Source: Epiperipatus broadwayi (lineage: Eukaryota; Animalia; Onychophora). Taken from it: a DNA stretch of 64,000 nt. The notes under the pieces were generated by a model. The model worked only from the letters and a program-made list of their open reading frames with translations. It did not search any database and had not been told where the DNA came from. Position numbers and translations under genes: made by a program. Below are positions 1-64,000 of this stretch, piece by piece. The stretch's first letter is position 1. Each line of letters begins with the position of its first letter. The DNA lies in the NCBI GenBank assembly GCA_028023455.1, contig JAQFVV010000008.1, positions 10,416,001 through 10,480,000 on the forward strand. The letters run 5' to 3'.

Positions 1-547
1 AAATAATTAATGGTGTAATCAAGTGATAAATAATCAGTCATTTTTGTATTTTGTAATTGTATCTAAATACCATGAAGCATAAAATTTGATACTATTATTA
101 TCATCATCAAGAAGATACCAAAAAGGAAACTTACTAATAATAAATAAAATAATAATTAAATATCACTTAGAAAAAAGTGTATATTTAAAGGAATTTTGAA
201 CCCCTTATTATCATCCATACAATTCTAAAAAGAATTATGTAGAAATTACTTATACATGTATCAAATTCCATTATGATCTGAGCTAGCTTCTTAGTTAATA
301 TAAAAAGAGTGCTGAATATATATGTAAAAGAGGAAGAATGCCAATACTAAATATAGTATTATATTAATTTTGCTGTAATAATTTAAAATATTAATTGGTA
401 AAGTTATTAATTAATTAGTAATATATATAGAGCTCACAAAATAAACTCTCAATAAGCTTTAATTAGTATTACTAATAAAAAAATTTAAGGTCTGACAAAT
501 ATTCCCCAATAACACAAATAAACTATTTCCAATTCTGATTTATATAT

Positions 548-803
548 ATATAAATGAAATATTATTATCCAGGTACATTCATGTATAATTTATTCAAAAT
601 ACTTATATAAACCAACATTTTGACCAGATCACCTTGGTCTGTCAACTGGGTAAAATAATTGTAGAAGTGCTGTAAACAGTATCTACAGTGCCTCTACAAT
701 TATTTTACCCAGTTGATGACCAGTGTAACCTAGTTAAAATAGTTTATACATGTATTTTCAATAAATTATATACAAATATACCTGGATAATATTTCATTTA
801 TAT
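548..803. repeat. Diverged ~255-bp fold-back palindrome with a decayed PLE-type hammerhead motif in each arm
   Basis: Core arms 642-665 and 693-716 (TCAACTGGGTAAAATAATTGTAGA and its reverse complement). Looser complementarity extends outward to TAAATGAAAT / ATTTCATTTA. The arms read outward as CAGTTGATGACCAG-N6-CTAGTT-AAAA and CAGTTGACAGACC..TGGTC-AAAATGTTGG, resembling CTGAAGATGACC..GGTCGAAACGTT. Abuts (TA)n at 541-550. Confidence 0.7.
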
Positions 804-2280
804 TTGTAGCCCATAAAAATCTTCGATTCAATACATATATAAACCAGTTTACAAATATATATATATATAAATTGTAAAAGGTCTTAAATAAAATCTTTAT
901 ATAAATGTACATACATACATCTGATAATACAAAATTATTATTATTACAATAGATTTTATACTCCAAACATTTTAATGATATATAAATAGTAAATAGACAG
1001 CCATATACTTATATGTATAAAAGCACATTTTATAATCTAAAAATATTTTAAGTTATTAATAATTAATTTGCTTTTAATATATATCTAAATTATTGCTTTA
1101 TACATAAATAGTACTTGAATTTAGAGAAAATGTGTATGGACACATGGGTTTAATAAAATAAAAATATTTCATTTATTAATATTAATTTAATTTTAGACAA
1201 CATAGAAATGTTTTTACATAAATAATACTTTTGCCTGCCTATATAAAATTCAAATATATTTAAACATTTGGATCTTCAACTATTATTAACACAAAAACAC
1301 CTTGAGGCTAAAAAAACTTCAGACTACTATTTTTTAAACTTAAATTAACTAAAAGTCTTTGTGAAAACTTCAATAATAAAAATTTAAAATTATTTACCTA
1401 TTATCTATTGTAATTTTTTTTATGAGACATTCATTGATCAGTAATTTTCATTTTCCAAACTTGAAATTTTTTAAATTTATTTCCATTAATGAGCATGTGT
1501 TAATTTATTAGACTTTTTTAAACACAAGTTAGTATAAGAATTTTTTTGAGCACTAAACATATATATTTTTCCTTCAATAAAGCTGAGATTAAATAATATG
1601 CATAGTGCATATGTATCTTATATTCAACAGTAATTTCTTTTATAAGCATATGTCTAAATATATAGCATTAGATTGTCTCAAGATTAGATTTCTCTTATTT
1701 ATGCTTCTATATGCAAGTAAAACAAGTTTCATAATTAGACTTATGCAGCAACTTTTTATTTGTGCTTTTACTAATAAATTTGTTTGGTTAACCAGATATA
1801 CAAAAAAATGCTGACCTTTAATTCAGTCAATAACAAGTGGTTTCACATGCATGGGTTAATGAATCAATATAAAGTACTAATAGCATATATCACTGGCTTC
1901 TGCAAACTCACTTTTATTTAACTCTGCAAATCTTTTTAGCTAAACTGCTCTTAGTAATTATAACATATTAAAAAATATACAAATTGATAAGCAAAAAGGA
2001 TTAAAGTTAAGTATTTCTCTTAACTAATAAAAACAAAATTATAACTATAATATAATTGTTTTTTATCTTAAACATCAAAATAAAATGTTTAAAAATAGTT
2101 TCTTCATTATTTTTTCTTAATCTCTTTTAAATATGGGTACATTAAATTTAATTTTACAATTATATGTGCTATAAAATAAACATTTTCCTTTATACAAAAA
2201 TAATTGTTTCCCATTCTATTAAAACTTTTAATTTTTCATAATCTGTTGGTATCAGAGAGAACTTTTTTAAAATTAAATTT

Positions 2281-4036
2281 GGTACTTGTTAAATAGCCAC
2301 TGTACATTACTTGAGGGTGCTGTTTCTGTGCAAAAACATAGCAATATAACATTTCTGAGGTTGTTGATTCTTAAACAATTTATGTTATTTTTTAATATGG
2401 CCTTTTCTTAAAAAAAATGTACATTATTCTTTTTTTTTTGGGGGGGGGGGTGTTAAAAAAAGCACATTTTTTCTTGTTATAAAAAAAGCAGTGTTTTTTA
2501 AATAATACGCATTTATTTTTCTTTAAAAAGTAACTTAAACTTTTTTTTTTTTTAGTTTTTTTTGGTAATTGTTTTTTTAATTATCTTACATGGTGGCTTT
2601 TTTGTAATTAGATAACATGTTTTTTAAAAAAAGGCTTTTTTTGGTTTTTATTTTTTACAAAAGGGGAGGGGTTCTTTTTAATAATATACAAGTAAGTTAG
2701 CTTACAATGTACAGGTACTATGTTCCAAAATCATAATTTATTTTATAGTAATTAAGCAGAGGTGGCTTTCTTTCTTTTTCTTCTTTTTAAAAATACTACT
2801 ACAACAAATGTATTGTAAAAAGCAGGCATTTTTTTGTCCAGCAGCTTTTTTATTTTTCTGTTTTCACCTTTTCTTTTTCTTTATCTTCTTATTACGGTAG
2901 TTGCCCCCAAAAAAGGCCACTTGCTTTTTATTTGCAATAAAGAATCAAAGACTGTGTTTTTTTAGGCCAGCCTACTTTTCTCCACCCCTTACCCTTCAAC
3001 ACTCACAATCTTGTTGTAATATTAAATTAAAACTTTAAAGAAAAACAAAATGAACAACACCAAAACAAAAAAAAAAAACTTTGGAATTGATTGCCTTACA
3101 AATTCATCACAATGACACAAAACAGATTCATTGAAGAAATAAATTTATTGATGACATATGACTGTAATTATTAAGAAAACTTTTTTGGATGAAAAGTGGA
3201 AAGTGTAACATTTTTGAACAACATTTAATTACCTACAACAATTGAAAGAACAAACAAGCCAGAAATGACTTGGGGGACTAGTGAGCACACAAACTGCCAG
3301 GTTTGTGTACTAAGTATCATAGCTTTACCACATCAACATTGATTGACATGTGGCAGGATGTTTTGAGTCTGCAGAAATACAACTGTATACCAGCTTCTGT
3401 GTTTGGAACATCCCACAGTTGAATCATTACACTATTGACATCAACCATTTTGTTCTTCTCATATGAGTCATGACCAAAATGGGACTTTTTTACAAGCACC
3501 TGCAATTGTGCGATGGCAGAACCATTTCCAAATTTAAAACACTTCCACACTGTGTATGAAAGCACTGCTGATACACTGACAATTAGTAGTAGGTAATACT
3601 ATGTCAATTTAGGTGTAGGGAAAACCATTTGGAACAACATTTCAACAGTTCTAAGATATTACATACACAGTCTCAGATTAAATGGTAGTGAAGTGCCATT
3701 ACTGATCATATGCATAGATAAGCCATGCAAAGGTGGGTGGAAAATTTCTATGCATAAGCATAGAAAGTAATACCATCACATGGTCCAATTACATGGCTAA
3801 TATGATCGTAGTGTTACATTATCCCAAGGTTCAGTATGCAGCAGAATTAAATGTCTCTTACTGATCGGTAGTGTCATAGTTTCAGCCATGTAAACCACAT
3901 TATGTGGCTGCTAAATGGCTGCTATGATTATAGTGGTTTATTAGCCATACGTTCAGCCATCAAAGCAGTATTATTCTGTGTTTTTACACAGAAACAGAAG
4001 TACTAAGTGATGTACAGTGGCTATTTAACAAGAACC
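2281..4036 (-). mobile_element. Degenerate DNA transposon with ~57-bp TIRs and an 8-bp TSD, probably Merlin/IS1016-like
   Basis: TIRs GGTACTTGTTAAATAGCCACTGTACAT.. (2281) and ..ATGTACAGTGGCTATTTAACAAGAACC (4036). Exact TSD TTAAATTT at 2273-2280 and 4037-4044. Minus-strand fragments FLQTQNILPHVNQC*CGKAMIL and RKAT-LL..IK resemble Merlin transposase. Superfamily assignment is less sure than the element boundaries. Confidence 0.7.
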
Positions 4037-5939
4037 TTAAATTTTAAATAATTTACAATATTTCAAAATCAAAATATTATTATTCATTTAATCAATATTT
4101 AAATCATTTTAGTCTTTATTTTAATATTTAAATAAATAACTTTTATCTGCATTCATTTCTTTTCTTTTAGATTTAAAATATATATACCTATATAATACAT
4201 ATTCTTTGGAATGTTTGACATGAGATAGTCTGTATCTATATATATGATATTTAAGCTACCAATATTTTAATTATATATATTTACATCATAACATCTAATG
4301 GACCAAAAATATAACATCATAATAAATATGTCTGAGGACTTGTCTATAAATCTAGATTTGATTGTTGCAAATATTTATTAGATGCATTAATCATTTTGTT
4401 ATATATAAGTAAATTGTTTTGCTTTTCGCTAAAGCTGAATATTTATAATGATTAAAAATGTAATGAAAGGTTTTTGAAAAAATAAATCAGTTATCAATTT
4501 AATATTTTTATTAAAAAGATATTAGTATCAGAGAACTAAAATACTTTTATAAAGACTATCAAATTTTCAAAGACTATTCTGAGAGATAGAAAAAAATAAT
4601 TATAATTGCTCTTATGTTTTCCAGATTCTGATTTCTGTATAAAGTTTTGTTATATTTTATGAATTATATAGATTATAAATTTTGCTTTAGCTATTAAGTA
4701 TGCATACTTACGTTTATGTTTATTACTTACAATTGAACACATTTAGAAAAATGTAAAGTTTGATTTTTTTTTAAAACATCAAAAAAAAAAAAAAAAAACA
4801 CTTTCAGACAAAACATTAAGTAAATTTCAGTTTAATAATATATAGTATGTTATAATTGTACATTTCTAAACGCAGAGCTTTTAGTAATTGTTATTGATAT
4901 TTCTTGAAATGGTCTGTTATTTGATTTTATATCTACTCTTTTTTTAATTATATCTGTGACTATTATTGTATTGCTTTGATATCTTTTTATTTTAATATAT
5001 GTTTTAGTAGCAAGATTATTTAAGTATTTCTGTCTTCTTTATATTTAGCTATGCTATTTTTAGTTTTATAATTATAAAAAAAAAGTGTGAGCTACTATTT
5101 TTTTTGGCATATAACTGATAAATTGTTTATCTAAAGATTTTCTTATTGATCACCTTTTAACATTTTTTGGTGTAGCCATTACTTTTTTTTTTCGTTTTGT
5201 TATTTTTTAGATTGTTACAAGTATTATCTGTTGTTCCTTTTATTAATTTATTGGTGTATCATTCTCAAGACTATTTGAGATTTTCTTATTTATATCTGTT
5301 CAAAGTTGGTCCAGTGATTATTCAGTTTTTTCAATCATTAAAACATAAGTATCTTCGAGGATCTCATTTACCAAAATAAATCTTACATTACCTATTTTTT
5401 TATTAATATAATATTTATTTTTGATTACTGACTATTAATTAAAAAAAATTATGTATTTGCAAAGACGCCTGTAAAAGAAGTGAGATTTTCTATACTGTAA
5501 TTTATTGTTATTAAGTTACTTCATTAGTTTGTAATCACTTGGATTCTCTCTCCTTTAATTAATTAAGAGAATTGTTTTTAATAGTAATTATATATTGGAC
5601 TATTTATATCATCTAATGTTAAATATCGAATTCTTTAAAAATATTAAAAAAAAACCCCTTTTTATTCTTTTTTGTTGTTTAAGGGTCGGACCCCTCCTTT
5701 TAATTTAAAAAAATTAAAAGTTTTTTTTTTTTTTTTTTTATAGATAAAGGGTGAGTGTTGAACGGGCCTTATTTCCCCAAAAATATTTGGTTTCAACCGG
5801 CCGGGGGAACAAAGGAAAACCCCTGGGGTGTTTGAGAGGGCTGTTCTATGTTAAATATCGAATTCTTTAAAAATATTCAAACTTTATTTAAGCATTCTAA
5901 ATATATCATCTGTCAATAATAGCACAAAGATGAGTATAT

Positions 5940-8400
5940 AACACAAACACTTTGAGTGGTATTATTACTCTCTCTTCAGATATTGCTGGCCTGACTAGTG
6001 ACAATACCAACATAAGAATCAAACCTGGACTTTTAGATTCATGAATATTGTATTTTAAGGTTCTCTGATGAACTAAGTTATTCTGAGAAAGGAAACTTTA
6101 CATATTAATCTATGAGGAACTTCCTGATTTCTCCACTTTTTCCTAAGAGCGAGGTTAATTAATGATTTACAGACATTATGTATTATACTAGATTAACTTA
6201 TGGTCTTATTTCCTCATTGCCATGCAAACAGCTTCTTTGAATTTTATTCTTTATACTTTTCCCCCTCTTTCCAATATTTTTGTATTTCCCCAATTGAATA
6301 TACATTCATTAGTACATATATAATAAATCTGTTTTCTCTTTTCAAATCATAAGTTTGTGCTCTTTCAATCCCTTTTTCCTGAGATCACTGGACACACTAA
6401 TATATTTCACATTTGCATGATATTTCATAAAAGTGCTTTTCAGTATTTCAAGCTTAGGTTTTATAGATGTTAGTATTTCTCTTAGTTTGATATGGCTTTG
6501 GAACTGTTCTAATGTTATATTAATTGAAGATTTTCTTTAGTTTTTCTGCTATTCCTGGTATATATGGATACACTACAGTACCAATGATTTGTTTTTTTCT
6601 TTTTATGTTTCTTTTTGTTGTCTATTTAAGATTTTCTTAGTGACAGTTGATAGATAACTATTCTTTATGAGAGTTTGTTCTATGTAGATATTTTCTTTTT
6701 TCCAAATGACTGCTTTCTGAGCAAACTTCTTTTACTATTTCATAGTGATAGTATAACTCCATGTTTTGTATATCTGGTGTGATTGGATGTTTATGCTAAA
6801 TATTTTCCTGTGCATGTGGATTTTCTATGATTGTAGTTTTGATTTTCCCATCAGTTAATCTTGTCACAAGAACATCTAAGAAACCAATTTTTGTTCTTGT
6901 TCTGATTCTATTGTGAATGTAATTGAAGGGGATATACCACTAGTACATGTATTGAATATTTTTAATAGTGCTTCACCATATAGTTATACAAAAATGTACC
7001 ACTGACATAGTGAAGTCAAACTTTAGATAAGTAGTATGTATGTCTGTGGTCAGGGGTGATAGTTATGAGCCCATAGCCATACCTTGATTTTATTGGAAGA
7101 ATTCTGTGATTATTGAAAGTAGGTTGTTGTTATGCAAAATGTTAATGATTTCATTATACTATCAATAGGAAGAGTTGTTCTGATTTGTAAGCTACTATTA
7201 TCATTTTTTTTTCACGCAGTAGACAATGCTTGATCACTAGTTACACAGGTGAAAAAACTTTTTATATAAAAACTTACCAATATGTCAGTTCTTTCAATTT
7301 TAATGTTCTTAATTAAATCCTTGACAAAAGACTGTCTTGTATGCCAAAAGACCAAGAATTTTGAGAAGAAATCTTGACAAGTTTTGGCAAGGTGAATTTC
7401 TAAATCTAACAATTGGTTTTAATGTAACAAAATCCTTATGTACTTGAAATCAGCCATAAAGATGAGGAACTTTTCTGAAATAAAATGTTTTTTTTTGAAT
7501 CAGTAAACTACCTGAAGTACTTTCTGAATAATGCTTGCAACTTTATTTCTATACTCAATATTATTTTTTGCCCCTTTTTTGTATTTGCCTGCTGTGAGAA
7601 ACTTGCATTTTGTTGTCATAATCAGTTACATCCATTACAACTGTAGCATTGCCTTTGTCAGCAAAGAGATGATTATAGAATTGTTAAGTATGAGAGATTT
7701 AATACTTTTTCTGTCATCATAGGAAATGTTTGATTTCAGATTTTGGTGGCTCTCAAATGTTATTTTTATTATCCAGTATAATTCTGCTGCTTATTCTAGA
7801 AACAACTTTTGAATGATTTTCTGTGTAGTTATATTAGATGGTTGATGTCAAAGTTTAATCCTATTCCCAGAATAAAAATTTCAGCATCAGTTAAATGTTT
7901 AGAACCAAGATTTTTAACAGTTGAAGCTGATAGATTGTTTGCTACAGTATGAGTTTTGATATGCCCATGTTTGGCATTTTTTTATTTTTCCATGTAATTT
8001 ATAATATCCTTTTCACTCTATTCAATTAAATTATATTCTCTTTATATGATCTTTTTATTGCTTGGGAAATTCTTGTGAAATTTTTATTAGAAAGTTTATT
8101 TAAAAAAAAACATTCTACATTATTAATAGAATACAAGGTTTAATACTTGGAAAAACCTTTGAGTATTGATTTTTTCTCTTAATAGGACATCACTTGTTCC
8201 TTCACTAAATTTTCTCAGCTTTGTGGGAGTGAATTAGAGGTTTTGCTGCAATCCCTTAGAAATAACCAGATTTAAATTTTCATAAAAAAGTTAATTGATT
8301 TTCTACTTTGGCCACTTTTAGACATAATTTTTTTAAAAATATGCCTAGCCATAAAATAGAGATGATTATGGTTATTGAAAAACCAAAGATACCAACATAT
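5940..8400 (-). mobile_element. Near-full-length decayed Penelope-like retroelement (RT + C-terminal GIY-YIG)
   Basis: Minus-strand peptides with stops and frameshifts: KVENQLTFL (N-terminus, ~8285), KNLGSKHLTDAEIFILGIGLNF, ADKGNATVVMDVTDY, QGMAMGS*LSP (~7060-7086), SITFTIESE, FLDVLVTRLTDGKIKTT, RKSTCTGKYL. The 3' end matches the PLE fragment at 50050-50620 and ends in a decayed CTGAAGA hammerhead (5973-5979). Confidence 0.9.
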
Positions 8401-8640
8401 ATAGATGCTGAAGTAGATTCAGATCCATGTGATAATATAGGCAAATTAGCTTGAATTGAAAACATTATTGTGTTTTCAGTTTGGGTTGATAGCTTTGTAG
8501 TTAAATAAAAAAGTAAAAGATGGTTGTTGGAGTGATACGTTAGATCCAAAACTCAAGGTGCACTGCTCCAAAATCCAAGGCTCCTCATTCGTCTGAGGCT
8601 ATTGAATGGAAAGACACTGTCATAGGGTTTATTACTAGAA
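8400..8640 (+). repeat. Family-B segment directly upstream of the PLE ORF; hammerhead core deleted, orientation antisense to the ORF
   Basis: 8447-8600 aligns by eye to 56045-56250 (TTGAAAA..TGTGTTTTCA..TTTGTAGTTAA..AAAAGATGG..ATCCAAGGCTCCTCA). CCTCA-TTCGTC-TGAGG (8583-8598) keeps stem I and the GUC triplet but lacks CTGATGA, stem II and GAAA. Confidence 0.7.
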
Positions 8641-10204
8641 CTTATACTATGTGTTATTAATGTGTGGAAAAGATGTATGCTACTGTATTAAATAAAAACA
8701 TTTGAAAAAGTAATAGCTGAACAGGAATAATAATTAATATATTTATTTAAATTGGATACTATCATGCAAAAAATTTGTGCTTACAAATTAAATTGTGTAA
8801 TCATGTTACTTTCAATGAAAATTTTACCAAATAAAATATAAATAATTGACTTAAATAAAAATCAGTTGTTCAAATGTCAAAAAATAATACTCCAAGCTAA
8901 GTACTGGCTTCTGAAATTATAATATGCTAAGTTTTGGTTCAAGAAATTAAAATTTTTTCAACAGATTTATATAAATAATACATAAAGAAGCAATCCCAAA
9001 AATATTGGAATATAGTGAATATGTAATTATGATTATTGAAAAAGACTTATAAAAAGTTGATATAAAGTACATAATTGAAAAATGTTGAGAAGAAAAATTA
9101 TTATGGTAAAAAAAAATTAAATTAAAAAAATATTATTTTAAATGAGTAGATTAATATTATTATTAAATGAATAGATTTAAATTCTTTTCAGTGGCAGAAT
9201 GAACAAATTAAGAAATATTTGATTATATAATAATCATGCAAAAACTCATTCATCTTAGTTGGCAAAGCAGGAGTTAGGGTTCATAAAATGAATTCTCATT
9301 AAATAAAGCAATATTTTAATAAAATACATAACTTTCACTATGAATTAGGAATTCAATTGTTAAAGAGCCAAAATTAAAATAAAATATATAACATGGAATC
9401 ATCACTTGTAAAAATGTGACAACTTTCCTATCACTAATGAAAACCACATCTCATTTTTTAATTCATTGAATACATTGACATCAATCTGATCAACATAGAT
9501 TAATCTTCATATTTTAGTTAATATCGGATAAATACACACATACTGACCACTACTGAATGACTCAACTGAATTCTGATAATTGGCTATCTAAAAGAAAAAC
9601 TTGAAATCCATTTGAGACTTTAAAAAATGTAAGATTTACCTGGATTAGATTCAAAACTTAGGTCATGATTATGGAAGATCAATGTACTGCACTAGTTTTT
9701 TAATCATCCCAGATTATAAAAATGACTTTAGTCAGGATTTGTTTTCTTATAGATCAAAAGGTGGAAGATAATTTTTCTTAAATAAACATTCATAGATTTT
9801 TTTTTCTTTATTTTTATATATAATAAATAGCATGAATTTTACTATTTATTAATTAAGAAAATGCAGACCCTAACCATAGCGACAAATACTTAGACAAAAT
9901 AATCATATACTTGAACTTTTAGTCTTTAAATTTCCTATGTTCAGAATTTTGCTGATCTTGTTAAAAATGACAAGAATTTCAAAAACCATTTATTATGTGC
10001 CTGCATCCTTATAAAGTTTGATTTCTCTCTTTATATTTCACAAATAAGATTTAAAAATCCATTATAAATTTAACAACTATCCAAAATTGTGTGTGTGTGT
10101 GTGTTTAATATTACACATAAAGTTATACATGACAAAAGGGGTGTTGGCTCTAAATGTATTCACTATACAAATTATCAATTTCTTTCCTTATTCATTTTCT
10201 GTTC

Positions 10205-10412
10205 AATAGATAGGAGGTCCACTATGCAAGAAAGATTATAAAATTATAACTACTTTATAGATATACAGCTTATCACTACTTTCAACAGCCCGGTCACATT
10301 CATATTATATAATATGACCAGCCTGATCCGAAAGCAGTGCTAAATCTGTAAATCTATAAAATAGTTATAATTTTTATAATCTTTCCTGCATAGTGGACCT
10401 TTCTTATCTATT
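10205..10412. repeat. ~208-bp fold-back palindrome with a hammerhead 3'-half relic
   Basis: Arms AATAGATAGGAGGTCCACTATGCAAGAAAGATTATAAAATTATAACTA and its diverged complement, centre ~10308. The right arm begins TGACCAGCCTGATCCGAAAGC, like a stem II plus GAAA. Confidence 0.7.
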
Positions 10413-10709
10413 AAATAACTAAGAATATTTTTTATTATTCTTTCTTTATCTTTATAAATATAGATGGGTATTGCTATATGGTATTGAGAATAGCAGATAT
10501 GCTGTAAGCTTGTTATATTGAATACTTTTAATATAATTAATTAGTACAGAAATATTTTTTAGAGATAACACAGTTTCATCATACAAGTAAAAATATTTAA
10601 GTGGGGAGGGGGTGCCAAAATGCTAAACTCCATCAATTGTTTGGAATGATTAAGACTGGTGGTTAAATATAAAACTGAAAACAATGCTGCATTTATTATA
10701 TATGTATAT

Positions 10710-10972
10710 TGTAACAGTCCAGTCGATGGCATGGAAAGAGATCACATCTAACTATGGTTAGGCCTAGGGTTTTCGGGTAAGATGCTGGAGACAATACGAT
10801 GAAGTACATGACTCATGATTATATCTATCTTCAGTAGACCAGCCTAAGAATTATCTATCAAATTTACATGCAATTTAAGTTAGTTCATCCACATTTCAAC
10901 ATTCCTTTTCAGATCCGTTATGCCACAGTGTTCGAACTCAGGGAGAGTTCGCCTACAGGGTGTACTTGCACA
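10710..10972. mobile_element. Candidate solo LTR
   Basis: GC/CpG-richer block bounded by TGTAACA..GCACA, with ATAT on both sides (possible 4-bp TSD). No internal domains. Confidence 0.45.
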
Positions 10973-11789
10973 ATATATAGAGAGAGCTTTCAGTACAACA
11001 TTATTTTCAAAAGCCATAAAATCAATACTTATACATATTTAATATTTTTTAAGAATTATTTAATTAAACTAAATAAGATCTGCCATATTTTTACAATAAA
11101 CTATATACTGATAGAAGTAAGTTTGATTTTCTGAAAAATAGAATTTCCAAAATTAGCAAAATTGTTTTAGTTTTATAAAGTTAGTCTTGTTTTTATTTTG
11201 CTTTGTTTAATTAATCACTCTAGTATATGAGTTTCTTCTATACATAATGGCTTTAGGAATATCTAGAAAAAGTATATAATTGAATGATAGTCAAAAAGAA
11301 AGAATCGAACCTTACTCTAATTTAGTATAGCATCATACCAGTTATTATCAAAAATAAAATAAGTGAATGAAGTGTCATCATAATTAGAAATATATAGTAG
11401 GATAGTATGAAAGATAAATAATGTAAAAAATTTCAAAATCAGTTTTTGAATGTTCTATTTCTTTTTTAATTAAGAATTGTTTTCTTCAAGGAAACAAAGT
11501 GTTGTTTTTACAGTTGGGTATAATCAAATAACGTTTTCATAAATCATATAGACTATATTCAAAATGCATAGTAATAAAATATCTCAATATAGAAATAGCA
11601 TTACAAGCAAATAATGTAAAATCATGTACAAGTACTGAATGAGTAGGTATAATAAAGTCATCAACACTTGAGATATAACCAACAGAAAAAAAGAGTCTAA
11701 TTTATAGAGATTCAAAAAAAGTATGCATAAAAGTCAAAAATAAATAAATTAACAAGCAAACAAAAAGAATTAATAATGATATAAGAAAA

Positions 11790-12760
11790 TGAACATGGCT
11801 TGACATCATTATTAAACAACAATCTCTATACATCGGGCACTCAACAACAGAGTTTAATGATAAAATCAACATCTGGCAGGCACATCTCCTGCTGAATCCT
11901 GAAAATACAGTTATTTATGCTCACCTAGGGTGCAGCAATCATAAAATCACCACAATATTTAAATATCTGCTACTGGAGCCCAAACTTTTGGATTATCTGA
12001 TCAAGGTGAATATGGGCTTCATGCCAACTAATACATTCTTATACTATAAGCAGTTTCTAAATAAAATAGACCCAATTTGTCATGCCTGTTCTAGAGGAGA
12101 GGAGACCTTTAATCATCTGTTAAATATATGTCCAGGCTATAACAGTATTTGAAGTGTCATCTCTCAACACTGCATTATAGCAGTGGATAAAATCCTGGAC
12201 ATCAAGGGTTGTCTCTTCTCTGGAGACTTTACAGTTATCAGGTTATCTATCTTCCTGACATACACTTTTTGATACACAAGGTGCAGGACAAAGTTCACAC
12301 AACCAACACTGGACCCCAATGCTATATTTTGCGATAGGCTCAAAGCTCTTCAAAACAAGGACAAGATACTATCCTCTAGATTTTTGTTTAATAATACATA
12401 GAGCCTACTAGTATGTCCCACAGACTCTACATGAATTTTGGACCTGATATATCCACATTGTAGTGAATCGTGGAAGAAGTAGTCTATGTTGCAACATGTT
12501 GGATTCTACTAGAGAGGCATTGATTTCACACTACATGTATCCCAGCTGATAAGTTAGCATTATTGGGTCAACCTCAAAAGGGGTGGGCAATACCAACAAA
12601 ATAGTACTATTTACTCATATATCAACCTGCTAGTGCAGAGAATGGTTCTGGCATACATCTACCAGACCAACGTCAGCAATGGATGAGCCAACATTAACTA
12701 AGTGTATTTATTATTCATTTGTACAATTTTACTATGTCAATAAATATATTTTTTAAATAA
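11790..12760 (+). mobile_element. L1/Tx1-like LINE 3' remnant (zf-RVT region and 3' UTR)
   Basis: Translation DPICHACSRGEETFNHLLNICPGYNSI* (~12070-12150) has the C-x2-C..ET..HL...C zinc-knuckle pattern. Ends near CAATAAA at ~12740. Confidence 0.7.
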
Positions 12761-12959
12761 GAGATAAAAGTTTTTTAAACTTTTTTTTTTATATATAAAA
12801 ATACAAACTTGTTTAAATTAGATCATGTGACATCTAACTTTATTTTTTTGTAACTTTTTTTTTTTTAAACATAAAACGTCTTGGCATTGGAAGAAAAATT
12901 ATTTCAGCAATAAAAAGAAAAGATGGAATTATTAAGATAAAACAATGAATTGCATGAAA

Positions 12960-14290
12960 TAGTATAGTAATAAAGAGCAAAAAAGACAATTAATCATTAC
13001 ATCGTCTGAATTGTCAAGCATTTTAAATGAAAAGGTGGACATAAAATCTATAAAAAAGGGAAAAGCTCCAGGCAATGATGAGATTATTATTATTGATATC
13101 TTAAAATGAGCACGTGATGGAATAAGAAAATGACAGGAAATACTATATATTAAAAACGATAAAAAGGAATCAGATAATTAAATAAATGCAATAATAATTT
13201 TGATATTTAAGAAAAATGATAAAGAAATTAGATATTACAAATCTTTCAAATCTTCTACAATGAACTTTAGATTCAAACCAAACAAAAATCAAACTGGATT
13301 TAAAAATAAATTTAGCACAGTGGATCCAATCCAAAATATTGAAAGAAATTATAGAAAGCATTAATGAAAATGAGTTGCTATTATCCTTTGGATTTATAGA
13401 TTATATAATGGCATTAGAAATAAGTATTTACACAAGGATTAAAGCTTTAGACCATCCAATATATTGACCCAGAATATTGTCATACTCTGAAAATATTTAG
13501 AAAAATTTTAAAAATACAACAGTAGTGATTAAATTTATGGTAATGATAGGGTGATTCCATAACTCCAAAACTTTTTGCAGCAATTTTAAAAAAATATTTT
13601 GTGCTTTAAAAATGAAAAGTCATCTAAATTTTATAGATATGATTGTTTTGAAGATAATGCTTTGGAGCTACAGGAAATGCAAAAATTATCAGATGAAATT
13701 AGAAGTAAAAGTAAATAGTCTAAAGATTAAAGCAATCTTTGATAGTTTTTCTCAGTCAGAATAAAAAATAAAAATTGATGAATTAGAAGAAGTTAATAAT
13801 TATAACTATCTTGGTCTGATTATTAATACAGATGGAAGCAATGAATGAAATTAATCATAAATTTAAATTTGGATGAAATGTTTTTCATAGAAATAACATA
13901 TTTAAAAAAACAATTTTTTAATAAATGTGTTTTAACTGTTTGTCTTTATAAATCTGAGACTAGGACACTTTTCAGAAGAACACTTTCAGAAATTTTAGAT
14001 TACTCAACAAAGTAAGGAGAGTTGTATGTTGAGAATAAAAAAGAAGTGATTGAAAGTAAAAATTTTGGGTGACAAAACAAACAACTACTACTGTCTTTAT
14101 TGAAAGAATTAAAAGACTGAAATGAAACTGGACTGGACATATTTCTCAAAGAGGTGATAGGAGAAGGATAGTTGAAATCTTAAGCTGGATCTCAAGAGAT
14201 TATAAGAGACCAAGAAATAGATCACTGTGAAACGGATAGATGAGACCTTCATCCCATAATGAATTTATAATAGTTGAAAATGATCTTGAT
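12960..14290 (+). mobile_element. RTE-clade LINE reverse-transcriptase remnant
   Basis: Fragments GKAPGNDEI (13058-13083), LLLSFGFIDY, GDSITPKLFAAI, YNYLG, RIKDWNETGLDI and an RP..RW-like C-terminus, interrupted by many stops and frameshifts. Confidence 0.75.
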
Positions 14291-14689
14291 AAATAGCAAT
14301 CATCATATTTCAAGTTACCTAAATAATTTTGAACAATAAATTTATAATATTTTTGTTTTGCTTTTATGATTATTTTCTTCGTTTTATAAATGGAAACAAA
14401 ATTATTTAAAAATTAAAAAAAAAAAAAAATCTTCTTGAAATAATATATTTTCGAAATTTTTTAGCTATGCATTTACAAACTGAAAGTCAAACAGATTTTT
14501 AAAAATAACAATTAATGAAATAATTTTAAAAAAAATCAAATTATTGAGTTAATTTGCATGTACTTTATGTCAATTTAATAAAAATATTTGCAATAAGAAA
14601 AACATTAAAATTATAATATTATTGCAATATTTGGTTTAAATATTTGGATTTTCAGATTTAAGCAACTCTAAAGTTATAAATATTATTAA

Positions 14690-14790
14690 ATTAAAGTGGA
14701 TTTGAACCTAGACTTTCAAACTCTCTTTAGCTATTTACTGCATCTTATATAACTGATATACATGACCACATATGAGAGGAATTCCCAAAA
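14690..14790 (-). repeat. Family-C fragment
   Basis: GGATTTGAACCTAGACTTTCAAACTCTCTTTAGCTATT..CATCTT..ATAACTGATA..CATGACC matches 16035-16110. Confidence 0.6.
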
Positions 14791-15644
14791 TAACCAGAAT
14801 TGTTCTCTGGTTTGTGTGCCTGTTGTAGTATATACTTCTGCTGTTACATACATCTTGCAGAAATCCTTCTGCATCAATTTTCCAAATGACATCACTGTGT
14901 GAAGTCGTGGTGCCACATAGTACTTTTTTTTTGTAAAGTGCCTTTCGCATATTAGTCAATTTTTTTATGACTGAAAAGTTTGACAATGTAAAATTCTGTT
15001 TTGATTTACAGAATACTACAAGAAAAAAATTTGTAACACTTGAAAGAGATTATAAGCATGCAGATCTCATAGAAACGCAAGTATATGAGTGATTTAATTG
15101 AAATGTTAAATTTACCATGTTCCTAAGAAGCATCATGAGTGAAGTCCAAAGTCAAAACAATGTTGATTTTTTTCTATGCAAATGACATTTTTTTCTCAGA
15201 TTTAATTTGTAACAGTCAGGTATTTTATCTGCAATTTCTGAAACATTTACATGATGCAGTAAAATGTAAATATTCTATTTTTATGACAAAGAATGCAAAC
15301 TCCACTCCCACAAAGTGTCATCTCTCAAAACCTTGAGTGTGAATACTTTTTAATTAAATTTAGCATGACCCAGCTTATCTATCAGCCATATTCACTCAAT
15401 CTCACTTCAGGCATTTTTTTTAATCTTTCAAAAAATGTCTCCATTTTTTTTTTGTAGACTTAGAATGATAGAGTTGTTAAAATGCATCACTTTGCATCTG
15501 TTTCTAGACCACTACTTCGAAAAGTGGCACTGTTTTAGACATGTATTGCATTAAATAGATTATACTTTTTAAAGTGATTCAATTTAAAACTCTTAAAAAT
15601 AAATATATAATTTATTATTACAAAATTTTGGTTACTTTTGGGTC

Positions 15645-16235
15645 CCCCTGTGTACATGTGAAAAAGATAAATGATCTTCACTAAATGTATAATGTGTTAA
15701 ACCATATATATATATAATATATATATATATAGTGTTCAGTTTATATTAAGATGTCAAATTTTCAAACTTTAATGGACAGGCTTCAGTCTTTTCCATCTAA
15801 CAACTCTTCATCCACTCATATTATTGAAAATCTGATGGAGGGATGCTCAAAGCCCTTGTTGATGCCAAGATTATTGTCATGTCCATGTTGATTTTAAGTC
15901 ACTATGATCTTCCATATATAGGACTTTAATATGTCCATTTAAATAAAGCAGAAGAGGGAAGAGCAGAATTCAGGCTGAATCTGTAATATTTGAATAGAAG
16001 TATAATGTATATAGTGAAAATTTTAGATGTAATTAAAAGGAACTTGAACACAGACTTTCAAGCTCCCTTCAGCTATCCATTCCATCTTAAATAACTGATA
16101 CATATGACCGCATACATGTGAAAAAGATAAATGATATCCAATATATGTATTTCATGCTGAACCAGCACTCATCAGTTGGTCTAGATCATCATATAATCAG
16201 TGCTCAGTTTATATTAAGATAGAAAAATCATTACA
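15645..16235 (-). mobile_element. Family-C tandem (period ~460-470 bp), an old retrozyme-like repeat with a hammerhead
   Basis: CATGTGAAAAAGATAAATGAT at 15655 and 16115; CAGTTTATATTAAGAT at 15737 and 16205. Intact HHR in the distal unit; TA-rich decay at the same position in the proximal unit. Homologous to 54815-55150 and 35755-35900. Confidence 0.75.
16138..16179 (-). ncRNA. Minimal type I hammerhead ribozyme (family C)
   Basis: Minus strand reads CCAA CUGAUGA GUGCUG guu CAGCAU GAAA UACAUA UA^ UUGG: 4-bp stem I, 6-bp stem II, complete core, near-palindromic stem III, predicted AUA cleavage site. Confidence 0.8.
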
Positions 16236-17665
16236 TTTAAATTCAAATATTAAATATTATTAAAGAAAATTTATCTGAATCGATTAAATTTAAATATTCT
16301 CTTAACAAAGGTCTAATATTTGTAAATTTTCTTAGCATTTAATGTCTATTTTTTTTTTTTCATTATGAGCTATCACAACTTTGATAATACTCCAGCAAAA
16401 TAATATCTTTGATTTAGTGAAAAAATTTCAAGGTCTCATTCGCAATATAGGTAGATTAATTCTTGGCAAAGTCATAATAATATTAATGATGATTAATAAA
16501 ATGTGTAATATTCCATTCAGGATAGCTATCGTCGACAAACACTCTAATTCTATAATTCTGTTAGTAACTCAATATTTTTCTGTAAATTTAAGTGCAACGG
16601 ATTTAATTAAATTTGTTTAAATGTTTTATAAATTATTTTAGCAAATACTTTTCCTTTTATTAATATTTTTCTTTATAGTTTTTATGTCGTTTAAACTCTA
16701 ATTAGTTCATTATCTACCTTATCTCTACAAAGCTATTTACATATTCATTTCTTTTTAGTTAATTAATGTGACATGCTTACCAAAAAATATATTCAATAAA
16801 TATTCAAAACACCAATTTACTTTTTTTTTTATAGTTAAAATTATTTACTACATCATTGAAACATTTTATTTTATAATATTTTAACTTTGCTTTTATCAGA
16901 ATATTTTCAACTATTTTTATTTTCTTTTTAAAAGTGTGTTTATATACACGCACATAATTAATTGTCACAACATATATACATAATTATATTGTATTTTCAT
17001 TGTCTAAGCATTAAAATTCTGTTTTAAAATATATCTGCTCTAATATGAATATCTGAGATTAATTTTATACATTTAAAATGGTAGAATACACCTCAGTTCT
17101 AAAATATTTGTCATATTTTCTGTAATTGTGTTAAGAATTTTTACATAAAGGTTTTTGATTTAAATCCTTTTTTTTTTTTTTTTTTTTGGAAATTTAGATT
17201 ATTTTCAAAAAAAAACAAAACATTTTTTACATTTGCAAAATGGTATACTAAACTGATCCATCTATCGTATTACTTTTCAATTTTTACGGTTTTTTTTTTT
17301 AAATTGAATACTAGTTTTTAAAGCTAATATTGAATATATTTTGACTTGGAGAAATCACTCTTTCTTTATTCAGAATCATATCAAATATTTTTAAATAGAG
17401 CAAACCTTGTTTCACGTAATGTCAACTATTTGAACACTCAAGTATCAGATATATCATTTCCATTCAGTTACCAGACTCTTTTTTTTTCACTTTCTTTAAT
17501 TGAAGATTACTCTGTGTGTTTTGTTGCAATTGTAATGTGATAGACTTAAAAGCTAAAGATTTCTGAGTAGAAATTCAAATTGTCATTATTGATGCTTGAT
17601 GAATTAATCATTCAATTATATAAGTGGAAAATGATCCAGAAATTTTTAATTTAAACCACTAAACA

Positions 17666-17792
17666 TCACATGATCACCATTTCCTACGCTTGCTCATAAC
17701 TGTTATTAAAACAGGCAAAAACTCTTCATACAGTAGTGCCAGTTAGTGCAAGCCAGAGTGGCACTACTATTTGGAGAATTTTGCCTGTTTAA
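17666..17792. repeat. Family-B terminal fold-back
   Basis: TCACATGATCACCATTTCCTACGCTTGCTCATAACTGTTA followed by the hairpin TTAAAACAGGCAAAAACTCTTCA..TGGAGAATTTTGCCTGTTTAA. Same terminus as 24937 and 56340. Confidence 0.8.
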
Positions 17793-17837
17793 ATTTTTAA
17801 TTTCTGAGTTAATCACTGTTATCATTAGGTTAAGTGC

Positions 17838-18205
17838 TCAGAACAGTAGAGTTAAAAAAGATTAAATAAAAAATGGAAGAACATCATTGTGGAGATTGAT
17901 GATGTATCGACAGAGTGGCAAGATTAGTTATTCAACTTAATAACAGATATTAAATGCAGATAATTCAAATTTATGCCCAAACAAGTTCTCATTGTGATGA
18001 AAAAGTAGAGAATTTTTATATAAATATATAAAAGGCTTTTGATCAGACCAAACAACATTTTGAAATTGTCATGGGAGACTTTAATCCTAGAATTAATAAA
18101 CAATTGAATGATGAAAATACTGTAGGTAAATTTGGTTATGGTGATAGAAATGAGAAAGGACATAGACTTGTGGAGTTTACAGAAAAAGAAAAACTTTATA
18201 TCATG
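17838..18205 (+). mobile_element. RTE-clade LINE AP-endonuclease remnant
   Basis: Translation MQIIQIYAQTSSHCDEKVENFY..IVMGDFNPRI..VGKFGYGDRNEKGHRLVEFTEKEKLYIM, typical of RTE APE. Confidence 0.85.
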
Positions 18206-19129
18206 AAAATGATGATGACGATGATGCTGTTAAATGTTTTATTGTTATAACAAATAGATTAGTGAAATGAGTTGGTTGATTTTAAGTGTCTATTTAAATT
18301 TAGAAATGTAGGCTTTTCATTATTAATGTAATTCATGGAATTTATTTTTTTTCCCAAACATTAAATACAATGAAATTTCTATCTTCTGGTGCTATTTGAG
18401 AAATAATGATTCTCTTTATTTGTTATTCTGAAAGAATAAATTGACAAAAATCATGACTCTATCAAAAAAAAGTCAGTTTTTCCTTTGCAACTAATAAGAA
18501 AATATTTGTATTCCCCCAAAATATATTTTTTTAAATAATAAACATGTAAATAGTTTATTATATGTAATAATGCTATGATACACCAGTAAAACTATAGGGA
18601 GCCAAGGACTCCAGCTGACTCTGTTACTGGCTCCACATTTTAGTTCCATTTTTCTTAGTTTAGGGAATTAAATGTCCTTAAAATTATTTCTATTTAAAAG
18701 AGTAGCTTCTTATCTCTCTTTTCAGACACAAATTATCTCTCCAGATGATCACAACATTTGATTATCACCAACAGTAAATCATATCATGGATAAAGGCAGC
18801 AAAATATTGTCAAAATTCAATCAGTCATTTTAACTTCTACATTACCCTATATAAATCAACATTTGCTTTCTAAAACTTTGAATTGACTTTCGAATTCTAG
18901 AATTGATAAATCATCCTGAATTGTAACATTAGATTACTATCAACAGTTAATCACTTCATGAATTAATGCAACCAAAACAATACTGTCTAATTGCAATTTG
19001 TCATTTTAAGTTCTACATTACACTATGTAAATTAACAGTTGCCTTGCTTATCTTTGAATTGATGGTTATATAGCATATAATATAAGTGTGTATTTCCTAA
19101 TATATATATTAAAAGTTCTTGATTTTGAT

Positions 19130-20050
19130 AACAAAAGAAAAACTTAGTTGCCAGCCATTGAAAGTTCTTGTGATTTTTGCTATGATTTGTGTTGGGGATT
19201 GAGGCAGGTATTTCACTCATCCTTCCCACTGGGGTGGGTGACTCTTGTGGTTGGGAGGGTCCCAGGGCCTTGTGCCCCAGCCATTGGGAGGCTGTCTGGG
19301 TTGTGAATGCTTTGGAGATCGATACCAGCATTGATTTTCTCGTTTCAGTGGGGGATGATGTGTTTCATTGAGCTCTGGTTTCTGTATTTTGCAGTGTGAA
19401 TCAGCAGTTATTTTATAACATTGGAATTCTATCAATAGTTATCAATCTTATGGATGAATGTTTCTAGATTTTATTGGATAAATTATGGGCAAATCAATCT
19501 GTCAATTGGTTTTCTGCAAAAAACCTTGTAAATCAACAGTTACTATGTAAAACTGTGAAGTGTTCTTCAAATTGAACATAATGTATTCCAGCCATTGAAA
19601 ACTTAAGAGATTGCTGCTGTGATTTTACCTTTTGTTTAAAACTACTGATTGACTCATCTTTGTTGCCTGTATGGGGGACTCTGGTGGCTGGAAGGCCCCT
19701 AGAGCCTAAGTCCTAGTTTTCAGGCTAGCTATGATGAGTGCGTGAGGGGATCATTACTGGCATAGATTTTTTTCATTTCTTGGGCGATGAGGGTGATATT
19801 ATTCATGGTGGTTGGAATTTTGTATTGCACTGTGTAAATCAACAATTAACTTGGATTGACCACAGTTTCACTCATCTTTGCTGTCTAGATGGAAGAATCT
19901 GGGAGTTGGAGGGTTTCCAGGGCCTAAATCTGAGCACTATGGGGGTAACTGGGATGAGGGTATGAGGGGATTGTTTCAGGCACTGGTTTTCTCTTTTTCT
20001 GAATGGGGGAAATGATGTGTCCATTGCAGTTTAAATTTTTCAGTTATAGT
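19130..20050. repeat. Three diverged, irregularly spaced copies of a GC-richer module of unknown origin
   Basis: Recurring GACTC..GTGG(T/C)TGG(G/A)AGG..CC.AG(G/A)GCCT at ~19240, ~19677 and ~19895; recurring ACTCATC(C/T)TT at ~19216, ~19652 and ~19870. Confidence 0.6.
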
Positions 20051-20510
20051 ATATGAATCAACATTTACCAAGTAAAATGACAAGTTAAACTTTGTGTGGC
20101 ACATGATATAATCATGTAAACTTGAAGATTTATAACAAGATAATTAACATCACCGAACCTTTTTCTTCTTTGAATATCATTTAATGTATCCTATTTTTAA
20201 CCTTATCATATGATTTGTCAACAAATTACAGAATAAAATTTCCTATATTTTATAAAAAAAAAAATTTAATGTAATTCTTTATTTTAAAAAACAAACAAAT
20301 AATTAGTCTTATTAATTTATATTCAAAGAAGAAAATATTGAAATTATTGAAAGTATAATATCTGAAATTATAATGTTTCTGTAATGATCTTCCTAGCTAT
20401 CAAAACCACTAACAATACTATAAATTACAAATAAATTTTAATAATAGGGGGGGGGGTAATTGATTTTAAAAAAAATTCACGAAATATAATAAAAATGTAT
20501 CAAATAAAGC

Positions 20511-20603
20511 GTCTTGCATTGGTGGTCGAGAGGTCAGCGCAACTGCCTTGCACTTGCAGGCAGTTGCCCGGGTTGCGGCCGATGCTATGACACTTAAAAA
20601 AAA
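20511..20603 (+). mobile_element. Short tRNA-Gly-derived SINE, copy with the B-box region deleted
   Basis: Nearly identical to 52667-52772 but lacks about 13 nt around the B box. Has an A tail and a short flanking AAAGC repeat. Confidence 0.85.
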
Positions 20604-22639
20604 GCATATTCTTTACTTTTTAATCCAGAAAGTAATAATTAAAATATGATAATAATAATTAAGATAAAACTTCTCAATTAAATTCTTAAATTAATAATAA
20701 TAATAATAACTATTCTAAAATCCATAGTGTTCTTTCAAATTTTTTCAATTGTTGTGAAAATATAGTTACTATATAAGTTAAATGAATTTATTTTTACTAA
20801 TTCATCAGGATTTATTCTAATCTAACATGATGGGCAGTTTCAAGATCAGTTAGCTTTAATATATAAGAGGAAAAGAAAAAGAATGTAACATGATATCTGA
20901 ATTTATAAACTTTATTTTTGTTTATTTAATATCAATCAGCAAAGATGATTTACTAACTTATTGTTACTTCCTGTAATGTATCTACATTTGAAACTCGTAA
21001 GATAAAATCACTTTTATTGTACAGTGTGAGCATTTGAATTTCTATTTACACGAGTTTTTTTTTTCAACATTGTTAAATAATAAATATACTCTTTGGATAT
21101 AAACTATTACCATACTGACATTTAGCTTATCACTAATTATTATAATAATCCTAAAAATTTCTATTTTTCCAAAGAATATATTGGTTTAGCTTTTTAGTCC
21201 ATCTACTTTATATCAACAAAATAAAATTATTATTAACGCAGCTGATGAATTAACTCTAATATTTAATGTTTCCTAACTTTTTCTATCTGGGATGTAAATA
21301 TGTCGACATTTATATATTATTTGATTATTATTCTATTTTAAATATAAACAATATGTATTTAAAATTTTATAAATATAATAATAGAAAAACAGTATATTTA
21401 TATTCTATAAACATTAGTGCGTATGATTTTGTATAATAAACTTGTTTTAGAATAAAAAATAAATATAGCCAATAACTGTTAAGTACTATACAAGTTGTCT
21501 TTTATCAAGCAAAACCTATATCCAAAATGTTTCAAATTAAAATTTCAAATTTTCACGGAAAATATTTTTTTTATTGATATTTTTAAATCAAAATTTTAAA
21601 TATATTTTTAAATTGTTCAAAAAGACTTTATAGTAAGAAATACGATAAAACTACAAACATCATTTACGTAAATATGTTTTTTTTTTTTCACCTGAAGAAA
21701 GATGGAGTCTCACGGTATAGAATGCAGTGACTAAGTTATAGTGCACTACTCCGTCATTATAATTTGTTCTAGCAAATCAGTGTTTAGAGCTGTAATCCAA
21801 AACATTGATAAACTTTTTATATAGTTTGTATAATCATTAAGAAATAAAAATATTTAATTTCAATTTGCAATGTATTTTTGCTTTGACTGATATAAAAAGT
21901 AAGTTAATTGTTTCATTTGTCAATTTATTTATTAATTAGTTGTTTTAAAAATAAAACAAAAACTAAAGATACATTATAAATCAAATAAAGCATTGCATGA
22001 TTTTCTCACTTATTTTCAATATTTACGAAAATATATGGTTATGAAGAAAATTATATAGATTTAATTTTTGTTTATAAATTGTAGACTATAATTACAAAGA
22101 TATATAACCAGTGCAATTTAATAATGGTCATTACAATGCTAAACATTTTTAAAAAGTATGTATTTGACAATAATAAGTAATAATATGCAAATCGTGTTTT
22201 TCATTTTCAATCCATAATTAAGAACCAATTGTTTATTTCTCAATTTATTATTTTATTTTAAAAAAATACTTCAATAATATCAATATTAGATGTATATGTT
22301 TTATTTTAGGGATGATGTTAAATGCATTAATTTCTAGAATTATAAAATAATTTTAATATTATTTGTGAAATAAATTTTAATAAGATTTTTTAAAAAAAAC
22401 TCCCTCTTCCAGTATAATTACTTGAATTACATAACTGGAGAAAAATATTCTATTTTATAAATTTTTAATACTTTAAATCTAAATTGTAAACGCTTAAATG
22501 CTTTCATTATATATATTTTTATTTTTGATCAGTAAGAAGCAGTTCGTGGTATTTTTTTTACAATATAACATATATTCTTGTATTTATACTATTCCAAAGT
22601 TCGTAGTGCCATGTCTAAGTTTGTTCACATGACTATAAT

Positions 22640-23700
22640 CCATGATTGATTATTTTTCCACACAAATTAATGATATTAACTATTTCTATCCTATCCCTAT
22701 GTTTTTTTCTTTAAAAAATAAGGATATATTCCCTGACCCACTTAATAATGTCTGTCCCATCTCCATATCTTCTCTTATAATAAAAACATTAGAATCCTTA
22801 ATAAATGTCAAAAACAGCCCATTATCTTACCTACAATCACCCAATTTCAGTTTGCAAGAAAAGATACATCTATTTTAATTGTAATTCTTTAAACTAGTGA
22901 TCAATCAAATTTATCAAAGTAAAAAAAGTCAACTCAATTGCCATGTAATTGATATCACTTCTGTATTTGATTCAGTATCTGTTTGCAAATTATTTATAAT
23001 TTTTTCTTTTTCCCATACTATATTCACATCACTTTAAATGGCAAAATGAAGTTATATTTACTTTTCACAATTTTATTCCATAAGACTCTCTTTTAAGTTT
23101 TTTTTTTTTTATCACATACATTAACTTCTGTTTTTAGATCAGAAAAAAAAAATATCTGGAATTTGTACTCTTATATTTATCCAATCCATCATAAATATAT
23201 CCTTCATAAATGATTTGATAATTTTCTCCAAATAATACTTTCCACATATCTTTGATATACAAAACAATATGATTTACAATAACTATGAGGATATTTAATG
23301 CCATTGAAAGCACTTATCTTCCATTTTATATATACATTAATTTTCATTCAATTTATAGCTTTTCTTACAAATGCATATCAGTGCATATAACTTTAATTAA
23401 TAAAAATAAATATCTTCACCACTGAATATTCTTTTACCTATTGTATTTCTTTCCATTGTGCTCTCTTTCTTACAAATTGTTGGGATTCTCCTTCCATGGT
23501 CTTATAGGACCTTAAAACTTGAATTTGGAACTTTCATACATCTTCAATTGATAAAAGCATTAATCTAGTTATCCCTTCAAATGATTCCTGATTTTTATGT
23601 ATAAAAAATTATTAATGAGAATCATAGATTAGTAATATTATTTTCTAGTATACAAAACTACATTCCAGTCACCTCCCACATTAAGAACAAATTTTTTTCC
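22640..23700 (+). mobile_element. Highly decayed LINE RT remnant
   Basis: KNKDIFPDPLNNVCPISISSLIIKTLESLI resembles the K..DP.NYRPISL.S...K.LE motif. DITSVFDSV follows, resembling D..KAFD.V. Confidence 0.55.
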
Positions 23701-24936
23701 AACTATCTCAAGCCTTTTTTTCATAATTTCATTAAAAATCAAATGTTGGGATTTTTATAATTTTAGTAATAAATGATAGGCCAGAAAACATTTTACCTTC
23801 TACATTGACAATGACCAACAATTAGACGATTCATAAATTCAGATTTTTGGCAGGCTGGATTTTTTTTGACAAAAATCATTCTTATTAATTTTATTCACTC
23901 TAAGATAATAATCAGTGAAAATTTAGTTGCTGTTTTGTCTGCTTGTAATCATTAAAAAAAAAAAAAAATTAATGAAACATTTTTTTATTTCACCATCATT
24001 TCTTATAATGCTATTATATAATAATCTATTCACTAATGAGATCTTTAATGTCCTTATTAGAATCACATTCTTTCAAATCTTTACACTTTGGTTTCTTGAG
24101 TGTCATTTTATTTTCAATCTCTGTTTTTCAGTAAACTTGTGAACATTAAAAATGCACCTGTAGATATTTCTGTGGCTACTTGAAGTTTGGTCATTTTCTC
24201 ATCACTACTGTAAATATCTATGGATTTTTATTTTATTTATTATCAGAGTTTTTTACAATTCTTTTAATAGAATAATACTCATTTTCATACAATATTATTT
24301 TTATTATATATTGTAATTATCTAAAGTTTCTTTCAATTTTAATTTTTGTACTCTCTCTATATATTTCACTATAATGTCCAATTTTGGAAGAAAGAAAACT
24401 TAGAAGATAATTTAGTTTAAACTTACAATTTGATATATTATATATTACTTACTTTATAACTAAATATATTTGAAGGAAATATATTCACTTTATCACTGAC
24501 TGCTTATCTAGTATAAATAATTATAAAAGATATTTATAATTAGAATACAATTTTTTATGTAAAAAATTATTACATAAAAATGCAATCAAGATATTTATGC
24601 AAAGGTCATAAGTGGATTAAGTGAAAAACTTCATAATATAGTATTGTATAAAACCATCTGCCAAATTCATGATGTGGGGTTTGAATCTAGGCCAAATTTT
24701 ACTAACACATTTGAAGTTTTTCTATCAGTTAGCCAGACTATAACCAGCTCAGCCATACAGTATTGGCTAGTAAATACATATTTGGCTACTATTACTTAAA
24801 AAAAATATTGCATATAATTATTAATACTCTGACTGTAAGAACAACAACAAAAAATGATTATAATATAATGGAGTATTGGCTTTCATCACTGGATCTCGGA
24901 AAAGAGAGTCATTCTTACATCAATACCAAATAAATA

Positions 24937-25092
24937 TCATATGATCACTATTTCTTATGCTTGCTTATAACTATTATTAAAACAGGCAAAACTCTCCAGA
25001 ATTGCCACTCAATGCAAGCCAGAGTAATCAATGGATGCTCTGGCTTGCACTGAGTGGCAATACTGTCTGGAGAGTTTTGCCTGTTTTAATAT
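24937..25092. repeat. Family-B terminal fold-back
   Basis: TCATATGATCACTATTTCTTATGCTTGCTTATAAC followed by a near-perfect hairpin ATTAAAACAGGCAAAACTCTCCAGA..TGCAAGCCAGAG / CTCTGGCTTGCA..TCTGGAGAGTTTTGCCTGTTTTAAT. Confidence 0.85.
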
Positions 25093-27811
25093 CAATACGA
25101 AATCCAAGTTTTATCACTACCTTTTAAAGATATTAGAGTACATTTAATATTTAGATATTTAAAAAATTTATTAAAGTTTATAATTCAGTTAAATAAAGTA
25201 TACTTATTTGGAAATTTTATTAAATAAAATGATGAATCACTTCGACATGGAAGCATTTATTACTCATATAAATATAATTATATTTTTTAAAAATATATAT
25301 TTCATAAAATTTTTCAAAAAATCATTCTATCACCACCCACCCCCACCTCTTATTATATATATTGATAGAATTAATAATAAGCCTTCTCATTTTTGTTTGT
25401 TTCAGTTTCTTTTTCGGTTCCTCATGTATTATTCATCTGTCATAATCTAGTCAGTCAATTTTCCTTCATTTACATGACCATAAAAGATCATTTTCTTGTA
25501 CTTTTGCTGACTTCGTACTGATTGTATTGTGTCAAAATTATATACTGTATTTGACTTTTAAATATAGTTTGGTCTTAAAATTAATATATATTTTTAAATT
25601 AGAGACTTTAATTTGAATTATATTACACTAATAAATCTAACCAGCAAAATAAAGTAATAATAAAAAAAGTGCAGTGCTACGAAAAAAAAGTTTCTAAGCC
25701 ATTATTTATAAACAATGTATTTATGAATTATTAAAATGATCTACTTTTTTGTTGTATATATGCAAAATCACACACACGATCTCGCAATGTGAATATTTAT
25801 AATTCAGCTTTATCAAATTTAATTTGTTGCAGCACTTTTTCTAGTGATGAAAAACAGTTAAGCTGATTTCATAAATACGTTGAAATCTGTTCATTCATGA
25901 ATAATAAGAAAATAAATCATTCATTAATTTTGCACTATATGATTAACAGCACGCAAAATTTATGTAAATAATCTCAATAAACGCATATGTGTATACATAT
26001 ATGTTTATACCTTATATATAAAAGATAGAATAGCTTTTATGTAATCCACTGTGGAAGAGAGGTATTCTCACATCTTGCTCAGAGAAGCAGTGAAAGAAAA
26101 ATATTATTTATGAAGCTAATTTAAATGCTAGTTGTTGAGCGGTCCTTCCCCCCCCCCCTTATTTTAGTCTTTAGCTTACCTAACTAAATATCTGTTTATC
26201 GACCAATAATTGAATAATTATATTAAATGCCTGAGAACTTGCTACCTAAAATACAAATCCTTGTTAAAACCTGAAAACAAATCCAAATGTTATCAGAATT
26301 CAAATTCCAGGTCATGGAACATAGCTAGCAGCTACTCTAGTTAACCAATCTATTAAAACAATAGCTGTAGACAATATTTTTTATTAAAGTGTAAACTATA
26401 AATTTCATTATTTTATACTTTTCGCAGTTTTACTTTATAAGAAATCAAATTGTAATCTTTCAGGCAAATTCTAAATTTGTTTATGAATGAATTATCCATT
26501 TATTTTTATGAGATTTTTTTTATAATTCTAAGAAATAAACAAAGAAAGGAAGCTTTAAATTTAGAATTATAGTTTATCATTTTATCCTTCTTTTTTATAT
26601 ATTAATTGAATAAAGAGTACAATTAACAAAATATATCCCAGTAGAAGATAAATAATAACAACTAACTCCAATTTTTTTTTACTCTAAAAAAATATGGACA
26701 ATTTCATAGAATTTGCTTTAGGCAGAAAATTATAAATACAGTGAAATCCTATGCAATGAATGTAATTGGATCCAGAAGAACATTGTATGCTTGTTTACTA
26801 GGACATTGAAATATATTTGGTCAAAAGATATCCATTCCAGATCTGCATTCTATAGCAAAATTACCACCCCCCACATAAAAACAGAATGTTGTTGTTTCAA
26901 GACCCCCCAAATTTTATTTACACCCCAATAACAAGGTTGAGTGAACAAGTTTACAAAACAACAATGAGACAATTTGAATGAGGTTACATTAATTTTAGGC
27001 ATCCAGATGCACAGTGACTACAAAATGTCAATCTGCCCACCCAGATCACAGTGCGTTCATTTGACAGGAATTGGAATTAAGTTTTTCAATTAACATAAAA
27101 AAGGAACAATATGATAATATATATGGTTACAAACAGAATAATTTAAAAATAACATAAGCACAATATTTTTTTTAAAAAAAGTAGAATAAAAATAAATGCG
27201 AGCAATTTACATTTTTCTATTGTTTAATTATATGCATTTTCTTTATAATTTTAATAATTTATATACTATACATTTTGGCCATGAATATGAGGGGAAAACC
27301 TCAAAAGTACTAGGCCTAGATTAATTGAATTGAATTATTTTGTTACTACTGACAGCTTCTTCTTTCAGCATGTTAAAGCGCTTATATATAGTATTAATAC
27401 AATATAGTAATTTTAGTGCAAATATTTAGAGATTATTTGCATTAAATTGATATTGTATTGTAGATTTCACCTTTAAAGCATTCCCTACCTTGCATGAGTA
27501 TGTAATGAAAATTACAATATTATTCATTATTGGAGAATCTCTAGTCTAATAAATTATTAATAAATATTATTATTCATTAGATAATTTGTGTCAAAGTTGT
27601 GAGGGTAGCAAAATTGACACTTCTCAATTAAACTGTAATAATTTACTTTATATATATATATGAAAAACAAAAACAAGTTATTCACGTAACTTGCTATCAC
27701 TTGTTATTTATGTTCAACAGATGGCGTTTTACCAAAACCACCGAACAAGTGTAAAATTTGTTTACATAAACGAAAAAAGAGTCAGAATTAACTACCTCTT
27801 TCATTTGCTCA

Positions 27812-27858
27812 CCCCCAGATCAGCTGATTTCAAGCTGGTTTGCTCTCATCAGTGAGGG
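27812..27858 (-). ncRNA. Type I hammerhead ribozyme (family A, inverted arm)
   Basis: Exact reverse complement of the motif at 28142-28188. Confidence 0.88.
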
Positions 27859-28141
27859 ATAGAGTATAGAAACTAGATAAATAAGTGATAGCAAGTTACG
27901 TGAATAACTTGGTTTTTGTTTTTCATAAATGTACCTTTAAAGTTTTCTTGCAATGATATATATTGCAGAGACTTTGATTATGTGGTGATACTGAACTGAG
28001 ATCAGACCCATATAAATATCTGGCTTGCTAGGCTGAGTTTGAAGACTTTACCGGTCTGAAATATTCACGCTTGCAAACTGATAGAAACGTTTTGCATAAA
28101 CACTTGAGAGTCATTGTTTAGATCTAGTTTCTATACTCTAT

Positions 28142-28188
28142 CCCTCACTGATGAGAGCAAACCAGCTTGAAATCAGCTGATCTGGGGG
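28142..28188 (+). ncRNA. Type I hammerhead ribozyme (family A)
   Basis: CCCUCA CUGAUGA GAGC aaacca GCUU GAAA UCAGCUGA UC^ UGGGGG: 6-bp stem I, 4-bp stem II, complete core, palindromic AUCAGCUGAU stem III, predicted AUC cleavage after 28182. Confidence 0.9.
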
Positions 28189-28555
28189 TGAGCAAATGAA
28201 AGAGGTAGTTAATTCTGACTCTTTTTTCGTTTATGTAAACAAATTTTACACTTGTTCGGTGGTTTTGGTAAAACGCCATCTGTTGAACATAAATAACAAG
28301 TGATAGCAAGTTACGTGAATAACTTGTTTTTGTTTTTCATAAATGTACCTTTAAAGTTTTCTTGCAATGATATATATTGCAGAGACTTTGATTATGTGGT
28401 GATACTGAACTGAGATCAGACCCATATAAATATCTGGCTTGCTAGGCTGAGTTTGAAGACTTTACCGGTCTGAAATATTCACGCTTGCAAACTGATAGAA
28501 ACGTTTTGCATAAACACTTGAGAGTCAGTGTTTAGATCTAGTTTCTATACTCTAT

Positions 28556-28602
28556 CCCTCACTGATGAGAGCAAACCAGCTTGAAATCAGCTGATCTGGG
28601 GG
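28556..28602 (+). ncRNA. Type I hammerhead ribozyme (family A)
   Basis: Identical to 28142-28188, 414 bp downstream. Confidence 0.9.
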
Positions 28603-28969
28603 TGAGCAAATGAAAGAGGTAGTTAATTCTGACTCTTTTTTCGTTTATGTAAACAAATTTTTCACTTGTTCGGTGGTTTTGGTAAAACGCCATCTGTTGA
28701 ACATAAATAACAAGTGATAGCAAGTTACGTGAATAACTTGTTTTTGTTTTTCATAAATGTACCTTTAAAGTTTTCTTGCAATGATATATATTGCAGAGAC
28801 TTTGATTATGTGGTGATACTGAACTGAGATCAGACCCATATAAATATCTGGCTTGCTAGGCTGAGTTTGAAGACTTTACCGGTCTGAAATATTCATGCTT
28901 GCAAACTGATAGAAACGTTTTGCATAAACACTTGAGAGTCAGTGTTTAGATCTAGTTTCTATACTCTAT

Positions 28970-29016
28970 CCCTCACTGATGAGAGCAAACCAGCTTGAAA
29001 TCAGCTGATCTGGGGG
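28970..29016 (+). ncRNA. Type I hammerhead ribozyme (family A)
   Basis: Identical to 28142-28188, 828 bp downstream. Confidence 0.9.
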
Positions 29017-30429
29017 TGAGCAAATGAAAGAGGTAGTTAATTCTGACTCTTTTTTCGTTTATGTAAACAAATTTTACACTTGTTCGGTGGTTTTGGTAAA
29101 ATGCCATCTGTTGAACATATATATATATATATTGAACAATGATAAAGATATGTGTAAGAGATTATGGTCTGAGTCAACTGGTAGCTATTGGAGTGAAATG
29201 TGCATTTTGGGAATCATTTACATTTTTCATATATCTTGGGTCGTATGTTTATGATTATATCCTTGCATCAGGTATTAAATAAAACCATTCCCTACTTTGC
29301 ATGAGAGTGGTGTAGTGAAAATTATACTACAGAAATATTATTTAATGTAGTACAATATCCCAAATATGAAAAATAATTGTGTGATGTTTGATAAGACAAT
29401 TATATATTGGTATCTAAAAATCAGAGGTTTTGAAAAATAAATCTAATAATTTAAATTAAGTTTGATGCTCCAGTATATGTGGGAAGGCTCTGAAAAAATC
29501 TTATTCAGGCACATGCTATACCATTCAAAGACATTTGTTACACTAAGTTTCACTATTCAAATTTTCATTTGGTAAGAAAAAATATATATTGTATAATTTG
29601 TACATTATGTGGGTCCAATTGCATATTAAATTTTTTACAAACGTCAGAGTTAGAAAACAATTTACCAATTTGTTGAAAAGATCTCTCTTCAATTTTAAAG
29701 TGAATCTGGTTTTAACTTATTTATTCATAAAAAATACTTATATATATATAATCTATTAACTTATTCATTTAGCACTCTATACAAATTTATAAAATCTTAC
29801 AATCTTATATACAGCAACATTTGATAAAAAATCAATTAACCTAAAAATTGAGCTTTGCGACTTTATTTAAATAGAAACCAAGTTGCTACGTTTGGTGTGA
29901 TCTCAACTGATAAATTCCAAACAGCTGATGACATCAGATTTGATTGACAGATGTTTCCTACAAGAAGTCAGTTGATTTTTCTTCACACATTGCTATATGT
30001 AAAACTGAATTTTATAAATTTAAATAACAATATATTATATATTTATGTGGGCATTAACTAATTAATAGATATACACACATACACAATGTAAAATTTAAAT
30101 AATAAAAATGTATTCTCTTTTTTGGTTTTTACTTTTTTTAAAGTGTATTCTTATCTTAACATTTCTAGATTATAAATTGATTTTTTTTAAATTATTAAAA
30201 TATTAAAACATTGGACATAAACTTTTGGACAGAATTTCACTTCTATTCTGCCTCACATTTTTGTAAGTTCAAAATATATTATTCATCCATTTCATGCAGT
30301 AGCAGCTTCCTGGTGGATGTGTGATAGACAGTAATCTCTGGGCCCATTCTGAAAATAGTTTGTATGTACATGAGAAATCACATTCTCTACTTATGATGTT
30401 AGAAGCAGAATTTAGTGTGGTCCAATCCA

Positions 30430-31260
30430 AATTTCTGATTTTTTTCTATGCAGATTTTTACAACAAAAGATTAAAAACAATTCTAAAAAAGTTAAGCTTA
30501 AGTTTGATAGGACAGAAAGAATAATATTGGAACAGAACTATGGCCTTCTTTTTTACATTGTTCCTGTAATCTAAATGTTAGAAATCCAGTAGACTTTGAT
30601 GAACTTAAACTTGATTAACTGTCTTGAATTTAGAAAGACTCCAAGAGTAGGTGATTCATTTCAAGAATTAAAAAAAATCTAAAATCAAAATATGACTGAC
30701 AAAAATAATGACCAATATTATCTATATAGAAACAATTCCAAAACTTTGGCATTAAAGCAAAATTGTGGTAGAATTAAAAACCTATTAAATCTAATAATGA
30801 TTTTAAAATGCTTTTCAATGTCAATTTTTCCAAGAATAAAATTATTTAATGCATATAAATGAGGGTCATCTATTTTTAAAAGTTCATGATGAAAAGATTC
30901 ATCATGATGAAATGATTCAAGAAATTCTAAATAATACATATAACCACATTTTTTTTTTTAGAATAGGCATTCTAAGGAATCAATTTTTTCATCTATATTG
31001 TTTAATATGGGGATTTTTCCACCAAAAACTAAATACAGAAAATTCATCTATTCTGTTTGATGTTGCCATGGCTTCACAATTCTTTCTAATTGTCAGGGAA
31101 TCATTTTTTAAATTAAATGTAATCTATTGCAACAGATTGAAATAAAACCATAATCTATACTTCTTAGAAGTAGTAAATTTAAACACAACTTAACTTTTTG
31201 TTTCATCCACCATGAATTACTATATCTAAAATTAATTCCAAAACCAATATCATTTTGAAG
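30430..31260 (+). mobile_element. Highly decayed LINE RT remnant (CR1/Jockey-like)
   Basis: Fragments LEFRKTPRVGDSF, ETIPKLWH*SKIV and SILFDVAMASQF resemble K.PG.D, P..WK.A.V and D..KAFD motifs. Confidence 0.5.
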
Positions 31261-32562
31261 ACTGACTCCTACTACAAGGGGTGATACAAATATTCTATGA
31301 TAGCCTTTTTATCACTAACATTTTCTCCTGTTTAATATTATTTTCATGATCAGAGAAAAAGACTTCATACTAAATTTCAATTTACATAAATATGACTATG
31401 AGAAATATTACTGCTCATACAAATACACTTCCTTTCCATAACAGCTGTCTATTATTTTTCAGATATGTACCAGACACTAGAAAACAATTTATCTAATAAA
31501 AAATATATAAGAAGTCTATAAATATATTACACTTATTATTAACTCAATACAGGCACAGTTCCTAGCATATGCCCTTGTCTGGTTGCTTAAAAAAAAAAGA
31601 AACTTTAAATATCAGAATAATTACAGTGTAACAAGTGGAGTTTTTTAAAAAAACTAATGTTTCATTTTTCAAATCCAATATTAGAATCAGTTAGATTTGA
31701 TCTTTAAATACTGTAGCCTCATCAAAAATTCAAAACATTTATAGTCACTGTGCTTATCTGTTTCAACCAAAGGTATAATCCATGAATAATTGTTCAATTT
31801 ATAGATAACATGATAAACCATAAATCCATAAGTTTATCTCTTTTCTGGTTGTACTGCATATACATTTCTTTGTAATGACCATGAAAAACTACCTATCTTT
31901 TTTAAAAATCGCAACTGGATAAATAAATAAGTTACTATCACTTTTCCCTTCTACTTTGATGTTATTGAGAATTAGCATATTTTTCGAGTTTGTATAACAC
32001 AAGATCTTATTTTAAATATATTGACATAAATATTTTCAAGAATAAAAAATAAATGTTTTAAGATTTTTTGCTATAATTATGATTAAGGAGGTCATTTATT
32101 CAGAGAAAGGTCAATTGCAGGCCATCCATGAAAATCTTTGGGACTATTATAGTGATTATACATGGTACATAAGATTGCTTGCCAATGTTTAAGTAACATT
32201 ATACTTATTTTCTTTGAATAAGCAACATTTAATGCACATATTTATGAACCACTTGTGATATTTATATTTTATGTACCAGATAGGTTTTACTATATAACTA
32301 GATTTATTAGACATTTGGGAAATTTTAAAAAAAAATTTATAAAATTTTTTTTTTTTTTCCAGGGTGAAACAATAAAAAAAAACCAGGAAAGGGGGAACCG
32401 GACCTTGGGCTAAATTACAATTCACTGCCAATAACTGCAAATTATAGTGTATGTTGTGTGTGTGTGTGTATAATGTGAAATTCCAAGGTCTGTTTTAAAA
32501 TATTATAAAAGTTCAGTTATTTATAGAAATTCTTAAATCAATTAATATATATATATATATAT

Positions 32563-33120
32563 GCTCTGCACACAGATAATGAAGCTATTCAATGTATGTA
32601 AAATTATTAAAAGTTATCTCCAAGTGCTTTTGGGACAGTTTATATTCCCATATTCATGGCGACTTGTATTTGGTTAATAACTATAATATTAATGCAAATT
32701 TTATGCAAATTCGTATGCAGATGTTATGTGGACCATTTTCAAGACAGAGAAAAGCAGGTCTCTCTTTTATTGATTTCTGCTGGGTCACTTACAATGTAGT
32801 AAGCTTCCCTGACTTTGCGTTTGATATTGTTTACTTCAGAGCAAATGACACTGGCTGTGGTGAGTAGAAAAGTATGGCCAGTGGCTCTCTCATGCTCAAC
32901 GAAAACTAAATTGCCTTCAAGCTTTGTTTTAGTTCTGTCATAAAGGTATCTGTGTTGAGCTACTCTGGTGGCAATGTTAGTTTTAGTCTCTCCATAATAT
33001 GTTGCCATGCAATTTCTTTGGGAGCAGGTGATTTTGTACACAACTTGAGGGGTGAGTTCAGGTTTGATTTTGTCTTTGGTGTTATTGATCAGTCTAAAGT
33101 CCAATTAATTCAAATAGCTA
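32563..33120 (-). mobile_element. 5'-truncated Penelope-like element (GIY-YIG end)
   Basis: Contains the GIY-YIG ORF listed next. The 3' end runs into (TA)n at ~32547-32562. Confidence 0.8.
32739..33104 (-). pseudogene. PLE GIY-YIG endonuclease domain (open 121-codon fragment)
   Basis: VVYKITCSQRNCMATYYGETKTNIATRVAQH..EHERATGH..KRKVREAYYI shows the GIY/YIG motifs, the CCHH residues and the catalytic R and E. Confidence 0.88.
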
Positions 33121-33507
33121 GGAAAGAATTTAAATTCATTTCTTTAGTAACTTTATTAATATTATTTTAAAAAATCATAATTTTAATAATGGCAATAAGA
33201 TATTGTTAAAGTCATGTATTAAATATAATCACAGCCGTTATAATAGAAATAACACTTTTTTATATTAAATGCTTTTATTTACCATGCACGGTTTTAAACA
33301 TCCACACTTTTATTTTAAATTAAATTTAAAAATCCCAATTGGGGTTGAAGAAACTTTTTTTTCTTTTTATTACATGATAAATAAAAATTGATTTAATATA
33401 AAAAAAATTTTTATCTCTATTATTTTTAACTTCTTAGTATTGGCACAGTAAATAAAAATGTAAAACTATATTGTAGTTTAAATTGACTAGATACTTGTAG
33501 TTGATAT

Positions 33508-33776
33508 TATAACGATCCGGATTTAGCGACTTAACGTAATCTGCACTACAAGAGCGCCATCTAGGCATTTGAAGCTAGAAAAATTTATAAAGTAGGCAGA
33601 TACGTAAGTTAAAAAAAAATTTATATTGGTTGATTCCGGTCGTTAGCCCATTGTCACTAGCTCAGTGGAACAGCAGAGATTTATATTTTATATTAAATTC
33701 CCATCTAAGATATATAAAAAAAGAATAAAATAAGCCACTGCCAGTAATTATACACACAAACATTTATTTACGTACA
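33508..33776 (+). mobile_element. Candidate solo LTR
   Basis: CpG-rich block TATAACGATCC..TTACGTACA with internal TATATAAAA and AATAAA, flanked by ATAT and TATA. Confidence 0.5.
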
Positions 33777-35754
33777 TATATATATATATAAAATTTAACA
33801 TTATTATTTTAGTATGTTTACTTTAACATTTAACATTATTTTTAACTTTTATTTTTAGATTTTAATTTACATTTTAATTTTTATACTATTATAAGTTCAC
33901 ACAGATGGATTTATAAAAGTTTGTTTTATAATGTTGAGTATAGATTGGTTACATAGATTACACGGTCAAAAACATTCCAAAATAAACATAAACGATCAAA
34001 ATATAAAATCATTGGTGGAATTGCAGAGGGAAATTTATAAGAAACCCAATAGCATTCATCATAAGATGTCGCATTGGCACCAATAACTTAAAAGACATTT
34101 GAATAAATACATTTTAGATACTCACCATAAGGTATCATTATTTACCGAATGTCTATATATTTTGGTCAAATATGAAAACCAAAAACATAATTTTCCGATA
34201 ACGAATCCATGCAAGCATCTATACCCAGCTTAAATTTAATGCATTTTTATTTAGTGTCGAGTATGAATAGACTACATAGATTTGCATTTGAAAAGAAAAT
34301 ATTCTATCCTTATTTAACCTTAGGCCAAAAGTTCGCAGTCAAACCAACGTCAATTCATCTGATATATCGATGCATTCAATGTAATACGAATACGGCAGCA
34401 CAAAAGGTTAAGAGAAAAAATTGTCTCTCATCAGATAGGAATACTACATCTATCTGATAAGAAGAGCAATAAAAAAAAACTCCATAGGAAAGGACTGTGG
34501 TCATTTTGCCGACTTATGAATCGCATTCCATAGACCAAAAAGGAAGTGTGCGGTATATAAAGCGATTATGTCTGTAGCAAATCTCATACTACATCTACTA
34601 ATTACACCAATATATCCAATCCATTGACCTAATTTAACTACGAAACAAATAACCTAAGATTACCCTCCCCTAATATAACTTTACAAAACTATATAGCCAT
34701 TCATGCCCGACTTGAGTTTAACATTTATATAATTTAATTTAACAAAAAACAAAAATCATGATAAAAACTTAAAGAACAAAAAATAAATAAATAAATGGAA
34801 ATGGTTTTACAAAAGAAATACATCAAATAAAATTATAACTAATTAATAAATAATTTAGTTTGGTCAGATAGGATTCTATTTCTTAAAATTAAATACTGGG
34901 AAAGTTTATATTTTAAAGTTGTTAGTGTTTTCAAATGAATATTCATTTAAGTTCATAGCATGCTTACAGTTTTAGAAATGTTCATTCTTTACAGTTGCTT
35001 GCCATTTGGAATCCAGCATTAAATTTCCCTGATGATCCTCTGGTCCTCATATACAAGAAAAGTGATGTTTCATTTTCCTTTTTTTTATAACAACCGAAGG
35101 AATTGAAAGTGTGTCTTTCAATCCCTTCATCTCCAACTCTCCGACTTAACACATCTCAGTTTTCTCTTAAATTTTCTTCACTCACTAAAAATTTTATTAT
35201 CAAACTTTTTCTTTTATATGTAACTTTAGAATCCAATGGACATTACATCATCGATGATGAGGTCCAATTCTCCAATGGATCTCTTTCATTTGCCATTAGT
35301 TTTTATTGTTTTCCTATCTGACCGATGCTTATACATTTAAAATGCCCAAGGACTAGTTCACTTTGACTAATTAAATAATCATTTCCATTTTTCAATAACA
35401 TTAATTAATTTGTTTTCCAAACTTAAAGATATATTTTTATCTCTAAATCTTTTTAAGTTTTTGCTTTTAAAATACTTTTTCTATTTTTAATAAAGTTTTA
35501 TTTTAATAATTTTTTTTCATTTGTGCGATTTTATATATATATGAGTTTAGTATAGAATTTTAATTTTTAATTTTTAATTCTTAAAAAAAAAGTTTTATTT
35601 GCGAACTTTTATTTTTTTCATGTTTAATAATAAAAAAACAATGTAACGTACATATGTGCCCGTTACAATATATATATATATATACATATCACTAGATATT
35701 TCTGCTATAAGTTAAAATGTATACCCCTTATGTACATCTCATATTTAGCATGTA

Positions 35755-35900
35755 ATATTTGAATACAAGTATAATGTATATAGTGAATTTTAGATGTCAT
35801 TAGATGGGATTTGAATATAGATTTTCAAGCTCACTTCGACTATTCACCACATCTTAAGATGGAGTGCATAGTAGAAGGGAGCTTGAAAGTCTGTAATGTG
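35755..35900 (-). repeat. Family-C fragment with local fold-back
   Basis: Matches 15990-16090 (GTATAATGTATATAGTGAA..TTTAGATGT..). Hairpin CAAGCTC..CATCTT / AAGATG..GAGCTTG. Confidence 0.65.
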
Positions 35901-36370
35901 TGCATAATAATGTATGAGTACATAAGTGATTTAAAATATGAAATATTCTTTTAAGTTTTGCTTTTGATTGAAAATTTTTATTTAAAAAAAATGCTTACCA
36001 AAACTATATTGTAAATGAACTTTACTTAATACACAATTTTATTTTAAATCAATTTCACACATATACTATACATATATGTACCAATAGATATTTCTGCAGT
36101 AAGTTAATATATATACTCTTTATGTATATATCATATTTAGTATGTATACTATGCATGACAATTCTATGAAAAATTATACATTTGTAATTGTGCAAATAAC
36201 TTCATTTTCATTTTTGAATGAATTAAACAATAAAATATGATAGTTGGCTAGTTAGTGGTGATTTAAATTCTTTTCACTTTTATTTGCATAATTCATTTTT
36301 TAATAGCAAATCTTTATCAAATTCATATGTGTGTTTTTAAAATGTTTTTAATGTTTTCTTATACATATAT

Positions 36371-36914
36371 TGTACCGGACCATACTTCCCTGCGGAATTC
36401 TGCTTCTAATGTTGCACTGAGCATGAAGTGATCAAGATTTAACAGGGAAAAAAATGAATACCAATTTAGTTGATTGTATGTACTCATATATATTGGTACT
36501 TCCAGCTAAACTGATAGAAAGAGTGAATTGACAGGACTCTGCCAATTAAAAACCCCTTTAATGTGCGAATGTTTAGGACCTATGGTAAGTACACATCTTT
36601 GAGAAGTCTATTTACAAATAGCTTTTGCATGCCACTCCTAGAAAAGAATAAAAATGAATTTCCCCTCTCCTAGAAGGATATGTAATAGCATATGCACAGC
36701 GGAGATTTAACACCCCAGTAGAGCGATATCCTGTGTGGCTAGCTCAGCACACTCTACATCCAGAATCTTCAATGAGTAAGTTAAATGGTTATAATAGGTA
36801 CGTGATTGATAAGGAAAGAGTACATTTTATCAAATAAATAATAATATGAAAATGAAACAAAATTAATATTATGATCAAGTATTTATTTAATCCCAGATAC
36901 CCACCACCGTTTCA
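36371..36914 (+). mobile_element. Candidate solo LTR
   Basis: GC-richer block starting TGTACCGG after ATAT, with AATAAA near 36834 and a possible end ..CCGTTTCA. TSD not clean. Confidence 0.35.
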
Positions 36915-37889
36915 TACTTAAAATAATATAATAAAAATAAATAAATGAATTATTATCACAAACCCGTATATATATTTGATATTTTGAAATAGATAAAATA
37001 TAAATACAATTTTAAATAAATAAGAAAAATAATAAATCCCTAAAGCTATTTACAATGTTTCATAATGAATGGAAGTGGTCTGAGCTTTTTTTACCCTGTA
37101 GAAATAAGTTATACTTTGTGTGATTTGATATATATTTCTCATATAAAAGATTTTCGGTTATACGGGCATACACTTCTACTCAGGACTAAAACCTTTTTTA
37201 TTGATAGCAAATATAATATAAAAAAAAAAACTATGTGTACATATATTTGCATATAAAATATTTCACTAATTTCGTATTTTTCAACATGTCAATAAGGTTG
37301 CGTTAGCTCAAATACCATAGAGCACTCAACATGAGGTGCCATATCTATTTGCCTTTTACGATAGATAAATTCTTATACATGTATATACATGCAGCACAAT
37401 TATACACTCACTATTATTCTAAATATAAAGTTATTAGTGGACTTGCTTATGGGAAATTTACAATGAATAAACCCTTAGACACTCATCATAAGGTGTCGCA
37501 AAAATAACTTAAAGATATATGGATAAATACATTTCAGACACTCAACAAGAGATGTGGTATTTACCAAATATTACCAGTATATGTGCGCATATATACACAT
37601 GTATATTTACATATGACAATTTTCAACAAGAAGAAAAACAAGCAGCAACAAAAAAAAACTAATTGCAACCTTTGCTGAAATTACTAGAATTTGGGATAGA
37701 AAAATGAATTAAAAGATTTAAGTAAAAGCTATATCATTATGCCTGTAATAACCGTAAATTCAATATATATGTGAGAGACAACTCTCTCTCTTTTTTTTAA
37801 ATGATTAATAATAATAAATATATATATATATATTTCTAATTATCAGAAATATCAGAATGAATTAATTCAATAATAATAAAATATTTTTA

Positions 37890-38480
37890 AAAGAAATTTA
37901 TGTAGGTGTCTTCATCTTCTCCTGACTGGGCTTTTGAGTGGGCTTCAAGTCAAATGGCAGTGTGGTGAGGATTTCATCTAATTCAGGCATAGGCAAGGTG
38001 AATTTTGTCATCATCATGGCAGGCTGGAACTGGCATAATCTACCAGAGCTTTACAGAGAAAGGGCAGGTGCACCAATTGGTTTTCTATCCCACGATCATT
38101 TTAGTGGAAGCTCTGGTAGATTTCTCCATATTTTCTATCTGGTATAATGCAATAATTATTATTAAAGGTTCATCGGCTATCTTGAATGGTTCATTAAATC
38201 CTTAAGAAAACAAAAGTTCTTAAAAGAATTGTGTAATGGATTTCTTCTTCGAAAATATCAGCAATAATCTAGTCCATAAATTAATCTCTAAGTGGCTAGA
38301 TGATTGAAGAATTCCAGAGCCAAAGTAGTGAGCAACTTGGCCAGAATAAATGCCAAAGAATGAATGAATTGAATCCCACAGCACTGATTAAAACCTATCA
38401 ATCCCACTCATACAGAACCAATTCAGGTACCCCCCTGAGAAGTATGAATCAGCCAAACCCTTTATTTTACCTTATCATTT
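37890..38480 (-). mobile_element. Probable L1/Tx1-like LINE remnant
   Basis: GC-richer block with a minus-strand fragment PVPACHDDDKIHLAYA, then PELDEIL after a frameshift, resembling zf-RVT. Many stops. Confidence 0.4.
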
Positions 38481-39136
38481 AGATCATACACATTCCTTTC
38501 TATTTTTTCAATTAAATTCTACATTTTAGGGTTTGATATAATGATTAGTTTCCATCTTGAATACTCAGACCACTTGATTACAGAGATCAATTCAGAAGAA
38601 TTTTATTTTATCTAAAAAAAATAACATTTTAATTTTAACATTCATTATCAAACATTTTGCTTTTTGATTAGATTTTTACCAAAGCAATTAACATTTTTTT
38701 GATTATGGAATAAGATTATAGTTTTTAGAAAAGTAATTAAAAATATATATATATACAAGTATGTTGGAATAATTACTTTAATTATTTATTTCATAAGTAT
38801 GTTCCAACATGAGATCTTTTTTGGTCAACAAAGTTTGCTTTCTCTATTTGAATTTTTCAGAGAAAAGCAAAATACATAAAATGACATATACTGAAAATAT
38901 ACAAAAAAATAAAATAAATTAATTTTTAAAAAAAAATACATTTGTTTATTATAGGTATATTTGTGTACAATATTTTAAATTGGTGTGTCTTGGTATTCTA
39001 TGCTCAGACCCCACTTCCATTATTACTGTAGCACATTTATATATTTGTTGTGCTTAATATATATAAATTTACATGTGTATCTGCTGTAATGTTCTTTACA
39101 GCAGACTTTGTGCATGGACATTTGATAATGCCTGGC

Positions 39137-39139
<3 letters not shown>

Positions 39140-39230
<91 letters not shown>
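39140..39230. repeat. (TA)n microsatellite, ~45 units
   Basis: Uninterrupted TA run. Confidence 0.97.
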
Positions 39231-39231
<1 letters not shown>

Positions 39232-39254
39232 CACATTTGCATGACATATATATC

Positions 39255-41849
39255 TAGGGTGACCAGATTTTGCTAACATGAATCCAGGACAGCAAAAAAA
39301 AACTAAAATTTAAGAATGTTATTGGTCTTTTTTATTTAATTTATTTTTACGTCCATCTATTTCTATTAGTGAAATGAGACAAACACACCTGAAAATAGAC
39401 AGTAAGGGTAAAAAACTTTAACATTTCACATCACAAATTTATTTATAATTATTATATTTTTTATTTACATATATTGCACATGGTATAATAATAAAAAATT
39501 TAATTATTACAAAGTAAATATAAAATTAATATATGTAAATAATTAGAATTTGAAAAAAATCTTTCTCTGCATCATGCACTTTTTTTTAATAAATCAGTGT
39601 TGTCCTTAATTGTGTTATAAAACTTTTCACAAGATTTGGAAATATTGCATTTGACAATAACCATCACCTTCAGCATGTTCACTTTCACACTGAATTTTTC
39701 TAGAATCCACATATTATTAATGATAGAAAAAATATGTTCTGGTGCCGCAGTTGTGCCTGGCAATCATAAACATAGTTCAACTAAAATTTTTAAATTTTTG
39801 GAAGGAATGTGATGGTTTTGAAAATGGGTAAAAATTTAGATCTATTTTTGATCAAAATCCGTTTTGTTTTCTATCCAATATGTAATTTTTTCTCAAGTGG
39901 CATATCATTTTAAATAAAAAATCTTATCTAATAACTTCTTACTCAAAATACTTTTGAGCAAACATTATGCTTTCCTCTATATTATTCCATTTGATTACAT
40001 TTTTTAATGTAAATCATGATAAATTTTGTAATTCATCAAATTGCACAGTCCATTTTCTAAACAACAAATGAAGTTGGAATAAAAATCAATAAATTGAGCT
40101 TCTAGAAGAGTTTCCATTTTTGAATTATCACTAGAAATTACGAACTGGTTACCAAAAGCAACAAAAAAATTTCAGCCTGTTTATCGAATTTTTTTTTTTT
40201 GTAAAATTGTTGGACATTTATCAGTTGAAAGAAAAAAAGGTTTAAGTGGTTTAAACATTTTCAAAATTCTTTCAATAGCTGGGAATAATGCCAAACATTT
40301 TACTTTACCAATTCTCTACAATTGATGATATTATATTTCTGCATCCTCCCAAAATTATTTTAATTCTTCTACTCTCACAGTATACATATAAAAATGTGAG
40401 TATATTTCTACAGCCATGCTTTTGATGTCGATTGGAAGAATGTCTGCTGCTGTTTGCGCTGCATTGTGTATAATATGTGCTGCACATCTAACACCTGTTA
40501 GTAGTCTGTTTAGTTCAGAATTTAAATGATGGAAAATATTGTTTTGTCTTTTCCTTTCTAAACCTCCAAAATTTTTGTTAACACTGACTGCACAATATCC
40601 GACTAACTTTTTTGTCAGGTTGTTATTGTGATTAATTTTGAATTTTCATCTGGCAAAGAAATTAAATCCAAAACTTTTACTTGAATACTCTGTTATTGAT
40701 CAAAGTATCTTATTAAATAAGGAAACAGTTTTATATCCTTGTGATTTGAGACATCAGAATATAAAGGGTCATTTTCAGTTCAGAAAGAGAATGAGGTGAT
40801 AAAACATTTTAAACTATAATTTCAGTTTTAATGCAAGTGCTGGAAAATTTTGGATCAAAAAATGTTTTTATTAATCTAAAAGTGCAATCCATTGACTGAA
40901 ATGATTTGTTATGATAAACAGAATGAAATGAGAAAACAGTTTCGGCTAATGCAAGTTCTTTTTCTTCAGTGTTGAAAGTTTTAATATGAGTAAATTGAAG
41001 AATGTTTGATCCAGAAGCTGATTGTATATATCACTTACGTTTTTCAATTTAAATATGTCTTATGATATTGTTTTTCCCATCATAATTTATGGAAAAATAA
41101 GAATTGCACACAGTGCAGTGAATTTCTGAATCCGAATCCTTTTTTAGTTTTTTAATGAAAGGAAATTGGTTTGCCAGATGTTATTAAATTTACAATTTTG
41201 TATTTTTTAATTAAGCCATTTCTGATGCTAAAAAATAAAATAACTTCGAATTTAAAACTTATTAATTAATTTAAATATCATTATTTCTATAGAACATTAA
41301 CATTATTGAGAAATTATTATTGTTAAAAAATATCTTTTCAAATAAAAAGTTTATAAAATAATTGACATCTAGGTGACTATAAATAGCCTATTTTAATTAA
41401 AACTACAGTTCTTTGGCAATTCATATATACATTATTAAATATTTACAATAAAATATATTCATATAACCTATAAAAGAAGTCTGTGTGTTATTGGTTTAAT
41501 TAATGAAAGTGATTTATAGTTTCTTGATGTAAGTTTTATAAAGTTGAGATGTTTTGTTACCATATTCCTTGAAGCAATAGTCCATCACAAGAAAAAAAAA
41601 CATGATGATTTAACAGATTCTGATTTACATCAATGTACTTCACTCATGTACACTATCAGGTGGTGTGTATGCTTTGGTTTATAATTGCTCTGCCAGAGAT
41701 GCCAAACTTAATGCATGAACTACATATGCATATTCAAGTCAAATCAATTAATCTGTAATAAATCAGGACATTTCCAAGACAAATACTGATGCAGGGTAGT
41801 GTACTAAAATCTGTGACTATACCACACAATCCAGAACTTACTTCTGGTC

Positions 41850-41855
<6 letters not shown>
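39255..41855 (-). mobile_element. hAT DNA transposon (Blackjack-like), decayed transposase
   Basis: TIRs TAGGGTGACCAGA (39255) and TCTGGTCACCCTA (41855). Flanks TATATATC and TATATATA match 7/8 as a TSD. Minus-strand peptides CAAHIIHNAAQTAADILPIDI, LFPAIERILKMF and PGTTAAPEHIFSIINNMW (hAT dimerisation domain). Confidence 0.9.

Positions 41856-41893
<38 letters not shown>
41856..41893. repeat. (TA)n microsatellite
   Basis: TA run directly after the hAT TIR. Confidence 0.95.
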
Positions 41894-41897
<4 letters not shown>

Positions 41898-42854
41898 ATT
41901 TTGAATTTATCATTGTAAAAAAAACTTGGTTTTTACCATTCTGTATTAAAATTCTATGTCTTTCTTTTGTTTACAATTGTTTTGGACCTTACAGCCTCTT
42001 TTAAAATATGATAAAATTTCTTTATGATAAACTATTTAAACACCAATTGAATGATTATGCAGTGAATGTATTTAAACTGATGAATTTTTAACTGATATAT
42101 GCATTATTGGAATTTTGAATAAAGATACTTATGTTTCTGACACATTTATTGACTAACTTATCTGACTACACACAGTCACCTTAACTGTAAAAAAATGATT
42201 CTCATTGATTCTCATTTATAATAGCTATAGGTGCAAAAAATGTATGTCTTTTATATTTAGTTATCTAATTTAACATAATGTAGCATCAGTCACCATTATT
42301 TTCTTTTATGCAAGCAGTCATTCCAAAATTTCTTGGTGGTTCAACAATGGGCATTGTTCAGCATCTTGCTTACTCTAATTTTAGAACATATTTTCTTTTT
42401 TTTTCAATTTTAAATCTGCGATTTTTTTCTATAGGAGATTTATTTTCCAGGTTTTTGAAGAAGTTTCTCTTTTTTTAAAAAAAAAGTACTTTTAATTATT
42501 TGCTTTTACCTGTTTATTTTTCTTTAGTACAAATCTATTGAAGCCTGAAACTCAATGATCTTAATCTTTTTTCCCTAAGATTTCTAATCCTAAGATATTT
42601 ATTCACTAATGTTTCAGTTATTTTAAGATTCTGAAAAATGTCATTTGAGTGTTTTTAAAATTCTTAAATCCATTATTCTCCCTAAATAAAATTCTTTTAA
42701 AACTAAAAAAAATTCTTAAATCTTTTGTTTAACCAATAATCATAGACCATCTAACAAGGTGATTCCACAAACATACAGTTTGCCTGTGCCCATTTAAAAA
42801 AATTAAGACCAAGAGTTTCCAAAACATTATTATTATCTATTCATATCAAAGTAT

Positions 42855-43245
42855 CCTCCATGTGGTTTGGCACAGTAGGTAGAGCATTCAACTTGAGATT
42901 GGGAGGTCCTAGGATTGATTCTGCTGCTTGAAAATCTGGCACTCAAACTTTTTATGAAGTCCTGAGCAATAAAGCAACATGCCTTTTTGCACTTCATGAT
43001 TTGGTACAATGGCAAAATGTCCAACTTGGGATCTGGAGATCCCAGGATTGATTCTGGCACTCACAGTTCTTGCGTTCAAACCTCTTATAAATTCCTGAGC
43101 AATAAATCCATTAGCCTTTCTGTTCTGTAAAGTTTGTTGCAATAACTACCCAGTTTGCAATAAGAATGTCCCACAATTGATTCTGGTACTTGCAGATCTG
43201 GCACTCAATTTTTTATGAACTCCCAAGCAATATAGCTATTAGCCT
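42855..43245 (+). repeat. Three diverged tandem ~130-bp units with a tRNA-like head (SINE-like)
   Basis: Anchors CC(T/C)(G/A)AGCAATA at ~42961, ~43094 and ~43222, plus repeated GATTGATTCTG and TGGCACTCA. The first unit has an A-box-like TGGCACAGTAGG and a GGAGGTCCTAGG arm. Confidence 0.6.
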
Positions 43246-44599
43246 TTTTTTTTAATGGGAAAAGTTATATTGCTTATAGGCAATATTTTCTAGTTTTGAT
43301 TTAAAACTGATATTTAAAAGTCTTAAAATGCTATTAACCTATTTAAGTTTATTAAATGTTGTTAAGTAATATATAATTATTCAAATTAATTAATACATTC
43401 CTGTTATGAACTTCACATTCTTGTAAACTATCAACTAGTAAAAAAAATATCAAGCTGATATCTTTTAATATTATATTTTTCAGAACATTGTCCAATCATC
43501 ATGTTAGTTATTTAAATATGTATGTGTAATGAAAAAGATCATCATCTTTTTTATGGATCGGTAGTGCTTACAAGAGTATGCAGCTCATATCAAAAACACC
43601 TGTGAATTAATTTGATTGGTTAGATATTCTTTCCACTGTAATATTTAATTATTAACTGATATGTATATATTATGAAACACTTGAATTTTTTTGATTTCAA
43701 GTTGATATTAGCACATTTTTCTCTAAAGTTTTTGAGTATTAGTTAAGATATACACTGGACTATTTTTGCCTTTTAAAGATAATAGACACAGTTGTTAGTG
43801 AAATATAAAGAATACAAAATGTAGATCACCACTGCTCAATTTAAAAACCAGTCAAATTCATTTTTATGACAGACATAAAAACTTTCTTTGTATAAAAAAT
43901 GTAAATACTATAGCTTCTCACATGTTAATTTTCTAATAATACTTAACTTTCTTCATCAACCATCTTCTTCAAACTTAAAATATCACACAACTTCTTTGCA
44001 TTAGAAACAATGCATTCAAATTGTTTCTGTTTAATTCATATATAATATTCAGTGTTCACAAAAATATTTAATAAAATTAATTTTTTATAGTAAAAGAAAA
44101 TATTATCAACTTACCATATGAAAATTAATTTTTGTTTGTTTTATGTTTCATATTTTGGGGGTGATCTTTCTATTTTTAAAACAATTTTAATCAATTCAGT
44201 TAATTGAATACTAATGGTATGTTTTAAATATGGATTATTCACTTTAGTAGTAGATTTAAACATAGGATGAATATGAAAACTTAACCATGACAAAACCAAC
44301 AGACATGTAAAATGAATTATTGAAAACAGACTGTGGAAAAAATGTAATATTATATCACTCTTGAAATTAATAATTATAGATGGTGCTAGTGTTTGATTTT
44401 TAATAATTTTGTCTAAAATTAAAGAAATATTTGAAACCACCCTGGCACTTTCTGTTGTGATACAGTAATCTCAATTATCAAAGGTAAAATTTTACCCTGC
44501 TTAGCAAGAAATGTTAATAATTTTTTGAATGAATGATAAAAAATAAATGTTCAGCTTCTAATACTAGTTGTAATAATGTGTGATTTATAATATGCATTC

Positions 44600-45700
44600 A
44601 ACTTATTCTTATACCAATTTATAATTCTATTATGTGAAAGTAATCTAAAAAACCATTAACCATATTGTTATTTTTGTTTAATAGCCATGACAGGATTATC
44701 ACCATAACTAAATAGCAGTGAAAAATATAGTTTGACATCTGCCATGAGAATAATCTCAAGTCTCTATAAAATTTTATTTTCAGTGATGTCAATTCTGGTT
44801 ACAATTATAAATGACAAAAAACAGATGATGTTGACTACCATATAATAACTTGCTCTTCACCAAATCTTGTTTATTAAGACTAAACGTTATTAATGATTTG
44901 TTCATGATGTGAATATCTCTAATAAGTTGGTATTTGGTTACTGCCTAAAAATATAAAATCTTCACTCTCAGAATACAAATATTTCTTTTCTAAAATGAAT
45001 TCAAAGAATTTTTCTTTCAAACTACTGTAATATTTTATTATGGTGATTCACCAATTTACCAAGAATAAATAACTGTCTATACCTCTATCTAACTTAAAAG
45101 AATTTTGTGAATATAAAAAACTATTTTGAAAAAAAATTCTGGCATTAAGAATATAATCTGTGAAGATTTAAAAGTCATTAGTTTTTGGTTTAAGTGTGCA
45201 GAGACTTTGAGAATGAGATAATGGGGGGGGGGCACTCTATCCAAAATGAAAATTTATTGAGAATTGCTTCTTTAAGAACAAGAAAAACAAAAATATATTT
45301 GTTTTATTTATCAATCAAACAAAAAAAGTTCATTTATAACTGTTGTGCTAATAAAAAGTTCAACTTTTAAAAAAAATATTGGCAAGACAATGTGGTGAAA
45401 AAAATGCTAAAATACGAAGAAAAGTATTTGTCAGAACTCACATTAAAACATTAATATAGGAATAAAAAAACCTAAAGGCCAGATGAAATAGAAATGTTAT
45501 ATAGAAATCATCAAAAATGCCAGTGTCAATTTGTTGTGAATGTATTAGGCATAAAATTATCATGTGATGACTAATTTAGTCCAATTCTGTTTACACATAA
45601 GTTTATCTTAGATTTTTTCACTGAAAATCTTAGAATGGTATGAATTAAGTTATTTCATTAAGATATAAAAAGTATTACTAATAAAAATGAAATCTCAGTA
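44600..45700 (+). mobile_element. Highly decayed LINE remnant (APE end / RT start)
   Basis: KKPKGQMK / GPDEIE-like motif at ~45470 and upstream APE-like fragments. Heavily mutated. Confidence 0.35.
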
Positions 45701-47565
45701 CTAAGAAAAATGGGTGATTATTACTGACCATAAGTAAATATAGAAGAACACTGTAGTTATTTTTAGGTAGTATATATTTATTCTACACAATATAATGAGA
45801 ATTCCACCTCCCCTTGCCTCAATTTTGGCTGCATGTTCATCAAAAGTCTTATCTAATAGAAAAAAAGCAACACAGTATTTGAATTCATTGCAAAGAAAAA
45901 AAAAACTATTAAAGTTATCTACTTTGGTTCTTTTTTGTTTTGTTTTATCATTGTTCCTTTTAATTAAATATTACATTTATAAATAAATTTTATTTTGCAC
46001 AATGATTTAATTGAATCTGAATTATATATGCAAAGATGAGCAACACTTGATGTAATAAAGACTTGAATAACAGATTAAAATAGAATATATCATGTTATTT
46101 AATTCCATCTTCAGTGAAAAAAACAGATGTAAGTATTTGTATATAAAAATATTTTTTTAATGTTTTTTCCCTAAATATTCAGAACTTAACAAGTTAGAAT
46201 CTCTTTTTGCAATTTATATATAATGCAAATCGATATTTCTATACTAGTTGGATTTAAGTACTACATGAATATATATTTAAATAATATATATTAAAATCTT
46301 TTGCTATTATTATTACTGTTTACTTATTTTAAATTTTTTAAAAATATGCTGAACAAGACTATAATGATAAATGCTTTTTTTTAATAGCATTAATAAAACT
46401 TTATAAATAAAAATATTAAAAATAATAATAATATATTATTTATTTCACTTAATCTTATTTGACATTTAGTACATTATATATTTTTTTATTTTTGCTGAAT
46501 TTATTGAATAAATTTATATTAATTAGATAGAATGCTACAGATAATAAAAGATTAAGGAAAGTAGATTCTGTATGCAAGGTGACAAAAATTAAAAAAAAAG
46601 AATAATATATTTAATTGTTGCTGCTAATATGAGATTATCAAAATGGATTTGATGTAATTATCATTAACTTTTCATTGGTTATAATGAATAAAATTAATAG
46701 ATTTTTTTGTCATTGATAGAGAATGAGGAATTAACAGTATTGTTTTCTCATCAATTTATAATATTGTCATTATCAAAATTAAGATGCTATTATACAATAA
46801 AATTAGCAATCTTCTATAGTGATAATCTTGATTTAAATACATTAGTTAATGTAACATATAAAGATATTAAAAAATTAAATATAACTTGCCTTTTCAAGGT
46901 CTTGCTTTCTTTTTTTTACAACACTAAAATTGTCTTTAAGACCTATTGGATCTACAATCAGACATAAATTTACATTTAACCTTTCATGAATTTAACTATG
47001 ATTTAACTTCAATCTGAATTTAACTGTAATTTATACCATTATGTTGATAAATCTATGTTAAATTTATATGAATGTTGTATTAGTATTAATGAAATAAATT
47101 TATCTAAAATTTTATATCAATAGCTTTCAGATGATTCAATCCATATTATACGTACATTCTTATCCATATTTGAATATTCTGTGGTTTATACAATGTATAT
47201 TGAAATTAAATTGAAAGACTGCAAATATTTCACACTTATTATAATACTTATCTGACAGTCAATCATATGTTATGATAGCTGTCTAGATAATGATCAAACC
47301 GTAAACACAAGACAGAGAATTATTTACAATTTATATTTATAAATTACATATCTATGGTTTAAAAATGCAAAAATCTAAATATTAAGAATTGGCATACAAT
47401 TTACTATATTGAAAGCTGGTGTTGCAACTAATCTTTCTGTATATATATTTTTTGCGGTGATTTTTTTTCTTTCTACAAATAATTTTAATTATATTATATT
47501 GAAACCTGTAAATAACTTATTCTGCCTTAAATTGCTTTTCCAGTTCATTAACTTTATGCTTTTGG

Positions 47566-47692
47566 AGTCTGGAAATATTGGATGAGTAGGTACTAGATGG
47601 GGATTTTATGCACAAACCTTCTGGCAGCCATTGATTACTCTGGTTGGTACTGAATAGCACTACTGTGTGGAGAGTTTTGCCTGTTTTAATAT
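47566..47692 (+). repeat. Family-B copy beginning at the hammerhead cleavage site
   Basis: AGTC^TGGAAATATTGGATGAGTAGGTACTAGATGGGGATTTTATGCACAA..GAGAGTTTTGCCTGTTTTAAT matches the family-B sequence downstream of the HHR. Confidence 0.75.
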
Positions 47693-48224
47693 AATTGTGA
47701 TACATGACCTCTGAATTTATATAAGACATTTACCCTTTTTATGAAGAAAATATTTAAATTGCTAACAAGATGATTTGCCGGTTCATTAAAATTTTAACAA
47801 TTTGAGCAAAAGTGAATTTGTATTTGCAAAGTAGTCATTATTATTGGGTTGTGTGATATCTATGATTCTACTTCTAATCACAATGATTTTTTGAGGTTTC
47901 TGACCCTCAGAGCATTTTGTGTCCTAACTTAATTAGAATATGTGACTTTTAATATATCTCCATTACTACTCGGTGATTATTTACCTATTATTTATTTGTT
48001 ATTCATGAATGATTATTTCTTGTATATTTCTATGGTATTGTCAAACTATTTAGGTAAACATTCTTTGTTTTTACATTAGTTTATTGATCACTAAATGTTG
48101 ATAAGAATGCACATATAATTTGTAAGTCACTTATTTTTAAAATTGTTTATTATTTGATTTTTAACTAACAATATTTTTTCTTGCCTTGTAAGAACAACTA
48201 ATCTTAGGTTATCACGTGTGTTAA

Positions 48225-48320
48225 GTTCTCCGTCTGAAGATAGCTTAAATTCTAAGCACTTGATCATCATCAGTGGTAATTAAATTAGTTTGGATGCTAA
48301 GCACTTGATCATCATCAGTT
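48225..48320. repeat. Rearranged PLE-end relic with hammerhead half-motifs on both strands
   Basis: Plus strand CTGAAGA-TA-GCTTA aattc TAAGC (48234-48257). Direct repeat CTAAGCACTTGATCATCATCAGT at 48252 and 48297, which reads CTGATGATGATC.. on the minus strand. Confidence 0.5.
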
Positions 48321-50049
48321 CTACTTTAACTATGATTTACTATTTGTCAATATAATTTATTTAAGTGATTCAAAATTAATGCTACAACTATAAAAAAAAT
48401 TTCTGATGCGGCTCAATGAAAGTGATGGTTTCATCATCAAATCAGCAGAAATCACATCATAAATAAAGATTTAGGAGACATTGTTTCATGCAAACTTAAA
48501 CAAGATATTTTAATAGTAAAAAGAAAAGAAGTCTAGCTCGTGAAAAGGAAGAGTTATATTTGTTAATAATGTTGTTTGTTTTTTTTTGGTATGTATCATC
48601 GAAACTTTTATTCTTCATTAAATGCTATTAATATTATTACATTAAAAAGTTAAAACACAGTAATGTTTTATATATATAATTTATTTATTGAAATAATCTG
48701 TGCAGTATTTATATTTTTCAGTTTCATCATACATATCATAACAAAACAACAACAAAAAATGAAATATTACATTTTGGCTTCCCGCTATGATTTTAATTAA
48801 ATTTTAACTTAAAAACTTTTTTAAAAGATGAATTTACATTTACATTAAGAAAATATTATAAGTAAATTTAAAAAATGTTATATTTGTTTAAATTATTTTT
48901 TACTTGTTTAAATTATTTTTTACTTGTTATAAATAATACTGCTTAATAATTAGATGAAGTGTAATAAATTCGTAGATCTGATAATGTAATAATAAGTGCT
49001 GCTCTTACTAACCCACAACTTAGAGTTTGAGTCTGAGCTAAGTCACCTATATATTTAGCATCTTTTTTTAGGTAACTGGCCTATAGCCAATCCAAACAGT
49101 CATCTAATTTTGGTCAGTAAATGAATGTTTGGTTATTTTTAGCCAGAATGTACAATTCCAAATTAATCTGGGTTAATAAAATAAATATTGATAGATTGTC
49201 TCTAAAAATAATAATACAAATATAATATGATGCAAAATTCACTACTAGTCATTTTACTATGGCATCTGATTCCTTGCATTCTTTTAGCTTTAATGACCTT
49301 AGTTGTATTCACAATTTTCAATTTATTTCATTTCTTTTTGTTAGTTGTTTTTTAAAAAAAATCTTCATAATATTTTTTTCAATTATAAAAAAAATATGTC
49401 CATAAAGCAAACAGTCATAAAACATTCTTGTATATATTGTAAAAAAAAAATTACATTAAGTGTAACACTTTTCATCCAATTGCCAGAAATACAAGCACAA
49501 CATCATTTAATTCTTTTACATAACTACTATAAATGAAAGTAATTCACTTTTCTCTACTCTTTGGCTATTTATTGCAATCTTGAGCAAAGGCAATTTATTA
49601 ATCACTATTGCCAAAATCATTTTTTGGCCAAGTAATAGCAAAAGTCAAAAACTATTTTGGAGATGGAAGTAAATAAATTGTACTACAATTTGATAAGCAG
49701 TGATTATTCAAGTTCATTCAGTGAACACCAATAATTCAAGTTACAATATATGATGTTAGAGAGAAAAAGACTATTCTTGATTTCTAAAAGCCAATTTGAT
49801 AATCACTATATAGTACTATTTTTGTAAATCACTTTGTTATATAGTTTAATTCAGTGGAAAGTGGCAGATTCTGAAAATTAAGATCTATGGGTCATAGCTC
49901 AGATCCATTACTTCTGATGCTCAAACTCTTTTTTAAAACTTCCAAGCAATACATCATTTGATTATTTTTATTATGTATTTTTTTCCAACAATCATTACAT
50001 TTCACCATTTCAGTTTTAAATTGCTATTTTGTGATTCTCAAACATCCAC

Positions 50050-50620
50050 CAAGAGTATGGTCTAGTGAAACATAATATAAATATATATATACTTTTTCCC
50101 ATTTAAACTGCATCTATAAAATACCATGTGAATGTGGAAGAACATATATTGGTGAGACTAGTCATCCCATTGAAAACCACTTACAAGAACCCAAACTGAT
50201 GATTAGAAAAGAGAAAACAGATGAGTCTAAGGTAGCAGAACCATGTATATACTAATGAACATTTGTTCAATTGGGAAACACAAAAATATTGAAGAAAAGC
50301 TATAAAGAAAATTTAAAAAAACTGCTCACATAACAATGGCGAATAACCCCCATAAGTCAACCTAGTGTAACTATACATAATGTATGGAAACTAATCAACT
50401 TTGCTCTTAAGAAGAAAAAGTGGAGAAATCAAAAGGAACCTCATAGATAAGTATATAAAATTTCTAGTGAATGTTGATTTTGATGGGATGGTTCAATTGG
50501 TTAGAATGTTACCTTAAAATTCAATACTCAAGAATCTAAGGGTCCAGGTTTGGTTTCCATGCTAGTTATTGTCACCTGAAGAAGAGGGAAGAATAATACT
50601 TCTTGAAACATTGTGCAATA
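50050..50620 (+). mobile_element. Penelope-like 3' fragment (GIY-YIG, 3' UTR, decayed hammerhead); same family as 5940-8400
   Basis: CIYKIPCECGRTYIGETSHPIENHLQE (50108-50190). The 3' UTR matches the reverse complement of 5990-6160. CAC CTGAAGA..TTCTT GAAA CATT GTG at 50573-50615. Confidence 0.88.
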
Positions 50621-50878
50621 TTAACCTATTTGATATGTTACTACTAACAGTTGAATGTATTTGGAATATTTAAATAAAGTTTAAATTTTTCTAAAGACAT
50701 TCAATACTCATATTAGATGATGGAAATAGTCCAAACAATAAATACAAATGTACTCTTTAGTTTAGAAGTATTTATTTTATATTACATGTATTTCTGCATT
50801 TTTAACATATAAAACCTTTATTACAGCATAATATTTTGGAGGAGTTTTTGGAGGGGCAGTTGAGAATACATAAAAGAG

Positions 50879-51020
50879 AATTGTAATACATTAAAGATCA
50901 GCCTTCTCAAGCTATTGTTCATGCGCTTTTTACGAGTGTTAATAATAAATGAATACTTTTATTCCCAACACAGCACATGTACAATAGCTTGAGAAGGCTG
51001 GTCTTTAATGTATTACAATT
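50879..51020. repeat. 45-bp inverted repeat with ~52-bp spacer (MITE-like)
   Basis: AATTGTAATACATTAAAGATCAGCCTTCTCAAGCTATTGTTCATG and CATGTACAATAGCTTGAGAAGGCTGGTCTTTAATGTATTACAATT, with 2 mismatches. Confidence 0.8.
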
Positions 51021-52234
51021 TATAAAACATAGCACTATAAAAATAAATGCTTATTTATAAAAGAGAATTAAAACAATATCTCTGAATAATATCCTCTATT
51101 AAATGCACTCATTCATAATATTGCAAAATATTCTGTAATGTATAAATTACATAATTTGTTATGCTTACATTGTTATAAATATATTATTCTTAGATTGTAT
51201 TGGTCACATAATTTTCATTTGCATAAAGCTCAAGTAGATTATAATCTATTACAAGCTTTGTACCTCAGAAAATATTTATGATTTTTAGATATAGATTATT
51301 TATGCTATTATAAAAATTGTGCCATGATTGGGTCATAATTCTAAGAATATTTTCTTTAACCAAAGATAAAATGACATTTTATATACCAAATAGTTTTGAT
51401 ACACTGACATTTATTTCTGGTGATCATTATGAATAACATTTCTCCACATGATCTAACCTTTATTTGATTTTTCACATTGCTTCTCAAAGATACTTTATTA
51501 TTCAATGCTGCATATGTCTCATACTATGGACAAAATACGATAAATAATCTGATAAAATTTGTACTTTAAGAGAAATCTCAAGTTCTCTTCTATTAAATAT
51601 TAACTGGTTTGTTTTTGAATTTCAGGCTATTAACTGATAAAATGAAAAGATTAAAAATAATATTGGTTGAAAAGATTCAAATCTAAAGCTCCTCACTAAT
51701 GAAAGCCTATAATCACAACCTTGTTATTAACTGAATATACATCATATCTATTTTAACTTTATTTTTCTGTTTTATGCCAATTTATATACCTTACTACTAA
51801 TATTTAACTTTTTATATTTTATTTAATACTACTTCCAAATAATATGAAATTATATTATTGTTATATTTAATTTCTATATATTGTAATCATTTATTCTTAT
51901 GAAAATTTCTTATAAGCATGTTCATTCTTTTACAACAATTTAACTAATTGGAAGTCAGATATTACAATATTTTTGTAAAACAGTTTACAATATTTAAAAA
52001 AACACACACACACAAGATCTACTATTTCTGCACAATCCAAAGAAAACAATAAACATCAAAACCTAAAATCATTAAAATCTATAAATGAATGAGGCAAATA
52101 TAAATTTTATCTATAAATCAAATTTTCTAGTGTGACATCCACTAATTTCTTTTCTTTCAATATTTTTTCTAAGTTACAAAGTATCATAACTCATATTTTT
52201 ACTGAATGTGTGATCTTAATTAAGATATGTTTTT

Positions 52235-52333
52235 TTTTTTCTCATATGTCAAATTCATTGACCTGGAAGACAACCAAGGTCAGCTGTTTGGAAGGCAGCT
52301 ATGCTAACCACTAGGCCACCAATGTTTGACATC
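52235..52333 (-). mobile_element. Older tRNA-Gly(TCC)-derived SINE or retropseudogene
   Basis: Minus strand CATTGGTGGCCTAGTGGTTAGCATAGCTGCCTTCCAAACAGCTGACCTTGG..CCAGGTCAATG closely follows eukaryotic tRNA-Gly(TCC). A tail present. 15-bp TSD TTAAGATATGTTTTT at 52220 and 52334. Confidence 0.85.
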
Positions 52334-52666
52334 TTAAGATATGTTTTTGCACCAATATAAATAACAAGCAACATTTTTCAAATGATAAAAATATCTTAAA
52401 TATTTAGATATTAGTATGAATGACAAACCAAGCTTATATATTTTTATGCATATATTTTAAATATATCTTTTTTCCATAATTTCTTTTCAAATGCATTTAT
52501 AGTCTTGGCATTCTTTGAACACATACATCATCAAACTTACATTCTTAACAATTTCTTTCCTAGCAAATCTAGAGAACTTTTGTCTCACTTTTTTTTAAAA
52601 AAGAATTTCAATTGAAATTGTTTCAAAGTGTAAAGCCATAGTAATTCTACTAAATGTAAAGGAATT

Positions 52667-52772
52667 GTCTTGCAGTGGTGGTCGAGAGGTCAGCGTGACT
52701 GCCTTGCACTTGCAGGCAGTTGCCCGGGTTGCGAGTTCGCGTCCCGGCCGATGCTATGACACTTTAAAAAAA
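52667..52772 (+). mobile_element. Young tRNA-Gly-derived SINE
   Basis: A box TGGTCGAGAGG, B-box-like GAGTTCGCGTCC, end CCCGGCCGATGC, A tail, CpGs retained. 15-bp TSD AAATGTAAAGGAATT at 52652 and 52773. Confidence 0.9.
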
Positions 52773-54814
52773 AAATGTAAAGGAATTCAAAAAGGATTCC
52801 CTGTAAGTGATAAAATAATAATTCATTTAATCACAACCAAAATAATAGTCATTTATTGTAAAAAATAAATTGCCCTTTCATAAAATAATGAAAAGTGAAA
52901 AATAAATATATATTTTATAATAACAAAAAAGTCAATAAGTGTTTTTTTTTTTGATTAAAAATAATCAAGGTAATAGGTATACACATAAGTACACTTATAT
53001 ATAATTTATGCATTAATCTGTTCTTTTAAAAATATTTTTGTTTATAATTTTAATTTGTTATATGCTGTAATTTTTAAATTAAGTTATATTACAGATATGT
53101 GTATATCAATTTCAAAAAGAATCTGGGTTCTCTTTTTATATATCCGTGTGTGTGCATGTGTGTATTAAAAAAGCTCTATATATGTACAAATCTGTAAATA
53201 GTATTGCAAACAAAGTTTGAATTATATTTTAATTTATGTTACCCATTAAGGATCTTAGAACAAAATATAATGAATATGGCATTTCTACTGTACATTATAA
53301 TTATTAAAATTTTGTTTTAAAATGTCTTTATGGCAAATATACAGCAGAGATATCTTTTAGTGAAGAGAACAAACACATATATGTATTTAATAAATCAAAC
53401 AAAAGATTATATATCAGATTATAAAATACTAATTTAAGTGATATTCCCAATATTAATAAATAGTTATCCTAATAACTATAAATTACATTTATGGCTCCAA
53501 AAAGTTCTGTGAGTAAACATTGTACATTTTAAAAAAAGAAAATACTAGAACATTATCAGTGATAATTAGGCATTGCTTTTAGATAATGATTAACAAAAAA
53601 TTATCAAATGTTGTCATTACAAAATCTCCCATGATTTCCCTCGCACAAATATAATCAGGGCTGATACCATCACTTTTTCTAGAAGCCAAAATATAAGCTT
53701 TAATTGAATAAGAGGATACTTGACAAGTTTCTAGATATCTAGCTCTCTTTTAATAGAAAAATACTGAATTGCTTTGAATTCAACAAATGGTTGAATAAAA
53801 GATAGACTCTAGACTGCAATCGGTCTTTTATTAGAAGAAGGAAGTTAGTTAGAAACTGCTCGTAAACACTACATTGTTTTTTTATCAGTGTGCATCATAA
53901 ATTTATTCAGTGGCAATATTTATCAATTTTTTAATTTCGAAATTTAATATAATTATTGTCTATCTAAACTTTTAGTTACAAATTTTTTTTAAAAAAATTT
54001 CTAAAATAGTAAATCAAATTTAGTCCATAATTTCATATTGATGTGGTGTTATTATAATTTGTACTCTTTACATTCCAATAAATCTTTGTTTATTTGAAAT
54101 AAAGTATTTTGATATTTGACTTTTTAATGACAGTTTCTTCTTTTAAATTTAAATATTTAATTTACTGACATTGATAAAAATGGATTTGCTATAATTAAAC
54201 TTTAAAGATAGAATTAAAATCATGAAAAATTAATATATAATAGTTATATTAATGAATCTATACGAGGAAAGAAAATCAAAGAGAAAAAAAGAAATTAACT
54301 TTTTAAAATTATAATCAAAACGGATTGATCTGCTTTTAAAAATAACTAAAATTATATTAAAATTGTTTTATGGCTACAATATTATTATAAAATAATAAGT
54401 ATTTTTAAAAGAAATCTGTCATCTTTTTAATCATTAGGTAATTTTTAAATTGCTGATAACTTTTACAATTTAAAGTAAAAAATTGAAAGATATAACATTA
54501 ACCAAATGGAAATTATATAAAATTTTCATTTTGGTGGCAAATTTTCTGAAAGTTGGTTTTCCTTAGTATCTCTTTCCTTTCTTTTCTCTCTTTTTTATTT
54601 TTCTTTCTGTTTTCTGTTAATATATTTATGAATGTATAATCATTAAGCATATACATAACTTTATAATGGAATAAGTTTTCATAGTAAAATATGATCTTAT
54701 TTAATAGTCTCATGGTGCACAGATATCAGATACACAAAACTTGTTTGCAGCTAATACAGATCAGTCAGCCCAAATAACATCTAATTTTGATCAATAAATA
54801 GCTATCTATCTATT

Positions 54815-55150
54815 CATAACAATAATATTGGCACCAGCATGGGATTTGGGCTTTCCATCATCAGATTTTTAATAGTATGGATGGCTGAAGAGTTGGAAGT
54901 TGGAGTAGATTGAAGCCTGTCCATTAAATTTATGAAGATTTTCTATCTTAATATAAACTGAGCACTGATTATACATATGTGTGGGAGATGATAATGCATA
55001 AAATATGTATATTGGTGATTATTTATCTTTTCTACATGTGTGTGGGCATGTGTATCAGTGATATGAGATGGTGTGGATAGTTGAAGGTTTCTTGAAAGTC
55101 TGTGTTCAAATTCACTACATTTATTCATAACAAGAGAGTAAAACAAGAGG
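54815..55150 (+). repeat. Family-C copy with decayed hammerhead
   Basis: Reverse complement of 15740-15900 and 16030-16230. HHR decayed to GATGATAATGCAT AAAA TATGTAT A TTGG at ~54987-55015. Confidence 0.75.
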
Positions 55151-55841
55151 AGAAACTATTCAAACTTTCATCATGTGATAATTGACAAACTCAGGTGAAA
55201 CCTTTGGTAAATAATGGGTTATTTAAAGTCTATTTTGTTTATTCATCTATCAAATATCTTTTTAATGTAATTTGATTCAAATAAAAGAAAATATTTCTTC
55301 TTCAGTAATACACTATCAATTTGTTTTTATTAAACATTTAAACTATTATTAAAAATGTCAGAAAAAATAAATCTTAAAAATAACTGACTTCATCTTTTAG
55401 TTTTTCTTTCTCTTCATTTAGTGTGTTCTATAAATTAGTAGTAGTAAAAATAGGTTGTTTATTACAGGTAACATTTATTTATCTAACCATCTGTTGTCGC
55501 TTCTTTTTGTCAAAGTTCATTAATTATCTCTCATTATTAGCATCTACATTTTAGAATCTATATTGTTGCAAACTAACTAGAGTATATCTTCATATACATA
55601 TGAACTTGCTGGTAATGAGGACTCATTTTGTTTATTTTTTTTTTGTGTGAAAATGGTAAGTTACAATTTTTTTTGTTCAAAACTATACTGAATGATTTCA
55701 AATACAAATCCAGTAATGCACTTGTTATTATTTAAACAGGTAAAACTCTCCATACAGTAGTGCCATTCAGAAGCCAGAGTAATCAATGGATGCCAGAAGG
55801 CTTGTGCATAAAATCACTAGGTAGTGAAGACTCATCCAATA

Positions 55842-55883
55842 TCCCCAGACTAGTTTCTAGCTTGTGGCTTTCATCAGTAAGGA
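55842..55883 (-). ncRNA. Minimal type I hammerhead ribozyme (family B)
   Basis: UCCUUA CUGAUGA A-AGC cacaa GCU-A GAAA CUAG UC^ UGGGGA: complete core, palindromic ACUAGU stem III, GUC site. Stem II is closed by an A-A mismatch. Confidence 0.7.
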
Positions 55884-56176
55884 TCCTTGGATCTGAGAAC
55901 ACTATACCTAGATCTTAGGATCTAATGCAACCCTCCAACAGTGACCTTTTATCTCTACTTAACTATAAAGCTATAAGAATAAAATTGAAAACACAAAAAT
56001 ATTTTCAATCCAACTCATTAAATTATATAGTGATATAGGTCTGAATTTGGATTGAAAATATTTCTGTGTTTTCAATTTCATTCTCATAGTTTTGTAGTTA
56101 AGTAGAGATAAAAGATGGCTGCTGGAGGGTTGCATTAGATTCTAAGATCTAGATGCAGTGCTCTCGGATCCAAGGC

Positions 56177-56218
56177 TCCTCACTGATGAAAGCTACAAGC
56201 TAGAAACTAATCTGGAGA
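56177..56218 (+). ncRNA. Hammerhead ribozyme (family B), partly decayed
   Basis: UCCUCA CUGAUGA AAGCUACAAGCUA GAAA CUAA UC UGGAGA: core intact, with mutations in stems I and III. Confidence 0.55.
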
Positions 56219-59200
56219 CATTGGATAAGTAGGCACTAGATAGGGATTTTATGCACAAGTCTTCTGGCATCCATTGATTACTCTGTCTTGCCTGTTTTAA
56301 TAACAGATATGAGCAAGCATAAGAAATGGTGATTATGTGACACTTGTTATTAGTCTTAATCCAGCTTTAATGAATTTTGAATGATTAAAACTTTATTATT
56401 AAATTTTGAAAAGGATGCTTAAGGTTTCTGTGGCAGATTAAGTGCTATGGTGCTGGAATAAATTGTTTAAAATGATTTTATACAATGCAAACTACTGAAG
56501 ACATTTAAATGTTAGTATTTTTGTAGGACCCTGATATCATTGCGCAGAAGGATTAATATACAAGCTTTTTTCATAAAACTTCAAGTCTATGAATGATAAC
56601 TGAATAGCTCAAGAAAAAATGGATATACTTTCTTTTTTCAGCAGCATAATACTATGATTAAAACATAATAATGAGTTATAATTCAATATCCTATTGTTTT
56701 TTTTTTTTAGTGTTTTAATTAAAACTAAACTATAAACTATTTAATTGTAAACATTATTAAAGAATGATAGTCTTTTCATTATTGAAATACACTGAACATT
56801 TTAAATTTATAATAAATCTGTTTTTAAAACCTTACAATGGTGATTATTAAAATGAGGTCTCCAATCTGTTGCTATTATTTTAAACAGAAAATTAGCTTAT
56901 AATTTTAAAATAGTAATGGAGTGACTATATCTTCTTTTCTAAACTAATTGTGAATTGATTTTTAGTATTTATATTGTAACCTTATATTTACTATTATAAT
57001 TAACTTAATACAACCAAAAACTGTAAAAAAATTTAGTGGCTTTATTTTCTGGTTAAGCAAAATAAATTCATCACTATTATTTGGCAGATAGCAGATAATA
57101 TAGTCAAAATATACTGCCTAAAACAATATAAATTTTGAAAAAGTATTTAAAGATGTCTTCTGAACCGATTTTGTTAATCAATGCACATATCAAATACGTG
57201 CATTGGTATTTTCATTATTATTTTGAAAAGCGCACAAAAGATACAATCATATCAAATTAATATTGTAGAAAGATATACAAAATAGGGTACAATAAATCAA
57301 ACATAATAAAACATAATATTTTAAAATAAGTTTTACAATAACTATATTATAATAATTACAATTGAATTATATTTATGTAAAATAGTAGAGCAAACTGTCC
57401 TTTTAAAATATATGTGTGTGTGCATGAAAGTTATATGTTTAAAAACTTCATCCATTTTAAAAGTTATAAATGTAAAGCTAATAAATTAAATTATTTTGAT
57501 TGATTGGTGTTAATTAAAAGGTATTTTAAATTAATTTAATAAAAATAAATATCTGAGAACTTTAAAGGGGTAATATAAGTTATTTATTTGTTTAATAGAT
57601 GATTGTAAAATTTATTTTGAGTTAGATCTAGATGAAATATTTGAAAAAAATGATATGATTTTTTTTTCTTTCTTTTCCTTCATGTCTGGAAAATTGTAAT
57701 GCTTAAAATAATACCAGATAATTTTGCTTATCTGCTTCTTCTGTATCACCATGACAGTGAATAAATTTTTCCTGGAAAAACCTAAAATCAGACAAACATA
57801 GTGGGAAATAGTGACTAATTAAAATATCAGCTGACTAGCAACTTTAAATAGGAATGCTTGGGAAAATCCAATCAGGCTTTGTAAAATTGCAGTGGATCCA
57901 GTCTAATTAAATTTCAAAAATAGCCATTTTGACTGTATTCTTCATAATGTCAGAATAGACAAGCTCATTCTAGGCATTTTGTATAGCTGGTAAAATGTTT
58001 TCTTCTCCTTGAACTAAAATGGACAAACAACAACAACAAGAGTTATCACTTAATATTATTCTCAAGAAAATCTAATTTACTGCTTTCAACTATTAATGAA
58101 AATTTTGGAAAATTGTTTATAGGATATTTACAATAACTTCAATCAAGTCATTTTATCTTTTTTCAAAATAATTTGTGAAATAATTTTTTGAAAACTATGG
58201 ATTATCTTATTATGGATTAGTAAAAGATAAAACTTTAATCAATAAATTTAAATCCATGTATAAAGTTGTATAAAATTTGCAATTTTGGAGAAAATGCTTA
58301 ATTATTAATGGAAAAACAACTAAATTAATTTGTCTATGGATTGTTATTTATTTTCTAGATCTTATTAATTATTAAAATAGCCTGAAATATATAAAAAAAT
58401 AAATAAGGTGTGTTAAAACCAAAGGATTAGTGATATTATGCTTTTTAAAAATATATGGTAAATGCCAACCATAAGGATAAACTTGCAAATGTTCTCTAAA
58501 GGATTAAACCTAGAAACTATGATTCAATATTAGTCCTTTAACAATGGATTTAGAATTATAAATGCTATGATATGAAGTATGATACTCATCACAAATTGAT
58601 CAGTAGTTGTTCTAAAATGGATTAATGTGCTATTAATCTGGAATTGGATTACTAAATGTGCTTACTACAATTTTAAAAATCATTGTATTAAGTCTCACTA
58701 AGGATTTAAACCTATGAAAATAATTACCTGGTGCTTATAATACCTAATGCTTATATTAAAGTATTGCCAGTAAATTATAAGTGTCGGACTATTCTGCAGA
58801 GTGTAAATATTCCCACAGGATAATTCTCAACTGTTCACAAAAGTAGGATTATGAAATAATGGATTACTTAAATAAACTCTGTTATAATTGTTTAATTATT
58901 TAGTTATATTTATTATTAGTGTAATAAATAATAAAGTTCTCAAGATAGTGCTGAGATATGAAGATATAGGATATTTTATTGATGATATTGGATATGGTTG
59001 TAATATATGTGATTTGCATTTTATATTGGAGTCAGGTTGCATTTTGTTAAAATAATTTTTAAACTTAAGTAAACCTGTTTATATTTAACATACTTTATGC
59101 TTCATTAATCCTTATATTCAACCTCAGATTCATAGGTAGCTAATCATTCTTGAGTAGAAGATTAAATCACTAAGAAATATTTATTTGTATAGCACCTATG

Positions 59201-60039
59201 ATATTTTGTATTACTTTTAAAATGCTATATTATGCAATAAAGCATTGTGATGGTATAAATAAAATAAATTGTAATTGTTAATAAAGATGTATTCCTAACT
59301 AATTATTAAAACTTTGAGTAATATAATCATTCTAGTAAAGGATACAATTGTAGAATAAATAAAGCTATGTATATCATTTAGGAGTGCTAACTTAGCCCAA
59401 AAGACTGAAAGAATGGGCCAGCTTTTATAAAATGAGGTAGATAATTTATTAATTATTGTGACCAAGATCATTCAGGATATTATAAAACATTATTATTCTC
59501 CTGTATGTAAAATTAGTTTTTGCTTTAAAATTGTTTAAACCTCTCTAATAGAGTGCCATTGCCTTTACAACACTTTAGAATTACACAAACTCATAGCGTA
59601 AGCTTAGCTTATTTTTGGAAATAAACACTAATATTTATTGATTTTTGTTACAGAGTTTTGTTATTAAATTGCATTTATTACTGTTCACTTACAATTTTAT
59701 TATTTTTGTTTATATACTTGTTATTTTATAATAAAGCAATTGTTATATGTAATACATTTGTTGTCATTATTATTCCATCATTTTTGCATATTTATAAAAT
59801 AAAGGTCATACTTCCAAGCTATTAAATTACATATTCATTTATTTAAATTTCATTCACCATTTATTATTACTATTGCTATCTGAAATGCAAATTTGTAGAA
59901 TAAGATGATGTACAATCCAATTCCGTTTTACATTTATTATACTTAGAATTAATTGCTAAACTTTACATCAATACATTTTTTTTTTTTTTTAAATGATTAA
60001 GATTGATTTAATAATCCTGAGATAAACAATTAGTTAAAC

Positions 60040-60242
60040 ATTATATAACAAAAAACACTTATTTATAATTGTTAATAGAGAAGAAGTTATAAATTAATAT
60101 TAAAGTTCATCGGCTTAACGTTTTCGAGGATCCATGAATATGAGGCATGGATCCTCGAAAACGTTAAGCTGATAAACTTTAATATTAATTTATATCTTCT
60201 TCTCTATTAACAATTATAAATAAGTGTTTTTTGTTACATAAT
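60040..60242. repeat. Near-perfect ~200-bp hairpin (97-bp arms, 9-nt loop) with a hammerhead 3' half at the turn
   Basis: Arms 60040-60136 and 60146-60242 with about 4 mismatches. GAGG catggat CCTC GAAA ACGT TA at 60142-60166. Confidence 0.9.
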
Positions 60243-63200
60243 ATTGAGAAGTAAAACTATATTTATTAAACATTATATTTAAGTTAGATATTAAAAAGAA
60301 TCAATTTGCTAGCCTTATATAAAATATGTATTAATTTATATTAAAGTAGTTCTTTATACGAGAGATATCATAATAAATGTGTGTTTAAGAATAGAGTAAG
60401 ATTTTTATCCTACATCTACAAGAATATTTTGAGAAATTTATTTATTTTGAATATTATGTATTATTAAATTGTGGAATATTTCTAACATTTATTTTATGTG
60501 GAGATAAAACATATATTCATTTTAATTTACTGTTGTAAGTGCACAACCAGTTGTAAACACACTTCATGTGAAAACACATTCAATCTCAACCGATTGTCTT
60601 TTACTCCTACCTGATTGTGACTTGAACTTTGGGTTACAATATATATAATAGTAAAGTGAGTTTACAATTATAAAATAACAGCTAAAAGTGAAACATGTAG
60701 ATTTTATTTTATATTTAATGATTGGTGCCATCCAATAGTCAACTTTCTATTTCTGATTCACCTTATTAAAAGCCAATGCAATAAGTCCATACAGAATCAC
60801 TATGGCTTTAAGATTGTATTTTTAATTTCTTCATTTTTATTAAATTTTAAACTAAATAATATAGTTTCCATGAATAAATAATTGGTTTGAGAAGTTTCAT
60901 CTAAGAAATCTCATATGTGAAAATAAAAATAATATCACACATAGGTTAGAAGACACTAACTAAGAAGACATTTTTGTTTGAATTAGTTTGGCAATAATAG
61001 TAATTATTACAATAAATAAAAAGTTTGTTTTAAAATGTTTGTGTGTATCATGAAGCAATATTCATCAATTCGATTTCTCATCCTTATATGTGATGGCACT
61101 AGTGTTAATTGCAGATGTTTTATGTATATTGCAAGAGTTATGTAATGTTTTGTTTGTTATTGATATGCTTTCTTTAGTAGCAAAAAATAAAAAAGTTAAA
61201 AAAATACCCAAAAATATTTGTTTTTTTTGGCTCATTAAAAATAATGCAAAAAAAAAAAAAAAAAGCAATACACTAACAAAATAATCTATTCTCTTGTCAA
61301 CACTGTATCACATTGTAACCCAAGGTTTTTTCTATCTAATCAAATATCAAAGTTTCAATGCAAACTTAAGATACAATCCTATAAACTCTTTAAATTATGG
61401 ATGAACAATTACCAGATACTGACCTATCCTTCTTGATTATACTGAGACTCCAATTGACATCAGAAATAATAGAGTAGAATGCCCTAACAACAATATGAAT
61501 AAGTAATTTAGAAGCTATCACTTTGAAATTCATATTAAGGCTGAGAACTTATGAACATATTTTGTTTAAATTTGAAATGGTACTATTATAGTATACAGTT
61601 GATTCATTTGGTGAAGCTACATAGGACAAAAACAACAACTAATGAATAAAGAAATAAAATGGAAACATTTATTATTGAATTTATGGCTAAACTAATATAT
61701 TAAATAAAATCAAGAGAACTATATATTTTGCAATAAAAATTATTTATTTATCAAAATATCAATTATTTAACAAAGAATATGCCTTTGACAGATACAATAT
61801 ACACATATATGCAAATCTATAATAAATGAAATTTCAAAAAATAAAACCATTCATAGCAAGACTCAAATAAAAGCAAGTACATGTATATTAAATAAAAATT
61901 TTAAAAAAGCAAAAACTAGTTCCTGCACAAAACATGTATTAAATAAATCAAAAAGTAACCGATACACAAAATATGTATGAAATAGAAATAAGCAATATTT
62001 AATATACTCTTATAATCATGAATTCAAAAATAAAGGTGGACATGTGAATTCAAAAATAAATGTAGATATTTTTTATGAATTTTCATTACTGTGTATATTT
62101 TATTTGCCATTACTGTATTTTTTTGTTAAATAATTATATTGTTTAAGTAAATACATTATTTTATTGCAAAATATATTACTTTTTTGACTTTATTTAATAT
62201 ATTCTTATAATTGTGAATTGCAGAATAAATGTGTTACATTTTATTTATTTTTTTATCTATTAGTTGTTGTTGTTTTATTCGATGACAAATACTTTTCAAA
62301 TAGTTCAGGTTTTAAGAAAATTAACTTCACTAATATATTGCTTGCATAATATAGGTATAAAATTAGTTATGTAAAAAATTAATAATAAATCCAACTATGC
62401 AATAACTGTAAAATAAATAATAGCATAACAAATAAAACTATAATGAAGTAATATTATTTATGAATGCAAATTTATTTTTTTGTTATATTGTTTTTTTTTT
62501 TAGTTTAATCTTCTATTAATATATTTTTAAAAATTAAGAAAAAAAAAGTTTGCTTTCTATATTAATGATGAAAACACAGATTCAGTTTTCATTAATATGT
62601 AAAATAAAACAATGAGTAGTTATTAATCTTTAAAATTTTTTTAAAAATAAAGTGTATATAACTACTGCAATGCAAAACAAATTTTTGCCTTCAATAATTG
62701 AAAAGCTTTTGAAATAAGAACAAGCAAAATGTTATAACAATTCTTATATCTGTGTTGTGAGATTACAATTTAAACTGAATTTCTTTAAATATACTGTAAA
62801 AGCTGTATCAAAATATTGGCCAGCATCTTAACAATCAAATGATATATTTATGCAGTTAAAATACGTATTTAGTGCATTATTATATTAACTCGATTTTAAT
62901 TTTTTTTTTTAATTTACGAATTCTACAAACAAAAGAAAATAACTTTCACAATCTGAGATATCAGAACTGAACTCTAGCCAAGAACAAACAATATGTTGGA
63001 ATTGTGCTCTTAAGGAGTGTGGCTGGATTTCAGCCTAATTCATACTCTATGTAGTAACACTTTCAGTGAAGATTGTTTTAGAAAAAAATCATGTGTATAT
63101 ATTAAAATTTAACAAATTAAGAGCAGTTGTTTTTTCCTCTTCTTAGAAATGTATATATAGATATTCTACAACATCTAATTAAACCCATTAGGTCACCTGC

Positions 63201-64000
63201 ATATCATTCACACTGTAAACAGTTTCACTAAAATGGATAGGCTTTTTTTAATTCAAAATAATAATCAATTTACCAGGAATTTACATTGTCGTATGAATTG
63301 ATAAATCAGTGAACCTGCTTCAGAGAATGTATCTGTCATAACAACATTCGTGTGGAAATTAAGTAAATAGATGACAATAAAATAACTTTGATGTTTTAAA
63401 AATATTCTGCTGATATTTTCGCAATCTTTATCTTAATATTCTCAGTATAAAAACACTATTTGTTTTTATGTTTCAATAAACTTTATAAAAATCTTTCATA
63501 TGTAAATAATATCGAGTTAAATTTAATTTTCTGTCTTATAATAAAGCATTTATTTTTAAATTTTTAGCATTATCAATTTAAAAATATCAGTGTATTCTTT
63601 TCTAGCTGTTTTTTTTTCCCACTATTATTGTGCATTATCACAAAAGTAAGATTTAATTCCACTTATTAATCACTTTCACAAAGTCATGTGACCAGTGTTA
63701 GCAATTCATAGGGAAGGGGAGAAAAAACTTTTCATTAAACGCAATCTAATCATTCTTTTAGCATGATTTTAAAGATGCTTAATCAGGTGTAATGAATAAT
63801 ATTTTCTATATGTACAAGTATGTGTGAGCTTAAAATGTTATTTATTTTATAAATACAAAATTATAGTAAGTATAAAAATAAGATAATGACTTATATCTTA
63901 AATATAATATGTTTAAAATTAAAATTTTAAAAATCAATTAATTGAATATCGGTTAATACTTTGAAGAATTATTGAAGAATTAAAAACAATAAAATTAACG

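Follow-up and report, generated by a model that had tools for sequence, protein, structure and literature searches.

What kind of element is the hammerhead-bearing tandem array at 27659-29119 of this window (the 64,000-nt stretch of Epiperipatus broadwayi DNA that was analysed), and how did it come to lie within a (TA)n microsatellite? The original prediction, made from the letters of the sequence, proposed a young head-to-tail array of a possibly new retrozyme family, inserted by a borrowed reverse transcriptase. We conclude, with a probability of roughly 85%, that the array arose by a single recent insertion of a non-autonomous non-LTR retrozyme, integrated by the reverse transcriptase and GIY-YIG endonuclease of a Penelope-like element (PLE).

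A two-armed insertion between (TA)n repeats

The greater part of the element, 27880-29119, repeats a 414-bp unit 3.0 times in direct orientation, the copies being 99% identical. Tandem Repeats Finder (TRF) placed this repeat at 27883-29123 with a period of 414, 3.0 copies, 99% matches and 0% indels, and a repeat search of the window returned copies of a 300-nt repeat spaced exactly 414 + 414 nt. The longest ATG-initiated open reading frame of the unit is 35 codons; when any start codon is allowed, the longest is 54 codons. These data bear out the proposal of about three near-identical, non-coding 414-bp units. The GC content of the unit is 35.5%, and we looked for a tRNA-like module in the element and found none. 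GC in the window is 23-29%, and the genome assembly measures 5.6 Gb.

The whole insertion is 1.46 kb long (27659-29119), and (TA)n adjoins both of its ends. The outer coordinates given by the original prediction are therefore the true ends of the element. Its head-to-tail description holds for 27880-29119 but not for the first 220 bp. This stretch, 27659-27878, is an inverted partial copy of the unit that is 99% complementary to the direct units (inverted repeat pair I1/I2 in the repeat search, 226 nt, 99% complementary), and a fourth hammerhead lies within it, in minus orientation (27852-27818). The features of the element are as follows.

27648..27658, no strand: (TA)n to the left of the insertion, part of the target microsatellite, as read from the sequence
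27659..27878, minus strand: inverted 5'-truncated arm, from inverted repeat I1/I2 and BLAST pieces
27659..27708, minus strand: 50-nt "tail" that contains a 9-bp hairpin and corresponds to unit positions 110-159, from the analysis of termini and the circular MFE fold
27818..27852, minus strand: hammerhead core of the inverted arm, predicted cleavage after 27818, from the motif scan
27879..27882, no strand: inversion junction between the arms, 1 nt of neither arm plus an adjacent C>T change
27880..29119, plus strand: direct arm of 3.0 units, from TRF, repeat search and BLAST pieces
28148..28182, plus strand: hammerhead core 1, predicted cleavage after C28182, from the motif scan; the Rfam Hammerhead_HH9 alignment at 28131-28203 has the same helices
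28292..28341, plus strand: internal copy of the tail module, unit positions 110-159, from the sequence and the arm ends of 19 two-armed loci
28562..28596, plus strand: hammerhead core 2, predicted cleavage after C28596, exact 35-nt core in the motif scan
28976..29010, plus strand: hammerhead core 3, predicted cleavage after C29010, exact 35-nt core in the motif scan
29120..29133, no strand: (TA)n to the right of the insertion, part of the target microsatellite, as read from the sequence

Read in the sense direction, the inverted arm passes from unit position 354 to 414 and then from 1 to 159, with the tail last. Its sense 3' end faces outward, to the left, and the arm shows zero differences from the family consensus. 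The hammerhead core that it carries is an exact copy of the 35-nt core (C8:10443818-10443852, minus strand). The direct arm begins at about unit position 113, continues with two complete units (28183-28596, then 28597-29010) and meets (TA)n at unit position 109 (...GAACATA). Only the left end of the insertion has the tail; the right arm stops at 109 without it. Within the direct arm, a second internal copy of the tail module lies at 28706-28755. CATA occurs at 28288-28291 and again at 28338-28341, and these would be the two reverse-transcription start sites that bound the tail module.

Every unit carries a type I hammerhead motif

A motif scan identified a complete type I hammerhead in every unit, made up of CUGAUGA, a 4-bp helix II, GAAA, helix III and a 6-bp helix I. 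In all four copies the core reads CUGAUGA ... GAAA ... AUC AGCU GAU C, with the predicted cut after the last C. For the direct arm the scan gives cleavage after 28182, 28596 and 29010, the same sites that had been foreseen for one intact hammerhead per unit. The core contains C3 U4 G5 A6 N7 G8 A9, G12 A13 A14, an A15.1-U16.1 pair and H17, and its sole departure is at the base of helix II, where G10.1.U11.1 stands instead of the usual G-C. Helix I is open, as in the type I topology, and has 6 bp and 2 outer pairs. Helix II has 4 bp and a 6-nt loop. Helix III is a 10-nt palindrome that forms 3 bp in the monomer and 10 bp in the dimer, making this a dimer-type hammerhead.

As a control for chance, we repeated the motif scan on 100 simulated windows matched to the real one in dinucleotide composition. 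The real window has 5 hammerhead matches, compared with 0.07 per simulated window. In the Rfam check suggested by the original prediction, the best match to a 91-nt query was Hammerhead_HH9, whose alignment is full-length and places the same core residues; its score, however, was 24.3 bits against a gathering cut-off of 52 (E = 1.8e-4, in a small search). Rfam returned no hammerhead at the gathering threshold in the window and none at E<=10 in 1.8 kb. The snoRNA and scaRNA matches in the same 1.8 kb, at E 3.9-9.1, are at chance level and were discarded. A literature search on the ribozyme sequence itself gave no match.

A sibling family that is 78-80% identical (L050) has helix I CCUUCA/UGAAGG, compared with CCCUCA/UGGGGG here. 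The difference includes a double change from C-G to U-A, which is a single independent comparison. Helix III of the sibling is AUCAUGAU, and the palindrome is kept. When the unit is folded as a circle, 70% of it is paired (z = -4.7 against mononucleotide shuffles). For a single motif, the catalytic fold (-10.8 kcal/mol) is weaker than an alternative, more stable fold (-20.3 kcal/mol), suggesting that the monomer may cleave poorly.

A young and dispersed family

The genome BLAST that the original prediction called for revealed a dispersed family, with at least 245 matches to the unit elsewhere in the genome, at 90-100% identity and on many contigs. The exact 35-nt ribozyme core is present in 444 copies in the 5.6-Gb genome, whereas the reversed control gave 0. 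Together with the hammerhead in each unit, these counts agree with the earlier assignment to a young, dispersed element of the animal non-LTR retrozyme type. Over its 1459 bp the array differs from the family consensus by 6 private changes, and 23/25 CpGs are kept. The observed/expected CpG ratio is 0.54 in the unit and 0.25 in the background; mutations concentrate at CpG sites. CpG retention, which had been taken as a sign of recent insertion, is consistent with one.

The family has relatives. A box at the 3' end of the tail, common to sister subfamilies of ~414 bp, has ~8,200 genome copies. A 21-mer of the site-2 end plus TA occurs in 3,345 copies, compared with 148 for the site-1 end. From these two counts we considered a large autonomous partner that shares the 3' box, and dropped it: in 4,873 copies the site-2 box reads through into the next unit (...CATAAATG), often with 413-417-bp spacing. 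The read-through loci lack the exact hammerhead 35-mer, and the upstream tail of the window's subfamily accompanies only 904 copies of the site-2 box. Most copies of this box look like sister subfamilies of ~414 bp, not like an autonomous element. Separately, none of the sequencing runs listed is recorded as RNA; related repeat copies at 85-99% identity, with no usable starts or ends, are present in four runs of short contigs (about 100-200 nt) from two organisms, of uncertain type.

The same footprint recurs at independent loci

We dissected the window and 20 fetched loci, which amount to 20 distinct insertions (L036 and L044 are one locus). The target is a (TA)n or (CA)n(TA)n microsatellite at 21/21 loci, the flanks of the dissected loci are unrelated, and the loci lie on many contigs. 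In 19/20 insertions a minus arm is followed by a plus arm, head-to-head with the sense 3' ends outward; the remaining insertion has a single arm. Among multi-copy loci drawn from the list of 35-nt cores, minus copies lie to the left of plus copies in 20/20.

The arm ends are fixed. In 19/19 two-armed loci, unit position ~109 is the end of one arm and ~159 that of the other, an outcome that would have a chance of about 2e-6 if the ends were chosen independently. These positions are two CAUA sites that bound the 50-nt hairpin tail, and as a result the tail is present at one end of each two-armed insertion only. Where the target is (CA)n, the arm end moves to position 107. The inversion junction differs in every locus, with an overlap of 1-11 nt in 14 loci and filler in 5. 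The original prediction missed the inverted arm and the pair of fixed 3' ends, and likewise that the tail is one-sided and that insertions target (TA)n.

Private variants favour a monomer-derived template

Several insertions have variants of their own that are present in every unit. At L039, 295 A>T is found in 6/6 units across both arms, and at L046, 339 A>G is found in 5/5 units, again across both arms. The window has a private 294 A>T in 3/3 units of the direct arm. The presence of locus-private variants in every unit favours a model in which each insertion was copied from one monomer-derived template.

The main alternative retains the same element and Penelope-type integration but takes the template to be a linear, multimeric transcript that was made from an existing array and never cleaved. 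The hammerhead and RNA circles would then play no part in transposition, and the ribozyme would be a passenger or serve another purpose. If this were so, a non-CpG variant picked up from an older mutated array should appear in one unit only, in contrast to the 6/6, 5/5 and 3/3 units above. Intact cores in 444 copies, and a sibling family that appears to keep the core through compensatory change, also count against it. The older array L040, on the other hand, has variants common to subsets of units, which favours this alternative. Likewise, on the cyclically extended unit, 0/39 inner arm ends fall at the cleavage site, so the DNA copies give no direct trace of cleavage. Weighing these data, we regard a linear multimeric template as unlikely.

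Penelope-like machinery as the probable integrator

With no open reading frame above 54 codons, the unit encodes neither a reverse transcriptase nor a GIY-YIG endonuclease, and the element is non-autonomous. Two fixed 3' ends, a one-sided tail and (TA)n targeting together indicate that the borrowed machinery was Penelope-like (PMC11167929, PMC8557442). The original proposal of a borrowed reverse transcriptase is supported, and can be further specified as Penelope-like.

PLE machinery is present in this genome. There are 10,241 GIY-YIG candidate loci, with 150 scored over the cut-off and frames of up to 901 aa, and L061 has a 538-aa frame containing reverse transcriptase plus GIY-YIG. A search with a PLE protein brought up only proteins at 27-29% identity. 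A comparison of the unit with 12 PLE loci (L051-L062) gave weak, short matches (E 0.006-0.9), and none of the 12 is convincingly similar to the unit in sequence. The hammerheads and 3' ends of these loci (...GGAGTTTTGTATTATA on TA) are unlike those of the window's family.

Could a LINE-type, non-Penelope reverse transcriptase have inserted the arrays instead, with the inverted arm arising as in L1? L1 twin priming yields an inverted 5' part, a microhomology junction and outward-facing 3' ends. The window's family resembles it in its microhomology join and head-to-head arms and in the two cDNAs that would be primed from both target strands. Unlike L1 5' inversions, the family has no poly(A) or simple 3' tail, its start sites are internal and fixed, 50 nt apart with exactly one of each per insertion, and the template would be read for several units. 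In addition, the tail signature is described as unique to PLEs, for which a (TA)n bias and a tandem-plus-inverted layout are also characteristic. LINE-type insertion is very unlikely on this evidence. A further reading is that of an ordinary satellite, or a foldback repeat, that spread through unequal crossing-over or segmental duplications and contains a hammerhead-like string by chance. It could account for the tandem arrangement and for some higher-order variant patterns in long arrays (L040) but is scarcely credible given that the loci are independent and lie in unrelated flanks on many contigs, that their ends fall precisely at two unit positions, that the target is invariably a microsatellite, that the junction differs per locus, and that the motif is far above chance and conserved in the sibling family.

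For integration by PLE enzymes, we infer the following sequence of events. The PLE endonuclease would cut both strands of the microsatellite. Each exposed DNA 3' end would pair over 2-3 nt with one start site, both on the same RNA, and prime cDNA synthesis. The enzyme would circle the template several times; the template would most likely be a circular monomer, produced by hammerhead self-cleavage of a multimeric transcript and subsequent ligation. The two cDNAs would finally be joined in the middle.

We tentatively offer a more specific version, as a possibility short of a probable account. The footprints may record concerted asymmetric double priming, in which a dimeric Penelope-type RNP sits on one hairpin of one circular RNA. 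From the cleaved strands of the target, cDNA synthesis would be primed on either side of this hairpin, always with one strand per start site; 2-3 nt of target-template pairing would tune the start, and both enzymes would run round the same circle. If this reading is true, the footprints would provide in vivo evidence that a ribozyme-made circle undergoes rolling-circle reverse transcription. They would also reveal a strand-specific use of start sites that is unseen in the published in vitro system.

Discussion

The insertions of this family are young and clean enough for the integration mechanism to be read from DNA alone. They supply testable constraints: one of each start site (19/19), a start that shifts with the target, microhomology at the junction, and private variants across both arms. 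These constraints bear on Penelope-type integration and on whether ribozyme-made RNA circles are templates, neither of which is settled by published in vitro work. If cleavage and ligation are confirmed, the unit would lend itself to the expression of designed circular RNAs.

The novelty of the element was overstated in the original prediction, since both the class and its link to PLEs are already published (PMC7229834; 10.64898/2026.07.22.740005). The array is a clean new example of a published element class, not a new class. Metazoan non-LTR retrozymes include newt satellite 2, Schistosoma SM-alpha and cave-cricket pDo500 (Cervera and de la Pena 2020, PMC7229834). Like them, the window element consists of non-coding, low-GC tandem repeats (150-450 bp in that class) with a type I hammerhead per unit. 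It also has many dispersed copies, lacks LTR, PBS and PPT, and has a predicted RNA that is highly self-paired. Unlike them, it has a full 10-nt palindrome as helix III and a helix II that closes with G.U. The inverted arm, two fixed ends and (TA)n target form a footprint that is absent from the text of PMC7229834, in which "inverted" occurs 0 times.

Animal retrozymes have been reported to derive from PLE pLTRs and to co-occur with PLEs (Li, Clavereau and Pollet 2026, bioRxiv 10.64898/2026.07.22.740005). As was concluded there for vertebrate non-LTR retrozymes, we consider the present element to be probably a non-autonomous PLE sequence. The vertebrate link rests on co-occurrence and pLTR similarity, whereas here it comes from the insertion footprint, and pLTR similarity was not found. 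MRC1 and other non-autonomous derivatives of Chlamys PLEs in Chlamydomonas (PMC8557442) differ in having no hammerhead, fall in another PLE clade and occur in a host of another kingdom.

The closest parallels to the footprint are in PLEs themselves. PLEs have two adjacent reverse-transcription start sites around a stem-loop "tail", both target strands are cleaved and extended, and targets are AT-rich (Frangieh et al. 2024, PMC11167929). PLE insertions are also documented to comprise both tandem and inverted copies, to carry the tail at a single end and to favour (TA)n (Craig et al. 2021, PMC8557442). The window's family is similar in its tandem copies with an adjacent inverted 5'-truncated copy, its one-end tail, its AT-rich/(TA)n targets and its apparent use of both strands as primers. 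It further shares the dimer-type hammerhead and, roughly 100 nt downstream of the predicted cut, a stem-loop flanked by the putative start sites. In contrast to PLEs, the window element has no reverse transcriptase/endonuclease frame, and its tail is 50 nt long rather than 30-40 nt. For PLE start sites, the in vitro work reports no homology to the target and no strand preference for either site, whereas those of the window's family share 2-3 nt with the target, shift with it, and are used strictly once each per insertion.

A 414-bp unit repeated in two opposed arms

The array consists of a 414-bp unit present in two arms of opposite orientation, together with a single odd base between them. 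Tandem Repeats Finder reported 3.0 copies at 27883-29123 with 99% matches and no indels, and a repeat search of the window gave start-to-start distances of 414 and 414 nt. These values agree with the tandem 414-bp period of the original prediction. The repeat search also identified a partial unit in inverse orientation at 27653-27878 (226 nt, 99% complementarity). When read on the sequence, the array ends at 27659 and 29119, exactly where its outer limits had been placed, and both ends adjoin (TA)n. The unit has no coding capacity (longest ATG ORF, 35 codons), and no ORF of 150 codons was found anywhere in the 64-kb window.

Features of the array and hammerhead motifs in the window (arms read on the sequence, hammerheads from the motif scan)
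27659-27878, minus strand: minus arm of the array, 220 bp
Between minus arm and plus arm: odd base, 1 nt
27880-29119, plus strand: plus arm of the array, 3.0 units
28148-28182, plus strand: type I hammerhead, unit 1
28562-28596, plus strand: type I hammerhead, unit 2
28976-29010, plus strand: type I hammerhead, unit 3
27852-27818, minus strand: type I hammerhead, inverted arm
16175-16142, minus strand: hammerhead motif unrelated to the array

The hammerhead motif

The motif scan jointly required CUGANGA, a closed helix II, GAAA, a helix III ending in U then H, and a helix I of at least 4 bp. Windows simulated at matching dinucleotide composition gave 0.07 hits each. The cleavage sites predicted by the scan (after 28182, 28596 and 29010) are those proposed previously. 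Helix III of the array hammerhead is a 10-nt palindrome (AUCAGCUGAU), and a pair of motifs can therefore build one long helix III in common, like the dimer-type hammerheads carried by repeats in amphibians and by Penelope-like elements (PLEs) (PMC7229834). At its base, helix II has G.U in place of G-C.

Rfam did not match the array hammerhead at gathering thresholds or at E<=10 on 1.8 kb. The Hammerhead_HH9 model aligned over its full length on 91 nt with the same helices, scoring 24.3 bits against a cut-off of 52; of the retrozyme and hammerhead features that can be tested, this score is the only one in which the element falls short. A literature search for the ribozyme sequence returned no match. 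The catalytic fold of a lone motif (-10.8 kcal/mol) is outdone by an alternative fold (-20.3 kcal/mol). As a circle, the 414-bp unit folds with 70% of its bases paired, and its minimum free energy is -111 kcal/mol; compared with mononucleotide shuffles, z is -4.7. A sibling family at locus L050, 78-80% identical to the unit, maintains helix I via a C-G to U-A double change (one sibling comparison) and its helix III is still palindromic (AUCAUGAU). From its retrozyme class, the array element would be expected to cleave itself and to give rise to a 414-nt RNA and to circles.

Insertions share one anatomy

We mapped the unit on 20 fetched loci and the window. Two of the fetched loci, L036 and L044, are one locus on two contigs, leaving 20 distinct insertions, window included. 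The target of each insertion dissected was (TA)n or (CA)n(TA)n. A minus arm is followed by a plus arm in 19/20, with the sense 3' ends pointing outward, and L048 is the sole single-arm insertion. Likewise, minus copies lie left of plus copies in 20/20 multi-copy loci found by a search with the exact 35-nt hammerhead core.

Counting from the predicted cleavage site, the outer arm ends occupy two positions in the unit: ...GAACATA (109) and ...TTTTTCATA (159). BLAST prolongs these ends to 113 and 165 because the unit resembles the TA run there. All two-armed loci (19/19) have one end of each kind, which by independent choice would have a probability of about 2e-6. Thus the 50 nt between positions 109 and 159, which contain a 9-bp hairpin, form a tail at one end only of each insertion. 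At (CA)n targets, the arm end is displaced to ...GAACA (position 107), suggesting that pairing of a few nucleotides between the target 3' end and the RNA helps set the start.

The inversion junction is unique to each locus, with an overlap of 1-11 nt in 14 loci and a filler of 1-8 nt in 5. Inner arm ends are dispersed across the unit, with 0 at the ribozyme cleavage site, and arm length varies between 30 bp and 11.8 units. Internal jumps occur in two arms, one joining unit position 308 to 177 (L035:3454-3588) and the other 165|137 (L043:2623-3054). Either a switch of template while cDNA was being made or a later deletion could account for these jumps.

Both arms fit a single template

Three arrays carry a private non-CpG variant in every unit: 295 A>T at locus L039 (6/6), 339 A>G at L046 (5/5) and 294 A>T in the window (3/3). 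These variants are absent from other loci, and both arms carry them where both cover the site. This pattern agrees with both arms having been copied off a single monomer-derived template that was read round several times; it agrees less well with a multimeric transcript from an older, mutated array as the source. In the older arrays L040 and L036, some variants are common to subsets of units, indicating that arrays also alter after insertion or that some templates exceed one unit. In the 11.8-unit arm at L040:3241-8121, non-CpG variants at unit positions 120, 145, 202 and 224 recur in non-adjacent units, in several cases two units apart. This hints at a two-unit higher-order repeat, arising from a dimeric template or later unequal exchange.

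The window array is a young member of a large family

Across 21 loci, seven CpG sites make up 3.4% of unit positions and 32% of all variants. Differences at these sites are nearly all C>T or G>A, with the same sites struck independently in many loci, which indicates germline CpG methylation of the 414-bp repeats. The window array has 6 private changes in its 1459 bp, retains 23/25 CpGs and has a CpG observed/expected ratio of 0.54 versus 0.25 in the rest of the window, justifying its earlier description as young.

With 40 of 810 candidates scored, the assembly (5.6 Gb, 18,588 contigs) yields at least 245 matches to the unit, spread over many contigs and 90-100% identical to it. Copies of the exact 35-nt ribozyme core number 444, of which 218 are forward and 226 reverse (reversed control, 0). 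A 21-nt box at the 3' end of the tail (TTGTTTTTGTTTTTCAT) is joined to TA repeats 3,345 times genome-wide and is read through into the next unit (AAATG) 4,873 times, often at a spacing of 413-417 bp. Loci with read-through lack the exact hammerhead 35-mer, and only 904 box copies have the upstream tail of the window's subfamily. From these counts, the window's array represents a single young subfamily within a larger ~414-bp family. This family comprises thousands of insertions, and sister subfamilies outnumber the window's subfamily roughly ten times. L036 (contig C2254) and L044 (contig C9264), on two short contigs in opposite orientation, share one insertion together with its (CA)n(TA)n flanks; the contigs are haplotigs or a duplicated assembly region. 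Owing to this redundancy, copy counts in the assembly are somewhat inflated.

The array is nested in an older repeat

The array flanks (27470-27650 and 29134-29300) belong to another, older repeat. Four sequencing runs of short contigs from two organisms (X1-X4) yielded related repeat copies only. In these contigs ~27643 is joined to ~29120, the array is absent, and the flank-repeat hammerhead is intact (CUGAUGAGUGCUGGUUCAGCAUGAAAUGUGCAU; CTGATGAGTGCTGGTTCAGCATGAAATGTGCAT); its window counterpart at ~29175-29205 is decayed (CTGGTAGCTATTGGAGTGAAATGTGCAT). Together, these data indicate that the array sits inside the (TA)n of an older repeat that has its own hammerhead.

A second, older hammerhead-bearing repeat lies at 15645-16235 (period ~460-468 bp, copies 81-87% alike), with its hammerhead at 16175-16142 on the minus strand and its own (TA)n at 15720-15745. 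The ribozyme of this second repeat is similar to the decayed one flanking the 414-bp array.

Probable insertion by Penelope-type machinery

Purified PLE protein cuts and extends both DNA strands, favouring DNA that is AT-rich (Frangieh et al., PMC11167929). Its reverse transcription begins at two internal sites next to each other, around a stem-loop that is ~110 nt into the ORF and ~85-90 nt downstream of where the hammerhead cuts; the PLE tail is the sequence between the two start sites (PMC11167929). The start sites of the array family lie comparably, at 109 nt and at 159 nt downstream of the cut, with a hairpin between them. The insertion features of the array family are the published footprint of PLEs.

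PLE genes are abundant in the Epiperipatus broadwayi genome: 10,241 loci are GIY-YIG candidates, 150 of them scored over the Pfam cut-off, open frames reach 901 aa, and locus L061 has a frame with both RT and GIY-YIG. The array element itself does not qualify as an autonomous PLE.

Short motifs that resemble hammerheads but have a non-canonical core (ATGA... for CTGA...) follow the GIY-YIG gene in Penelope-like copies at a distance of ~350-450 nt (L056:2190-2260, L058:2140-2200 and L059:2120-2190) and end on (TA)n ~20 nt downstream. In L059 a pair of these ends stands head to head. The flanks of array-family loci at L040:9532, L040:1040 (minus strand) and L042:4888 contain a further hammerhead family, which is of the minimal Penelope type (CTGATGA-GGCCACAAGCC-AGAAAC-TAG-TC; helix III of 1 bp around a CUAG loop).

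The most useful by-product of this analysis is that it constrains how PLEs integrate in vivo, namely by one start site per strand, a target-dependent start shift and one template for both arms. In the features that can be tested, the array element works like those non-LTR retrozymes of animals (PMC7229834) that Penelope-type machinery mobilises, and it belongs to this already known kind.
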